From NCBI GenBank assembly GCA_030656575.1, contig JAUSPO010000030.1, positions 63,298 through 127,297 of the forward strand: 64,000 nucleotides of DNA. The letters run 5' to 3'. Position 1 is the stretch's first letter, and each line of letters begins with the position of its first letter. The position numbers and the translations under genes were made by a program. The notes under the pieces are model-generated. The model did not search any database. It was given only the letters and a program-made list of their open reading frames with translations, and was not told the DNA's origin. Positions 1 to 64,000 of this stretch are shown here, piece after piece. Source of the stretch: Bacillota bacterium. GTDB taxonomy: Bacteria; Bacillota; Dethiobacteria; DTU022; UBA8154.

Positions 1-644
1 ACAATTGTTTTCTTAGTTCCCGAAAGGCCTGCCGCGCTTTTTTTCTATAAATAGTGATTGCTGCTATCACTAAAGGGATAATACTGAAAGATATGAGTGC
101 CAGAGTAGTATGCAGGCGAAGCATTATAATCACGATTCCTGTCAGCATAAAAAGATCTTTGATAAAATTCACCAGGAAACTGGTGTACATTTCATTTAGA
201 GTCTCTGCATCGTTTGTTACTTTTGTCACCACGCGTCCAACCGGATTCTTATCGAAAAACTGGATCGGCAGCTTCTGTAAGTGGGAAAAGAGTTCCATTC
301 GAATATTATGAATGATACGCTGACCTGTTTGCATGAGTATAATAAACTGGAGATAATTTAAAACCATTCCCAGAGCATAAATAAAAAGAAAATAAATTCC
401 CAGTCTTTGAAGACCCCTTGGTGTTCCGGGTCCAAGAATGTAATCATCGATAGCAATTTTCAGGATATAAGGCTGGGCAAGTTGGATTGATGTTACAATA
501 AGAATTAAAAGAAGAGAAAGGAAGAGCATCCCTGAATAAGGGCGGGCATACGTCAAGAGTCTTTTAAAAACTTTAGGATCGTAACCCGGTGTCAGTTCCT
601 CGTGAAAATTGTGATGATCGTGCATCAATTATCTCCTTCCGCAC
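1..644 (-). CDS. ABC transporter permease/ATP-binding protein, N-terminal transmembrane domain only; gene runs off the window start
   Basis: Minus-strand translation from ATG at 642-644 gives MHDHHNFHEELTPGYDPKVFKRLLTYARPYSGMLF...GRVVTKVTNDAETL. This has the typical type-I ABC exporter TMD architecture. Its start overlaps the stop of the upstream ABC gene, as expected for a heterodimeric pair. It is absent from the ORF track, presumably because it is edge-truncated. Confidence 0.6.
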
Positions 645-2420
645 CTAAAGGATTTCTTCCCAGAGCTGCTGTTCACATAAAAGGAAATACTGTCCTTTTT
701 TTTGCAGAAGCTCCCGGTGATTTCCTTCTTCCACCAGGCGGCCTTTTTCAAAGACCAGAACTTTGTCTGCTCTGCGTAAAACCTTAAGGCGATGGGAACT
801 GATGAGCATTGTGACATTCATACGGTCATCCTGGAGGTTATTAATGATCTGTTCTTCCGTAGTTATATCCACTGAAGAAAGAGCATCGTCTAAAATTAAT
901 AACCTGGGTCTTGCCAGAAGGGCTCTGGCAAGAGCAACCCGTTGCTGCTGACCGCCAGAGAGCGTCACACCCCTTTCCCCCACCATAGTGTCATATTTTT
1001 CAGGAAAATGTTCAATCTCCTGGTCCAGGGCAACTAGCTTTGAGACCTCTTTAATTTCCTCTAAAGATGCTCCGGGGCAGATAAAAGCGATATTTTCTGC
1101 AATTGTGGCAGAAAAGATAAAGTTGTCCTGGGGGACATATCCTATTTGTTCTCTCCAGGTTTTCAGAGGAATTCGATTAAGCTCGTGTCGGCCTACAAGT
1201 ATTCGCCCCTCATTAGGTTCGAAAAGTCGTAGAATTAGATAGATAAGCGTTGATTTTCCGCTTCCTGTCCGGCCTGCGATGGCAGTGGTCTTTCCGTTAG
1301 ATATTGTGAGAGAAATATTGCTTAGCGCATGGTTTGGATCATCAGGAAAGTTAAACGTTATATTCTCTAAGATGATATCATTTTGGAGTTCCTCTTTTTT
1401 TAAGAAAATCGGTTGAGATGGTTCTAATATCTCAGAATTTTTCTGCAAAAGATGGTTAATTCTTTGCATGGATGCTCTTCCCCTCTGGGTGATATTAATC
1501 ACCCAACCCAAAGCAAGCATTGGCCATGTAAGCAGGACGAGGTAGCCGTTAAATGCTACAAAATCCCCCACAGTAATTTGCCCTTCCATAACAAGATTTC
1601 CGCCGTAAATGAGGACAATAATAAAGCTTAAGAAACTGCAGATATAAATAAGGGGGTCGTAAAAAGCCCACATCCTGTATAGTAAAAAATTCTGTTTTAT
1701 ATAATTATGGGAAGATTTACGGAAACGATTTTTTTCTACCTCATCAAGGGCAAAAGCCTGAACCACCCTCATGGCAGAAATGTTTTCCTGAGTTGTTTCT
1801 GTTAAGGCACCGAAAGCTTCCTGCACTTTCATAAACCTGTTGAAAACTCCTAAACCAAGTTTTTGTGTGCCAAGCGCTAAAAAAGGCAGAGGTATTAATG
1901 CTAATAAAGTCAACCTCAGGTCTGCAGTAAAAAACATAAATATTATTGTGAAAACGCTTAAGAAAATGGCATCCACAAGTAAAACAATACTAAAACCAAA
2001 AGAAGTACGCACTGCGTTAATGTCGTTAGTTAGATGAGCCATTAATTCTCCGGTTTTATGCTGAAGATAAAATTTGGGAGATAGTCCCTGAAGATGATTA
2101 AATAAGAGATCACGGAGGTATTTTTCCAGGAGGCGTGCTGTTCCAATAATATAAAGGCGCCAGAGGTATCGGAAGATGGCCATGCCGGCAGCGATAGAAA
2201 TAATCAGCAGAATATATTTATGGAGAATACCCATCCTAACCCCGGGTTCCAGAAGGGCATCGGTAAACAGCCCCAGTATCCTTGGAGTCAGGAGCTGGAG
2301 GGAATCCACAATAATAAGCCAGATTATTCCCAGTAGGTAGCGCCATTTATGTTTGAGGAAAAAATCCTTCAAAGTATAAAAATCTTTCATGGATAATAGC
2401 AGCTCCACTCGGGTTGTCAA
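645..2420 (-). CDS. ABC transporter ATP-binding/permease protein (MsbA/MdlB-like exporter)
   Basis: 591 aa with six TM helices followed by an NBD. Walker A GRTGSGKST, ABC signature LSGGQQQRVALARAL and Walker B LLILDDALSSVD are all present. Confidence 0.85.
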   Translation of the reverse strand: MTTRVELLLSMKDFYTLKDFFLKHKWRYLLGIIWLIIVDSLQLLTPRILGLFTDALLEPGVRMGILHKYILLIISIAAGMAIFRYLWRLYIIGTARLLEKYLRDLLFNHLQGLSPKFYLQHKTGELMAHLTNDINAVRTSFGFSIVLLVDAIFLSVFTIIFMFFTADLRLTLLALIPLPFLALGTQKLGLGVFNRFMKVQEAFGALTETTQENISAMRVVQAFALDEVEKNRFRKSSHNYIKQNFLLYRMWAFYDPLIYICSFLSFIIVLIYGGNLVMEGQITVGDFVAFNGYLVLLTWPMLALGWVINITQRGRASMQRINHLLQKNSEILEPSQPIFLKKEELQNDIILENITFNFPDDPNHALSNISLTISNGKTTAIAGRTGSGKSTLIYLILRLFEPNEGRILVGRHELNRIPLKTWREQIGYVPQDNFIFSATIAENIAFICPGASLEEIKEVSKLVALDQEIEHFPEKYDTMVGERGVTLSGGQQQRVALARALLARPRLLILDDALSSVDITTEEQIINNLQDDRMNVTMLISSHRLKVLRRADKVLVFEKGRLVEEGNHRELLQKKGQYFLLCEQQLWEEIL

Positions 2421-2436
2421 ATATGTTTCAGAACTT

Positions 2437-3069
2437 TCAGCTTAATAGGGCAGCCATTTCCCAGATGATCAGTCCTGGTAAAAGGGCATAATCTTCTGTG
2501 GGAAGATAAGTGGAGGCAGAGGCATCAAAGAGTATATTGGCAGAGGGCGGAAATTCCTCGTCACCATCCCAAAGCACGTAGCCAATGGGTACACGGGGAA
2601 ACGGATGCAAAATCATACAAATGTCACCAAACGGGGCTGGTTTGCCCTCCAGCGATAAAGCAATATTTTCAAATTGCCCGGGCTTATCACCGAAGTATTT
2701 CACAAAAGGTTTAATTGTTCTGTTCTGATAAGGTTCAACATATATCTGCCCGCCGGGGAGTTCTTTAAAAGTAATCCAATCTCCTGTTAGAGGCGTCCCT
2801 GAGGCATTTATGAGATAATGTAAAAATAATATCTGCAGATGGATGGATACTCCCCCACCGTCAAGAAGAGAGCTCACTTCTCCAGTGCGGTGATTTACGA
2901 GATACTTTCTGTTCAGGTAAGGTAAGAGATAACTTTCCTGTTCCCTGTTATAAACCACTCCACTGTTGGTGCAGACTATCCGTGGATCGGCATTGGAAAG
3001 TTCGCTTACGGCTTTCTCCAGAGCCACACCCAGGTTATACTTTTCTTTTTCCGACAATTTTTTATCCAA
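2437..3069 (-). CDS. hypothetical protein (possibly DUF3786-like), first gene of the operon with the two ABC exporter genes
   Basis: 210-aa ORF with an RBS (GGAGG) 6 nt upstream of a TTG start. No motif was recognised with certainty. Confidence 0.35.
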   Translation of the reverse strand: MDKKLSEKEKYNLGVALEKAVSELSNADPRIVCTNSGVVYNREQESYLLPYLNRKYLVNHRTGEVSSLLDGGGVSIHLQILFLHYLINASGTPLTGDWITFKELPGGQIYVEPYQNRTIKPFVKYFGDKPGQFENIALSLEGKPAPFGDICMILHPFPRVPIGYVLWDGDEEFPPSANILFDASASTYLPTEDYALLPGLIIWEMAALLS

Positions 3070-3105
3070 AACGTACCCTCCTGTTCTATTCAGGTATTCA
3101 GAAGC

Positions 3106-3136
3106 CAGTAGTCAGTAGTCAGTAGTCAGTAGTCAG
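3106..3136. repeat. perfect tandem heptanucleotide repeat (CAGTAGT)x4 plus CAG in the 5' leader of the minus-strand operon
   Basis: Direct read of the sequence: cagtagtcagtagtcagtagtcagtagtcag. Confidence 0.9.
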
Positions 3137-3194
3137 AATACTTAAGTTCTCTCATTATTCCAGATTTCGGGCACTCCGACTCCGGCTCCAAAGA

Positions 3195-3360
3195 CACGGG
3201 GACGGTTCCATCGTCTTCCCATTAGCTTAGGTATGGGGACACACCTCATTTTTCAAGTGGTATGGGGACACACCTCATTTTTCAAGTGGTATGGGGACAC
3301 ACCTCATTCAGAGGAATGTCCCCTATGGAATGTCCCCTATGGAATGTCCTCAAGTCCTTC
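3195..3360. repeat. degenerate, internally triplicated copy of the palindromic repeat element (hairpin GGGGACACACCTC...GAGGAATGTCCCC)
   Basis: cacggggacggttccatcgtcttccc matches the element at 55656-55680. It is followed by three copies of a 29-nt unit (gtatggggacacacctcatttttcaagtg) and two or three copies of gaatgtcccctatg. Confidence 0.6.
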
Positions 3361-3487
3361 GCTGCACTAAGCCCGTGTAGTTACTATTATTTTATCATAT
3401 CTCAATATAAGCTGAAAGTTAGATTGCCTAAAAGCTCTCTTTTGGGATAGAATTAAAGTTACAAATTAGAAAATGGTGGAGTGAATA

Positions 3488-3937
3488 ATGTACCTTGTCA
3501 GCGCCTGTCTTTTAGGGTTAAGAACGCGTTTTGATGGTAAGAAGCTTATAGATTCGGGCCCTTTAATAATTCCCCTAAATAAAATTATCCCCTTTTGTCC
3601 GGAACAGTTGGGGGGGTTATCTACGCCCCGCTTTCCAGCTGAAATTGTTAACGGTTGTGGCGAGGATGTTTTAGAGGGAAGGGCTCACGTTATAAATTCC
3701 AAAGGTGAAAATTTAACCGAAACATTTATTCGAGGTGCCCGCGAATCCCTCTACCTCGCCTGCCTTTACAAAGCAGAGGGTATTTATTTAAAAGACGGGA
3801 GCCCTTCGTGTGGATCCTGTTTTATATATGACGGCACCTTCAGCGGCCGGCGGCAACCTGGAAGAGGAGTTACGGCAGCTCTTTTCAGGCTTGAGGGAAT
3901 TCCTGTCTATAATGAGGCAGACCTTTTTAAGCAGTAA
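3488..3937 (+). CDS. DUF523 family protein (TudS/YbbK-like)
   Basis: 149 aa; the N-terminus MYLVSACLLGLRTRFDGKK and internal Cys residues fit the DUF523 pattern. Confidence 0.5.
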   Translation: MYLVSACLLGLRTRFDGKKLIDSGPLIIPLNKIIPFCPEQLGGLSTPRFPAEIVNGCGEDVLEGRAHVINSKGENLTETFIRGARESLYLACLYKAEGIYLKDGSPSCGSCFIYDGTFSGRRQPGRGVTAALFRLEGIPVYNEADLFKQ

Positions 3938-3983
3938 CTTAGAATCAAATATTCAGAATCACCCAAGAATATTCTTCCAGCAA

Positions 3984-4688
3984 TTATATCTTTTTTAAGA
4001 TGTCAGGTGGAACTTTCCCGGGGTGACGCTTGATCATTTTTTTATGAACAAATAGACTGAAAACACATTCCTGATACATCTGCAGACGGTGACAGAAACC
4101 CCCGAAAAAACCCAGTTTTTCTTCTTTTGTTACATGTGTAATGCCGTGAAGTTCCGGATAACTTACCTTCCTTTTTGCAAGTGCTGCGTACCTGGTGAGC
4201 AGAATTTCAACACCAAAACGGGACCAGTTCAGATCGGGCAGAATTTCCACAAATTCCCTTCTTAATGCGCGTTGACCGTTCAGGACGGAAAAATAATGCT
4301 GAGCCATATTCACATGATTCTTATTCCCGTGTTTGAAAACTCCAATCGTCATATCCGCAGGTTCCGGCCAGGTTAGAGGCGTTAGAATTTTTTCAATATG
4401 TTCAATATTGAAATTGATCAGATCTGCATCAAGAAAAAGATAATAATCAGCATCAGGAGCTTTTTCCAATCCTGATTGCAGGACGGCTCCTTTCCCTCTG
4501 TTTTGCTCCCAACGAAGCACCTTTACGGGGAAACGGGAGGCTATCTCAGACGTCTTATCCCGGGAGCCATCGTCCAGAACAATTATTTCGTTTACCAGCG
4601 GTGAGGAAGTTATAACTTCCAATACCCTGGCGATACGAGGTTCTTCGTTATATGCAGGTACCAGAGCAACAGTTTTACGCTCATTCAT
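3984..4688 (-). CDS. family 2 glycosyltransferase
   Basis: ALVPAYNEE...IIVLDDGSRDKT is the GT-A DxD-type N-terminal pattern. Confidence 0.7.
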   Translation of the reverse strand: MNERKTVALVPAYNEEPRIARVLEVITSSPLVNEIIVLDDGSRDKTSEIASRFPVKVLRWEQNRGKGAVLQSGLEKAPDADYYLFLDADLINFNIEHIEKILTPLTWPEPADMTIGVFKHGNKNHVNMAQHYFSVLNGQRALRREFVEILPDLNWSRFGVEILLTRYAALAKRKVSYPELHGITHVTKEEKLGFFGGFCHRLQMYQECVFSLFVHKKMIKRHPGKVPPDILKKI

Positions 4689-4729
4689 AATTATTCTCCC
4701 TTTACCCTTTTCCTTTTACCCTTTTCCTT

Positions 4730-5542
4730 TTATAGTTTTTCCAAAAAGTTGAGAATTCCTTTATTCACTTCCATGCTTTTTTCCAGCATAGGAAGGTGTC
4801 CGCTTCCTGGTATTATTTCCAAATCCGCTTCGGGGATATTACCGGCAAGAAAACGGCTGTATTTTGGAGGTGTCATGAGATCCTGATCCCCGCAAAGTAC
4901 CAATGTAGGCACAAGAATATTCCAAAGCTGTTCCATTACGTCAAAATCATTACATGCTGTGAAATCAGCTAAAAAAACCCCGGGAGAAACAGCTGAGATT
5001 ATTTCCTTCCCTTTTTCAACTAACCCCTGATCTGCTTCTGGCCCATAAAGATATTTATACATTTCCGGAACAAGTTTTCCTTGGCGCAGTGTTTTCATAA
5101 ACCTATCCGCAACGCGCAGTCTTGCCCCTGTAGAAACCAAAATAAGACCCTTTAAATCGGCGGGATACTGCAGTAAGTAAGAAAGAGCAATAGCGCCGCC
5201 AAGGGAATGTCCTATCATAACAAAAGAAGGAAAGTTTAAGCTCTCTGTAAACTCCTTAATGTAATCACAGTAAAGAGATATCTTCTCAGCTGGAACTCCT
5301 GCCGATTTTCCGTGACCGGGAAGATCAACGGCAACGGGGGAAAACCGAATGGCCAGGTCCTTTAATTGATAATACCAAAGCAGACCGTTACTACCTGAGC
5401 CATGGATAAAAAGAAGTGGTGTTTTTGCTAAATCAGGTCTCCCATAGTAAGAGATTGTAAGTCCACTTTTTTTTAGAGTCGTAGAACCTTGTTCAACAGG
5501 CATAACAGTTCTCCTAAAGTGTATTGACAACCCTCTTTTCAT
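4730..5542 (-). CDS. alpha/beta-fold hydrolase
   Basis: Oxyanion/nucleophile motifs HGSGSNG and GHSLGG in a 270-aa protein. Confidence 0.7.
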   Translation of the reverse strand: MKRGLSIHFRRTVMPVEQGSTTLKKSGLTISYYGRPDLAKTPLLFIHGSGSNGLLWYYQLKDLAIRFSPVAVDLPGHGKSAGVPAEKISLYCDYIKEFTESLNFPSFVMIGHSLGGAIALSYLLQYPADLKGLILVSTGARLRVADRFMKTLRQGKLVPEMYKYLYGPEADQGLVEKGKEIISAVSPGVFLADFTACNDFDVMEQLWNILVPTLVLCGDQDLMTPPKYSRFLAGNIPEADLEIIPGSGHLPMLEKSMEVNKGILNFLEKL

Positions 5543-5605
5543 ATTTCTACATTAAATGGAATTTTCCTTTTTAGAGTGATGAACTTTTTGTAGCTTTCTA
5601 TAACC

Positions 5606-5650
5606 CCTGTAACATATCAGATCATGATTGTATATATTATAGTGGGCTTG
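5606..5650 (+). promoter_or_regulatory. candidate promoter shared with the paralogous gene at 7220 (TGTAACA-N17-TATATATTATAGTG)
   Basis: cccctgtaacatatcagatcatgattgtatatattatagtg, about 30-70 nt upstream of the ATG at 5677. The -10-like element resembles the mother-cell sigma (sigK/sigE) CATATA-TA consensus. Confidence 0.3.
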
Positions 5651-5676
5651 TTAATAAGAAGATACGCCCAATAATA

Positions 5677-7074
5677 ATGAAAGGAGAAAATACAATGTCA
5701 AACGATTTAATTGTGAAGCGAAGGCTACTTAAAGTTGAAAAAGTCATTGGTGAAGATACTGTTCGCAGGACTGTGGCAGCAGATGTGGTCCTGCCATTTA
5801 AAGTATTAAAAGTTTTTGATGTCATTGCCCATGTTATGGCCGTTGAAACAGCAGTTCAGGAAGGTGGAGTGCGCGTTGCCGGTGTTGTTCATAAACAGCT
5901 TTTTGTCGTCGATCGAGGAGATATAGTACGGCATGTGGAGGAGGACATTCCTTTTGAGTTCCTTGTTCCTGTTGAAGGGGTTCTGCCTGGAATGAACGTT
6001 CAGACAAATATCCGTATTCTCGAAATAGATAAAACCTTGGTTGATCCCCAAACAGTAAGACAGGTTATTGTTTTAGAGATTTTTGTTAAGGTAACTGTTA
6101 CAAAACAGATTGAAGTAGTTGTGGATGTACGCGGCAAGGATATTATCGTCAAAAAAGAGTTACTAAAGGTTGACAGCGTGGTTGGAGAAGATACTGTCAG
6201 TCAGGTTATTACACCGGTGGCGACACTACCCATAGTTGCCAGGAAAATTTTCCGAATCATACCGTCAGTACGCAATGTAACGGCAGAAGTTCGAACTGAT
6301 ACGGTAATCGTGCGGGGAGTAATTCATAAGCAGGTCTTCCTTGTCGATGAAGGCGATCTGGTACGCCATGTGTCAGAAGATATTCCTTTTACAAATACAA
6401 TAGCTATACCTGGTGCCAGGCCAGGGATGGATGTGCAATTTGATGTGAGTGTTTTCCTGGAAGAATTTAAGTTAATAGATCCTCCCAGCCGAATGCTGCG
6501 CCAGGTTTTGACAATAGAAGCTTTTGTTAAAGTAACTGAAACGCTGCAGATCGAAGTTGTCATCGATGTCAAGGGTCGGAATATAGTCGTAAAAAGAAAA
6601 CTTCTGAAAGTTGAGTCCGTCGTCGTGGATGTCCTCCAGCAGGAGACGGTGCGAGCAGTTGTAAGATTGCCTGTCCAGGCCATTAAGATATTTGATATCA
6701 TGGCCAGCATTGTCAACCTTCAGGCGGAAGCCCGTTTTGACCAGGTAGTTGTGCGGGGGATACTGCACAAGCAGCTCTTCTTCGTTGACCCCGGCGGCCT
6801 GGTACGCCACGAAAGGGAGGATATACCCTTTACCTTTGTGAAATCGGCACCGGGTGCCCGTCCGGGGATGAATGTACAGGTGCGTGCCCGTATTATTGGT
6901 GATATTCGGGCCAGGATAATTGATAACAAGGGTTTGGAAATAGAGCAGGTTGCGGTTATTGAAATCTTTGCAAAAGTTACCCGTACGGTTCAGCTGGAAG
7001 TGGTGGTTGATGTAAAAAGAGTTTTACCTCCACCGAAGCCGTCAAATGACCCACAGCCTTCACCAGAAAGCTAA
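5677..7074 (+). CDS. DUF3794 (SPOCS-type) repeat protein, three internal repeats of about 150 aa; putative spore coat/sporulation protein
   Basis: Internal repeats begin LLKVEKVIGEDTV / LLKVDSVVGEDTV / LLKVESVVVDVLQ, each with HKQ(L/V)F.VD.GD.VRHV and PGARPGM(N/D)VQ. The gene is a paralog of the next one. Confidence 0.55.
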   Translation: MKGENTMSNDLIVKRRLLKVEKVIGEDTVRRTVAADVVLPFKVLKVFDVIAHVMAVETAVQEGGVRVAGVVHKQLFVVDRGDIVRHVEEDIPFEFLVPVEGVLPGMNVQTNIRILEIDKTLVDPQTVRQVIVLEIFVKVTVTKQIEVVVDVRGKDIIVKKELLKVDSVVGEDTVSQVITPVATLPIVARKIFRIIPSVRNVTAEVRTDTVIVRGVIHKQVFLVDEGDLVRHVSEDIPFTNTIAIPGARPGMDVQFDVSVFLEEFKLIDPPSRMLRQVLTIEAFVKVTETLQIEVVIDVKGRNIVVKRKLLKVESVVVDVLQQETVRAVVRLPVQAIKIFDIMASIVNLQAEARFDQVVVRGILHKQLFFVDPGGLVRHEREDIPFTFVKSAPGARPGMNVQVRARIIGDIRARIIDNKGLEIEQVAVIEIFAKVTRTVQLEVVVDVKRVLPPPKPSNDPQPSPES

Positions 7075-7149
7075 GGAGAAAAAGGTGATTATATTCATAG
7101 CTTAATCCCTATGATTATCTGAAACCTTTTATGTTTTCTTAATACCCCT

Positions 7150-7190
7150 GTAACACTACAGGGGTATCTTGTATATATTATAGTGAACCT
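7150..7190 (+). promoter_or_regulatory. candidate promoter for the second DUF3794 gene; includes the perfect palindrome CCCCTGTAACACTACAGGGG
   Basis: acccctgtaacactacaggggtatcttgtatatattatagtg. The TGTAACA to TATATA spacing (17 nt) is the same as at 5606-5650. The palindrome could also terminate the upstream gene. Confidence 0.3.
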
Positions 7191-7219
7191 TAAAAGCATA
7201 ATTGAAAGGAGGGTAAAAA

Positions 7220-8923
7220 ATGTCTGACCTTTTAGTCAAAAGACAATTACTTAAAGTTGATCGGGTAATTGGTGAGGATACGGTTCGGGAAACAGTTGAA
7301 GCCACCATTACACTGCCTTTTTCCATCATCAAAGTATTTGATGTAATCGCCAGCGTAACCGACATTGAAACTGAAACGAAGGAAGGAGGCGTTATGGTCT
7401 CCGGGGTTATTCACAAGCAGCTTTTTGTTGTGGATAAGGGAGATGTGGTACGCCATGTTCCTGAAGACGTTCCCTTTAGCGTCTTTGTAGATATTCCGGG
7501 GACGACCAATAATATGGACGCCCATGTGGATGTGCGCATCCTTGCCCTGGACACAGAAGTGCTAGAATACGGTAAGAAAGTGCGGCAAACCATTGTTCTG
7601 GAGATATTTGTCAAAGTTACCACCATCCAACAGATCGAAGTAGTTATCGATGTTCTTGGTAAGGATATCATCGTCAAAAAAGAACTGCTTAAGGTAGATA
7701 GTGTGGTCGGAGAGGACACTGCAGTCTTTACTCTTACCCCTACCGCAACTCTGCCCATAACGGCCAAGAAAATCTTTCGCATCATCCCTTCAGTGCGTGA
7801 TGTAAGCGCAGAGGTAAAGGAGAACACCGTGATTGTGAAGGGTGTCATCCACAAGCAGATTTTCCTCGTTGATGAAGGGGATCTGGTGCGCCATGTCGCT
7901 GAGGATGTTCCCTTTACCCGGACGGTCGATATTCCCGGTGCCAGGCCTGGTATGGATGTGCAGGTGAGAGTCAGGGTAGTACTTGAAGATTTTCAGTTAG
8001 TTAATCCTCCCAGCCGTCAGCTGCGCCAGACCCTTGTTGTGGAAGCCTTTGTGAAGGTTACGGAGGTACTTCAGATCGAAGTAGTGGTTGATGTGCAGGG
8101 TAGGGGCATTGAGGTAATCAAAAAGCTTCTCAAAGTGGAAAGCGTGGTTGTAGATGTGCGTCAGAAAGAGACGCTCCGCTCGACTGTAACCCTGCCGCAG
8201 AAGCCTACCAAGATTCTCGAGATTGTGGCCGAAATTGTCAACCTGAGGGCGGAGGCCCGTACCGACCAGGTGATCGTGAAGGGTATTCTCCATAAACAGA
8301 TCTTCTTTGTGGAAGAAGCAGGAGACCTGCTGCGCCACTTCCGGGAAGATGTGCCCTTTACCTTTGTAAAGACGGCCAGAGGGGCACGTCCGGGTATGAA
8401 CGTGCAGGTCCGGGCCAGTATTGTCGGAGAGATCATAACCAGGCTTAACGGCAGAGAACTGGAACAGACCGCCGTGATCGATATCTTTGCGAAAGTCACC
8501 CGCACGGTCCAACTTGAAGTATTAGTCGATGTAAGAAGAGTAGCGCCAGTTCCGCCAGTTCCGCCAGTTCCGCCGATTCCGCCGTTCCCGCCGAAGCCGC
8601 CACCGCTGGCGAAGAAGTACATTGTGCAGAAGGGTGATACTCTCTGGAAAATCGCCAAGCGCTTTGGGGTATCACTGGATGCCCTTATCAGGGCAAATCC
8701 ACAGATCCAGAATCCCGATCTGATTTTCCCGGGTGATGTTGTCTTTATTCCCGAAGTACATGTGCCAAAGCCTCCCACAAAGAGGTATGTAGTCCAAAAG
8801 GGAGATACTCTCTTTCTCATTGCCAAGCGCTTTGGGGTATCACTGGATGCTCTTATCAGGGCCAATCCACAGATTGCGAATCCTAACCTGATTTTCCCTG
8901 GAGATATAGTATTTATTCCTTAA
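7220..8923 (+). CDS. DUF3794 repeat protein with a Pro-rich linker and two C-terminal LysM domains (SipL/SpoVID-like morphogenetic coat protein candidate)
   Basis: Four DUF3794-like repeats, then PVPPVPPVPPIPPFPPKPPP, then two LysM units (YIVQKGDTLWKIAKRFGVSLDALIRANPQI.NP.LIFPGD.VFIP). Confidence 0.6.
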   Translation: MSDLLVKRQLLKVDRVIGEDTVRETVEATITLPFSIIKVFDVIASVTDIETETKEGGVMVSGVIHKQLFVVDKGDVVRHVPEDVPFSVFVDIPGTTNNMDAHVDVRILALDTEVLEYGKKVRQTIVLEIFVKVTTIQQIEVVIDVLGKDIIVKKELLKVDSVVGEDTAVFTLTPTATLPITAKKIFRIIPSVRDVSAEVKENTVIVKGVIHKQIFLVDEGDLVRHVAEDVPFTRTVDIPGARPGMDVQVRVRVVLEDFQLVNPPSRQLRQTLVVEAFVKVTEVLQIEVVVDVQGRGIEVIKKLLKVESVVVDVRQKETLRSTVTLPQKPTKILEIVAEIVNLRAEARTDQVIVKGILHKQIFFVEEAGDLLRHFREDVPFTFVKTARGARPGMNVQVRASIVGEIITRLNGRELEQTAVIDIFAKVTRTVQLEVLVDVRRVAPVPPVPPVPPIPPFPPKPPPLAKKYIVQKGDTLWKIAKRFGVSLDALIRANPQIQNPDLIFPGDVVFIPEVHVPKPPTKRYVVQKGDTLFLIAKRFGVSLDALIRANPQIANPNLIFPGDIVFIP

Positions 8924-8992
8924 GTTGAAGGGGAAAAGATGATGAGTTGAAATCCTGAGATTGTGGGAAGCCTAAGGGTGAGCTGAATAGAA

Positions 8993-9024
8993 GGAGTCGG
9001 TTAAGTAAACCGGCTCCTTTTCCG
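8993..9024 (+). terminator. rho-independent terminator after the DUF3794/LysM gene
   Basis: ggagtcggtt-aagtaa-accggctcc followed by ttttcc. Confidence 0.5.
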
Positions 9025-9236
9025 TTTCTGTGCTTAAATTACCATTATCTGTTATATAGTAGTATTTGTTGACATTTTCCTCTAATAAAGACTATCATTT
9101 TCCTGGGAAGGTATCTTCAGGGAATAGAGGATGAAAAGAAAGGAGAAGGGTCAGCATACAGTTTGTGTATAAGCTGTAATTTGATTATAATTATAGCACA
9201 GATTACCAGATATGTAAGAAAGGAGAATTTAAGTTT

Positions 9237-9950
9237 ATGTTTAGAAGAAAACATTCTTTTATCATCTTTACCGTGGTTTTTCTTTTCCTGGTTTCCATGG
9301 TTCCTACCGCTGCAGCCTGTCAATATGGAAACTGGACCACGCAATTCAATGGTGTAAGAGTTCCTTTAAACTTTGTTTCAGGAACAGCAGATCAATCCGT
9401 TTACAGAGTTGAGGTTCCCCTTAAGGATGGACAGGCCGACAGGAAAATAGTTATTTATTACAGGATAAACTTGCGAACGGGAAATGTTACACTCATTCCA
9501 GCACCGACGCCGCCTGCACCCGTGCCGCCTGAGCCGACGCCGCCAGCACCCGGGCAATCAATATTGTCAGCAGATGAGCTGCAGATGTTTAATCTGGTAA
9601 ATGAAGAAAGAAAGCAAAGGGGACTAAATGAGTTAATAATTCATGAAAACCTTGTGAAAGTAGCCCGACTGAAGAGCAAGGATATGATTGACCGGGGTTA
9701 TTTTGCCCATCAATCTCCCACATATGGTTCACCCTTTGATATGATCAAAAATGCAGGAATTGCATTTACCTATGCCGGTGAAAACCTTGCCGGTGCATCT
9801 ACTGTTGCCCGTGCCCATACGTCCCTCATGAACAGTCCCGGACACCGCGCCAACATTTTAAATGTAAATTATACCCATGTGGGAATAGGTATAGTGAATG
9901 GCGGTCCCTACGGTAAGATGTTTACGCAAATGTTTATCAGGCCAAGATAA
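9237..9950 (+). CDS. secreted CAP/SCP (PR-1-like) domain protein, YkwD-like
   Basis: Signal peptide, a PAPTPPAPVPPEPTPPAPG linker, and CAP motifs (YFAHQSP, NSPGHRANILN, THVGIGIV). Confidence 0.7.
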   Translation: MFRRKHSFIIFTVVFLFLVSMVPTAAACQYGNWTTQFNGVRVPLNFVSGTADQSVYRVEVPLKDGQADRKIVIYYRINLRTGNVTLIPAPTPPAPVPPEPTPPAPGQSILSADELQMFNLVNEERKQRGLNELIIHENLVKVARLKSKDMIDRGYFAHQSPTYGSPFDMIKNAGIAFTYAGENLAGASTVARAHTSLMNSPGHRANILNVNYTHVGIGIVNGGPYGKMFTQMFIRPR

Positions 9951-9956
9951 CTTAAG

Positions 9957-10042
9957 CGGTGCCATGGGGACGGTTCGAGCGTCACCGTAGCGCAGCGAAG
10001 GACTTGGGGACATTCCTCTAAAAGAGGTGTGTCCCCTTACCA
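9957..10042 (+). repeat. left part of the palindromic repeat element (copy A), ending in hairpin GGGGACATTCCTC-taaaa-GAGGTGTGTCCCC then TTACCA; serves as the 5' exon of the intron
   Basis: Nearly identical (reverse complement) to 55689-55776. Confidence 0.7.
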
Positions 10043-11963
10043 GTGCGCCACGCATGGCGATTAACTTGGTGGTGAAAGTCCACTATGGGGGTCTGTAGTT
10101 ACCAACCATTAGCCAAGAGCAAGGGTGTCCATCGTGAGGTGGAATCTGAAGGAAGCTGGAGGCAAAATTCCGACCCAAGGAACACGAACATCATCAGGCA
10201 TAAGGTATGGGATGAGTTTGCTGGACAAAACGAAATCCAATAACTACACGGACATACCACTGTAAATGATGTGGGTACATGGAATGAAAGTGAATCGTCT
10301 TACCGTGGGAGGTCTCATGGACGTGAGGAGATGGAATTCGAATCACGGTTGAAACAAGATTTATCATGAGAAGTCAGCAGATACCATAGTACTCGATGAA
10401 GTCTACGTCGTCGAGGAAGGGTTGAACCTCAGGGGGTGAAAGTAAATGAATGTTACCGAGACAGAAGGAAAGTACAGCCAACCTCAGAGGGCTTCCGAAG
10501 GAAGCAGCAACGAGGGCTTACCGCAAAAGGATAGTGCGGAACACGAAAGATATGCGGGAGCGTACAATTCTGGGAGGATAACGGAAAACAACCTCACCGA
10601 TGCAAACAAGCCGAAGGAAAGATTACTTGAGGAAATATTGGACAATCAGAATATGAACAACGCATTCAAACGTGTCAAGTCCAATAAAGGAGCTCACGGA
10701 GTCGATGGGATGGGAGTAGATGAACTTCTACAATATCTCAAAGAAAACGGAGACCAACTCAGGCAATCAATTCTGGATGGGAAATACCATCCTAACCCCG
10801 TCAGAAGGGTAGAGATACCCAAAGAAAACGGGAAGAAAAGAAAATTGGGAATACCTACGGTAGTGGACCGAGTAATACAGCAGGCAATAGCCCAAGTGCT
10901 TACTCCCATCTTCGAGAAGCAGTTTTCAGACAACAGCTACGGGTTTCGACCCGGGCGGAGTGCTCACGATGCAATCAGGAAATGTCAGGACAACATAGAC
11001 GAAGGATACAAATATGTTGTTGACATGGACTTGGAAAAGTACTTCGACACAGTTAACCAAAGTAAGCTGGCAGAAGTATTATCCAGGACGATAAAAGATG
11101 GGCGCGTAATATCGCTCATCCATAAATATCTGAGAGCAGGAGTAATAGTCAAGCACAGTTTCGAAGAAACGGAAATCGGCGTACCACAGGGTGGACCACT
11201 CAGTCCAATTCTTAGCAACATCATGCTTAACGAACTGGACAAGGAACTCGAAAGAAGGGAACACAGGTTTGTCCGCTTCGCAGATGATATAGTCGTCTTC
11301 TGCAAAAGCAGTAGAAGTGCGAAACGCACACTTGAAAACATACTACCCTTCATCGAGAAGAAGCTATTCCTTAAAGTGAACAGAGAGAAAACGGTGGTTG
11401 ACTACGTAGGAAAAGTGAAATTTCTTGGGCTCTCGTTCTATCGATACAGAGGTAAAACGAGGGTCAGAATTCATCCCAAATCAATTGCAAAGATGAGAAA
11501 TAAAGTAAGAGAGCTTACTTCCAGAAGCAATGGAATGGGCAACACAGCCAGAGCTGAAAAGCTCAGACGCTATATTATGGGGTGGATTAACTACTTCAAG
11601 ATAGCGGACATGAAGAAGCTGATGACCATTACGGACGAATGGATGAGAAGGCGTATCCGCATGATTTACTGGAAGCAATGGAAACGAGTGAAGACAAGAG
11701 TTAAAATGCTAAGGTCACTCGGCATCCATGAACAGAAAGCATGGGAATATGCAAACACAAGAAAGGGCTACTGGAGAATCTCCAATAGCCCAATCATGTC
11801 CACATCCCTTGGAAACAATATCATCAAAGGATTTGGATACCTATTCTTTTCTGAGTACTATCGGCGAGTTACAGCGTAAACTGAGGAACCGCCGTGTACC
11901 GAACGGTACGCACGGTGGTGTGGGAGGTCGGCTACTCAAATAATGGGTAGCCTCCTACCCGAT
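10043..11963 (+). mobile_element. group II intron, 1921 nt, hairpin-targeting with an endonuclease-less RT (bacterial class C-like behaviour)
   Basis: 5' end is GTGCG and the 3' end is ...CCCGAT. A domain V-like hairpin (ccgtgtaccgaacggtacgcacgg) lies at about 11890-11915. The intron encodes the RT at 10446-11879. Removing 10043-11963 recreates the junction ccccttacca|tagatagtgggaag seen in the empty copy at 55.6 kb. Confidence 0.8.
10446..11879 (+). CDS. group II intron reverse transcriptase/maturase (no HNH endonuclease domain)
   Basis: RT blocks FRPGRSAHDA, VVDMDLEKYFDTV, GVPQGGPLSPILSNI and the YADD box FADDIVVF, followed by a maturase X domain. The C-terminus lacks Cys/His En motifs. 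Confidence 0.9.
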   Translation: MNVTETEGKYSQPQRASEGSSNEGLPQKDSAEHERYAGAYNSGRITENNLTDANKPKERLLEEILDNQNMNNAFKRVKSNKGAHGVDGMGVDELLQYLKENGDQLRQSILDGKYHPNPVRRVEIPKENGKKRKLGIPTVVDRVIQQAIAQVLTPIFEKQFSDNSYGFRPGRSAHDAIRKCQDNIDEGYKYVVDMDLEKYFDTVNQSKLAEVLSRTIKDGRVISLIHKYLRAGVIVKHSFEETEIGVPQGGPLSPILSNIMLNELDKELERREHRFVRFADDIVVFCKSSRSAKRTLENILPFIEKKLFLKVNREKTVVDYVGKVKFLGLSFYRYRGKTRVRIHPKSIAKMRNKVRELTSRSNGMGNTARAEKLRRYIMGWINYFKIADMKKLMTITDEWMRRRIRMIYWKQWKRVKTRVKMLRSLGIHEQKAWEYANTRKGYWRISNSPIMSTSLGNNIIKGFGYLFFSEYYRRVTA

Positions 11964-12012
11964 TAGATAGTGGGAAGACGATGGAATCGTCCCCATGGCT
12001 TAGCGATGGTGA
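11964..12012 (+). repeat. right part of repeat element copy A (3' exon side), carrying the terminal inverted repeat gaatcgtccccatggc
   Basis: tagatagtgggaagacgatggaatcgtccccatggcttagc equals the reverse complement of 55648-55688. Confidence 0.7.
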
Positions 12013-12042
12013 CGTAGGGGATGTCAGCTTTAGCTTAACAAG

Positions 12043-12588
12043 TTACTTTTCGCGGGGCATGCAGATAATTTCTTTTACAACCGTATCAAAGAACTGGTTG
12101 GAATGAGCAGGAATTATGACACAGGCAGTGTCGGCCCCTTTCCCGCTGCCGGCTACAGACACAATTTCTTCTCCGTAAGGGACAAGCCCGGCATCAAGGG
12201 CCATAGATGCTATTTCGACACAAACCTTTACCCCCTGCCCAAGCATGCGCAGGGATGCAGCGATAATTTCTGCAGGATAGAGCCCGCCAAATTTTAAACG
12301 GAGGGCTCTGTCCACTCCGGCCAGAAGATGGGTGGTGGTGAGGATCTGAACTCCTTTTTGCAGGAGTTCTTCTTTTATTTCAGGGTTCGTTTCGCTGACT
12401 CCAGGACCTGAAAAGCCAACATGATGAGTAACCCAGACCACCTGGACTTCCCTGTCTAAGAAAAGCTGAGCTGTTTTTCCGGTATTTGAGGCTGTAACTA
12501 TGTACTTAATATCTAGCTCTGCAGCTCTTTTTAAAGCTGCTTCCACAGTAGAATTTGTATTCTGAGGACCTCTCTTTTCCCATAGCAC
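12043..12588 (-). CDS. stand-alone pyruvate-kinase C-terminal (alpha/beta) domain-like protein
   Basis: 181 aa with resemblance to the PK C-terminal domain (IVTASNTGKTAQ ... VWVTHH); weak call. Confidence 0.35.
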   Translation of the reverse strand: MLWEKRGPQNTNSTVEAALKRAAELDIKYIVTASNTGKTAQLFLDREVQVVWVTHHVGFSGPGVSETNPEIKEELLQKGVQILTTTHLLAGVDRALRLKFGGLYPAEIIAASLRMLGQGVKVCVEIASMALDAGLVPYGEEIVSVAGSGKGADTACVIIPAHSNQFFDTVVKEIICMPREK

Positions 12589-12688
12589 AAGAAAACACTC
12601 CTTTCCAGCCTATTTTACTACAGATAAAATTATTTTCCAAGCTTCTTAACTCAGGGGTTTCCAGAACAGTCAAACAATATAAGTTGCG

Positions 12689-12718
12689 TTGACATAGTAC
12701 GCCTTGATCTGCTATGAT
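12689..12718 (+). promoter_or_regulatory. sigma-A-type promoter for guaB (TTGACA-N18-TATGAT)
   Basis: ttgacatagtacgccttgatctgctatgat, about 45 nt upstream of the guaB start. Confidence 0.4.
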
Positions 12719-12754
12719 CATTAAAAGTTTTGCTTAAATAAAAAATGGGGGTGA

Positions 12755-14215
<1,461 letters not shown>

Positions 14216-14437
14216 TATGCAAATGGGGTGGGAACAAAAGCGTTTGCGACCCGTAGGGTCATGGTGGTTAGCAGGTAAATGGTATGCTGCGAGCCGACAG
14301 ACCTGCGTCATCACAACAGTAAACAGCACCGCCTTCGAGGCGGTTCTTTTTTCAGCGGAGGCAATTATCCCTTCTGCGGCATAACATAAAGAAAACCTTA
14401 AGATGTAAGAAGTTCTTATGGGAGTTGGTGATAGGTT

Positions 14438-14656
14438 TTGGCTGGAAGGGATCAGAAAAACTGTTTATGCTGTGGTTCGGTAAAAGGCTCCGGGATCACC
14501 GTATTGTCTTCTTTTATTTGCCTTGATTGTGAACAGGAGATCATTAGTGCTTCATTTCATGACAGGAAATACGGGCGTTTTATTGAAATTCTCAAAGAAA
14601 TATGGAGTGGGTTAATAATAGAAGATATTCCTGAGACTGACGATGCAGCGAAGTAG
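14438..14656 (+). CDS. csfB: anti-sigma-G factor Gin (CsfB) family zinc-binding protein
   Basis: 72 aa with CxxCG...CxxCE (CLCCGSVKGSGITVLSSFICLDCEQ). It sits directly upstream of the yaaO-tmk-holB cluster, as in Bacillus. Confidence 0.55.
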   Translation: MAGRDQKNCLCCGSVKGSGITVLSSFICLDCEQEIISASFHDRKYGRFIEILKEIWSGLIIEDIPETDDAAK

Positions 14657-14673
14657 CGATACGTAATGCGGAG

Positions 14674-16158
14674 GTGTTTAAGATACGCAGAAATCTTACC
14701 CAGAGGAAGACGCCACTGTATTCTGCAGTAAGAAATTACCTCAAAAAGGATCAATTGTCCTTTCATGTTCCCCTGCATGGCAGGGGTGACGGCGCCCCTG
14801 TTCTTATGCGTAGAGGTTTTCAGCCGCTCATGCAGTGGGATTTGACTGAGCTGGCTCCTCTTGACGATCTGCATCTTTCCCATCATGCCATCAAGGATGC
14901 CCAGCAGCTTGCTGCGAGGCTTTTTAATGCTGAAGAAACCTTTTTTCTGGTTAACGGTGTGACTGGTGGAATTCTTGCTCTGTTTTTGGCTTTTTGCAGC
15001 CCTGGGGATAAGGTTTTACTCACACGCATATCACATAAATCTGCTTTACATGGAATAGCTTTATCCGGGGCACTTCCTGTTTACCTTCCCGTGGAAAAAG
15101 ATCCGCCCACCGGGTTACCCCTGAATGTATCCGCAAAGATGGTAGAAGAAGCTCTCCAGGAACATCCGGATACGAAACTAATACTTATTACATCACCTTC
15201 TTATTGGGGAATTACTGCTGATCTGCATGCTATCAGGAAAATCGCCATCCGGTATGACGCAATGCTTGCCGTAGACGAAGCGCACGGCACGCATTTTCCA
15301 TTTTACAGGGAAAGCCTGCCACATAGTTCCGCTGCAGGCGTGGATATATGGTTGCAAAGTGCACATAAATCTCTCGGCGCCCTTACACCGGGAGCATTCT
15401 TACATCTGGGCCATAAAAGATTTGCTCCCCCGGTAAAATTTTGGCTGCAGGCTTTGCAGACAAGCAGTCCATCATATCCTGTCATGATTTCCCTCGACCT
15501 GATCAGGATGCAGGCCGCGCTGATGGGGAAAAAGCTTTTTTCTAAATCTTGGAACTGGTCTCTGCGTTTGCGCAGTGGTTTGGAGAAAAAGGGATTTAGA
15601 CTGCTCTCTCCGGAAATATCAGACAGCAGAGATTTTAAATTGGATCCCTGCCGTATTACTTTTTTTTGTCCCCGGGGAGAAGGACGCCTCCTGGCGCGAA
15701 AGTTGGCGAAGCATCGTATCGAGGTGGAAATGTGTGACGACAGTTATCTGCTGGCCGTTGTGGGTCCTTCACAGCTTGCTCTGTCATCAGATTTTGTTGT
15801 CAGGGCTATTACGAATGCAAGGAGCGAAATAACGAGTTTATCTGCGCCGGTTTTTTCAGAGTATTCTTCATTTTTTTTTCTTAGACGAACTGCCGCCTTC
15901 GTAATGTCACCCCAAAAAGCCCTTCGATCTCCATGCATCTCTGTGGCCCTGGAAGAGTCTGTGGGGAAAACAAGTGCAGAAATGGTTGTGCTGTCACCTC
16001 CCGGTATTCCCATTTTGTCCCCCGGAGAAGAGATTACTGAGGAAGCAGTTTCCTATCTTCTACTTAAAAGGACTCAAAAAATGCTTTTTCAGGGTGCTTC
16101 TAATCCTACCCTTCTAACAATTAAAGTTGTTGCAGGAGATATTAATATGGTAGAATAA
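14674..16158 (+). CDS. Orn/Lys/Arg decarboxylase family PLP enzyme (YaaO-like)
   Basis: N-terminus TPLYSAVRNYLKKDQLSFHVPLHGRG and SAHKSLGALT (PLP lysine), in conserved synteny before tmk. GTG start. Confidence 0.8.
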   Translation: MFKIRRNLTQRKTPLYSAVRNYLKKDQLSFHVPLHGRGDGAPVLMRRGFQPLMQWDLTELAPLDDLHLSHHAIKDAQQLAARLFNAEETFFLVNGVTGGILALFLAFCSPGDKVLLTRISHKSALHGIALSGALPVYLPVEKDPPTGLPLNVSAKMVEEALQEHPDTKLILITSPSYWGITADLHAIRKIAIRYDAMLAVDEAHGTHFPFYRESLPHSSAAGVDIWLQSAHKSLGALTPGAFLHLGHKRFAPPVKFWLQALQTSSPSYPVMISLDLIRMQAALMGKKLFSKSWNWSLRLRSGLEKKGFRLLSPEISDSRDFKLDPCRITFFCPRGEGRLLARKLAKHRIEVEMCDDSYLLAVVGPSQLALSSDFVVRAITNARSEITSLSAPVFSEYSSFFFLRRTAAFVMSPQKALRSPCISVALEESVGKTSAEMVVLSPPGIPILSPGEEITEEAVSYLLLKRTQKMLFQGASNPTLLTIKVVAGDINMVE

Positions 16159-16205
16159 ATAAGATGAAATGAAGCCTTCATAGTCAGCGGGTTGGATGGT
16201 GAGTT

Positions 16206-16883
16206 ATGGCAGAGAAAAACGCAAATAACAAAAAAGGTTTATTTATAAGTATAGAAGGCCCGGATGGTGCCGGGAAAACTACTCAGGCGAGGTTGTTAAA
16301 ATCGCGCCTTGAAAATTTTGGATTGGAAGTGATTTTGACCAGAGAACCTGGGGGAACCCCTATTGGAGAAGAGGTCAGGAATCTGCTTTTAAATCCGGAC
16401 TTTTTTGAAATGACAGTTCCATGTGAGGTATTATTGTATACTGCTGCCAGAGCTCAGCTTGTAAGCGAATTTATCCGGCCTTCATTGCAAAAAGGAATAA
16501 TTGTTATAAGTGACCGTTATATGGATTCTAACCTGGTTTACCAGGGTCTCGCCGGCGGTGAGAACCCGGATGTAATTAAAACGATTAACATGTGGGCTAC
16601 AGACAGCCTCATTCCGGATATTACTTTTTTACTGGATTTGGAAGCCGAAACGGGGCTGGAACGTTTGCAAAAAAATGAGAATGGGGCAAAATGGCAGGGT
16701 GACAGAATAGAGCAGCGGAATCTGGAATTTCATCAAAAGGTACGACAGGGTTTTTTGCAGTTAGCATCCGGGGAAGCCGCTCGTTTTATGGTTATCAATG
16801 CCGGGGACGGACCCCATATTGTTCATAAAAAGATTTGGGAGAAGACGCAGTTACTCCTGCAAAACGAAAATCTCTTATCTTAA
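16206..16883 (+). CDS. tmk: thymidylate kinase
   Basis: FISIEGPDGAGKTTQ P-loop and DRY motif. Confidence 0.9.
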   Translation: MAEKNANNKKGLFISIEGPDGAGKTTQARLLKSRLENFGLEVILTREPGGTPIGEEVRNLLLNPDFFEMTVPCEVLLYTAARAQLVSEFIRPSLQKGIIVISDRYMDSNLVYQGLAGGENPDVIKTINMWATDSLIPDITFLLDLEAETGLERLQKNENGAKWQGDRIEQRNLEFHQKVRQGFLQLASGEAARFMVINAGDGPHIVHKKIWEKTQLLLQNENLLS

Positions 16884-16915
16884 GATTCCTATCTCATAAG
16901 AGGTGAGCATGCAAA

Positions 16916-17929
16916 TTGGGTTTTGAGGAAATAGTCGGCCAGGATTTAGCCATAAAGGCCTTACGCCGTTCTCTCCTAAGGGGGGAGATAGCTAATGCGT
17001 ATTTATTTTCAGGAGCTCCCGGAAGCGGCAAAAAAAGCATTACAAATCTTTTTGCCCAGGCCCTGAATTGTGGCAGCGAGGATCCTCCTTGCAGGAATTG
17101 TCTTGTTTGTCGAAAAACCATAAGTCACAATCACCCTGATGTTTACCACATTAAACCGCAGGGCACATCCATTAAAATCGGGCAGCTGCGCGAAGTTAAA
17201 GAGAGCCTTTATTATCTTCCTGAAGAAAGTGGCAAAAAAATTTGTATTATTCACGATGCGGATCTTTTAACACTACCTGCATCTAACAGTATTTTGCAGA
17301 TTCTGGAAGAGCCGCCCGGGGATCTGGTTTTTATGCTGCTAAGTTCCAGGCCCTGGGCTTTACTGCCAACCATTATTTCCAGATGCGTTCATTTTGCGCT
17401 TCTGCCGCTGCCGCCGGAAAAGATGAGCTTTTTATTGAAGAGTCATGGATTTCCAACCACTGAGGATAGTGAAATTGTAATTGCCCTGGCTGGCGGTAAT
17501 CCGGGTAAAGCTCTTCATATGTCTTCCGGCAGCGGGTGGGAAAAGAGCTATGAAGAAGCATTTTCATTGGTGAAAGATATTGAGGGAGGACCTGTTGAAA
17601 ATATTTTTGTCAAAGCTGAAGAATTATCCAAGAGAGATGATTTAAGAGAGCTTCTGGAGATTCTTCTGATTATTTATCGCGACAGGCTTATTTATAAGAT
17701 GAATGGTTGCCTTGATAATGTTCTCATAAAGAAGTTCCTTCAGTTAAATAATAGTAGAAAAGAACACAAATCCTGCAGCGAAGGCAAAAACTTCAATTTG
17801 CAGGAAAATACCTTTTTCCTGGAAAAAATTTGTCGTAACATATTACAGCTTGAGGGAGAACTATTTAATAACATTAATAAACGTTTAGCTATAGAAGTAT
17901 TGTTTTTGAAGATGAGAGGAGCTGTTTGA
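16916..17929 (+). CDS. holB: DNA polymerase III delta-prime subunit
   Basis: HAYLFSGAPGSGKKS, a CxxC zinc module, and position after tmk. Confidence 0.85.
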   Translation: MGFEEIVGQDLAIKALRRSLLRGEIANAYLFSGAPGSGKKSITNLFAQALNCGSEDPPCRNCLVCRKTISHNHPDVYHIKPQGTSIKIGQLREVKESLYYLPEESGKKICIIHDADLLTLPASNSILQILEEPPGDLVFMLLSSRPWALLPTIISRCVHFALLPLPPEKMSFLLKSHGFPTTEDSEIVIALAGGNPGKALHMSSGSGWEKSYEEAFSLVKDIEGGPVENIFVKAEELSKRDDLRELLEILLIIYRDRLIYKMNGCLDNVLIKKFLQLNNSRKEHKSCSEGKNFNLQENTFFLEKICRNILQLEGELFNNINKRLAIEVLFLKMRGAV

Positions 17930-18750
17930 AGATGCCAAAGGTTGTTGGAGTGCGCTTTCGTCGTGCGGGCAAAATTTATTATTTTGATCCTGGTGAGTTG
18001 GAATTGAAACAGGGTCAGGATTTAATTGTGGAAACCAGCCGAGGGCTGGAGTTTGGAGAGGTAGCACAGGAAAACAAAGAAGTCAGTGCGGATGAAATAG
18101 TGCCCCCTCTAAGGCTTGTCCGCAGGGTTGCTGCGGATGTGGATTATAAACAGCTTGATGAAAACAGGCTAAAGGAAAAAGAAGCCCTGCGCGTATGTCA
18201 TGATAAAATAGAAAAGCATAAGTTAGACATGAAACTGGTTGATGTGGAATTTACTTTTGATCATAATAAGATAATATTCTATTTTACATCGGACGGGCGG
18301 GTGGATTTTCGGGAATTGGTTAAGGATCTGGCGGCTGTTTTTCGGACACGTATCGAACTCAGACAAATTGGGGTTAGAGATGAGGCTAAAATGTTAGGAG
18401 GGCTTGGCCCATGCGGGAGAGGTCTGTGCTGCTCTACATTCCTTGGGGATTTTGGCCCTGTTTCCATTCGCATGGCCAAGGACCAGAATCTATCCTTGAA
18501 TCCCACGAAAATATCAGGGATTTGCGGCCGGCTTATGTGCTGCCTCCGCTATGAGGCTGAGCATTACGAGTGTGCCCGGGCAGGTTTCCCATCTATGGGA
18601 GAAGTTGTTACTACCCCACATGGTGAGGGTAAAATTATCAGCCAGAATATCATGAAAAAAACAGTTTATGTTGAGCTGTTGAATGAATCCAAGCATGAGG
18701 AATTTCCTGTGGATGAAATTGTTAGGACGCCTCCCTGTAAAGGCAGGTAA
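17926..18750 (+). CDS. ricT: PSP1-domain protein RicT/YaaT (stage 0 sporulation protein)
   Basis: VVGVRFRRAGKIYYFDPG, Cys-rich C-terminus (GPCGRGLCCSTF...CGRLMCCLRYE), and synteny after holB. Confidence 0.8.
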   Translation: MKMPKVVGVRFRRAGKIYYFDPGELELKQGQDLIVETSRGLEFGEVAQENKEVSADEIVPPLRLVRRVAADVDYKQLDENRLKEKEALRVCHDKIEKHKLDMKLVDVEFTFDHNKIIFYFTSDGRVDFRELVKDLAAVFRTRIELRQIGVRDEAKMLGGLGPCGRGLCCSTFLGDFGPVSIRMAKDQNLSLNPTKISGICGRLMCCLRYEAEHYECARAGFPSMGEVVTTPHGEGKIISQNIMKKTVYVELLNESKHEEFPVDEIVRTPPCKGR

Positions 18751-18752
18751 TT

Positions 18753-19622
18753 ATGGAGAAAAAAGACACTGAGCGTTATTTCGGGGAAGGAACTCTCTAC
18801 ATCTGTGGAACACCAATAGGTAATCTGAAGGATATTACACTCAGATCCCTTGAATATTTAAAAAAGGCCGATTTTATTGCTGTAGAGAGTATTAATCATT
18901 CCAGGAAGCTTTTAAGCCATTATGGAATAAGGGCTCCTCTTATCTCTTTCAGGGAGTCCAATAGGGAAAAGAGGAGTAAGGAGATTCTTCACAAGCTCAG
19001 ACAGGGTGCCAGTGTAGCTTTTATTACCGATGCCGGCATGCCCACTATCTCTGATCCCGGCACCTATCTTGTGAACATGGCTATCCAGGAGCAGGTTTCT
19101 TTTACTGTTCTGCCTGGCCCTTCTGCTGTCCTCACTGCTTTAATAAAATCGGGATATTCCGGAAACAAGTTTGTTTTTTGGGGTTTTTTAAGTCGTAAGG
19201 CAGGTAATCTAAAAAAAGAAATTCAATCCATCGCTGAAGAAGAAAAAACAGGGGTTATTTATGAGGCCCCTCACCGATTGGTTAAGACCCTTAAAGAGAT
19301 GGGAAAAGCCCTAAAAGGAAGAGAAGTAGCTGTATGTCGTGAACTGACAAAGAAATTTGAGGAAGTACGCCGGGGAACTGCCGATGATCTGTTCCTTCAT
19401 TATTCTGAGCATCCTCCCAGAGGTGAGATTACAATTGTAATTTCATCGGTTGATAAAACGAGAAATGAACCGGAAGCCCTGAAAGAAGAATGTATAACTA
19501 AGCTTATGGTCGCTATACAGAAAGGAATTACTCCTAGAGAGGCAGTTAAGCAGGTCGCTGAGAGTTTATCCCTCCGCAGGAACGAAGTGTATAAAATTTA
19601 TTTAGAACTTCAAAAAAATTAA
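18753..19622 (+). CDS. rsmI: 16S rRNA (cytidine1402-2'-O)-methyltransferase
   Basis: Tetrapyrrole-methylase fold N-terminus LYICGTPIGNLKDITLR..IAVE; synteny (yabC). Confidence 0.85.
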   Translation: MEKKDTERYFGEGTLYICGTPIGNLKDITLRSLEYLKKADFIAVESINHSRKLLSHYGIRAPLISFRESNREKRSKEILHKLRQGASVAFITDAGMPTISDPGTYLVNMAIQEQVSFTVLPGPSAVLTALIKSGYSGNKFVFWGFLSRKAGNLKKEIQSIAEEEKTGVIYEAPHRLVKTLKEMGKALKGREVAVCRELTKKFEEVRRGTADDLFLHYSEHPPRGEITIVISSVDKTRNEPEALKEECITKLMVAIQKGITPREAVKQVAESLSLRRNEVYKIYLELQKN

Positions 19623-19638
19623 GTACAAAAATTAAAAA

Positions 19639-19669
19639 ATGCAAGGGAGCCGTTCCCTTGCATTTTTTA
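19639..19669. terminator. bidirectional rho-independent terminator between the convergent rsmI and abrB genes
   Basis: aaaaaa-tgcaaggga-gccgt-tcccttgca-tttttt. Confidence 0.6.
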
Positions 19670-19707
19670 ATAATGATAATAGTGAAAAAAATAACTTAGT
19701 ATTATTG

Positions 19708-19974
19708 CTACATTTTATCGACACATTCCTGGCAAACGATACGACCGCTAAACTGTTTAACGTTATCTGCATTACCACAAAAGATGCATGCAGGTTCATA
19801 CTTCTTAAGAATTATCTTTTCCCCGTCAACGTAAATTTCCAAAGCATCTTTAATGTTGATACCCAGGGTCCGCCGTAATTCTATAGGAATAACAACCCTT
19901 CCTAATTCATCCACTTTTCTAACTATTCCTGTCGACTTCAAACCCTCGCCCCCCTTTTTTACAGTTTTCGACAT
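19708..19974 (-). CDS. abrB: AbrB-family transition-state regulator with a Cys-rich C-terminus
   Basis: KSTGIVRKVDELGRVVIPIELRRTLGI is the swapped-hairpin N-domain. The C-terminus carries CIFCG...CQEC. Confidence 0.8.
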   Translation of the reverse strand: MSKTVKKGGEGLKSTGIVRKVDELGRVVIPIELRRTLGINIKDALEIYVDGEKIILKKYEPACIFCGNADNVKQFSGRIVCQECVDKM

Positions 19975-20183
19975 TTATTGTCAGCCGCATTATACTAGTA
20001 ATTCCCATGAAAAGCAATACCTTTCTTGCACAAAAAAGTAAATTTTGTCAAAATAAAACTAGTAAATAAGTCTAAAAAGTAAAATATGTAATTGTATGTC
20101 AGGAAGTGGATGATCTTACGTTTGCTACGCCACTGGGACGGTCCCATGGCTACGCAAATTGCAAAATTTCGCTGAAGTGATAT

Positions 20184-22247
20184 TTACTTTTTCCAGTAGA
20201 TTTGAATAAGATCATTATTGTTTAGTTTTGCCGTGAGTGAGGCAGGTTGATCATTATGGGTCATAATTAACTGTCCCTGAGGCCTGCTTCGATCGAAGTT
20301 GATATAATTAAAAATATCTACGAATTTAAGATCTTTGGTTTGTCTCAGGTTCAAAGTTTTATCATTGACTGTAACATTGACTACAGACATGTTGTTTATG
20401 GATTTCAGGCTCTTGTCAGAAAGCATCTTTTTTTGAGCCAGGTCTCCCTGCCGATCAGCTTTTTTTATTAGGCTGACAGTGATCCTGTCCTCAGGCTGCA
20501 GTTCGTATGTTAAAGGGCAGGTTCTTTCATTTACCTGAAAAATTATATCCCCGGGATCAAGTTCAGACATATTAAAAAAGTCCTGCAGAGTACCTAAATT
20601 ACCTAATTCAACCCTATCACCTTCTTGGACAATCATTTCAGAGTCGGCTTCTTCTCCGTTGATAAAAATGCGGAAAGAAACATGAGTGAGTTCACCGTTA
20701 AAGTAAATAGAGCAGCCTTGAGAAGGTAATAACTCTTTAACTTTAACAAGCGGCGAAAGCCCTTCCAGAGCTTCTATAACTTCAAGTTTATCGTTATTTT
20801 TTATAATCGTTTCCAGAGAAGCTTCTTTGCCGTTTACAAGGATACGGGCGTTTTCACCCGGAAGTCCGGGAAAAATCTTTTCTTTTCCATTGAGAATAAA
20901 TTTGAGACCTGCTCCCCGGTGTCCAAGCAGTTTTTTGGAGTTAAAGCCTGCTGTTATAAGTGCATTGCCAACCTTGAGATTCTCCGTATCCAGAAGTCGG
21001 ACTACCTTTCCATTAACAGTTAGATAGGAAAATCCGAAATATTCTTTTTGTAAGGCTGAAACAGCAATGCCGAATGGTGTAATGAATTCGGGACCGTTTA
21101 ATTTCTTGCCCGTATAGATCACCTGGCTAATGAACTCCCTGCCTCGTATGGCTACCATTTCAGGGGATAATTGGAGTTGTTCAGCCAATTTTTTTCGTAA
21201 AAAAGGTGTATAACTGCCCCCTCCGATGCAGAATACCGCCCGGGTTGGGCCCTTGTTGTATTCTTTAATTACTGAGGCAATTTCGGAAGCTATTTTTTCC
21301 ACCGCTGGTTCGATTACTTTTAAAATTTCTTCTTCCCTTATAGTATGGCTGTTCCCTATAATATCCTTAAAGGATATATTTCCTTTCTTCTGAGAAAGCA
21401 TCAGCTTAACATTTTCCGCAGTATTAAAGTCCAATAGAAAAGTCTCTGCGATCTGTTCGGTTACTTCATCCCCTGCCAGAGGAACCATGGCGTATCCCAC
21501 TACAGAACCTTTATGAGTGATAGCTATATCTGAGGTTCCTGCTCCTACATCTACAAGAGCAAGATTTAAGGAACGGTACTCCAGTGGAATGGTGACGTTC
21601 AGGGCGGCAATGGGTTCCAGGGTCAGGTTGCTGACACTCAGCCCCAACTCTTCCACAACAGTTAAGAGGCTGTCAACGACTACCTGTGGAAGAAAAGTGG
21701 CCAGCACCTCTATCCCCATTTTCCTTCCTTTCTGGCCAATTAAACTTGAAATAGGGTAGTCATCAAGGTAGTAGGCTGCAGTAGTAAAACCGACGCAGTA
21801 ATAAGCGTCTGCCGAATCAATTTCATCCTCAATGACCAAGATCTCCTGCGCTTTTTCAACGGCTTCCAGTTCTAATGAAGAAATCTCTTCTTTTTTGGTT
21901 TTCCTGCCCGGCTCAATTTCCCTTTCTGCAAGAGAACGGCAGGTTTTCAGAGCCCTTCCCGCTGCAGCAATAGCAACACTCTTCAAAGAAACACCTAATT
22001 TCTTTTCAAGAGCTTCTTTTACGTTCCTGGCAGTATTCACAACCCCTTCAATATTATGGATCTGCCCGTCAAACATATCTCTCCGGGGATGGTAGGCAAT
22101 CTCCGATTCCAATACTTTTATTTTGTTGTTTTCCGGATAACAAACAAGACCCACAATACTCCGGGTACCTATATCCATAGCAAAGATTAAACGGTTGGGA
22201 TCAAGCACAATGCTTCTTTTCGACAATTTAAGACACCTCGCACTCAA
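20184..22247 (-). CDS. FtsA/PilM-like actin-fold ATPase with a roughly 250-aa C-terminal extension of unknown function
   Basis: DIGTRSIVGLV (phosphate 1), ALVDVGAGTSDIAIT (phosphate 2) and CIGGGS (adenosine motif). The C-terminal third has no recognised domain. Confidence 0.45.
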   Translation of the reverse strand: MSARCLKLSKRSIVLDPNRLIFAMDIGTRSIVGLVCYPENNKIKVLESEIAYHPRRDMFDGQIHNIEGVVNTARNVKEALEKKLGVSLKSVAIAAAGRALKTCRSLAEREIEPGRKTKKEEISSLELEAVEKAQEILVIEDEIDSADAYYCVGFTTAAYYLDDYPISSLIGQKGRKMGIEVLATFLPQVVVDSLLTVVEELGLSVSNLTLEPIAALNVTIPLEYRSLNLALVDVGAGTSDIAITHKGSVVGYAMVPLAGDEVTEQIAETFLLDFNTAENVKLMLSQKKGNISFKDIIGNSHTIREEEILKVIEPAVEKIASEIASVIKEYNKGPTRAVFCIGGGSYTPFLRKKLAEQLQLSPEMVAIRGREFISQVIYTGKKLNGPEFITPFGIAVSALQKEYFGFSYLTVNGKVVRLLDTENLKVGNALITAGFNSKKLLGHRGAGLKFILNGKEKIFPGLPGENARILVNGKEASLETIIKNNDKLEVIEALEGLSPLVKVKELLPSQGCSIYFNGELTHVSFRIFINGEEADSEMIVQEGDRVELGNLGTLQDFFNMSELDPGDIIFQVNERTCPLTYELQPEDRITVSLIKKADRQGDLAQKKMLSDKSLKSINNMSVVNVTVNDKTLNLRQTKDLKFVDIFNYINFDRSRPQGQLIMTHNDQPASLTAKLNNNDLIQIYWKK

Positions 22248-22718
22248 ATGTTATGCAAAAAGAAAGAAATTTTTTCCTTATTAAATATATTTATTTCAAT
22301 CTTTTCTTTCAATTTCCTGCAAAAAAAATAATTTGTTTGTGACAAGTGGGAAGAGGAAACCAATGAGTAGTAAAATGGGACAGGGGGACAGTTTTATCTT
22401 ACCCCCGTCAAGTAGACATTAATAAAAAAGAGGCTAGGCAATCTTGATTCTGTATTCTATAGGGCTGAGGTTGTCTAATTTTTGCTGAGAGCGAGACCAC
22501 AAAAAGGCAAGTTATTTCCACCCTGGGACAATTGACCTGTCCCTCCGTCCCACCTCCGTCCCAAAGCTTAACGGGATCCCACGTTATGGTATATTTGCCT
22601 TAAATATTTGTTTATGGTATATTTAAGTTTGGTATGGCAATCGTGTAGTATCTCCAGTTATCTTCTTGAAACCAGTGCAATGGTATTACCTAAAATAAAG
22701 GAGGGGCCCTCCGGAGTT

Positions 22719-24692
22719 ATGTCGAAGAAAACGTTTTATATCACTACACCCATTTACTATCCAAGCGATAAGCTTCATGTGGGGCATTCTTATACGACTG
22801 TCGCCGCCGATGCCATCGCGAGATTTAAAAGGCTTACCGGTTATGATGTATGGTTCCTGACCGGCACCGACGAGCATGGGCAGAAAATACAGCGCAGCGC
22901 GGAGGGCGCAGGGAAAGATCCTCAGCTTTTTGTTGATGAGATCGTTGCGTGGATCAAGGAACTATGGTCCGCTCTTGATATCTCCTATAGTGATTTTATC
23001 AGGACTACAGATTCCCGTCACAAAAAAACGGTCCAGTACATTTTTAAGAGGCTTTTTGAACAGGGGGATATTTACAAGGGGCAATACGAGGGTTGGTACT
23101 GTACGCCCTGTGAATCTTTCTGGGCTGCCAGGCAGGTAGAAGAAGGGAACTGCCCAGACTGCGGCAGGCCTGTGGAGTTGGTGAAAGAAGAGGGTTATTT
23201 TTTTCGCATGGGAAAATATTCCGGGCGTCTCCTGGATTACATAAATTCAAACCCCGAATTTATTCAGCCTCCTTCACGCAAAAACGAAATGATCAATAAT
23301 TTTCTGCAGCCAGGGCTTGAGGATCTTTGCGTTTCCCGCAACACTTTTGATTGGGGTGTTCCTGTCCCATTTGCACCGGGAAATGTAATCTACGTCTGGC
23401 TTGACGCTCTGAGTAATTATATTACCGCTCTTGGTTATTCCACAGATGATGAGACTCTCTTTAATAAGTATTGGCCTGCCGATGTTCATCTTATGGCTAA
23501 GGAAATTGTCCGTTTTCATACCATTTACTGGCCTATTTTTCTAATGGCACTGGACCTTCCCCTGCCTAAACAGATTTTTGGCCATGGCTGGCTGATCATG
23601 AAGGAAGGTAAAATGTCCAAATCAAGGGGTAATGTTGTTGATCCCATGGTTCTTCTTCAGCGCTATGGATCGGACAGCCTGCGTTATTATCTCTTAAGGG
23701 AGATTTCCTTTGGGGCTGACGGGGTTTTTACCAATGAGTCTATGCTGCAGCGGATAAATTCGGATCTGGCTAATGACTTGGGTAATCTTCTGAGCCGTAC
23801 GCTAACAATGGTGGAGCGTTTTTTCTCTGGAGTTATTCCGGCTCCGGCAGGGGATGAGCTTCAAAGTGATAAGGAACTCCGTGAATTGGCTCTATCCACA
23901 CCTTCGCATATAACTGAGCTAATGGACAAACTTCAGCTGAACAGCGCCCTGGAAGTCCTCTGGACACTGGTGAGGCGTTCTAACAAATATATTGACGAAA
24001 ACACACCCTGGCTGTTGGCCAAAAGGGAAGAGGATAAAGAGAGACTGGGTACAGTTCTCTACAATTTATGCGAATCCATACGTTTTATAAGTGTTCTTCT
24101 TTTGCCTTATATGCCGCGCACTCCGATGCGTATCTGGTCCCAGCTGGGGATAGAAGACCTTTCCCGGTTACACGGGTGGGAAAGCCTGGAGAAGTGGGGT
24201 TCTATGCCGACCGGTGTCAAAGCGCAGCGTACTGATGACCTTTTCCCCAGACTGGACATTGAGATGGAGATGGAGTCTTTGTTAGAGGGGAAAGGAAGCG
24301 AACTGAAAAAAAAGATAAAGATTAAGGAGCAGAGCCCTGTGGAAGAAAAAACAGAAGTCAAAACAGAGCTGATCTCCATAGACGAATTTGCCAGGGTAGA
24401 GATCAGGGTTGGGGAGATTCTCACTGCAGAACCGGTTCCTAAAACCGATAAACTTCTTAAACTCCTTGTAAACCTGGGAGAAGAGCAAAGACAGGTAGTG
24501 GCAGGTATGGCTCCATATTATTCCCCTGAAGAAATTACCGGGAAAAAAGTTTTGTTTGTTTCAAATTTAAAGCCGGTAAAAATTCGCGGACTGCTGTCAG
24601 AAGGGATGGTTCTTGCAGCAACAAGTCCCGATGGCAGGGTATTGCTTACAGCTGTTGATGGTGATATTCCACCGGGAAGTAAAATTTCATGA
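22719..24692 (+). CDS. metG: methionyl-tRNA synthetase
   Basis: HVGHSYTT (HIGH) and KMSKS, a Cys4 knuckle (CTPCESF...CPDCGRP), and a C-terminal EMAP/tRNA-binding domain. The start is reassigned to the ATG at 22719 behind RBS AAGGAGG; the track ORF begins upstream at 22608. Confidence 0.95.
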   Translation: MSKKTFYITTPIYYPSDKLHVGHSYTTVAADAIARFKRLTGYDVWFLTGTDEHGQKIQRSAEGAGKDPQLFVDEIVAWIKELWSALDISYSDFIRTTDSRHKKTVQYIFKRLFEQGDIYKGQYEGWYCTPCESFWAARQVEEGNCPDCGRPVELVKEEGYFFRMGKYSGRLLDYINSNPEFIQPPSRKNEMINNFLQPGLEDLCVSRNTFDWGVPVPFAPGNVIYVWLDALSNYITALGYSTDDETLFNKYWPADVHLMAKEIVRFHTIYWPIFLMALDLPLPKQIFGHGWLIMKEGKMSKSRGNVVDPMVLLQRYGSDSLRYYLLREISFGADGVFTNESMLQRINSDLANDLGNLLSRTLTMVERFFSGVIPAPAGDELQSDKELRELALSTPSHITELMDKLQLNSALEVLWTLVRRSNKYIDENTPWLLAKREEDKERLGTVLYNLCESIRFISVLLLPYMPRTPMRIWSQLGIEDLSRLHGWESLEKWGSMPTGVKAQRTDDLFPRLDIEMEMESLLEGKGSELKKKIKIKEQSPVEEKTEVKTELISIDEFARVEIRVGEILTAEPVPKTDKLLKLLVNLGEEQRQVVAGMAPYYSPEEITGKKVLFVSNLKPVKIRGLLSEGMVLAATSPDGRVLLTAVDGDIPPGSKIS

Positions 24693-25480
24693 CAGAAATT
24701 AACACATTCCCTTATCTGGTTGATAGCCATGCCCATCTTGATTTTCGTGATTTTGACAGGGACAGGGATGAAGTTATAGAAAGAGCAGAAAAGATGGGGC
24801 TAAAGCTGATCATAAATATCGGCTTTGATCTGGAATCTTCGCAAAAATCTCTTGCTCTTGCTCATAAATATCCCCCGGTTTATGCCGCAGTGGGAATACA
24901 CCCCCATGATGCCGCCAAAGCTCCTGCCGATTATTTGCGCAGGCTGGAAGAGATGTCGCAGCACCCCAAGGTTGTAGCCATAGGAGAGATGGGCCTGGAT
25001 TTTTACCGGGATCGCTCTCCCCGCAATCTTCAAAAGGATGTTTTCCGCCGGCAATTAAAACTGGCGCAAAAAGTTAACCTTCCTGTTGTAATTCATGACC
25101 GCGATGCTCACGAGGAAGTAATGGCAATTCTAGAGAAAGAGGGTTTGCCTGATCCTGGTGGAGTGATGCACTGTTTTTCTGGCGATCTTGCCCTGGCCCG
25201 GAAAGCATTAAAAATGGGTTTTTATATCTCTATTGCCGGTCCCGTAACATACCCGAAGAACAATAAGTTAAGTCAGGTTGCAGCAGCAATCCCTGAAGAC
25301 AGGCTCTTAATAGAAACAGATGCTCCTTTTTTAACACCCAACCCTTTCCGGGGAAAACGGAACGAACCATCTTATGTAGCATATACTGCAGAAAAGGTAG
25401 CAGCTCTAAGAGGCATTACAGGTGATATAATTGGGAGCCTTTGTCTGGAGAATGCCAAGCGATTATTTTCCATAGAATAA
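24689..25480 (+). CDS. tatD: TatD-family metal-dependent DNase
   Basis: VDSHAHLDF and HCFSG motifs; synteny (yabD). Confidence 0.9.
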   Translation: MTEINTFPYLVDSHAHLDFRDFDRDRDEVIERAEKMGLKLIINIGFDLESSQKSLALAHKYPPVYAAVGIHPHDAAKAPADYLRRLEEMSQHPKVVAIGEMGLDFYRDRSPRNLQKDVFRRQLKLAQKVNLPVVIHDRDAHEEVMAILEKEGLPDPGGVMHCFSGDLALARKALKMGFYISIAGPVTYPKNNKLSQVAAAIPEDRLLIETDAPFLTPNPFRGKRNEPSYVAYTAEKVAALRGITGDIIGSLCLENAKRLFSIE

Positions 25481-25516
25481 CTTAAAGGGGAAATATTTCG
25501 CTGGAGGTAATCACTC

Positions 25517-26545
25517 ATGTTCATGCAGAAAAAATTGTTACCAAAACGAATGCTTTATATAAGTTACTATCTTTTATTCTGCATTTTTGCCTTAAGCATC
25601 GCAACCTATTGTTACATGCTTTCTTTTGCCATGGAAATAACAATAAATGATGATGGAGATATATATTTGGTGGAATCGAAAGCGGTTTATGTGGCAGATT
25701 TGCTTGAGGAGCAGGGGATAGAAATAAGGCCGTTTGACAGGCTTTCACAATCTTTGGGAGACCCACTGGAAGAAGATATGCATATTTACATCAAGAGGGC
25801 TTTTCCCGTTGTAATAAAAACAGAACAGGGAAGCTTTGAGCATTATACCCATGCTGTCACTGTATGGGAGACTTTAAAAGAACTCGATTTTCTGCTGGCA
25901 GGCGGTTTTTCTGTTACTCCGGAATTGAACGAGCCCATCTCTCCGGGAGAAAATATTTCTATCTTACAGCATCTAACAGTTATGGAGGTCAGTTTGGAGG
26001 ATATTCCCTTTGCTGTTGAAAAAACAGAAGATCCAAATCTCTTAAAAGGAAAAATAACTACTCTCCAGGAAGGGACAGCAGGGCGCAGGGAACTTACTTT
26101 CAAAGTTGTTTATGCCGGCGATGAAGAACTATCCCGTGAGTTTATAGGCGAGTGTGTCATTGAAGAGCCGGTCAATTCTATTGTAGCCCTGGGGACAAAA
26201 GTTTCACCGTCTCCTTCTCCTCTGGTTATTGCTTCACGGGGAGAGAGCAATGAAGGAATTGCTTCATGGTATGGTGAGCAGTTCCATGGCAAAAAGACTA
26301 CAAGCGGAGAAGTATTTAACCAGAATGAATTCACTGCTGCTCACCGGAATCTGCCTTTTAACACTTATGTAAATGTTACCTTTTTAAAAACAGGCAAAAG
26401 CGTACTGGTCCGCATTAATGACCGGGGACCGGGCAGTAGAGACAGAATTATCGATCTTTCAAGGGCTGCAGCAGAAGCAATAGGCTTAAGGCCTCACGGA
26501 ATAGGGAAAGTGAGAATTGAAGTAGTGGATGTTAAGAAGAATTAA
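25517..26545 (+). CDS. YabE-like envelope protein with an RlpA-like double-psi beta-barrel C-terminal domain
   Basis: N-terminal TM segment and a DUF348-like region. The C-terminus ASWYGEQFHGKKTTSGEVF...VLVRINDRGP is RlpA/DPBB-like. Confidence 0.6.
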   Translation: MFMQKKLLPKRMLYISYYLLFCIFALSIATYCYMLSFAMEITINDDGDIYLVESKAVYVADLLEEQGIEIRPFDRLSQSLGDPLEEDMHIYIKRAFPVVIKTEQGSFEHYTHAVTVWETLKELDFLLAGGFSVTPELNEPISPGENISILQHLTVMEVSLEDIPFAVEKTEDPNLLKGKITTLQEGTAGRRELTFKVVYAGDEELSREFIGECVIEEPVNSIVALGTKVSPSPSPLVIASRGESNEGIASWYGEQFHGKKTTSGEVFNQNEFTAAHRNLPFNTYVNVTFLKTGKSVLVRINDRGPGSRDRIIDLSRAAAEAIGLRPHGIGKVRIEVVDVKKN

Positions 26546-26730
26546 GGTTTCGTAAAAATCCTTTAGATAATAACAGGGCATCCGTTTATAAGGGTGTTTT
26601 TTTTATGTACGGAAAAACCCCCTCTTTTTGCGCCTGTATAAAACTAGCCTGTCCTGTCAATAATAAGAATTATTGCGTTTAGAGAATGGCTAATTAAAAA
26701 TAAGGCGCAAATATTTATGGAGGGAGACTT

Positions 26731-27840
26731 ATGGACGAGAACGGTTCTGTTCCTTTATGTACGGAGGGGAATGAGGAGAGAAATAAATGGAAATGGAAGG
26801 ACAATAAGCGAAAAATTGTAAAAATTGCAAGTTTTGTGCTATTCACTGCCCTTGTGGTTTTCGCTTTTTATATGCAGCATTATAAGATGTTCGTAGTATT
26901 GGAAGGAAATGAAAAGAAGCAGTATTATACTTTTACTGAAACAGTAGGTGATTTTTTAGATGAGAAGGGCCTGAAAGCCGGTGATTACGATCAAGTAGTT
27001 CCCGGCAGAGACGAACCAATTCAAAGCGGGGATACAATTTCCATCAAAAAAGCAATACCCGTTACGCTGATCGTTGACAGGGATGTTAGGGAAACCTTTT
27101 CCACGGCAGTTGAGGATTTATTAAAGGAGAATTCATTGGAGTTGACAGAAGAAGACACAGTATCCCCTGCACTAAACCATATTCTGAGTCCAGGGGATCA
27201 GATAAAGGTCGCCCGGGTAATTAAAGAGATTGAAAGGGAGAAGGTATTCATACCATATAGCACTGTGAGAGTTTATAATCCTTATCTGGACCGAGGCATT
27301 GTCAAGGCAATCGAAGAAGGGTCAGAGGGTATAAAAGAAATTGTCAACGAAATTGTTAAAAGAGACGGCCTGGAAATTTCCAGAACAGCTGTTTCAACTG
27401 AGGTAGTTGAACAGCCTGTGAACAGAGTATTGGAATACGGCGAGAATACTTTTTTCTCACGTGGTGATCGGAACTATATCTTCGAGACAGTATTATATGT
27501 TTCTGCCACAGCATATTGCGCAGGGACCCCAGGGTCCGGATGTCCCGTGGATCACAGGGGCGCTTCCCATTGTACAGGGTTAAATAATGACGGCTATACC
27601 TATACAGGGATAAAAGCAGTGGCCGGGGATGGAAGTCTCACGTACCCCCATATTTTAGCAGTGGATCCTTCTGTTATACCCCTAAAGACTCTTGTCTATA
27701 TTGACGGTTATGGTTTTGCCCGGGCTGAAGATACAGGTAGTGCAATTAAGGAAAACAGCATTGATCTTCTTTTTGACCAGCATCATGATGCCTATATGTT
27801 TGGACGCAAACAATTAAAAGTGTACATACTCACAGAATAG
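26731..27840 (+). CDS. YabE-like protein (DUF348, G5, C-terminal 3D domain)
   Basis: TM segment, DUF348-like repeats, and a C-terminal 3D-domain pattern (ATAYCAG...HRGA...VAVDPSVIPLKTLVYI). Confidence 0.65.
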   Translation: MDENGSVPLCTEGNEERNKWKWKDNKRKIVKIASFVLFTALVVFAFYMQHYKMFVVLEGNEKKQYYTFTETVGDFLDEKGLKAGDYDQVVPGRDEPIQSGDTISIKKAIPVTLIVDRDVRETFSTAVEDLLKENSLELTEEDTVSPALNHILSPGDQIKVARVIKEIEREKVFIPYSTVRVYNPYLDRGIVKAIEEGSEGIKEIVNEIVKRDGLEISRTAVSTEVVEQPVNRVLEYGENTFFSRGDRNYIFETVLYVSATAYCAGTPGSGCPVDHRGASHCTGLNNDGYTYTGIKAVAGDGSLTYPHILAVDPSVIPLKTLVYIDGYGFARAEDTGSAIKENSIDLLFDQHHDAYMFGRKQLKVYILTE

Positions 27841-27905
27841 GCTATATCTGCATATTTATTGCATATTTATTGCATATTTACGTTACATATTACGTTACAT
27901 ATTTA
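27841..27905. repeat. short tandem direct repeats upstream of csp: (gcatatttatt)x3 and (acgttacatatt)x2
   Basis: Direct read. Confidence 0.7.
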
Positions 27906-28003
27906 TTGAATAATTTTAATTGACAAACTAAATATAATGTGGTACAGTAATTTTTGCGAATCCCAACCTCGCATATTCAAATTTTTAGGGGGTATGTAAT
28001 TTT

Positions 28004-28201
28004 TTGTTGGGTAAGGTAAAATGGTTTAACAAAGAAAAGGGTTATGGGTTTATCGAAAGAGAGGATGGAGAAGATGTCTTCGTCCACTACTCTGCCATTC
28101 AGGAAGAAGGTTTTAAAAGCCTGAGCGAAGGGCAGGATGTTGAGTTTGATATCGTTGAAGGAAGTAGAGGTCCTCAGGCGGCTAATGTAGTTAAAGCATA
28201 G
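28004..28201 (+). CDS. csp: cold-shock protein, CspA family
   Basis: [14 protein letters not shown] (RNP1) and VFVHYSAI (RNP2). Confidence 0.9.
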
Positions 28202-28265
28202 TATAAGCGCAATTATAACTACTGAATTCTGAATGCTTGATTTAATACCTAACCTCGGGAGTATG

Positions 28266-28294
28266 AAGAGGGGCGATTAATGTCCCTCTTTTTA
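28266..28294 (+). terminator. rho-independent terminator after csp
   Basis: aagaggggc-gattaat-gtccctctt followed by tttt. Confidence 0.5.
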
Positions 28295-28397
28295 CTATTT
28301 ATCTTTGTTAAGCTGAAGGGTTTTTCTACTTAATATGGAATATGATAATATTACTAGAACAATGTGTTAAGTTAAGTTTGGAAAGGGGAATGCTCTA

Positions 28398-28937
28398 ATG
28401 CAGATTAATATTCGGGGTAAAAATCTTGAAATTACTCCGGCACTACAGGACTACGTGGGAAAACGGCTGAGTAAACTGGAAAAATACTTGGATGATGCTC
28501 ATACAGATGCACAGGTTACTCTTAGTGTAGCTAAGGAAAACCACATTGTGGATGCTACAATTTCTATTGGTGGTTTATTGCTGCGGGGTGAGGAATCTAC
28601 CCAGGACATGTATGCTTCGATCGATTTAGTTGTTGATAAACTTGAGCGTCAGATGCATAAGTATAAGACCAGGATTAACCGTAAGCTTAGACAAACCGGG
28701 CTTAAGGAACTTAATGAACAATACATAAACAAGAAGCGGGAAGAAGAGGAAAAGGATCCCATTATTGTAAGGACAAAACGTTTTGTTATGAAACCAATGC
28801 CAGTGGAAGAGGCTCTGCTGCAATTAAACCTCCTCGGACATGATTTCTTTGTTTTCACCAATGCTGAATCAGAAGAAATTAACGTCCTTTACAAGCGGAA
28901 AGATGGTAATTACGGCCTCATTGGCCCCATGGAATAG
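28398..28937 (+). CDS. hpf: ribosome hibernation-promoting factor, long form
   Basis: MQINIRGKNLEITPALQDYV, 179 aa. Confidence 0.9.
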   Translation: MQINIRGKNLEITPALQDYVGKRLSKLEKYLDDAHTDAQVTLSVAKENHIVDATISIGGLLLRGEESTQDMYASIDLVVDKLERQMHKYKTRINRKLRQTGLKELNEQYINKKREEEEKDPIIVRTKRFVMKPMPVEEALLQLNLLGHDFFVFTNAESEEINVLYKRKDGNYGLIGPME

Positions 28938-28970
28938 GGTGCAGCCTAAAGTACATTAATGACTTCTGTA

Positions 28971-28993
28971 TGCCGGCGGAATGCCGGTTTTTT
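28971..28993 (+). terminator. rho-independent terminator after hpf
   Basis: gccggc-ggaat-gccgg followed by tttttt. Confidence 0.45.
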
Positions 28994-29050
28994 ACTCATA
29001 AATATTATAGAACCCGGCGATGCTTTTTTTGCAGAAGGATGTGAAAAAAA

Positions 29051-30172
29051 GTGAAGGATAAGGTAAGTGTTGTTCTTTTTGAGGGAGGAGAACCGCTCAG
29101 CGAAATTGAAAAAGAACTTGTAGCTGTCCGTCAAGCTGTTTTGCTGGACAATATTATGAAGATGCAGCAAATACCTGAAGTTGGCGGTATTTATCTTCTT
29201 ACAAATTACCCTTTGTTAGCCGAAGAAGCAGCTGAGATGGGGGTTACAATCTGGAAAAACGAGATTCCAGAGGAAAAGTTTCATTTTGGCAATGAGCTTT
29301 CTAATCTAATTAACAGGGAAAAGTTGGAAAACATTTTCTATATGGGTGGGGCAAGTATTCCCCTTGTGACGGTTAGTGAGCTTCAGGAAATATGCCTTCT
29401 GCTGTTGAATTCTGAGTCCATTATCTATGCTAACAATGCTCAGTCGGCGGATATTATTGCCTTTACTCCAGGCAGCCTGATCAATCAGATTGAACCTCCT
29501 AAAATGGATAATATTTTAGGCATGACCTTACGGGACAGCACCGGTGTTCAGCAGAAGCTTTTTAAAAATACGGCAGGTTTATTGTTCGACCTGGATACTC
29601 CGGCAGATTTGCTTGTTTTGGCCGGCAGTCCATTTACAGGTCTTAGGGCGCGCCGTGTTTTAGATGGCCTGCAGCTTGATCTCTCCCGTTTGGACAAGGC
29701 CAAGGAAGTTCTTCGGGGAGATTACGAAGAAGCATTAATTTTAGGACGGGTGGGCGCACCGGTTATTGCCCGCATTAATCAAAATTTAAAACTGAGGCTG
29801 CGCATTTTTTCAGAAGAAAGAGGAATGAAGGCCCTTGGCAGGGAAGAAAGCGGCGAAGCAATTTCTCTGATGGGGTTTTTTCTCGAAGAAGTTGGCTTAA
29901 ACAAGTTTATTAAGTATCTTGAGAGGGTGGCCCAATGCGCCTTTTTGGATACGAGAGTACTTATGATACATTTGGGTCAAAGGCTCTCAGCCGAGGAACG
30001 TTTCCTTTCGGACCTCGGCCGCTGGCAGGAAATGAAGAACCCTGTTATGAGGGAGTTTACCAGGGCAGTCGTAGAATCAGAGATACCTATTCTCTGTGGA
30101 GGTCACTCCCTTGTCCTCGGGGGATTATGGGCTCTTGTGGACGAGATAGGCCCTACACATGATCACTGGTAA
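29051..30172 (+). CDS. hypothetical protein of unknown function, immediately upstream of and overlapping hisD
   Basis: 373 aa with no recognised motif. The stop overlaps the hisD region, so co-transcription is likely. Confidence 0.5.
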   Translation: MKDKVSVVLFEGGEPLSEIEKELVAVRQAVLLDNIMKMQQIPEVGGIYLLTNYPLLAEEAAEMGVTIWKNEIPEEKFHFGNELSNLINREKLENIFYMGGASIPLVTVSELQEICLLLLNSESIIYANNAQSADIIAFTPGSLINQIEPPKMDNILGMTLRDSTGVQQKLFKNTAGLLFDLDTPADLLVLAGSPFTGLRARRVLDGLQLDLSRLDKAKEVLRGDYEEALILGRVGAPVIARINQNLKLRLRIFSEERGMKALGREESGEAISLMGFFLEEVGLNKFIKYLERVAQCAFLDTRVLMIHLGQRLSAEERFLSDLGRWQEMKNPVMREFTRAVVESEIPILCGGHSLVLGGLWALVDEIGPTHDHW

Positions 30173-30233
30173 GTTAGATTTTAATTTTCGGGGTATTTCC
30201 AGTTACCCCCTGGGAAGGAGGTTACTGTTAATC

Positions 30234-31526
30234 GTGAAAAATTATGATTTGTCCAAGCTTACTGAGCAGCAGTGCAGGGATCTGCTGCGCCGTTCGGAGA
30301 TAGATATCTCAGAGTACTCTTCTATCGCACTGGAGGTCATTAATCGTGTGCGGGAGGAAGGGGATAATGCTGTTATAGAATATACGGCTAAATTTGACGG
30401 TGTTTCCCTGGGCGAAAAAGGTTTGCTAGTCTCAGAGCAGGAAATCGAAGAAGCTTATCAAAGGTTTGACACTAAGACAAAAGAAACTTTGCATTATGCC
30501 GCTGAAAATATAAAAAGATTTCATTTGGAACAGCTTCCTTCAGAGATGTGGATGAAAGAAATTGAAGAAGGTGTCCTGGCGGGGGAGAAAATTACTCCAA
30601 TTACAGATGTCTGTCTTTATGTTCCAAGAGGGAAGGGGAGCTTTCCCTCCGTGATGCTCATGTTAGGGATACCTGCAGTAATCGCGGGAGTTCCGCGAAT
30701 TGTGGTCTGTACGCCTCCCGGCATCGGGGGTGAAATAGACACGGCAACCCTTGCTGCGGCTCACATTGTGGGAGTTAAGGAAATATACAGGGTCGGTGGA
30801 ATGCAGGCAATTGCAGCGGTGGCCTATGGTACGGAAACGATTCCCCGCTGCCGCAAAGTAATCGGACCGGGCAATGCCTATGTTAATGCGGCGAAAAGAT
30901 TGCTCTATGGTGTCTTGGATGTGGGGCTTCCGGCAGGACCCAGTGAGGCCATTATTCTTGCAGACGAATTTGCCGACGTGCATACAGTATCCCTTGACCT
31001 TCTCATTGAAGCGGAGCACGGCCCGGATTCCGCCTCTCTGCTCGTTACGCATTCTAAAGAACTGGCAGAAAATGTAGAAAAATATATCCCCGAACTGATC
31101 AATAATTTGCCCTCTGAGAAACGGGGTTTTGTGGAGAAGGTCTTCAACAATTATGGAGGGATCGTTCTGACCGGGAGCATTGGAGAATCAATTAATTTTA
31201 TTAATGACTATGCTCCGGAACACCTTGAAATTTTAACCGCTGATCCTTTTTCCATGCTTCCCAAGATAAAAAATGCAGGAGAAATTTTAATGGGTCCTTA
31301 CACACCTATTACCCTCTGTAATTTTCTCCTGGGTCCAAATGCCATTCTTCCCACAGGTTCATTTGCAAAAACTTTTTCAGGAGTATCAGTCCACGATTTT
31401 CTAAAGCGTTCTTCTTTTGGCTATGTGACTGAGGATGGTTTTGCCAGAGTAAAGGAAAAAGCTGCGCATTTTGCGGAACTGGAAGGTTTTTGGGCTCATG
31501 CCATGGCTGTAAGAAAGAGAGTTTAA
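30234..31526 (+). CDS. hisD: histidinol dehydrogenase
   Basis: HisD-like body throughout, for example GNAYVNAAKR, LIEAEHGPDS and the metal/NAD motifs. Start assigned to GTG at 30234 behind GGAAGGAGG. Confidence 0.85.
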   Translation: MKNYDLSKLTEQQCRDLLRRSEIDISEYSSIALEVINRVREEGDNAVIEYTAKFDGVSLGEKGLLVSEQEIEEAYQRFDTKTKETLHYAAENIKRFHLEQLPSEMWMKEIEEGVLAGEKITPITDVCLYVPRGKGSFPSVMLMLGIPAVIAGVPRIVVCTPPGIGGEIDTATLAAAHIVGVKEIYRVGGMQAIAAVAYGTETIPRCRKVIGPGNAYVNAAKRLLYGVLDVGLPAGPSEAIILADEFADVHTVSLDLLIEAEHGPDSASLLVTHSKELAENVEKYIPELINNLPSEKRGFVEKVFNNYGGIVLTGSIGESINFINDYAPEHLEILTADPFSMLPKIKNAGEILMGPYTPITLCNFLLGPNAILPTGSFAKTFSGVSVHDFLKRSSFGYVTEDGFARVKEKAAHFAELEGFWAHAMAVRKRV

Positions 31527-31601
31527 ATTTGGGCAGGTATTTGAAAAAAAGGAAAGGGGGGAATCCGGCAAGAGAGCCCTTGGGTTTTTTACCGGAGAAG
31601 T

Positions 31602-32237
31602 ATGCAGGTAATATCAGAAAGAAAAACTGCTGAATCGCAAATCATTGCCAAAATTGATTTTGGACCCCGTTACGCAGATCCCAAAAAGGGATTAAATACG
31701 ACAATGCCATTTTTAAACCATATGATAGAACATGTGATCGCGCGGGGGGAGTTTAATCTGGAGGTTAATGTTGAATTAAAAGACTTTTACCTCTTTCATG
31801 TAGTTTGTGAGGATATAGGGATCACGATTGGTAAAGCTATGAAAGAATATGTTGAATCAAGATTGGATGATGGGATCTCAGGATATGGTTCTGCATTTGC
31901 AATTATTGATGAGGCCCTTTCTCAGTCAGTGATTAGCTTTGAAAACAGGGCTTATCTTGATTTTTACCATCCTGAAGTTGTAATTCCTACTCAGACAGAA
32001 AATACTAATTCGGAAGATCTGAGGACTTTTTTTGAGGGCTTTGTGCAAGGCGCTTCCTGTACGCTGCACTTAAATATTCTCAAAGGAATCAATGGACACC
32101 ACATTTGGGAAGCAGCATTCCGTTCCTTTGGAGAGGCACTTTCCAAAGCATTGAGTTTAAGAGAATGGAGAAAAGGGATCACTTCAGGTGTTGCCGGCCC
32201 CATAAAGACTAAGATTTCTAAAAGTGATAATAGGTAA
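31602..32237 (+). CDS. hisB: imidazoleglycerol-phosphate dehydratase
   Basis: 211 aa; IGPD-like metal motifs (LNHMIEHV, INGHHIWEAAFRSFGEAL). Confidence 0.65.
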   Translation: MQVISERKTAESQIIAKIDFGPRYADPKKGLNTTMPFLNHMIEHVIARGEFNLEVNVELKDFYLFHVVCEDIGITIGKAMKEYVESRLDDGISGYGSAFAIIDEALSQSVISFENRAYLDFYHPEVVIPTQTENTNSEDLRTFFEGFVQGASCTLHLNILKGINGHHIWEAAFRSFGEALSKALSLREWRKGITSGVAGPIKTKISKSDNR

Positions 32238-32262
32238 GGGGACACACCTCATCGAGGAATGT
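32227..32262. repeat. solo copy of the repeat hairpin GGGGACACACCTC-atc-GAGGAATGTCCCC, directly after the hisB stop
   Basis: Direct read; same hairpin as in the 3.3-kb, 10.0-kb and 55.7-kb copies. Confidence 0.55.
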
Positions 32263-32291
32263 CCCCTATGGAATGCCTAATGGATGTCCCT

Positions 32292-33500
32292 ATGCTTCGA
32301 GTCTGGAGGAAATATAATTTGTCTAAAGAATCAGAGCATCCCAAAAAAGTTATCTTCGATATGGATGGCGTCATTTTAAGTGAAGATTGCTACTGGAATA
32401 CTGCCGCCCTTGTGGTCTGGGAATTGCTTTACAGCGATCGGTATCTGGGCAGGCCCCCCGAAGCAGGCCTCCCAACCTTTAAAACCGATCTTTCTCCTCA
32501 GGAAATTTCGGCAGTCAGACGGGTTGTCTTCCAGGATGAGCAGGTAATTTCCTTTTTTAAAAAACGTGCAGTTAATTCCAACTGGGATCTGGCTTTTTAT
32601 ACTTTTGTTTTTCAATTAACCTTGCTTTTTCAAGAGATAAGCGGCAGGGATTTAGCAGGTGGAGTTCAGGTTGAAGATCATGGGATTATGCTGAAGCATC
32701 TCTCTCACCTTTCCAGCCTTTTATCATCGCGGGATGATTGGAGTCCTTCATTTGCTGCAGTCATAGAGAACTGGGCAGGTGAGGCCAGGTGGAAGGATTT
32801 AATGGGAAAACTTTCTTTACAGGTGCCCGGAAGTTTTAAGGGGCTTGTGGAGAATTCTTACAAAGCCTCCTCTCCTTTATGGGAAGAAGTAAGGGACATT
32901 TTTCAGGAGTGGTATTTCGGAGAGGAACAATATAGGGAATTATTCAGCAGGGAGCCTGGCTCTCCCGGGAAAAAGGGGCTTATGCATGAGGAAGAACCTC
33001 TGCTTCCTGTAAGCAAAGTGAAAGATACCCTGCGCCAGCTGAAAGAGAAGGGCATGGTCCTGGGAATAGCAACAGGACGGCCCTATAACGAACTTAACCT
33101 TCCTCTTCAGAAAATGAATATCTGGGAATCATTCGATAAAAAATCTGTAGTAACCTTCAACGATGTGCAGAATGCGGAACAGGCATCCAGCCATAACTCA
33201 GATAATATTTCCCTGGGCAAGCCTCATCCCTTTTCCTTTCTAAAGGCTTACTGGGGGGACAGGTTTAGCGACGATGATCTGCTTTCTTCCACATTTCCCC
33301 GCATAGAACCGGGAAAATGCTGGGCTGTGGGGGACTCCATGGCTGATCTCCTTGCCGCAAAAAAATCGGGGGCTTCCTTTATTGGGGTTTTAACAGGACT
33401 CAGAGGCGCAGTAGATAAAAGTGCCTTCGAAAAAGAGGGCGCCACAGCAGTGCTGCCGGATGTAACTTTTCTTCCACGTTTTTTTGAGGACAATAAATAA
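32292..33500 (+). CDS. HAD-superfamily hydrolase with a large cap insertion (candidate histidinol-phosphatase given its his-gene context)
   Basis: Motif I FDMDGVIL near the proposed N-terminus, a GIATGRP-containing segment, and GDSMADLLAAKKSGA. The start is moved to the ATG at 32292 because the upstream part of the track ORF is a translation of the repeat hairpin. Confidence 0.55.
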   Translation: MLRVWRKYNLSKESEHPKKVIFDMDGVILSEDCYWNTAALVVWELLYSDRYLGRPPEAGLPTFKTDLSPQEISAVRRVVFQDEQVISFFKKRAVNSNWDLAFYTFVFQLTLLFQEISGRDLAGGVQVEDHGIMLKHLSHLSSLLSSRDDWSPSFAAVIENWAGEARWKDLMGKLSLQVPGSFKGLVENSYKASSPLWEEVRDIFQEWYFGEEQYRELFSREPGSPGKKGLMHEEEPLLPVSKVKDTLRQLKEKGMVLGIATGRPYNELNLPLQKMNIWESFDKKSVVTFNDVQNAEQASSHNSDNISLGKPHPFSFLKAYWGDRFSDDDLLSSTFPRIEPGKCWAVGDSMADLLAAKKSGASFIGVLTGLRGAVDKSAFEKEGATAVLPDVTFLPRFFEDNK

Positions 33501-33568
33501 CCCTGCCTGATTAAGACGGCAGGGTTACTGCTTTTATTCTTGCTGAAACGAGTTCAAATACAATGTAA

Positions 33569-34051
33569 TCAGTATTTAGGTTTCAGGCGCAGTGACGCTG
33601 TGAGAAGCGCTATCCCAAAGGCGAGGACAAGATAGTTGGCCTGTTGTGCTCTCTCAAATCCTTTTAAGATAATGGGGCCCACAGAACTGGCTAAGCCGAC
33701 AGAGATATATCCGGGTATAACTGCGAGGGCAACCTGAATGAGGATAAAGGAAATAATTGCCAGTATTGCCGGGGGTAAAAAAATTTGAAAGTTACCATAG
33801 AGGTAATAAAGGGCAATAAGACAGAACCCCATAAAAGACAGTGACAACCAGAAAATATTTCTAACGATATTTGCCTCTATACTGGCAAGAAATACCGCTG
33901 CCTCCGGTGGATAAGGTGTTGCTTCCGTTACGACGATTAGGGTATCTGATGCAATCATACCGACTAAAAAAGTGGTTGTTACAGCTGTAATTAGGGCAGC
34001 AGCGAAACCAACAGACAATAGTATTTTCAATAAAAGTTTGATGCCTTGCAC
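33569..34051 (-). CDS. small integral membrane protein, four predicted TM helices
   Basis: Hydrophobic 160-aa ORF. Confidence 0.45.
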   Translation of the reverse strand: MQGIKLLLKILLSVGFAAALITAVTTTFLVGMIASDTLIVVTEATPYPPEAAVFLASIEANIVRNIFWLSLSFMGFCLIALYYLYGNFQIFLPPAILAIISFILIQVALAVIPGYISVGLASSVGPIILKGFERAQQANYLVLAFGIALLTASLRLKPKY

Positions 34052-34286
34052 TTAGCAGCCCACCTTTCCACATTGGGATATAACTAATAAGTTCTTCGTC
34101 TTTCCTGGTGCAGATTCCTGCTATGAGAAAAAATTAACTTGTTGCAATAAAATACCTTCTTAAGAAAATTCAATCATTGGTGTCTTTTGCGTCCCGCTTG
34201 TATTTTTGTTCTGGTTTTAGTAGAATAATTCTAGATTGTTATATTTTCTGGAATCCCCAAGTGTTTTATCATTAGGAGGAGTTTAG

Positions 34287-36944
34287 ATGGGTTTATTCAC
34301 AAAAATATTTGGAGATCCCCACGTAAAAGAAGCAAAAAAGCTTCAGCGTTATGTTGAAGAGGTAAACTCTTATGAAGAGCGCATGAAAGCTCTTCAGGAA
34401 AACCAGTTTTCAGAGGTTACCGCTCAATTGAAAAAAAAGCTTGCTGACGGGTCAACCCTGGATGATATCCTGCCCGAAGCTTTTGCCCTGGCTCGTGAGG
34501 CTTCCTGGCGAGCTCTTGGCATGAGGCCCTTTGATGTGCAGGTATTAGGTGGCATTGTTCTGCATCAGGGCCGTATTGCAGAGATGAAGACCGGTGAAGG
34601 GAAAACTCTTGCTGCAACAATGCCTGCTTATCTCAATGCCCTAACCGGTAAAGGGGTTCACATTGTTACGGTGAATGATTACCTGGCCAGGCGGGACAGT
34701 GACTGGATGAGGCCTGTCTACGAACTTCTCGGGCTTAAGGTTGGACTTATTGTCCACGACATGACCCCTGCAGAGCGCAGGGAGCATTATAGCGCAGATA
34801 TTACCTATGGGACAAACAATGAATTTGGTTTCGACCATTTGCGTGATAATATGGTCATTTACCGGGAACATCTGGTCCAGCGTCCCCTGAACTATGCAAT
34901 TGTTGATGAAGTTGACAGTATCCTCATAGATGAAGCCCGGACACCATTAATCATCTCCGGGGCTGCGGAAAAGTCTACGGAAAAATATGAAAAGTTTGCT
35001 GCTTTTGTTCCCCGTCTGAAAAATGAAGAGGACTATACCATAGATGAAAAAGCTCACACAGTAATTTTAACCGAAGAAGGGGTTGAACGTGTTGAAAAGC
35101 TTCTCAATATAGATAACCTCTCTGATGAAAGCAATATGGAGGATTCCCATCATTTAAACCAGGCTTTGAAGGCTTATGGACTTATGAAAAGAGACAGGGA
35201 CTACGTGGTGAAAGACGGGGAAGTTGTCATTGTTGATGAGTTTACAGGCCGGCTTATGTTCGGCAGGCGTTACAGTGACGGATTACACCAGGCTATTGAA
35301 GCCAAAGAAAAGGTAAAGGTGGCCCGGGAAAGCCGTACTCTCGCCTCCATTACATTTCAGAATTATTTCAGAATGTATGAGAAGTTGTCCGGCATGACAG
35401 GAACTGCTGTCACAGAGGAAGATGAATTCCGAAAAATCTATGGTATGGATGTAGTGATTATTCCCACCAATGAAGAGATGATCAGAAGAGATTTGCCCGA
35501 CCTTATTTATCGCACCGAACAGGGCAAGTTTAATGCCGTAGTGGATGAAATAGTCAGTCGTCATCAAAATGGGCAGCCTGTACTGGTGGGCACAATCACC
35601 ATTGAGAAATCAGAGGAACTAAGTGGCCTCCTTTCAAAGAAGGGTGTTCGTCACCAGGTCCTTAATGCAAAATATCACGAAAAAGAGGCTGAAATAATTT
35701 CTCAGGCAGGTCAAAAAGAAGCCGTAACAATTGCCACAAATATGGCCGGACGAGGCACGGATATTGTCCTTGGCGGAAATGCTGAATCAGAGTTGGAGAA
35801 AATTAAAGATGACGCCGATTTAACCGATGCAGAAAAAGAGAAAAAAATAGAACAAATTCGCGCACTCTGGAAAGTCCGTCACGATGAAGTGGTACAACTG
35901 GGCGGACTGCATATTATCGGAACTGAGAGGCATGAGTCCAGGCGTATTGATAATCAGCTCCGGGGGCGTTCCGGCCGCCAGGGAGACCCTGGTTCTTCCC
36001 TCTTTTTTGTATCCCTTGAAGATGATCTGATGCGGCTGTTTGGCGGGGACAATGTTAAATCCATGATGGAGAGATTTGGTATGGAAGAAGAAGTTCCTAT
36101 TGAACATCCCATCATCAGCAAAGCCATAGAGAACGCACAGAAGAAGGTAGAAGGACGAAACTTTGAGATCCGTAAACATGTTCTTGATTATGATGATGTT
36201 CTTAACCAGCAAAGGCAAGTGATCTATGGGCAGCGACGTCAGGTTTTGGAGGGTGAAAACCTGCGCGATAATATTATGAAAATGATTGAAGACCTGGTGG
36301 ATAAAGCTCTTTCTACCTATGCAGACGAAAAGATAGATGAAGAGTTATGGGATTTAAACGGGCTCTTAACTCATGCTGAAAGGATCTATCTTCCCCCCGG
36401 GCACTTCAGCTTAAAGGATTTTGAGGAACTCTCCAGGGAAGAGTTGAAGGAGATAATTGTCCAGGCAGCAGATCACGCCTATCATGAACGGGAGAAGGAA
36501 ATAGGTTCGGAAACGATACGTGAACTGGAACGGGTTATCCTTTTGCGTACCGTAGACAGTAAGTGGATGGACCATATTGATGCAATGCATGAGCTTCGCC
36601 AGGGGGTATGGCTGCGGGCCTATGGTCAGCGCGATCCCCTTGTGGAATATAAATACGAAGCTTATGAAATGTTCAGTGAGATGATTAACTCAATTCAGGA
36701 AGAAGTGGTGCGGCTCTTATTCCACCTGCAAGTGAGCCGGAATCCTGAACGTCAAAGAGTGGCCACACCGATGGTAACACTTAGGGGCGATGGCACTGGT
36801 GCCATGGATGAAGCGAGAGGCACAAGAAATGTTACTCCTGAAAAGAAGAAGCCCGTAACTGTTACTAAAGTGGGCCGAAATGAACCATGCACCTGCGGCA
36901 GTGGTAAAAAATTTAAAAAGTGCTGTGGTAAGGATCTTCATTAG
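34287..36944 (+). CDS. secA: preprotein translocase ATPase SecA
   Basis: 885 aa with DEAD-like motifs and the C-terminal zinc finger [14 protein letters not shown]. Confidence 0.95.
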
Positions 36945-36960
36945 GTTGAAAGGATGGTAT

Positions 36961-38078
36961 TATGCTTACTGTTTTAAAGGAACAATGGTCAAAACAAAAA
37001 GAGAGGTTTGAAGAATGGGGGAGGTCTCTTTGACCTCGAGGATAAAAGGAAAAAGGTAAAAATGCTCGAGGAGACAGCCGGTAAACCTGAGTTTTGGAAC
37101 AAATCCGAAGACGCCTCCAAAATCATGCAGGAGATTTCTTTGTTAAAAGAAAGGGTCGAGTCTTATGATCGCTTAGCAGAATTTCTGGAAGAATGGGAAG
37201 TCCTTCTACAGCTTTATGAGGAGTATGATCACGAAGATAATCATGAACTCCTCAAAGAGGCTGAGGATATAAATTCACAGATAGATAAACTGCTGGAGAA
37301 GGAAGAACTTCGCCTCCTCTTTAAAGGTCGCTACGATGAGAACAACGCCATTCTCGCTATCCACCCCGGGGCCGGAGGTCTGGATGCCCAGGATTGGGCA
37401 GAAATGCTTTTGCGCATGTATACCCGCTGGGCAGAGAAGAAAGGCTATACAGTAGAAGTGCTGGATCTGTTACCCGCTGATGAAGCAGGGATTAAAAGTG
37501 TAACGTTCCTTGTCCAGGGAGAAAAAGCGTATGGATATCTTCAGGCGGAGCGTGGTGTTCACCGCCTCGTACGAATATCTCCATTTGATACGGGCGGCAG
37601 GAGACATACATCCTTTGCCTCAATAGACGTTCTGCCGGAAGTGAAAGAGGGTGTTGATGTGGAGATAAATCCCGATGATTTAAGGATCGATACTTATCGT
37701 GCCAGCGGGGCCGGGGGGCAGCATATCAATACCACTGATTCTGCTGTAAGGATTACACATATACCTACAGGATTAGTGGTACAGTGCCAGAATGAGCGGT
37801 CACAACATAGTAATAAAGAAAGCGCTATGCATATACTACTGGCAAAATTGGCTGATTTAACACAGCGACGGCAGAAAGAAGAACTGCATGCCTTAAGGGG
37901 TGAGCAGAAAGAGATTGCCTGGGGCAGTCAGATACGTTCTTATGTTTTTCATCCATATTCCCTTGTAAAAGATCATCGCACAGGTGCTGATACAGGGAAC
38001 ATCCAGGCAGTAATGGACGGGGAGATAGAGCTTTTTCTGGGGGCTTTTCTTCGCTACAGCTCACAGTTAGCAGATTAA
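36961..38078 (+). CDS. prfB: peptide chain release factor 2, expressed through a programmed +1 frameshift
   Basis: A frame-0 ORF MLTVLKEQWSKQKERFEEWGRSL ends at CTT TGA C (about 37021-37027) and is preceded by the SD-like GGGGGAGG. The +1 frame continues as DLEDKRKKV... through SPF, the GGQ motif (RASGAGGQHINT), to 38078. Confidence 0.85.
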
Positions 38079-38119
38079 ATCAAAAACAAATAGGATTCCT
38101 CAGGGGGCCCGTCGAAATA

Positions 38120-38956
38120 ATGCTTAGAAAATATATTTGGGATCTGATTGGCATTATTATTGGAACAGCTGTAATGGCTGTCTCCTTTAATATGTTTCTT
38201 ATTCCAAACAAAATCGCGGCTGGTGGTATAAGCGGCCTGGGTGTTATTTTGTTCCACCTTTTCCAGGTACCTGTAGGACTGACGGTCTTATTAGCGAATG
38301 TGCCCCTCTTTATTTTGGCTTGGTCTGTGCTGGGTTGGAGAATTGTGGCCCACAGCCTGGCAGGCACGATTCTCCTGCCTTTTATGTTAGAGCTTACTGC
38401 TTTCCTTCCTCTTGTTACCAAAGACCTGCTCCTGGCTTCTGTTTTCGGAGGTATAGGAGCGGGATTGGGAATAGGTCTTGTTTTCCGTTCACAGGGTACG
38501 ACAGGCGGGACAGCGCTGGTGGCTCAGCTTTTTAACCGCTTCTGGGGATTCAGCAGCGGGCAGAGCCTTATTGGAGCAGATCTGGTGATCATAGTCGCCG
38601 CCGGATTTTTCTTTGACGCTGAGGTAGCATTATTTGCTTTATTATCTCTTTTTGTCAGCGGTAAAGTGATAGATATTGTACAGGAAGGGTTTTCTTTTTC
38701 AAAAGCAGCCCTTATTATCAGCGAGAAAAAACAGGACGCCATAACCGAAAAAATTTTTGAAGAGCTGGGGCGTGGTGCAACCTTCCTGGATGGAAGGGGC
38801 GCCTATTCCGGGGATCAAAAAGGTATAATTCTTTGTATTGTTTCCCAATCACAGGTAACACGCCTCAAAAATATAGTCAGAGAGATTGATCCTTTAGCTT
38901 TTGTAATTGTAAGCAATGTAGGAGAGGTGCTGGGAGAAGGATTTGGACCAATATAA
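38120..38956 (+). CDS. YitT-family membrane protein (DUF161/DUF2179)
   Basis: Multi-TM N-terminus and C-terminal DUF2179 pattern. Confidence 0.75.
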   Translation: MLRKYIWDLIGIIIGTAVMAVSFNMFLIPNKIAAGGISGLGVILFHLFQVPVGLTVLLANVPLFILAWSVLGWRIVAHSLAGTILLPFMLELTAFLPLVTKDLLLASVFGGIGAGLGIGLVFRSQGTTGGTALVAQLFNRFWGFSSGQSLIGADLVIIVAAGFFFDAEVALFALLSLFVSGKVIDIVQEGFSFSKAALIISEKKQDAITEKIFEELGRGATFLDGRGAYSGDQKGIILCIVSQSQVTRLKNIVREIDPLAFVIVSNVGEVLGEGFGPI

Positions 38957-38992
38957 TCATTTTAGAATACATTTAATAAAGGGGGAATAAAG

Positions 38993-39823
38993 GTGCCGGC
39001 AATTTTGGCTGCTGTATTGGAAGAATTAAGAGTGAAAGCAAGGGACTTACGCAAAGATATTATCACAATGATTTATAAAGCCGGTTCTGGCCATCCGGGA
39101 GGTTCACTGTCTGTTATCGATATTTTAGTGGTCTTGTATTACAAGGTTATGAATATTAACTCTGGTAATTATCTGGATCCCCAAAGAGACAGGCTGGTTT
39201 TAAGCAAAGGGCACGCATGTCCTGCACTTTATGCTGTTCTGGCAGACAAGGGGTTTTTCTCTCGTACTTTTCTTGATACCCTGCGCAAAATCGATTCCCC
39301 GCTTCAGGGGCATCCCGACATGCTAAAGACTCCGGGGATAGAAATCTCCACTGGATCACTTGGTCAGGGACTTTCTGCAGCTAACGGCATGGCCCTGGCA
39401 GCCCGTCTGGATAATTCCAAACGCCGTACATACGTAATTCTTGGGGATGGTGAGCTTCAGGAAGGCCAGATATGGGAGGCAGCCATGTCTTCAGCTCATT
39501 ACAGGTTGGATAATCTTACTGCATTTTTAGATTATAACGGCCTGCAGATAGACGGATGGACCCGTGATGTGAAATCAACCGATCCTATTGTGGATAAATG
39601 GCGCTCTTTTGGCTGGCATGTGCTGGAAGTTGACGGCCATGATTATGCTTCTCTCCTTGAAGCAGTGGGAAGGGCCCATGCTTATAAAGGGGCTCCCACG
39701 ATGATCATAGCCCATACTGTGAAAGGTAAAGGGGTTTCCTTTATGGAAAATCAAATAGATTGGCATGGCCAGGCTCCGAATAAGGAACAATACGAAATAG
39801 CGCTTGCAGATTTAGAAAAGTGA
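38993..39823 (+). CDS. transketolase, N-terminal (TPP-binding) subunit
   Basis: GHPGGSLS and GDGELQEG motifs. Confidence 0.85.
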   Translation: MPAILAAVLEELRVKARDLRKDIITMIYKAGSGHPGGSLSVIDILVVLYYKVMNINSGNYLDPQRDRLVLSKGHACPALYAVLADKGFFSRTFLDTLRKIDSPLQGHPDMLKTPGIEISTGSLGQGLSAANGMALAARLDNSKRRTYVILGDGELQEGQIWEAAMSSAHYRLDNLTAFLDYNGLQIDGWTRDVKSTDPIVDKWRSFGWHVLEVDGHDYASLLEAVGRAHAYKGAPTMIIAHTVKGKGVSFMENQIDWHGQAPNKEQYEIALADLEK

Positions 39824-39824
39824 G

Positions 39825-40784
39825 ATGGAGGGGAATACTTTGACGGAAAAGGCAGCTACAAGGGATGCATACGGCAAGGCTCTGGTGGAGTTAGGACGAC
39901 GGATTGAGAAGGTTGTTGTCCTTGATGCAGACCTTTCAAAATCAACAAAGACAGTATTGTTTGCCGAGGAATTTCCCCTGCGTTTTTTTAATATGGGGAT
40001 TTCTGAAGCTGATATGATGGGGACCGCTGCGGGTCTGGCAGCTTCTGGTTATATTCCATTTGTGAGCACATTCGGCGTTTTTGCCACGGGCAGAGTTTAT
40101 GACCAGGTGCGTAACTCTATAGCCTATACCAAGTTGAACGTAAAAATTGCAGCTACACATACAGGTCTTACAGTAGGCGAAGACGGGGCTTCACACCAGA
40201 CCGTGGAAGATATTGCCCTGATGCGCGTTTTACCAAATATGATCGTCGTTGTGCCTGCTGATGCTGGACAAACCTATCAGGCTGTTGAAGCTGTTGCAGA
40301 ATATGAAGGCCCTGTTTACCTGCGCCTGGGGAGGCCAAAAGTTCCGCACGTTGTCCCTGAAGGCACACCCTTTGAAATTGGCAAAGCACAGATTCTCAGG
40401 GAAGGAAAAGATCTTCTTTTTATTGCAACAGGAATTATGGTGGGAGCTGCTCTGGATGCGGCCGCGCTCATGGAAAAACAGGGCGTCAATGCCGCGGTGC
40501 TAAATGTACATACTATTAAGCCGCTGGACGAGAAGCTTATTCTCCAAATGGCAGCCGAAGCAGGAGCCATTGTCACTGCCGAGGAACACAGTATTATGGG
40601 AGGTCTGGGAGGTGCGGTTGCTGAAATTATTTCCGAAAATTACCCTGTGCCTGTGATAAGAGTAGGGGTAAATGATACCTTCGGAGAATCCGGCTCACCT
40701 GACGACTTACTTATCAAGTATGGTTTGACTGCTGAAAAACTGGTCGAAGCTGGACAGAAGGCTTTGGAGATGAAAAGAAGGTAG
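39825..40784 (+). CDS. transketolase, C-terminal (pyrimidine-binding) subunit
   Basis: Split-tkt partner; starts 2 nt after the N-terminal subunit gene. Confidence 0.85.
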   Translation: MEGNTLTEKAATRDAYGKALVELGRRIEKVVVLDADLSKSTKTVLFAEEFPLRFFNMGISEADMMGTAAGLAASGYIPFVSTFGVFATGRVYDQVRNSIAYTKLNVKIAATHTGLTVGEDGASHQTVEDIALMRVLPNMIVVVPADAGQTYQAVEAVAEYEGPVYLRLGRPKVPHVVPEGTPFEIGKAQILREGKDLLFIATGIMVGAALDAAALMEKQGVNAAVLNVHTIKPLDEKLILQMAAEAGAIVTAEEHSIMGGLGGAVAEIISENYPVPVIRVGVNDTFGESGSPDDLLIKYGLTAEKLVEAGQKALEMKRR

Positions 40785-41046
40785 TGTGTAGAATGGGGTG
40801 TTGAGGGCTGGAGTTCGCTCCAAGTTCTACGGTTCAGCTCGGGTTTCCGGCACCTTCCCGGCAAATCCCTATCAAGGTCTTCTGAAAGAAAAAGACAAGG
40901 GGACAGGGACTTGTCTGATGAAATAATGTTTTAAAAAGCCAGGTGAAATTTGGAGAAAAGCGTGATACCCAAGAAATAAGTAACCGATCAAAGATCTGCG
41001 GGAGAGCAGGCATAAAAAAAAGAATAGACAAGTCTCTGACCCCTTG

Positions 41047-41082
41047 TCTGACCCCTTGTCTGACCCTTTGTTCAAAGTCGGT
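41047..41082. repeat. tandem 12-mer (CTGACCCCTTGT)x3 with an inverted partner at 40893-40918
   Basis: Direct read: ctgaccccttgtctgaccccttgtctgaccctttgt. Upstream, agacaaggggacagggacttgtctga is palindromic and contains the complementary motif. Confidence 0.8.
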
Positions 41083-41124
41083 GGAAAATGCACTGGTCAA
41101 AGCACAGAAAAGGTAAGATAGGTA

Positions 41125-41610
41125 CTAGTTGTGGGCCTTGCGTTCCCGTTTGCGTTCGGCCAGCCTGATCTTCCGTCTTTCGATGGCATCCTGATTGCGC
41201 CTTTTCTCCTCGTCGGTCTTTAGAACAAGAGGGGGAACGCTTTTGGTCTTTCCATGCTCATCTAGCGCAACAAAGGTGAGGTAGGCCGAAGAGGTGTGAC
41301 GGTTGTGGCCTGTGATGACGTTTTCCGCTTCCACCCTGACGCCTACCTCCATGGAGGATGTTCCGACAAAGTTCATGTTGGCGCTCAGTTTGAGGAGCTC
41401 ACCCACATAGACAGGACTGTGAAAATCAAGCCTGTCTATGGATGCGGTCACGACGTTACATGAGGCATGTCGTGCTGCAACTATGCCGGCGGTGCTGTCA
41501 ATTAAACGCATAATTGAACCGCCGTGAACATTTCCCGCCAGATTTGCGTCGGTTTGTATCATCTGTTGTACGATAAACACTGTGCTTTCGCTTACGGTTT
41601 TACCTTTCAT
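41125..41610 (-). CDS. acyl-CoA thioesterase (hot-dog fold, YciA/BFIT type)
   Basis: NVHGGSIMRLIDSTAGIVAARH...VTASIDRLDF. Confidence 0.75.
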   Translation of the reverse strand: MKGKTVSESTVFIVQQMIQTDANLAGNVHGGSIMRLIDSTAGIVAARHASCNVVTASIDRLDFHSPVYVGELLKLSANMNFVGTSSMEVGVRVEAENVITGHNRHTSSAYLTFVALDEHGKTKSVPPLVLKTDEEKRRNQDAIERRKIRLAERKRERKAHN

Positions 41611-41784
41611 GGCAACCTCCGGTTCTCTATCGGACAGTTCGTGACCAAAGTGGGATTTAGGAGATCATTTACTGCAGATTTCTGGATTAATTATAGCTAT
41701 ATTTTGCCATCTAAGTCAACTGAGTTAGAAAACTAGGTATGACACGGTTTAGTTGTTTTATTTAATAATTCCCCTATTTAAAAA

Positions 41785-41814
41785 GTTGTCAATAACCCCG
41801 TCCCCTTGTCAACC
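41785..41814. promoter_or_regulatory. conserved 28-30-bp motif GTTGTCAATAACCCCGTCCCCTTGTCAAC (copy 1 of 2)
   Basis: 27/28 identical to 47778-47806. On the minus strand it reads TTGACA-N15-TTGACA, lying between the hemolysin-III stop and about 175 bp upstream of the thioesterase start. Confidence 0.3.
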
Positions 41815-41818
41815 ACAA

Positions 41819-42463
41819 TTACAGCGGCAGGATAAAAAATATGGCAAAGAAATGACATATGCTTCCGGCCAATACAAATAAGTGCCAGATGGCATGATGC
41901 AGCAGTTTACCTTTTTGGACATAGAAAATAATCCCCAGGGTATAAGAGAGGCCCCCCGCTCCCAGGAAAATTAATGATATGCCGGCCAGGTTTGCAAACA
42001 GGGAACGGATGGAGAAGACAATCAACCAGCCCATCAAGAGGTAAAACAAGGTTGACAAAACGGCATATTTGTTGACGAAAAAAACCTTGAGGACTACCCC
42101 CAGTATGGCCAGGCCCCAAACCAAACCGAAGATGACCCAGCCATATTCCTCTCGCAGGGTCACCAGGGTCAGCGGGGTATAAGTTCCAGCAATTAACAGA
42201 AAAATGGCGGCATGATCAATTATGCGAAAAATATATTTAACCCTTTTGTTCTGAATGCTATGATAGAGCGTTGAGGCCAGGTAAAGCAATACCAGGGTTG
42301 AACCGTAAATACTGAAACTAACAACATGCCAGGGCCCCCCGTACCTGGTGGCAAATACGATTAGTATTACCAGGGCCGCTATTGCCAGGACTGCTCCGAT
42401 TCCGTGGGTAATGGCGTTGGCTATTTCATTGATAATTAAGGTCTTTCTGTTAGAATATTTCAT
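41819..42463 (-). CDS. hemolysin III / PAQR family membrane protein
   Basis: Seven TM helices; N-terminus NEIANAITHGIG. Confidence 0.8.
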   Translation of the reverse strand: MKYSNRKTLIINEIANAITHGIGAVLAIAALVILIVFATRYGGPWHVVSFSIYGSTLVLLYLASTLYHSIQNKRVKYIFRIIDHAAIFLLIAGTYTPLTLVTLREEYGWVIFGLVWGLAILGVVLKVFFVNKYAVLSTLFYLLMGWLIVFSIRSLFANLAGISLIFLGAGGLSYTLGIIFYVQKGKLLHHAIWHLFVLAGSICHFFAIFFILPL

Positions 42464-42664
42464 CGCTTGCTCCTATAAGGATGTATTTAAAAAGTATACC
42501 ATTATTTCACTACGATGCCTATCAAACTGATCACACCCAAAAGAGCGGTAAAGGATAATATTGCTTATTCCTTCTTTACATCCCTTTTGTTACTTCAAGG
42601 GGAACAAATTCGACAGCTTAAAATAACATAATAGTAGTTTAAAGTAGCTCCAGTCCCAGGGATT

Positions 42665-43365
42665 TTGGATATCCTGAAAGTGAGGAGTGCAATGCTTGAT
42701 CTTATTATTATCGGTGGAGGACCAAGTGGAGCTTCTGCAGCACAAAAAGCAGCATCGGTGGGTTTAAATGTACTTTTATTTGAAAAGGAGAAGTTCCCAG
42801 GTATAAGCCTTGCGGAGGGGCCGTATCAGAACGAGCGCTTTCTTACATTGGACATAGTATTCCCGAATCATTAATAGAAAACGAAATTTTTGGAGTTAGA
42901 ATTCAGTATAAAGGTCAAACGATTGAAAGGTTAAAAGACGACAGGATTATCATTCCGTCGGTGTGCCCTAAAGGAAAGCTTGCCGGGAGAAGAACACTAT
43001 TATGCGGAGATGCTGGCGGCTTTGTGGATGCTTTTTCCAGAGAAGGCATTGCCTATGCCATCCGCTCGGGACAAATCGCTGCCGAAAAGATAGCGGAAAT
43101 TATCAAGGAAAAAAGAACATCAAGCATGGGCTCTTATGAAAAAGCATGCCGAAAAGAGTTCGATGAAAACTTGCAGTACTCTCATACAGTATCAAAGTAT
43201 ATATACAAATTTCCTGCGCAGTTCTTTAATGCATTTATCCGTGATGACAGGCTTTTAGATCAACTCTTGGACATTCCCATTATGAAAACAACGTATAAAA
43301 AAATCCTGTTCAATTTGCTGCGAAATTCTTATCATCATTTGCCAGGGCTATCTTTAAAGAATTAA
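42665..43365 (+). pseudogene. geranylgeranyl-reductase-family FAD oxidoreductase remnant (frameshift plus large internal deletion)
   Basis: N-terminal fragment DLIIIGGGPSGASAA (FAD GxGxxG); the frame then switches to ...IENEIFGVRIQYKG.... The C-terminal fragment LLCGDAGGFVDAFSREGIAYAIRSG follows after only about 200 codons in total, versus about 380 expected. Confidence 0.55.
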
Positions 43366-43377
43366 AGGGGTAACGTT

Positions 43378-43740
43378 CTATTGCTCGTCTTGCGATTCGG
43401 GCTCAGGAGAGGGAGCAACTCTTCTTGTGCGCAAGAGATAGGGATGGAAAAATATTTCCACTACCGCAATAAGGGCACCGAAAAAAAGTAGAGACCCTAA
43501 GTTAGGATTAAACACGGTCGTCACCAAGCCCATAATATAAGCAACAACAATACCAAGGGCACCATCTCCAACGGATGCTATCAAATAATTAAAACCCGGT
43601 AAAACATATAAGTCTCCGACTAGATGGTTCACAACGGTAGCAGCTACGGCTACAAAGAAGACCACTCCTGCAGGGTTTACGTCAAAAAAAGAAAAGGCAA
43701 TGATAGAGACAATAAAGGTGATAATAAATCTTACGAGCAT
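43378..43740 (-). CDS. small membrane protein (DUF2512-like)
   Basis: 120-aa hydrophobic ORF. Confidence 0.4.
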   Translation of the reverse strand: MLVRFIITFIVSIIAFSFFDVNPAGVVFFVAVAATVVNHLVGDLYVLPGFNYLIASVGDGALGIVVAYIMGLVTTVFNPNLGSLLFFGALIAVVEIFFHPYLLRTRRVAPSPEPESQDEQ

Positions 43741-43877
43741 AACTTTCCACGTATTCAGAATAACATCTCCTTTTCAAGATTATTATATACCTTGTTAATT
43801 TCCCTTCTTTTATGACATTTATGCAAATACAGAGTCCCTTGAATAAAACACAATTATAAAATACCTTTTAGAAACAA

Positions 43878-44306
43878 CTAATAACCAATTTCCTCTTTTC
43901 CCATTCTACTGGTAAGGTAGTCTGCGGTCCTGGCTGCAATAGCCAAAACCGTTTCGGTGGGGTTGGCGCCACCGGAAGTTACGAAGACGCTGGCGTCGCA
44001 GATAAACAGGTTTGGTATATCATGGCTTTGACAAAAGCCATTAACTACAGATTTTGTTGGGTCATCTCCCATGCGGCAGGTTCCCATCAGGTGTCCGGTA
44101 TCCGGAATTACAAAAGCCGGTTTGCCACCTCTTGCTACCATTATTGCATTAGCCTTCTGTACAGCATGTTTAATCAATTTATTGTCATTTTCCCCAAAAC
44201 TAAAGGTTACTATAGGTCGCGGCAGTCCATATTCGTCTTTCTCATCACTTAAAGTTTCGTTACCTGTATTTTGTATTTTACTGCAGTAGATAGTTCGCCC
44301 AGGCAC
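43878..44306 (-). pseudogene. GMC-family oxidoreductase C-terminal fragment
   Basis: HLMGTCRMGDDPTKSVVNGFCQSHDIPNLFICDASVFVTSGGANPTETVLAIAARTADYL is the GMC_oxred_C pattern. Only 142 aa remain and the N-terminal roughly 350 aa are absent. Confidence 0.5.
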
Positions 44307-44530
44307 ATTAATAAGCCGCCCGATGCAACCTGTCCGGTAATCGCCAGAACTGGTGCCTTATCAAAATAAGCATCAGCTAAACCATTAATCAGATTTGCTG
44401 TACCCGGACCGGATGTTGCGACACAGACTGCTGTTTTACCGGTTAACTTAGCCTGGTATGATGCCATGAATGCAGCAATAGACTCATGACTTGTAATTCC
44501 AGAAGTTGTTGAGACAGATTAAGAGGAGGC
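44249..44530 (-). pseudogene. acetolactate-synthase-like TPP enzyme N-terminal fragment, fused and overlapping with the GMC fragment
   Basis: ...[54 protein letters not shown] with an in-frame stop; it ends inside the GMC remnant. Confidence 0.5.
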
Positions 44531-44709
44531 ATTTTATTAACTTCCTTCCAATACGTTAGAATTTTTTTTAGCATACCACAGCTTACCACTAATAATGCAG
44601 TAAAAAAAATCGTTTTTTGGAACCATGAATTTTTACTTTAAAGTCAGGAAATTATAACGATGAAGAAAAAACTGCATGGATAATGCAGGGAATAAGGAAG
44701 GAGATTATA

Positions 44710-45762
44710 ATGAAAAAATTAAGAATGGGTATTATCGGTATGGGCATGGCTTTTGAAAGATTACATTATCCTGCTTATCAGAAATTAACCGATAAGTTTG
44801 AGATTCGGGCAATTTGTGACCTGGATAGACAAAAGGCGGAAAACTGGCGTAACACTCTTGGTTTAAATCCGGAAGATATATATAATGATTTTCATGAAAT
44901 GCTTAAGCGGGACGACCTGGATGCAATTGATATTATGGTTCCCATTGAGCTGAACTATGAGGTTACGGAAGAGGTTGCTAAAGCAGGAAAGCCAATAATC
45001 TGTGAAAAACCTCTGGCCCCCACAAGAGAACAGGCCATGGAGGCTAGAGCGTTACCGAAAAAATATGATGTTCCTATTATGATTGCAGAAAATTATCGCT
45101 ATAACGATGAAATCAATATAATTCGGGATCTGGTCAGGACTAAAGATATTGGAGATGTTTATTATTTAATCCAAAATAGAGTGGTTAACTTTCCTCATGA
45201 TATGCTAAAAAATAAATTTCCCGCTAAAGAATGGCGGCAGCATCCGGAATTTCCCGGAGGAGTTTATTATGATACGGGAGTTCATGACATAGGAGCCCTT
45301 CAACATATTTTTGGATCCATTGATACTGTTCATGCATTTGGAGTAAAACAGGAAGAAGATTTCTCTCCTTATTCAGTAATCCAGGCTAATCTTCTTTTCA
45401 AAAGCGGAATTACCGGTCATTTTACTTTCTTCTGCGCAGGAAAAGAAATGCAGAGGCCTTTTGTTGGTTTGCGTATTTTCGGGAACAATGGCATGATTTA
45501 TCTTGAAGAGAGAGATTGTGGTACCGTAAATGTTGCGTATAATGATGGAACCAGCAAACAAATTCCATATCAGCCCCAGATGGGATTCTACCATGAATTA
45601 CTGAATTTCTACAAAGCGGCTATTGGGGAAGAACGTAATGCAGTAACTCCAGAACTCGAATATGGTGATGCAATGACTATTTATGCTATTTTAGAATCCA
45701 TAAAAAACGAAGAAATAGTTAAGGTAGTTAAAGAATTAGAGTATGAACCTATGGGTGTATAA
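44710..45762 (+). CDS. Gfo/Idh/MocA-family NAD(P)-dependent oxidoreductase
   Basis: LRMGIIGMGMAFERLHYPAY Rossmann N-terminus and ICEKPLA motif. Confidence 0.8.
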   Translation: MKKLRMGIIGMGMAFERLHYPAYQKLTDKFEIRAICDLDRQKAENWRNTLGLNPEDIYNDFHEMLKRDDLDAIDIMVPIELNYEVTEEVAKAGKPIICEKPLAPTREQAMEARALPKKYDVPIMIAENYRYNDEINIIRDLVRTKDIGDVYYLIQNRVVNFPHDMLKNKFPAKEWRQHPEFPGGVYYDTGVHDIGALQHIFGSIDTVHAFGVKQEEDFSPYSVIQANLLFKSGITGHFTFFCAGKEMQRPFVGLRIFGNNGMIYLEERDCGTVNVAYNDGTSKQIPYQPQMGFYHELLNFYKAAIGEERNAVTPELEYGDAMTIYAILESIKNEEIVKVVKELEYEPMGV

Positions 45763-45824
45763 GAATAAATAAGAGTCTACTATTTCAGTTTAGGGGCACC
45801 CTAAATACTTAAGTGAGGGCAACC

Positions 45825-46985
45825 ATGCACACACGGGAAATGGCATTTCCTGCCTGGTCCGGACTTGATATGCCGGCTGCTAATTGCAATGTAATAACTC
45901 CTTCATTTCCGGAACCCCTATCAGAAGAACAACTTGTTAAAAAAATTGAGCACGCAGTTGAAATGCTTGCGCGGCAAACGCTGTCTGCCGCGCAGCGTAT
46001 CCTAATCATTGTAGAGGACTCGTCCCGCCCTTCACGCACTGCGCCTGTGATAGAAACACTGCTCCGGGTCATTGCCCCCCGCTTACCCAATGACGTCTCC
46101 TTTAAAATGCTTTTCGCCGGAGGTGCCCATTATGGGCTGGAAGAAAAAAATGAATTTAATAAAGCTCCAGCGAAATTTCCCGGACCAATCTTAACACATA
46201 ACTGCTTGGAAACATCCTATTACGGGGATATCGATGGTAAGCCGGTTTTTCTGAATCGGGAAGTTGATACTGCAGATCTGCGCATCTCCATTGGCACAGT
46301 AAACATACATCCTGTGTCCGGCTATACTGGTGGAGCAAAAATACTTGTCCCAGGGGTTGCCGGCTTAAGGACCATTTTTTGCCTTCATGAATTAGAAAGA
46401 GGCAGTCCCGGAGAGGCGGTAACTCCGATGCGTCGTTTTATCACTAATGTACTTGAAGGCCATCCCATTGAACTTGGATTGCAGCTAATAGCAAATGGAA
46501 AAGGAGAGATCGTCAATCTCTTTGTCGGTCCTCTGCAGCAAGCCTGGGATAAGGCTATAGAGTTCTTGAAACCGTGCGTTACACGCAATATCCCGGAATT
46601 AAGCAATATTTGTATAGCTGAAGCAGATCCGTATGACGGTAATTTGCTGGGGATTTTTAAAACACTTCCAGTTCTTATTGCTGCAATGACTGCGAACGGG
46701 CATGGGGTAATCCTAATCAGAGCAATGGAGGGACTGGGTCACCATCACTGGCGTTTAGAGAGTGAAGTAGTAAATAGAGAAAAACAAAGATGGGAAGAAC
46801 AATTGGCAGAGAGGCGTGTTACAGTAATTACAGAAGCTTTACTTGATGCTGCTGCTTGGAAGCATATCTTTCCCATGCAGTTGCAAGCTGTACAGCCAGG
46901 GGAAATAAAAATAGCTAAAAACAAAAAAGCACTGGTTTTGAAAAATGCGCCCCTGATGCTGATTAAAGAAAAGGATAGCCGGTAA
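45825..46985 (+). CDS. LarA-like (nickel-dependent lactate racemase family, DUF2088) protein
   Basis: IIVEDSSRPSRT (DxTRP-like) and FAGGAHYGL (AGGxH-like); moderate resemblance only. Confidence 0.45.
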   Translation: MHTREMAFPAWSGLDMPAANCNVITPSFPEPLSEEQLVKKIEHAVEMLARQTLSAAQRILIIVEDSSRPSRTAPVIETLLRVIAPRLPNDVSFKMLFAGGAHYGLEEKNEFNKAPAKFPGPILTHNCLETSYYGDIDGKPVFLNREVDTADLRISIGTVNIHPVSGYTGGAKILVPGVAGLRTIFCLHELERGSPGEAVTPMRRFITNVLEGHPIELGLQLIANGKGEIVNLFVGPLQQAWDKAIEFLKPCVTRNIPELSNICIAEADPYDGNLLGIFKTLPVLIAAMTANGHGVILIRAMEGLGHHHWRLESEVVNREKQRWEEQLAERRVTVITEALLDAAAWKHIFPMQLQAVQPGEIKIAKNKKALVLKNAPLMLIKEKDSR

Positions 46986-47129
46986 TTAAAAATATGCAAA
47001 TGTTTGGAGCTCTCTTGGAGATATTAGCAGCACGATATTGAGTACCAATCCTTTGTGTTAAAAAACCCACAATGTCTTCTTCCTAAAACGAAGAGGTTTT
47101 TTTGTTTGGATCATTCGCTACGGAAAGTA

Positions 47130-47668
47130 CTAATGCTTTTCCTTTTTTTCTCTCCGGGTCCTCACTTTTTTCACTCGGCGGAATTCTGTACGGTTACCGG
47201 CCTCGTCTTCAGCAGCTACAGAAAAGGTATAGCTTTTGCCGGGTTCAAGGTTGGAAACAATATAAGTGGTATTATCTGTCTCCCCCACAAACACACCGTT
47301 TACCAAAACACTGTATTTAATTTGCCCAGAGTTATCACTGGCAGGTGGCCATTTAATCGTTACACTGTCAGGCATTACCTTTGTAACTTTTATTACGTCT
47401 CCTTTTGACCAGGATGGATTCACTGTGTCATACTTGAGGGTAATGAAAGCCGCGTTTTGATAAGCGGCGTGACCATGTTCATCCTGCAGCCAGACATACA
47501 GATGCTGCTACTTCTTCTGCCGCCGTTACAGTAAAGGGGTTCTTGGTCACATATATGCCGTCGGTATCGCCAGTGGGCGGCACACCCAAAATTTAATAGA
47601 AATATTCCAACACCACCGATTGCTCCGGCAACTAGACCTGCAAAGAACCAATCACGAGTTTTCTTCAT
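47130..47668 (-). pseudogene. membrane-anchored fibronectin type III domain protein, disrupted by frameshifts
   Basis: The N-terminal TM ORF (MKKTRDWFFAGLVAGAIGGVGIFLLNFG) and the Fn3 ORF (VIKVTKVMPDSVTIKWPPASD...YTFSVAAEDEAGN) lie in different frames. Open protein-like stretches in all three frames occur between 47420 and 47600. Confidence 0.4.
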
Positions 47669-47777
47669 TATCTAACCAACTCACTTTAATAAATAGTAAT
47701 TAAATCAAATTGATATTATTTTGTTTAATCGTAAAAATAATATGCCTATGATATGGGATATTAATCTTTAGGAAATG

Positions 47778-47806
47778 TTGTCAATAACCCCGTCCCCTTG
47801 GCAACT
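47778..47806. promoter_or_regulatory. conserved motif GTTGTCAATAACCCCGTCCCCTTGGCAAC (copy 2 of 2)
   Basis: See 41785-41814. It lies about 110 bp upstream of the Fn3 pseudogene start on the minus strand. Confidence 0.3.
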
Positions 47807-48186
47807 TCTGCAAAAGATCGACTCCTTTCCTTATGGAAGGGAGTTTTTTTTATTGGGGGAAAAAAAAATGTAAATTATTGCATAAAAAATTGCTTTGATA
47901 AGAAGGGATTATTCGGGGGCTTGTCGAATAGTAACTCTTATCCATTTTATGTGGAATGTGTTTAACTAAGTATGTTTCCGTTAAAAAGAGCAAGTTATTC
48001 CCCGCTTTTCATATTGTTCCAAAGATTTTACAGGATTCTTTTTTCTTAAAATGGAGTAAAAGTTTCTCTTGGGGGAAACTAAATTTAAAATTGCAGAAAA
48101 TATTTTTAAAAAATGTCAGGAGGTGTAAAGTCTGGTGCGCTGAATTCTTATACTTTTTCGGGAATTTAGTTGTGCCAGGCGAGAAA

Positions 48187-49182
48187 ATGGCGGTAATTTA
48201 TTATGACAAGGATGCGGATTTATCTAATCTGAAGGGTGAAACAGTTGCTATCCTGGGTTATGGCAGTCAGGGGCATGCTCATGCCCAGAATTTGAAGGAA
48301 AGCGGAGTTAGTGTAGTTGTAGCCGATCTTCCAGGAAGCAAAAGCTGGGTGCAGGCTGAAAAGGACGGCCTCGTAGTCAAAAATGTTGCTGAAGCAACGA
48401 AGATGGCACAGGTAATCATGATCCTTTTAGGGGACAATGATCAGCCCGCTGTATTCCAGAATGAAGTTCTGCCAAATCTGACAGAAGGCAAGGCAATAGC
48501 TGTAGCTCACGGTTTTAATATTCTTTATAACCAGGTAGTTGCCCCTCCCTTTGTTGATGTGTTTATGGTCGCTCCCAAGAGCCCGGGACATCTGGTAAGG
48601 CGTATGTATCAGGAAGGAAACGGTGTCCCTGCGCTGGTGGCGGTGCACCAGGATTATACAGGGAAATGCCTGCAGAGAGCTCTTGCTTATGCAAAAGGAT
48701 TGGGCAGCACAAGAGCAGGTGTTATTCAGACCACTTTCCAGGAGGAAACAGAAACTGATTTGTTTGGTGAGCAGGCCATTCTTTGCGGTGGCGCGACAGC
48801 GTTAATCAAAGCTTCCTTTGACACCCTTGTAGAGGCTGGTTATCAGCCCGAGATTGCATATTTCGAGTGTCTTCATGAACTTAAATTGATTGTTGACCTG
48901 ATCTACGAGGGTGGCTTATCCTGGATGCGGTATTCTGTGAGCGATGTGGCCGAGTATGGTGATTTAACCAAGGGCCCCCGCATTATCGATGAAAGAGTCC
49001 GGGAAGAGTTGAAAAAATTACTGAAGGAAATTCAGGAAGGTCAGTTTGCGCTGGAATGTATTACTGAGTTCCGCATGAATCGCCCTCGCTTTACTGCTTT
49101 AAGGAGAATGGATGAGAATCATCTCATTGAAAAAGTGGGCGCGGAACTTCGTTCCATGATGCCCTGGTTGCAAAAAAAGTAA
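48187..49182 (+). CDS. ilvC: ketol-acid reductoisomerase
   Basis: [17 protein letters not shown]ossmann motif and class-I KARI length. Start reassigned to the ATG at 48187; the track ORF is extended upstream. Confidence 0.9.
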
Positions 49183-49330
49183 ACAATTAAAACCAAAAAA
49201 TGATCAATTTTCCATAATATGGCCAAAAATAAAAGAGGATATTACTGGATGCTGTCGAAGTAAAGTAAAACAATTACATTTTCCACCAAATATCTTTGAA
49301 TTTTTTAAGTAAAAGGGATTGGGCCATGTT

Positions 49331-50017
49331 ATGATCGAAATTAATCACCTTTATAAAGAGTACGGAAAAGATGTCCAGGCTTTAAATGATATTAATTTAG
49401 TTATTGACCGCGGTGAGTTTGTATTTATTGTAGGGACCAGCGGCGCAGGTAAATCTACCCTTCTGAGGATGATGATCAGGGAATCTTTACCTACGAAGGG
49501 AAGTATAAAAATCTTTGGCAGAGATATAACAAGGTTAAAAAACCGTGAGGTTCCCTACCTAAGGCGGAATATAGGTGTCGTTTTTCAGGATTTCAGGCTG
49601 CTAAATGACCGCAATGTTTATGAGAATGTGGCATTTACATTAAGGGTTATCGGGTCTCCTACAAAAGAGATTCGAAAAAGAGTCCCTCATGCATTGGAAT
49701 TGGTAAGGTTGAAAGATAAGGCCTACAAAAAACCGGATCAACTCTCCGGTGGTGAACAGCAAAGGGTTTGTGTTGCCCGGGCTTTAGTAAATCGTCCTGC
49801 TGTACTTCTTGCGGATGAGCCTACGGGCAACCTTGACCCCGGCACCTCCATGGAAATCATGAATCTTTTGCATGATATTAATATCAGGGGTGCAACGGTT
49901 ATTGTCGCTACCCATGCAAAGGAAGTTGTTGATCATTTTCAAAAACGTGTAGTTGTGCTCGAAGACGGACGTCTGATCAGCGATCAGGAAAGAGGGGTTT
50001 ATTTCAATGCACATTAG
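49331..50017 (+). CDS. ftsE: cell-division ABC transporter ATP-binding protein
   Basis: [24 protein letters not shown], and FtsX directly downstream. Confidence 0.85.
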
Positions 50018-50897
50018 GAGCCTCTTATATTTCCTGGGAGAGGCGCTAAAAAGTATTGTTCGTAATGGTTGGATGAGCATAGCTTCTACCGGAGTTGTTG
50101 CTATCACCCTTCTCATACTGGGCAGTTTTATGGTATTGAGCGTAAATGTTAACCTTGTAACCCAGGACATTAAAGAACAGGTACAGATAGCGCTTTATAT
50201 CGATGAATCAGCCGATGAAGAAACCAGGGCGGAGTTAGAGAGGATGCTTATAAGACATCCTCAACTGGAACAAGTGCGTTTTGTTTCAAAAGAAGATGCC
50301 CTTACACGCCTTAAACAGCAGTTGGGAGATCGTGCTTACCTGTTGGAGGGGTATGAAGATCTGGATAATCCACTGAGGGATTCTTATGAGCTTCGTACTA
50401 TTATTCCGGAAGATATATCGGATGTGGCACGGGAAGTCAGTAATTACCCCGGCGTAGGTTACCTGGATTACGGAAGTCAGGTAGTGGATCCTCTCTTTCA
50501 GTTCACGGGGCTGCTCCGCTGGATAGGTCTGGTTTTTATGGCCGGGCTTGCTGTTACGGCTATTTTCCTTATCGCCCACACCATACGGCTTACGGTGTAT
50601 ATAAGGCGTAAGGAAATAATGATTATGAAATATGTGGGGGCGACGGACTGGTTTATACGCTGGCCATTCATTTTTGAGGGTTTGATCCTTGGTCTATCCG
50701 GCGCCGTGATACCTATCATTATTCTTTTTTATAGCTATCAGGTTGCAGACGTTTGGATGCAGAGCAATATAGTATTTATTGCCCTCATTCCCCCCCATGA
50801 AATTATCAACGAAATGGTTAAAATTCTCATTCCTTTGGGAATTGCTCTAGGCGTACTTGGAAGCTTTATTTCCGTGAGAAGGTTTTTAAAGGTGTAA
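50007..50897 (+). CDS. ftsX: cell-division ABC transporter permease-like protein
   Basis: One TM, a large periplasmic loop, then three TM helices; overlaps the ftsE stop. Confidence 0.8.
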   Translation: MHIRSLLYFLGEALKSIVRNGWMSIASTGVVAITLLILGSFMVLSVNVNLVTQDIKEQVQIALYIDESADEETRAELERMLIRHPQLEQVRFVSKEDALTRLKQQLGDRAYLLEGYEDLDNPLRDSYELRTIIPEDISDVAREVSNYPGVGYLDYGSQVVDPLFQFTGLLRWIGLVFMAGLAVTAIFLIAHTIRLTVYIRRKEIMIMKYVGATDWFIRWPFIFEGLILGLSGAVIPIIILFYSYQVADVWMQSNIVFIALIPPHEIINEMVKILIPLGIALGVLGSFISVRRFLKV

Positions 50898-50922
50898 AAG
50901 TAAAAGTAAGGAGGTATAAGCA

Positions 50923-52158
50923 GTGTTTTTCCCGAAATTACGCAATCTTTTAATTTTATTAATTATTATTGTATTCAGTACAACCTGTTTACTCACTGGT
51001 TATGCTTCTCCTCTGCAGCAGACGATCAAAAACACAGAAAATGAACTGGCCCGTATCCAGCAAAATTTGGACGGCAGGGGAAAAGTTCTTGCGGAGTATC
51101 AGAATGAAGAGAAGAAGCTCGAAGGAGAACTGTCGCAGCTTGAAAAAAGTTTAGCTGCTCTCCGCAGGGAGTTAACACAGGTAGAAGCCCAAATTGTGGA
51201 AACAGAAACAAACATACAAATTACAGAGCAGGAACTGGCTGAGGCAGAAAGGCAAATAGAACGGAAAGATGATTTATTAAAAAGACGACTCAGGGCAATG
51301 CATGAAAATGGGGAAACAGGCTATCTTGAAGTTCTTTTTAACGCTTACAGTTTTGCTGAATTTCTGACCAGATTAAATGACCTGACCATCATTGCGGAAA
51401 ATGATTTCGATCTTTTAGAGCAGGCATATCTGGAAAGGCTTGCTATTCAAGAAGTAAAGGACAAGCTAGAAGGAGAAAGAGCAGGTTTACTTGATTTAAA
51501 GGTTCAAAGATTGAATCGTCGTGAAGATATTAATAAACAGTTGGCTGACAGGGAAAAATTGCTGGGCGATCTCCAGAAGAACATAGATGCTACAGAAAAA
51601 GCCATCAAAGAACTTGAGAATGAGGCACAAAAAGTTGAGGATATGATCAAGAAGCTCCAGGAAGAGATGCGACGTCAGACAGAGCGTTTCAATTCTTCCG
51701 GAAAGCTGCTGTGGCCTCTGGCCGAATATGGAACTTCATGGATAACTTCCGGGTACGGCACACGGGTTAATCCAATCACAAGAAAGCCGGGAGAGTTTCA
51801 CGGCGCTATCGACATAGGGATTCCCCGTACACGCTGGCCTGCATCTTCAAACTATAACGGAAACCCAGTTTATATCAGGGCCTCAGATAGCGGCGTCGTA
51901 ATCTTTGCGGGCATAAGCGGAAGCCTTACATATGGTTACGGAAGGCTGATCATAATCAGTCATGGCAAAGGACCTGATGGAAAAGAACTTGCCACGGTTT
52001 ACGCTCACTGTCATTCCCTCCTCGTAGCACCCGGGCAAGAGGTTGCCCGTGGGCAAAATATCGGTATAGTGGGTTCAACCGGTTCCAGTACAGGACCTCA
52101 TCTACATTATGAAGTGAGGGTGGATGGAGTAAGGCAAAATCCTATGAGTAGTTTCTAG
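50923..52158 (+). CDS. coiled-coil M23 (LytM-domain) peptidoglycan endopeptidase, EnvC-like FtsEX partner
   Basis: Signal peptide, long coiled coil, C-terminal HxxxD...HLHYEV M23 motifs. GTG start. Confidence 0.8.
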   Translation: MFFPKLRNLLILLIIIVFSTTCLLTGYASPLQQTIKNTENELARIQQNLDGRGKVLAEYQNEEKKLEGELSQLEKSLAALRRELTQVEAQIVETETNIQITEQELAEAERQIERKDDLLKRRLRAMHENGETGYLEVLFNAYSFAEFLTRLNDLTIIAENDFDLLEQAYLERLAIQEVKDKLEGERAGLLDLKVQRLNRREDINKQLADREKLLGDLQKNIDATEKAIKELENEAQKVEDMIKKLQEEMRRQTERFNSSGKLLWPLAEYGTSWITSGYGTRVNPITRKPGEFHGAIDIGIPRTRWPASSNYNGNPVYIRASDSGVVIFAGISGSLTYGYGRLIIISHGKGPDGKELATVYAHCHSLLVAPGQEVARGQNIGIVGSTGSSTGPHLHYEVRVDGVRQNPMSSF

Positions 52159-52262
52159 ATCACTTCTAAATCCTATTGGGTGGAATTATTTCAATAGAAA
52201 AGGTATAATAAATAAGGAGTGAATTTTACACTGTGGTTTTTTGATAGAAAGATGGTGTTTCC

Positions 52263-53657
52263 ATGAAACGACGGGAACTTATAGCTATGTTGCTGTGTTT
52301 GCTTATTATAAGCAACATAGCAACATATATTTTTACCCGTTTTTTCTTTTCTCCCACTGTCCTTGAGGTAGAAGTTCCAGGACAAAGAGAAGAGAGCGGT
52401 TTATTCTGGGAGGTGTGGAATATCCTGGATGGCAGGTATTTCCAGCCCCTCGAAGAGAAAGAACTCATGAGGGGCGCTATCAAGGGAATGTTGGAGTCTT
52501 TAAATGATCCCCATTCAGCATACCTGACTCCTGAATCGTTTCAGGAATTGCTCATTCATGCCACCGGCTCTTTAAGCGGCATAGGGGTGGAAATTGTTGA
52601 AGATGAAGGGGAGATACTCATTTTAAGGGTAATTAAGGACTCCCCTGCACAAAGGGGCGGATTGTCCGAAGGAGATAGAATTGTGGAGGTGGATGGCAGA
52701 AGGGGTCTGCTCCTTGATGAGGCAGTTCAGCTTTTGCGCGGGCCGAGTGGGACAACAGTAAATGTGGTTGTCAGGCGGCTTGGAGAACAGCAGCTTTTGC
52801 CCTTTGATTTAAAGCGGGCAGATATTGAAATGGATACGGTTTTCTCACGAATGATTGAGGATGGGATCGGGTATATACAAATAACCAGTTTTGATCAGGA
52901 TACGGGGAAGGATTTTTTAAATGCCCTTGCGCTTCTGGAAGAAAATAATCTTCGAGGGCTTATATTTGATCTGCGAAGCAATCCTGGAGGCTTGGCCGAT
53001 GAGGCAATTGAAGTAGGCAAGGTAATTGTACCATCCGGAGAGATTACCAGAGTAGTTGACCGCAGCGGGAATATTCAGGAGAGATTTTATTCAGAGGCGG
53101 AGAAAAAGGATTATAAAATTGTCGTTCTGGTTAATGAATATACTGCCAGTGCAGCAGAGATAATTGCGGGAGCCTTACAGGACCGGGAAAAGGCTCTTCT
53201 GATCGGCTTACCCACATTTGGTAAAGCTTCGATGCAGTATTTGCAGTTTCTAAGTGATGGGGGAGGATTACGATATACCATCGCCAAATATCTTACTCCC
53301 AGTGGGGGAGACTGGCACGGGCGCGGTTTAACGCCTGACTTTGAAGTTACACTTCCTGATGAATACTACCTTCAGTACCAGTTCGTTCCCGGAAACCTGA
53401 AGCCGGGGGATACGGGAGAAAGAGTTATTCAATTACAAAAAATGCTTACCTTTCTAGGGTATCCGGTTAAAACCACAGGTCTATTTGATGACCAGACTGT
53501 GAACAGTTTAATGGAATTTCAGAGAATTAATAAATTAGTTCCAACGGGAAGCCTGGAAAATTCCACAAGAGAACATCTGCGCTCCGGGTTGTCGGAAAAA
53601 GCCGCGGAAGTCGATAATCAGTTACAGTATGCAGTTGATATTCTTAAAGGAAAGTAA
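52263..53657 (+). CDS. ctpA: carboxy-terminal processing protease (S41) with a C-terminal peptidoglycan-binding domain
   Basis: PDZ domain, S41 core (NPGG...SASAAEI), and a PG_binding_1-like tail. Confidence 0.85.
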   Translation: MKRRELIAMLLCLLIISNIATYIFTRFFFSPTVLEVEVPGQREESGLFWEVWNILDGRYFQPLEEKELMRGAIKGMLESLNDPHSAYLTPESFQELLIHATGSLSGIGVEIVEDEGEILILRVIKDSPAQRGGLSEGDRIVEVDGRRGLLLDEAVQLLRGPSGTTVNVVVRRLGEQQLLPFDLKRADIEMDTVFSRMIEDGIGYIQITSFDQDTGKDFLNALALLEENNLRGLIFDLRSNPGGLADEAIEVGKVIVPSGEITRVVDRSGNIQERFYSEAEKKDYKIVVLVNEYTASAAEIIAGALQDREKALLIGLPTFGKASMQYLQFLSDGGGLRYTIAKYLTPSGGDWHGRGLTPDFEVTLPDEYYLQYQFVPGNLKPGDTGERVIQLQKMLTFLGYPVKTTGLFDDQTVNSLMEFQRINKLVPTGSLENSTREHLRSGLSEKAAEVDNQLQYAVDILKGK

Positions 53658-53687
53658 ATATTAGTTAATTAGAGAGGAGCATGGCAG

Positions 53688-54992
53688 TTGACTTTTTGGA
53701 TTGATATATCAATATTAATGATCAAAACCATGGCCATGGCTGTGCTGAATCCCTTCTTCTGGCTTGTTGTTTTTATTGTCTTTATGCAGTATCGTCGGGT
53801 TGTAACAATGGAGAAGAAACTTTTTGGCCGACCCATTAATAATATGTGGAAGCAAACCCTTTACTCTGTTGTATTTGGGCTTATGGGAGGTTTTTTTGGC
53901 AGTATCTTTCTTCTCTTGCTGGGGATTTCCCTGGATAGAATAGGTATTACCTATATCTGGCCCATAGCCATCCTGCTGCTGCTCATAAACCCCCGTTTTC
54001 TGTGCTTTGCCTATGCAGGGGGGATTATTGCTGTAGCTGCTATTGCTATCAGGGGCCTGTTACCCTTTTGGCCGGTTCTTGGCGATATTAGTTTTTTTGT
54101 AGGTTTAATTGACATTCACATCCCGAGCCTCCTGGCTTTGGTGGGAATTCTACACCTAACCGAGGCATTTTTAATTTATGTAAGCGGTCACCTGGGAGCA
54201 AGCCCTATTTACCTTAAGACTCCTTCAGGGCAGGTAGTTGGTGGTTACAGCATGCAGCGTTTTTGGCCTCTTCCTTTAATGGGCTTGTGGACCTTGCTTG
54301 TTGCTGAAACCTCTAACATATTTGTGGGAGGAGTTCCCATGCCTGAGTGGTGGCCTCTTCTGGGGACGGTGATGAGCACTGGTGGAGCAGAGGAAAAAAT
54401 AATTTATCTCATGGTTCCCCTCGTGGCGGGATTGGGTTACAGCGATCTGGCTTTATCCAGCCACCCTCAGAAAAAAAGGGTAAAAACTGCCTGGAATCTT
54501 GCTATCTACAGCCTGGTTCTATCAGCTCTGGCCATTACTGCAGCGTTTGTTCCCTTTATGATCATTCCCGCGGCCCTCATGGCGCCCCTTGGTCATGAAT
54601 TCCTGATCAGGCAGGGGAATAAAGATGAATTCTCCAAACCACCACTTTTTGATTCGGACCATAACGATGGTTTAACTATAATGGCTGTCATTCCTGATTC
54701 TCCTGCAGAAAAGGCCGGTTTGCAGAGCGGTGATAAGCTGGTGGAAGTCAATCATCAGCATATTGAATCGGAGTTAGATTTTTGGAATATCTTACGTGTA
54801 AATTATTATCGTGTTTTTTTAACAATTAAGAGGAGTGGGAAGCAAATAAATCTGCCGGTACAGATTCATCCCCTGCCGGTGAGCCAGTTTGGTCTCATTT
54901 TTGCTCCTGGAAGGCTTGCAAATGTATATGTGGAGATGAAACAAAGTTCCATGTTAAAGAATATCCGCCGGCGCTTTTCAAGGCGTAAATAG
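53688..54992 (+). CDS. polytopic membrane protein with a C-terminal PDZ domain; no HExxH seen
   Basis: Multiple TM helices followed by AVIPDSPAEKAGLQSGDKLVEVN. Confidence 0.5.
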   Translation: MTFWIDISILMIKTMAMAVLNPFFWLVVFIVFMQYRRVVTMEKKLFGRPINNMWKQTLYSVVFGLMGGFFGSIFLLLLGISLDRIGITYIWPIAILLLLINPRFLCFAYAGGIIAVAAIAIRGLLPFWPVLGDISFFVGLIDIHIPSLLALVGILHLTEAFLIYVSGHLGASPIYLKTPSGQVVGGYSMQRFWPLPLMGLWTLLVAETSNIFVGGVPMPEWWPLLGTVMSTGGAEEKIIYLMVPLVAGLGYSDLALSSHPQKKRVKTAWNLAIYSLVLSALAITAAFVPFMIIPAALMAPLGHEFLIRQGNKDEFSKPPLFDSDHNDGLTIMAVIPDSPAEKAGLQSGDKLVEVNHQHIESELDFWNILRVNYYRVFLTIKRSGKQINLPVQIHPLPVSQFGLIFAPGRLANVYVEMKQSSMLKNIRRRFSRRK

Positions 54993-55072
54993 GGGTCTTT
55001 TCACTGTAGGTATATTTTAATATCTGTAGGTTAAAATAACCTATTGAAAAATTGTAAAGGATGAGGCGGATT

Positions 55073-55546
55073 ATGCCTGTGTCGGATGAAGTCAATATCA
55101 AACTTGACAAGATAGTAAATAATTTACGTCAAAGCCGTTTTAAGCTGGAGCAATTATTAATTACAATGCAGCAGCAGCAGCAGACCCTTCTGGACAGCAT
55201 GCAGAAGATCATGGAAGAGCAACTGACTTTACAGAACAGTATCTCAGGGAGTCTTTCACAGTTTGAAGAAAAAGCAGGGGCAAGCCAGGGACTGCAGGGG
55301 TTTTTTCATGGGAATCCTCTATTAAAGAATTCAATTATGCAAAAAAGGGTTGCCATGGAACAAAATCTACAGAAATTAAGAGAGATGAGCTTTCAAATGC
55401 AGCAAAAAATTCAGCTCCTGGGGAAATCTATTCAAGATGTTGGACGATATATCTCTCCTGAGATTGAACATGATGAAACAAGTGTGGAAGAAATTATTAA
55501 GTTTTTGGAACAAACTCCTGAAAAGAGGGTCTTGGTAGAGAAGTAA
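55073..55546 (+). CDS. hypothetical Gln-rich coiled-coil protein
   Basis: 157-aa ORF (MPVSDEVNIKLDKIVNNL...) with heptad-like periodicity. Confidence 0.35.
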   Translation: MPVSDEVNIKLDKIVNNLRQSRFKLEQLLITMQQQQQTLLDSMQKIMEEQLTLQNSISGSLSQFEEKAGASQGLQGFFHGNPLLKNSIMQKRVAMEQNLQKLREMSFQMQQKIQLLGKSIQDVGRYISPEIEHDETSVEEIIKFLEQTPEKRVLVEK

Positions 55547-55647
55547 ACTTTCTTTATAGTTAAGCTGAAGCATCCAGGCTGCGGAAACCGTGGCCTTTTT
55601 TTGTAGCTGTTATCACTACATCGAAAGATTGCTTGTTTCGTTACATC

Positions 55648-55776
55648 GCTAAGCCACGGGGACGGTTCCATCGTCTTCCCACTATCTATGGTAAGGGGAC
55701 ACACCTCTTTTAGAGGAATGTCCCCAAGTCCTCCGCTGCGCTGCGGTGACGCTCGAACCGTCCCCATGGCACCGCT
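55648..55776. repeat. intact, intron-free copy (copy B) of the roughly 130-bp palindromic repeat element, inverted relative to copy A; an unoccupied group II intron homing site
   Basis: Terminal inverted repeats ccacggggacggttc / gaaccgtccccatgg, with the internal hairpin ggggacacacctc-tttta-gaggaatgtcccc. The reverse complement matches 9957-10042 plus 11964-12012 contiguously. Confidence 0.75.
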
Positions 55777-55904
55777 TATCTCTTTTCCCCTTGTTTCTCC
55801 TACGTTTGAGTCTTTTTTCTTTTACTGTTTATGTGGTATAATATTCTGATAGGCTGCTTGTAGTTAATAAAATTTTAGAGGAAAAGGGAAGGGTTTGGGG
55901 AACC

Positions 55905-57896
55905 ATGTCAAAGTTTCAATTAGTTTCTGATTTTTTACCCCAGGGAGACCAGCCCCAGGCTATTGAAAGATTATACAGGGGGCTGCAAGAGGGCTTGGAA
56001 CACCAGGTTTTGCTGGGAGTCACTGGTTCTGGCAAGACATTTACGATGGCAAATATCATTGAACGCTTCCAAAAACCCACGCTGGTGATGGCTCCCAACA
56101 AAACCCTCGCCGCTCAGCTCTGTAGTGAGTTTAAAGAGTTTTTCCCCCACAATGCAGTAGAGTTTTTTATAAGTTATTATGACTATTACCAACCAGAGGC
56201 CTATATTCCCCAATCGGATACCTATATTGAGAAAGATTCAGCCATTAATGATGAGATAGATAAGCTCCGGCATTCTGCTACCAGTGCCCTTCTTGAAAGG
56301 GAAGATGTGATCATTGTCGCCAGTGTTTCCTGTATTTACGGACTCGGTTCACCACTGGAATATGGGGAACAGGTTCTTTCACTGAGGGTAGGTATGCAAA
56401 AGAGCCGTGATGAGCTGCTGCGCAAACTAGTTGCCATTCAATATGAGCGAAACGATTATGATTTTTCCAGAGGTACCTTTCGCGTCCGGGGTGATACGAT
56501 CGAGATTTTCCCTGCTTCCTTTACTGACGCTGCTATCCGTGTGGAGATGTTTGGTGATGAAATAGAGAGATTAAGAGAGATCGATGTGGTTACAGGGGTT
56601 GTGCAGGCGGAACGTGATCACGTGGCTATTTTCCCGGCATCCCATTACGTGACGGGCAAGGAGCGCTTGGGGGAGGCAATCAGAGATATTGAAGAAGAAT
56701 TAAGCCAGCAGTTGAGAAGGCTCAGGTCTGAGGGAAAATTACTGGAAGCGCAGCGCCTTGAACAACGGACAATCTATGATCTGGAAATGATGCAGGAAAT
56801 GGGTTTCTGCACAGGTATAGAAAATTATTCCCGCCATCTGGACAGGCGTCCCTCCGGCAGCAGGCCGTATACCCTCATTGATTATTTTCCCCGGGATTTC
56901 CTGCTCTTTGTGGATGAATCACACGTGGGCATTCCACAGGTTAACGGTATGTATGCAGGGGATTTTTCACGTAAGAAAACTTTAGTGGAGCATGGGTTCC
57001 GTCTTCCTTCCGCCCTTGATAACAGGCCCCTGAAGTTTGATGAATTCAGCGCTCTCGTAAACCAGGTTATTTACGTTTCTGCTACTCCCAGCCTCTATGA
57101 GACGGGAAAAAGCGCGCAGATTGTTGAACAGATTATGAGGCCAACAGGTCTGGTTGATCCTGAGATTCATATCCGCCCTGTGGATGGACAGGTTGATGAT
57201 CTCTACGGTGAGATAAAAAAGAGGGTTTCCAAAAAGGAAAGAGTTCTTGTAACTACTCTTACAAAGCGAATGGCGGAAGATCTCACCGATTACTACCAGG
57301 AGATGGGGCTTAAAGTTAAATACATGCATTCGGATATTGATGCTCTGGAGCGTCTGGAAATCATCAGAGGCCTGAGAACAGGAGATTTTGATGTGCTCAT
57401 TGGAATTAACCTTTTAAGGGAAGGCCTAGATCTCCCGGAGGTTTCACTTGTGGCAATTCTGGATGCAGATAAAGAAGGATTTTTGCGTTCTGAGCGTTCT
57501 TTGATCCAGACTACAGGACGCGCTTCCCGTAACATTAACGGCCAGGTTATTATGTATGCTCATAAGATTACTCCTTCCATGCGTGCGGCCATTGACAAAA
57601 CGGAAAAGCGCAGGGAAAGGCAGGTTGCTTTTAACCTGGAGCACAATATTACCCCCAGGTCCATAGTCAAGTCTATCAGGGCACCTCTTGAGGCTACCAG
57701 GGTAATGGAAGAATCTTCTGTCTACTCTACGGAAAAGATCAGGGCTATGGGGCAGAAGGAGCGGGAGAAGCTGTGGCGTGAGCTTGAAAAAGAAATGAAG
57801 TCTGCTTCCCGTGAACTTGATTTTGAAAAAGCAGCGGAGCTAAGGGATATTATCTTTGAAATACGTTCCTCGGGTAAGAAATGGGCACAAAGGTAA
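55905..57896 (+). CDS. uvrB: excinuclease ABC subunit B
   Basis: [12 protein letters not shown], helicase motifs, and the C-terminal UVR domain. Confidence 0.95.
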
Positions 57897-57916
57897 GGAA
57901 CACACAGGAGGCGCAA

Positions 57917-60739
57917 ATGGATAAAATAATTATTAAGGGAGCCAGGGAGCATAATCTAAAAAATATTAACATTGAGATTCCCCGTGACAAGCTGATCATA
58001 ATAACCGGCCTAAGCGGATCGGGCAAATCGTCATTGGCATTTGATACTATCTATGCTGAAGGGCAGCGCCGCTACGTGGAATCTCTCTCTGCCTATGCGC
58101 GGCAGTTTCTGGGGCAGATGGATAAACCGGATGTGGACTTTATTGAGGGGCTCTCTCCTGCCGTTTCTATTGACCAAAAAAGCACTTCACGGAACCCCCG
58201 GTCCACAGTGGGAACTGTAACTGAGATATATGATTACCTACGTCTTTTATATGCCCGAATCGGCCGCCCCCACTGCCCGCACTGTCAGAAGCCAATCACA
58301 GGCCAGACTGTCCAGCAAATAGTGGACCAGCTTACCGGACTGCCGGAAGGGTCCCGCCTGCAGGTCATGGCTCCTCTGGTGCGGGGACGTAAAGGGGAAT
58401 ACGGAGCACTTTTTGAAGAGCTGCGTAAAAAGGGCTATGTACGGATCCGTGTGGATGGAGAGATAAGAGAGCTGGATGAAAATATATCATTGGACAAAAA
58501 AAAGAAGCATCACATTGAAGTTATTATCGATCGCCTCATTGTCCGTGAAGGCATGGGGATGCGGCTGGCCGATTCACTGGAAATCGCCCTGGACTTAGGT
58601 GATGGTTTAGTGATTGTCCAGGAGATTGAGAAAGGGGACGAAAAGATTTTCAGCAGCAGCTTTGCCTGTATAGAATGCGGCTTTAGCTTTGAAGAGCTCT
58701 CCCCGCGCATGTTTTCCTTTAACAGTCCTTACGGTGCCTGTCCCCAGTGCAGCGGCCTTGGCATCACTTTGGAATTCGATCCGGAACTTGTTATTCCCAA
58801 TGACCAGCTTTCCCTTGCGGAAGGGGCTGTTCATCCCTGGGGAGGAAGCCAGGGTTACTACAAGCAATTTTTGGAGTCTTTTGCAAGTCATTTTAATCTG
58901 GACCTGCGTAAACCCTTTGCCTTGTTTAGCGAGGAAGAAAAAGAACTGATTTTTAATGGTGCTCCGGAGACTATTTCTTTTCGCTATGCAAGCCCATACC
59001 GTGGGAGGACAAGGTATCATAAGAAGGCTTTCCCCGGCGTATTAGGCCTTCTGGAAAGACGTTACCGGGACTCTGAAAGTGATGCAAGCAGGGCTGAGTT
59101 GGCTCGTTATATGAGCAGCAAACCCTGTCAGAGCTGCGGAGGCGCCAGGCTTAAGGAAGCCAGCCTCTCAATAACCGTAGGGGGAAAAAATATTTCTGAG
59201 CTGACAAGTTCTACTGTTGAGGAGACTCAGAGTTTTCTTTCCATGCTTACATTAACGGAAAAAGAAAGCTATATTTCCCGCCAGGTATTAAAGGAAATAT
59301 CCACCAGGCTTGGGTTTCTCCTCGATGTGGGCCTGGGTTATCTTACTCTGAACCGCAGCGCTGCCACCCTCTCGGGCGGTGAAGCACAGCGTATACGCCT
59401 TGCCACCCAGATAGGTTCAGGTCTGACAGGAGTAATCTATATTCTGGATGAGCCCAGCATTGGTCTGCATCAGAGGGATAACTGCCGCCTGCTGCAGACT
59501 CTTTTCAGGCTGCGGGATCTGGGTAACACGGTTATCGTTGTGGAACATGATGACGATACGATGCGCAGCGCTGATCATATTATAGATATGGGACCGGGAG
59601 CCGGAGAAACGGGGGGGTATGTTGTCGCCGCCGGTTCTCTGGAAGAGATTATGGCCGAGGCATCCTCGATTACAGGAGATTACCTGGCTGGAAGGCGTTC
59701 TATAGCACTGCCTCAGGCAAGGCGGGATCTGCAGGGTCGCTGGCTGGAAATAAAAGGGGCTCGGGAAAATAATTTAAAAAACATTGATGCCAGGTTTCCA
59801 CTTGGGGTTTTTACTTGTGTTACGGGAGTTTCCGGTTCGGGAAAAAGTACTCTCGTAAACGGACTTCTTGCCAAAGCTCTGGCACAGAAACTGCATAGGG
59901 CAAGAGAACGTCCCGGGGAATTTTTGGAGATCAGCGGTATAGAAAACCTGGATAAGGTTATTGAAATTGACCAATCGCCTATCGGCAGGACCCCCCGTTC
60001 CAATCCGGCAACGTACACAAGTGTATTTGACGGGATCAGGGAACTTTTTTCACAAACAACGGAGGCAAAGATGAGGGGTTATAAGCCCGGACGTTTCAGC
60101 TTTAACGTAAAGGGCGGCCGATGTGAGGCCTGCCGCGGGGATGGTATTCTTCGAATTGAAATGCATTTTCTGCCTGATGTATATGTGCCATGTGAGGTCT
60201 GCAAGGGCAAAAGATATAACAGGGAAACCCTTGAGGTGGCGTATAAGGGGAAAAATATCAGTCAGGTTCTGGAGATGAGCGTTGAAGATGCCCTGGAGTT
60301 TTTTAAGAAGATACCCCGTATTCAGAGGCGCCTGCAGACCCTTGTTGACGTGGGGTTGGGCTATATCCGCCTTGGACAGCCGGCAACAACTCTCTCCGGT
60401 GGGGAAGCCCAGAGGGTTAAACTGGCCAGCGAGCTTTCCCGGCGCAGCAATGGGAGGACTCTGTATATTCTGGACGAACCCACAACAGGCCTGCATGTTG
60501 ATGACATCAAAAAGCTTCTCGCTATTCTGGAAAGATTAGTGGATAACGGAGATACTGTGATAGTGATCGAACATAATATGGAGGTTATCAAGATGGCTGA
60601 TTATATTATCGACCTTGGACCCGAAGGCGGAGAAAAGGGCGGAGAAATCGTTGTGCAGGGAACTCCTGAAGAAGTGGTGGAGGTTGAGAAATCCTATACG
60701 GGAGAATTCTTAAAAGACTATCTTAAATTGCCGGTCTAA
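57917..60739 (+). CDS. uvrA: excinuclease ABC subunit A
   Basis: Two ABC ATPase modules (GLSGSGKSS / GVSGSGKST) and zinc fingers. Start assigned to the ATG at 57917. Confidence 0.95.
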
Positions 60740-60756
60740 ACTGGAGGTTTGTTTTC

Positions 60757-62589
60757 GTGGAAGATCCGAGAGAGCTGCTTCTTGCGCAGGTGCAACAATT
60801 ACCTCATAGCCCCGGGGTTTATCTTTTTAAGGATAAAAAGGATAAGATCATTTATGTGGGCAAGGCTCTGAATTTGCGCAACAGGGTTCGTTCATATTTT
60901 CAGAAACCTTCCCTCAGTGCTCCCCGTTTAAGAATACTGGTGGAGAATATTTCTTATTTCTCTTTTATTATTACGGATTCTGAAGCGGAAGCTTTTATGC
61001 TGGAGTCAAATCTTATTAAAGAGCATTCGCCCCGCTATAATGTTCAGTTTAAGGATGATAAGCATTATCCGTACCTGCGGCTTACCACAGAGGAACCTTT
61101 CCCCCGGCTGGAAGTGGCACGCAGGGTTGAACGGAAGGGTTCCAAGTATTTCGGTCCTTATAGTAAGGCTGGATCCATGAGGGAAACTATTAGGTTGATC
61201 AAAAAGCTCTTTCCCTTGCGCAGCTGTCGGCAGCAGTTGGTTGATGGAGAGACGAAAGGGCGCCCCTGTCTTAATTACCAGATTAAACGCTGCCTGGCTC
61301 CCTGTCGTGGGGACCTGTCCTCTCAGGAATATTCCAGTGTGGTTGAACAGGTTGCTCTTTTTTTAGAAGGGCGGCAGTTATCCCTCCTCAAAAAGATTGA
61401 AAAAGAGATGAATGCTGCAGCAAATGAAATGGAATTTGAAAAAGCTGCCAGACTAAGGGACCAATACTTTTCACTTCAGCGGTTAATGGAGCGTCAAAAG
61501 GCTGTAACTAATGACCTGAAAGACAGGGATATTATTGCCCTCGTAGAACTGGCTCAGGTCTTTACAGTGGGGCTTTTTCGCATTCGTGGAGGAAAATTAC
61601 TTGGATCAGAATATTTTCATCCAAAGGGAACAACTGATGCCGAAGCGGGAGAGGTTATGAAAGAATTTTTAAGACAGTATTATGATCAAGGTTCTTATAT
61701 TCCACCTGAATTATTATTGTCCCATCTTCCTGCGGAAGATGTCCTTCTGTCTGAATGGTTAAGGATCCAGAGAAATAATAAAAAAGTGAAATTGAAAGTT
61801 CCTGTCCGGGGAGAGAAGAAGTCCCTTGTTGATCTTGTCAAAAAAAATGCTCTTTTGCACATAAAACAGGAAAAAGAAGATTTACAGGTAAGAGAGTCCT
61901 CTCTGGAAAAGCTGGCAAAAATTCTTGGCTTGAAGGATGCGCCCAGTAGAATTGAAGGTTATGATATTTCCCACTATGCCGGTCAGGGAACAGTGGGGTC
62001 CATGGTTGTCTTTATGGAAGGGAAGCCCTGGAAGGAAGGATACCGTCGTTATAAGATACGTCAGGCCGGGCCTGCTGATGATTACGGCGCACTGGCGGAA
62101 ATGCTGCAAAGGCGCTTTCTGAATACAGAGCTTCCTTACCCCTCCCTCATTCTCATAGACGGAGGGCGGGGACAGCTTTCCACTGCTCAGTCGGTGCTGG
62201 AAGAGAATGGCCTTCAGGATATTCCCCCTGCTGCCCTGGCAAAAGAGCAGGAACATATATTTATTCCAGGCCAAAGAGCACCTCTTATTTTGCCGGCCTC
62301 TGACCCTGCCCTGAAGCTGCTGCAGCAGGTACGTGATGAGGCTCACCGTTTTGCCGTTTCTTTTAGCCGGGATTTAATGTTGAAAAGCAGTCTTTCTTCT
62401 TTTCTGGAGGATATTCCGGGGATAGGAAAGGTGCGCAGAAAAGCGATTCTTAAGCATTTTACAGATCTGGAAGCAGTCATTAATGCCTCTCTAGACGAGA
62501 TTAAATCCGTACCTGCGATGAACAGGACTACTGCTGAAAGGCTATATAAAGAACTGCAAACAAAAAATTCTGTTTTAAGGAGGCAGTGA
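60757..62589 (+). CDS. uvrC: excinuclease ABC subunit C
   Basis: GIY-YIG N-terminus (GVYLFKDKKDKIIYVGKA), UVR domain and C-terminal HhH. GTG start. Confidence 0.95.
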   Translation: MEDPRELLLAQVQQLPHSPGVYLFKDKKDKIIYVGKALNLRNRVRSYFQKPSLSAPRLRILVENISYFSFIITDSEAEAFMLESNLIKEHSPRYNVQFKDDKHYPYLRLTTEEPFPRLEVARRVERKGSKYFGPYSKAGSMRETIRLIKKLFPLRSCRQQLVDGETKGRPCLNYQIKRCLAPCRGDLSSQEYSSVVEQVALFLEGRQLSLLKKIEKEMNAAANEMEFEKAARLRDQYFSLQRLMERQKAVTNDLKDRDIIALVELAQVFTVGLFRIRGGKLLGSEYFHPKGTTDAEAGEVMKEFLRQYYDQGSYIPPELLLSHLPAEDVLLSEWLRIQRNNKKVKLKVPVRGEKKSLVDLVKKNALLHIKQEKEDLQVRESSLEKLAKILGLKDAPSRIEGYDISHYAGQGTVGSMVVFMEGKPWKEGYRRYKIRQAGPADDYGALAEMLQRRFLNTELPYPSLILIDGGRGQLSTAQSVLEENGLQDIPPAALAKEQEHIFIPGQRAPLILPASDPALKLLQQVRDEAHRFAVSFSRDLMLKSSLSSFLEDIPGIGKVRRKAILKHFTDLEAVINASLDEIKSVPAMNRTTAERLYKELQTKNSVLRRQ

Positions 62590-62590
62590 T

Positions 62591-63319
62591 ATGCAGGAAA
62601 AAGAAAATGAAGGTTTTGCAAAGCCAATCATAAAAAAAGAGCTCATTGTCAGCCTGCCCGGCAGGGAGTTAACGTTTCATATTGCCGCAGATATTGAAGC
62701 CCTCATTACCGATGTTAATGACGAGGATAAGGTTCCCTGTTGGGCTGATGTATGGCCGGCGTCTTACGGGATGGCTTATTTTATCTGGGATACTGTTGAT
62801 TTTAGCCCTGGGGAGAAAGTGCTGGAATTGGGGGCCGGGATGGGCCTTCCGGGAATAGTATCCGCCCTCAAGGGAGCAAAGCTTACTCTTTCCGATTTCA
62901 ATCCCACGGCTCTGGAGATGGCCGGACAAAATGCCCGTCTAAATGGTATTGAAGCAGTCCTCCTGCAGGAGGACTGGAGAGTGTTTGCCTCTAAGGAGAA
63001 ATATGATTATATTTTAGCTTCCGATATTTGTTATGATCCAAAGCTAAACTATTTTTTAGGGAAGATCTTTTTAAATAATTTAAAGCCTGGGGGAAAAGTG
63101 ATAATTTCCCATCACGATCGCAAAGCGACTAAAATGTTTATAAAAGAGTGGTTTGAACAAAATAGCGTTAATTTTCAACAAGAAACATATATGCGGCAAG
63201 TTGTACTGGCAGATGCACTTCTTCCCCGCTACGATATCGTTATTAATATCTTACAGTCCTCCCCGGCGAAGAGAGTACGGAGAGAAGCCTCTATGGTTAA
63301 GCAGTTTAATACTATGTAG
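62591..63319 (+). CDS. class I SAM-dependent methyltransferase (protein-lysine MTase-like)
   Basis: VLELGAGMGLPGI motif I and LSDFN. Confidence 0.65.
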   Translation: MQEKENEGFAKPIIKKELIVSLPGRELTFHIAADIEALITDVNDEDKVPCWADVWPASYGMAYFIWDTVDFSPGEKVLELGAGMGLPGIVSALKGAKLTLSDFNPTALEMAGQNARLNGIEAVLLQEDWRVFASKEKYDYILASDICYDPKLNYFLGKIFLNNLKPGGKVIISHHDRKATKMFIKEWFEQNSVNFQQETYMRQVVLADALLPRYDIVINILQSSPAKRVRREASMVKQFNTM

Positions 63320-63587
63320 GACAGCGCTTTTCCATAAGGCACTGTCTCCTTCGCTTCCCCGAATTCATCCCATCACTGTAAGCTAATCCGCTATGCATGG
63401 AGGAACATAAAGGTGTAAGGGCGTAGTAATCTTCTGTTATTTCCCTTCGTTTTTCTTTCAGGAGTGATTCCCAGAAACATTGTGTTATTTCTTCATCCTG
63501 CCGAGCTTTTAGCATATATTCCAGAAAATCTATTGTTAACTGCACTGGTTCTGCCGTTTCGATTCTTCTTTTTATCAAAGGTTCCAA
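63312..63587 (-). CDS. hypothetical protein (weak)
   Basis: 91-aa ORF only; no motif found. Confidence 0.2.
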   Translation of the reverse strand: MEPLIKRRIETAEPVQLTIDFLEYMLKARQDEEITQCFWESLLKEKRREITEDYYALTPLCSSMHSGLAYSDGMNSGKRRRQCLMEKRCPT

Positions 63588-63789
63588 ATGTGCTGCCTCC
63601 TATTCTGTTAGAGATTGGGGTTCAATGTTTGTTGAGAACGTTTGTTGACAAGGTTCTTTTTTCACTGTAAGCTAATAATAAAAAGCAGTTGTGATATTTT
63701 AACGATTCGTGGGTTATTCTGAATCCTTACTTATGAATACTTGCTTACTTATAATCTCTACTTTATTTTGTGCGAAAGAGGAGAAAGAT

Positions 63790-64000
63790 ATGAAATATAA
63801 ATTATTGGCCCTTGATCTGGATGATACTCTCTTAAATGAGAATTTTAAAATCTCTGCACGAAATATTAAGGCTATCAGGGCAGTTGTGCAAAGAGGGATG
63901 AAGGTAACAATTGCCACCGGTCGTATGTTTCATTCCACTCTCCCTTATGCCAGAGAGTTGGAAGTGGACCTACCTCTTATTACGTACCACGGTGCACTCA
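63790..64000 (+). CDS. Cof-type HAD-IIB phosphatase, 5' portion; gene continues beyond the window end
   Basis: MKYKLLALDLDDTLLNEN...TIATGRMFHS (HAD motifs I and II). Confidence 0.6.
   Translation, partial: MKYKLLALDLDDTLLNENFKISARNIKAIRAVVQRGMKVTIATGRMFHSTLPYARELEVDLPLITYHGAL

Follow-up and report, generated by a model that had tools for sequence, protein, structure and literature searches.

What kind of sequence is the palindrome that lies in front of uvrB, and why does it recur at three further sites in the same 64 kb? The window, by which we mean the whole stretch of 64,000 nucleotides that was analysed, has a G+C content of 44% and falls in the class Dethiobacteria according to the relatives of its UvrB and HisB proteins. 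A first-pass annotation had described four copies of a non-coding palindromic family resembling MITEs or REPs. All four are present at the sites it named, with ends shifted by a few bases and coordinates slightly wider, and its description of the family is supported. Our preferred explanation, to which we would give a probability of roughly 60%, is that the copies are non-autonomous, non-coding repeats of the REP class whose terminal inverted repeats (TIRs) are of the TIRYT kind and which are probably moved in trans by a TIRYT transposase. This reading builds on the family itself, its modularity, its presence or absence in close relatives and the sequence match of its TIRs to those of TIRYT genes.

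Four copies of the repeat in the window

Copy 4 (55644-55778, + strand) is an intact composite of an outer palindromic element and a nested hairpin unit, with 135 nt in common with copy 2; aligned to the uvrB upstream regions of relatives, the whole inserted block spans about 55607-55783. The left TIR of its outer element lies at 55653-55675 (GCCACGGGGACGGTTCCATCGTC) and the right TIR at 55748-55770 (GACGCTCGAACCGTCCCCATGGC), both on the + strand. The repeat finder paired them over 23 nt at 87% complementarity, longer than the roughly 15 bp assumed before. The nested hairpin unit (55689-55727, + strand) consists of TGGTAA, the hairpin GGGGACACACCTC-TTTTA-GAGGAATGTCCCC at 55695-55725, and AA. 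As claimed in the first pass, no protein is encoded: the only overlapping ORF is a 111-aa antisense ORF that reaches into the neighbouring gene and has no gene support.

Copy 2 lies on the - strand in two parts. According to the repeat finder, 9953-10042 is the reverse complement of 55689-55778 (90 nt, 98%) and contains the hairpin (10006-10036) and the right TIR, while 11964-12008 is the reverse complement of 55644-55688 (45 nt, 96%) and contains the left TIR. Since both parts match copy 4, copy 2 is a whole 135-nt element cut between the equivalents of 55688 and 55689, and the inserted DNA at this site runs on beyond 12008 to about 12033. What splits it is a group IIC intron of 1921 nt (10043-11963, + strand) with the ORF of its intron-encoded protein (IEP) at 10446-11879, so that the two parts are, on the + strand, the 5' exon and the 3' exon. 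The Logan contig L207 stops within copy 2.

Copy 1 (3191-3369, + strand) has a left TIR at 3193-3215, left arms starting at 3235, 3264 and 3293, a hairpin at 3293-3323, and on its right side two more right arms and a AAGTCCTTCGCTGCAC segment. Tandem Repeats Finder (TRF) reported two arrays, one per side and each 100% identical: a 29-nt unit repeated 2.7 times at 3230-3308, and a unit of 14 nt repeated 2.6 times at 3313-3349. The triplicated 29-nt unit of the first pass is thus confirmed, and with both arrays counted copy 1 has three left and three right arms, with no right TIR. Copy 3 (32232-32290, + strand, its 3' extent approximate) is a hairpin unit alone, with the hairpin at 32238-32266 and GGTAA as its left flank. 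It had been described as a bare hairpin at the hisB stop. The unit indeed supplies the stop and holds an ATG inside its hairpin, and it carries in addition two degenerate right half-sites.

With at most one mismatch allowed, the half-site GGGGACAYWCCTC has 11 matches in the window (0.16 expected). None of 100 shuffled sequences reached this count, and 10 of the 11 matches fall inside the four copies. The TIR pattern CCAYGGGGACGGTTC, with at most two mismatches, was found 6 times (0.13 expected). As to their surroundings, copy 1 sits between divergent genes, copy 2 between convergent genes encoding CAP-domain and PK_C-like proteins, copy 3 between hisB and a HAD gene, and copy 4 ahead of the uvrB promoter, past the complete intrinsic terminator of the upstream gene (55576-55604, + strand; terminator scan match at 55576-55596).

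An outer element and a nested hairpin unit

The first-pass annotation treated the full element as one unit. Both of the structures it saw are present, and they are two nested elements instead. The outer element is a palindrome of about 95 nt with 23-nt imperfect TIRs, which read GGGGACGG, and a core of GGGGACGGTTC. The hairpin unit, 45-70 nt long, occupies the apex of the outer element and is arranged as AAGGTAA-GGGGACACACCTC-loop-GAGGAATGTCCCC-AA; the consensus of 90 instances is aAAGG(T/A)AA, then GGGGACACACCTC-loop-GAGGAATGTCCCC, then AA. Its stem of 13-14 bp lies between genes and is imperfect at two central positions, which mismatch as C.A and A.A on one strand and as U.G and U.U on the other, and the arms read GGGGACAC in all four copies. 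The earlier statement that the inner hairpin is palindromic and forms on both strands therefore holds for the folding, not for perfect symmetry. Compared with shuffled sequences, the 146-nt region with copy 4 folds at -63.8 kcal/mol (z -5.9) and the other strand at -76.7 kcal/mol (z -8.4).

In the hairpin unit, the flanks, AAGGTAA on one side and AA on the other, are conserved but only 25-37% Watson-Crick, which makes the left end of the unit distinguishable from the right. Covariation is seen at the loop-closing pair (C-G in 34, T-A in 32, G-C in 12 and A-T in 4 of 126), which points to a hairpin under constraint. Surplus left arms were found on the left only and surplus right arms on the right only, with a correlation between the two counts (Spearman 0.42, p 4e-6). 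The TIRs of the outer element are likewise distinguishable, and the difference between left and right (CCATCGTC vs CGAGCGTC) is kept in L036, L110 and L022.

The two elements also occur apart. At 3935-4015 of the Dethiobacter sp. locus L036, an outer element with both TIRs lacks the inner hairpin, and the hairpin unit of copy 3 stands alone without outer TIRs; the full element is therefore a composite of two modules. Homologous composites were found in L110, L063, L057/L070, L022 and L076. The hairpin unit, with its GGGGWSAS box, sits in the outer apex, alone, or nested in its own copies. A 190-nt repeat shared by two Desulfotomaculia MAGs was found in six copies. In two of them the loop of a small hairpin holds an additional hairpin unit of about 70 nt, and one copy acquired a left arm along with a right arm. 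Several hairpins in the genome loci scanned lie 8-10 nt past canonical terminators, as does copy 4. From this handful of cases, we infer that the hairpin unit acts as a module in its own right, inserting into or behind stem-loops that are already there.

Two resemblances of the TIR were considered and set aside. A tRNA-like reading of GGTTCGAG has, on inspection, a stem and loop register that misfits a T-arm, and ARAGORN reported no tRNA. The likeness to Tn3-family inverted repeats (GGGG...ACGCTAAG) has the motifs in reversed order.

Copies are missing at the same sites in close relatives

The regions of copies 2, 3 and 4 were compared with the same sites in related genomes (n=3, flanks diverged; two of these loci hold the outer element). 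Upstream of uvrB, the copy 4 block is absent from L116 and L117 (95% by UvrB) and from L118 (92%), and the window is about 175 nt longer. The insertion starts directly past the stretch 3' of the terminator's T-run, and TTAT borders the inserted block on both sides. At the junction of hisB and the HAD gene, the hairpin unit is absent from L204 and L205 (94% by HisB) and from L206. This junction measures 23 nt in the 94% relatives, including a small hairpin CACTT..AAGTG, whereas in the window a hairpin unit takes up 71 nt. In the window the hisB stop codon (32235-32237) is supplied by the GGTAA flank of copy 3, and the true start of the HAD gene is probably a TTG after GGAGG near 32318 and not the ATG within the hairpin. 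At the site between the CAP-domain and PK_C-like genes, the intergenic region of L208 is 6 nt with a single CTTAA, whereas the window has CTTAA at 9951-9955 and at 12034-12038, either side of a 2078-nt insert, the second followed by 4 extra bases. In L209 the two CTTAA copies are retained at this site, and of the element just 14 nt of one end. Because copies 2-4 (two or three of them) are missing at orthologous sites of close relatives, copies are gained and lost on short time scales.

The borders of the insertions bear on a reading in which the outer element is a classical MITE, that is, a deletion derivative of an insertion sequence with a DDE transposase, mobilised by staggered cuts in a cut-and-paste or copy-paste manner, with the hairpin unit as a passenger. 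The 23-nt TIRs at both ends fit such an element, as do the CTTAA direct repeats at the borders of copy 2, single in L208, and the TTAT repeats at copy 4, and L209, which retains both repeat copies and a few terminal bases, resembles an excision footprint. Checking for target-site duplications, which the first pass had proposed, thus gave a divided answer: direct repeats of CTTAA/TTAA and TTAT are seen at copies 2 and 4, and none is visible at copies 1 and 3. The repeats also differ in length and sequence between loci, the second CTTAA is followed by its 4 extra bases, and one terminus is unconserved between copies, since 20-33 nt of unshared sequence lie on one side of each outer-element insertion and the ends are not cleanly defined. 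Moreover, no insertion sequence with these TIRs was found in the compared loci, plasmids or phages, and the hairpin unit spreads alone, without TIRs, as in copy 3 and the Desulfotomaculia repeat. We consider this origin unlikely, also in view of the genes that do carry matching TIRs, which are described below.

The intron in copy 2 is a secondary event

The intron that occupies copy 2, already recognised in the first pass, was classified by Rfam as group-II-D1D4-3 (145.6 bits), with a further match to D1D4-1. The IEP contains RVT_1 and GIIM domains only, and its best solved relatives are group IIC reverse transcriptases, with the GsI-IIC RT as the best PDB match (E 3e-129, compared with 2e-44 for LtrA). 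Its boundaries, deduced from the restored copy 2 element, place it on the + strand 6 nt past the hairpin 10006-10036. Group IIC introns insert after terminator stem-loops (Toor et al. 2006, PMC1702495). The intron here is alike in having an IEP closest to the GsI-IIC RT, in lying a few nucleotides past a stem-loop, and in having relatives past terminators; its site differs from the usual one in that the stem-loop is part of a repeat element and lacks a T-run.

Each hairpin had been proposed to be a potential homing site. If the hairpins were dedicated to the intron, co-evolving with it or being spread by it, introns related to this one should be found behind similar hairpins. An intron does sit in one of the four copies, 6 nt past its hairpin, so the hairpin is usable. 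The 5' ends of 80 metagenomic IEP relatives (59-82% identity) were mapped and yielded 43 distinct 5' exons, of which 41 are ordinary hairpin-plus-T-run terminators and none (0/43) has the GGGGACA..CCTC hairpin. In addition, no cluster of reverse-transcriptase genes was found near the 124 hairpins among the matches listed in the genome scan below. With 41 of 43 related introns behind terminators, there is no special relationship between intron and hairpin, and the idea of a dedicated homing site is largely refuted and in our judgement very improbable. The intron is a secondary event, in which the RNP used the hairpin as a surrogate for a terminator stem-loop.

The hairpin is dispersed across many genomes

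Species-representative genomes were scanned for GGGGACANNCCTC-N2-10-GAGGNNTGTCCCC, a pattern whose 22 specified bases would give about 0.3 chance matches in the whole collection by a back-of-envelope estimate. The matches listed comprise at least 115 loci with 124 hairpins, mostly from anaerobic Bacillota, so the family is not confined to this assembly. About three quarters of the hairpins listed have exactly the mismatch pattern of the window (CA/AA) and come from genomes of 28-59% G+C. By label, their hosts are Desulfotomaculia, Syntrophomonadaceae, Dethiobacter, Peptococcaceae and other Clostridia, together with a few MAGs deposited as 'delta proteobacterium'; the loci labelled 'Desulfovibrio sp. 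DeMMO6_36' are Dethiobacteria by synteny. Where the central bases differ, the variants belong to multi-copy families, in genomes of 59-71% G+C labelled Lysobacterales, Steroidobacter, Ferrovaceae, Acidobacteriota and Coriobacteriales. The family is dispersed and multi-copy, with four copies in 64 kb here, several loci per genome in many MAGs, and arrays of arms. The hairpin pattern had only 3 matches in IMG/VR, and the outer-TIR pattern matched there by chance only, in high-GC coding DNA. Searching the full-text literature for the hairpin sequences returned no relevant paper.

No gene is constantly present beside the hairpins when ORFs of at least 100 aa are clustered over the 115 loci among the matches listed, and this is consistent with action in trans. 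The ORF families that recur are large housekeeping families only, namely ABC ATPases, GGDEF/EAL proteins, sigma-54 activators, DnaJ and FeoB. The hairpins lie in 45 tandem, 13 convergent and 4 divergent contexts. In the tandem contexts the asymmetric hairpin is co-directional with the flanking ORFs in 25 cases and antisense in 20 (heuristic gene calls), so that no strand bias is apparent.

We then considered whether selection instead of mobility accounts for the repetition, the host keeping a functional RNA or DNA structure such as a 3'-end stabiliser, terminator, attenuator, sRNA or nucleoid-protein site. Very stable folds on both strands, the covarying loop-closing pair, the concentration of hairpins between tandem and convergent genes, and an intron that took the hairpin for a terminator-like stem-loop are all compatible with such a role, and E. 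coli REPs have secondary roles of this kind. Against it, the orientation to the upstream gene is unbiased, and with only 2 T in the 9 nt past the stem there is no U-tract, which falls short of a terminator; the terminator scan picked up only the separate terminator at 55576-55596. Copy 4, which follows that complete terminator and precedes the uvrB promoter, is probably little transcribed for that reason, and copy 1 lies in a divergent promoter region. The copies are missing at the same sites in relatives at 92-95%, and conservation across classes extends to the sequence as well as the structure. Rfam gave no match to the element in the window at the gathering score, where the intron alone matches, and chance-level matches at E up to 10. 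The sRNA and attenuator functions suggested in the first pass accordingly lose ground on orientation, U-tract and Rfam alike and find no support beyond fold stability. Overall, we regard a host-kept structure as improbable as the source of the repetition.

The terminal inverted repeats resemble those of TIRYT genes

TIRYTs are RAYT-like Y1 transposases whose genes, in units called TIRtrons, are flanked by inverted repeats with GGGGWSAS (GGGG[AT][CG]A[CG]) and not by GTAG REPs (PMC3733652; PMC6006769). They form the TnpA-REP-like subclass 2.1, with a C-terminal HTH (Quentin et al. 2018, PMC6006769). Their TIRs make up repeat families (Di Nocera et al. 2013, PMC3733652) with members arranged as single units, dimers or clusters, found in S. 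maltophilia and Acidobacteria among others (PMC3733652; PMC6006769). The hairpin arms GGGGACAC agree with GGGGWSAS, and the outer TIR is one position off.

Published TIRYT sequences were used as queries against the hairpin loci, IMG/VR and PLSDB. In IMG/VR and PLSDB, three intact Y1_Tnp genes of other organisms (L210, L211 and L239) were found whose flanking TIRs align to the outer TIR of the window. The repeat of L211 is CATGACACGGGGACGTTTCGTTTGTCAT, that of L210 is AGGACAAGGGGACAGGTTTATCGTCC with the reverse complement of its other end GGGACAGGTTCGCCGTCC, and that of L239, from Acetoanaerobium noterae, is AATCATTAGGGACGGTTCTTTTTGA; the window reads GCCACGGGGACGGTTCCATCGTC and, as the reverse complement of the other end, GCCATGGGGACGGTTCGAGCGTC. 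The core of the left TIR, GGGACGGTTC, is identical to the TIR of L239. The TIRs of L210 show a left/right difference comparable to that of the window, and both L210 and L239 have tandem partial boxes beside their TIRs, like the arrays in the window. The L210 and L211 proteins match Pfam Y1_Tnp; with the NCBIfam model 'REP-associated tyrosine transposase' they score 74-78 bits, just short of its cutoff of 80. The variant hairpin families occur in the same clades as published TIRYTs, Lysobacterales and Acidobacteriota. Judged from these alignments, the outer element of about 95 nt would essentially be both ends of a TIRtron minus the gene, and TIRs shared with Y1 genes speak against descent from a DDE-type insertion sequence. 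The first pass had allowed that the copies might be fragments of a longer known insertion sequence. The TIRs do resemble TIRtron ends, as expected of a miniature derivative, which leaves the MITE/REP-like reading standing. A BLAST search of plasmids and phages with the 135-nt element returned no match.

A TIRYT gene was found neither in the 64-kb window nor in about 1.3 Mb of compared loci, except for a 5'-truncated TIRYT-like remnant in L081, about 300 nt from a hairpin. Roughly 0.16 such neighbours are expected by chance, so this single case is not significant alone. HUH/Y1 motif searches gave nothing in the window or the hairpin loci, and a second scan of IMG/VR with Bacillota-type TIRYTs added nothing new.

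With a TIRYT as the mover and a preference for stem-loops, which we infer from five cases, the history of the family could be as follows. A single-copy TIRYT encoded elsewhere in the genome would recognise GGGG-headed hairpins in single-stranded DNA, and would cut and rejoin them, so that units are copied or moved and at times lost. New copies would prefer sites in or just behind DNA that already forms a stem-loop, such as a terminator, a small hairpin between genes or the apex of an older copy, and insertion into stem-loops would build Russian-doll arrays of left arms and right arms. Against this account of the mover stand the absence of a TIRYT gene, apart from the L081 remnant, from the window and the compared loci, the one-position deviation of the outer TIR from GGGGWSAS, the poorly defined ends of the insertions, and the direct repeats and strand distribution. 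The CTTAA/TTAA repeats at copy 2 and TTAT at copy 4, if they are target-site duplications, would suit staggered-cut integration of the DDE type better. Y1 chemistry of the IS200/IS605 type makes no target-site duplications, so that the possible duplications of 4-5 bp speak against a simple IS200-like mechanism. So does the absence of strand bias (25 vs 20), since elements of the IS200 type prefer the template of the lagging strand. To our knowledge, activity of a TIRYT on repeats of this sort has had no experimental demonstration.

A bolder version, which we hold only tentatively, is that the hairpin unit GGGGACAC is a mobile, seemingly autonomous module that goes from hairpin into hairpin by an uncharacterised HUH reaction of the TIRYT type, with stem-loops already present in the DNA and the apices of its own copies as specific targets, and has spread horizontally with little change across several bacterial classes and, as variants, across phyla. 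If true, TIRYTs would gain a defined substrate, and the spread of very small, nested, SDR-like repeats would be explained. As far as we know, how most of the abundant REP-like repeats move is not known, and TIRYTs lack a demonstrated substrate. The sharply defined 31-nt hairpin with its conserved asymmetric mismatches would make a convenient system for in vitro tests of TIRYTs. Fresh insertions and losses at 92-95% relatedness, nested arrays that record insertion history and sequences that connect the family directly with TIRYT gene ends are further assets. On the practical side, the repeats break short-read assemblies, such as L207, give hisB a stop codon, mislead the calling of the HAD start and offer landing pads to group IIC introns.

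Comparison with known systems

Very small repeats nested within larger ones have a parallel in Nostoc, where the small dispersed repeats (SDR) treated by Elhai and colleagues in 2008 are reportedly 21-27 nt long, nested in hairpin-forming repeats whose stems they extend, and have no known transposase. The hairpin unit is alike in being a very small mobile unit nested within other hairpin-forming repeats; the Nostoc SDR differ in sequence and phylum and have no known link to TIRYTs.

The REP, BIME and REPIN sequences of E. coli and Pseudomonas share more features with the family described here. They too are short, imperfect, extragenic palindromes in many copies, composed of mosaic modules and found mainly after genes, and in the REP/RAYT system, as here, the mobilising enzyme is expected to be single-copy and unlinked. 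REPIN-like inverted doublets occur in the Lysobacterales and Steroidobacter variants of the hairpin. Canonical REPs differ in having a GT[AG]G foot, whereas the hairpin here has a GGGG foot after AAGGTAA, and REP arrays are alternating doublets, whereas the hairpin arrays of Bacillota are nested, running from left arms through the loop to right arms. Moreover, REPs are usually species-specific, and the hairpin sequence is conserved far beyond a genus.

The closest likeness is to the TIRYT repeats (PMC3733652; PMC6006769), which share with the family described here the GGGGWSAS box, partial self-complementarity and an arrangement as single units or clusters. The host ranges overlap as well, since Lysobacterales, Acidobacteria and Desulforudis are among the published TIRYTs. 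Unlike the published TIRtrons, the window has the two TIRs joined in a miniature of about 95 nt that lacks the gene, a smaller hairpin unit that nests in the outer element and in itself, and a near-identical 31-nt hairpin common to several classes of Bacillota. The family is thus of a kind already known, the TIRYT repeats, and it stands out for its nested units and for a hairpin that is nearly identical from one class of Bacillota to another.

Copy 3 of the repeat supplies the end of hisB

At the hisB-HAD junction, the hisB stop codon sits within the GGTAA flank of the palindromic repeat designated copy 3 (window 32235-32320 region). Because this flank supplies the stop codon, the HisB C-terminus reads ...SDNR in the window vs ...GDTT or ...NDTEK in relatives. 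The listed start of the HAD gene, an ATG at 32259, falls within the copy 3 hairpin, and a GGAGG followed by TTG is found near 32304-32320 and is kept in relatives. The TTG behind this GGAGG is more likely to be the HAD start than the ATG at 32259.

The HisB relative at L206 and other loci of the same JAGVAS01 MAG (L025, L051, L052, L056, L088, L096) carry the public title 'Desulfovibrio sp. isolate DeMMO6_36'. The gene order of this MAG, hisD-hisB-HAD-...-secA, is that of Dethiobacteria and its HisB is 80% identical; the organism label looks wrong. In L207 (Logan contig, SRR13727525), whose CAP gene is 100% identical, the short-read contig stops within the terminal inverted repeat (TIR) of the element, therefore assemblies are broken by the repeat.

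Other repeats in the window and in related genomes

Two boxes in the window, AAA(A/T)GTTGTCAATAACCCCGTCCCCTTG(T/G)CAAC at 41781-41813 and 47773-47805, are 94% identical to each other. Their opposite strand reads TTGACAAGGGGACGGGGTTATTGACAAC, and thus they have the core GGGGACGG in common with the TIR of the outer palindromic element. One lies just past a gene end; the second sits between two divergent genes. The sequence may act as a regulatory site, or it may be a solo box.

Some 55 nt upstream of copy 1, the heptamer GTAGTCA is repeated in tandem (x6.1; 3094-3136). Similar GGAGTCA-like heptamers (L036:3890-3925) directly adjoin the hairpin-less outer element in the Dethiobacter locus L036. 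Two adjacent ORFs of 465 and 567 aa (5677-8923) consist of internal repeats, ~435-441 nt long and 60-79% identical (families D1-D8), and a repeat-domain surface protein is their probable product.

A separate ~190-nt repeat (TTTATCTTCGCACAGCCTGTAAGACCCCGCCCTC ... CCACCTGAACCAAGTCTTCTTTAT) is common to two Desulfotomaculia MAGs (L083, L087, L015, L084, L103, L004), with one GGGGACAC hairpin in every copy and a second in some. L081 carries a 5'-truncated remnant (SGHLFQNRYKSILCEEEPYLLELVRYIHPNPLR; 7263-7571) resembling TIRYT, the RAYT-like transposase proposed to move the repeats; it has in-frame stops, and a hairpin (7014-7047) lies ~300 nt upstream of it.

The group IIC intron and its relatives

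Among the 43 distinct 5' exons of introns related to the group IIC intron inside copy 2, a GGGGAC box was present only in L127 (~860-899). There, the intron lies behind a terminator with the stem AAGGGGACG...CGTCCCCTT, and the box in this terminator is probably a coincidence. The intron ORF in the window begins ~58 codons (10446-10620) ahead of the part aligning to solved IIC reverse transcriptases, so its real start codon may lie further downstream.
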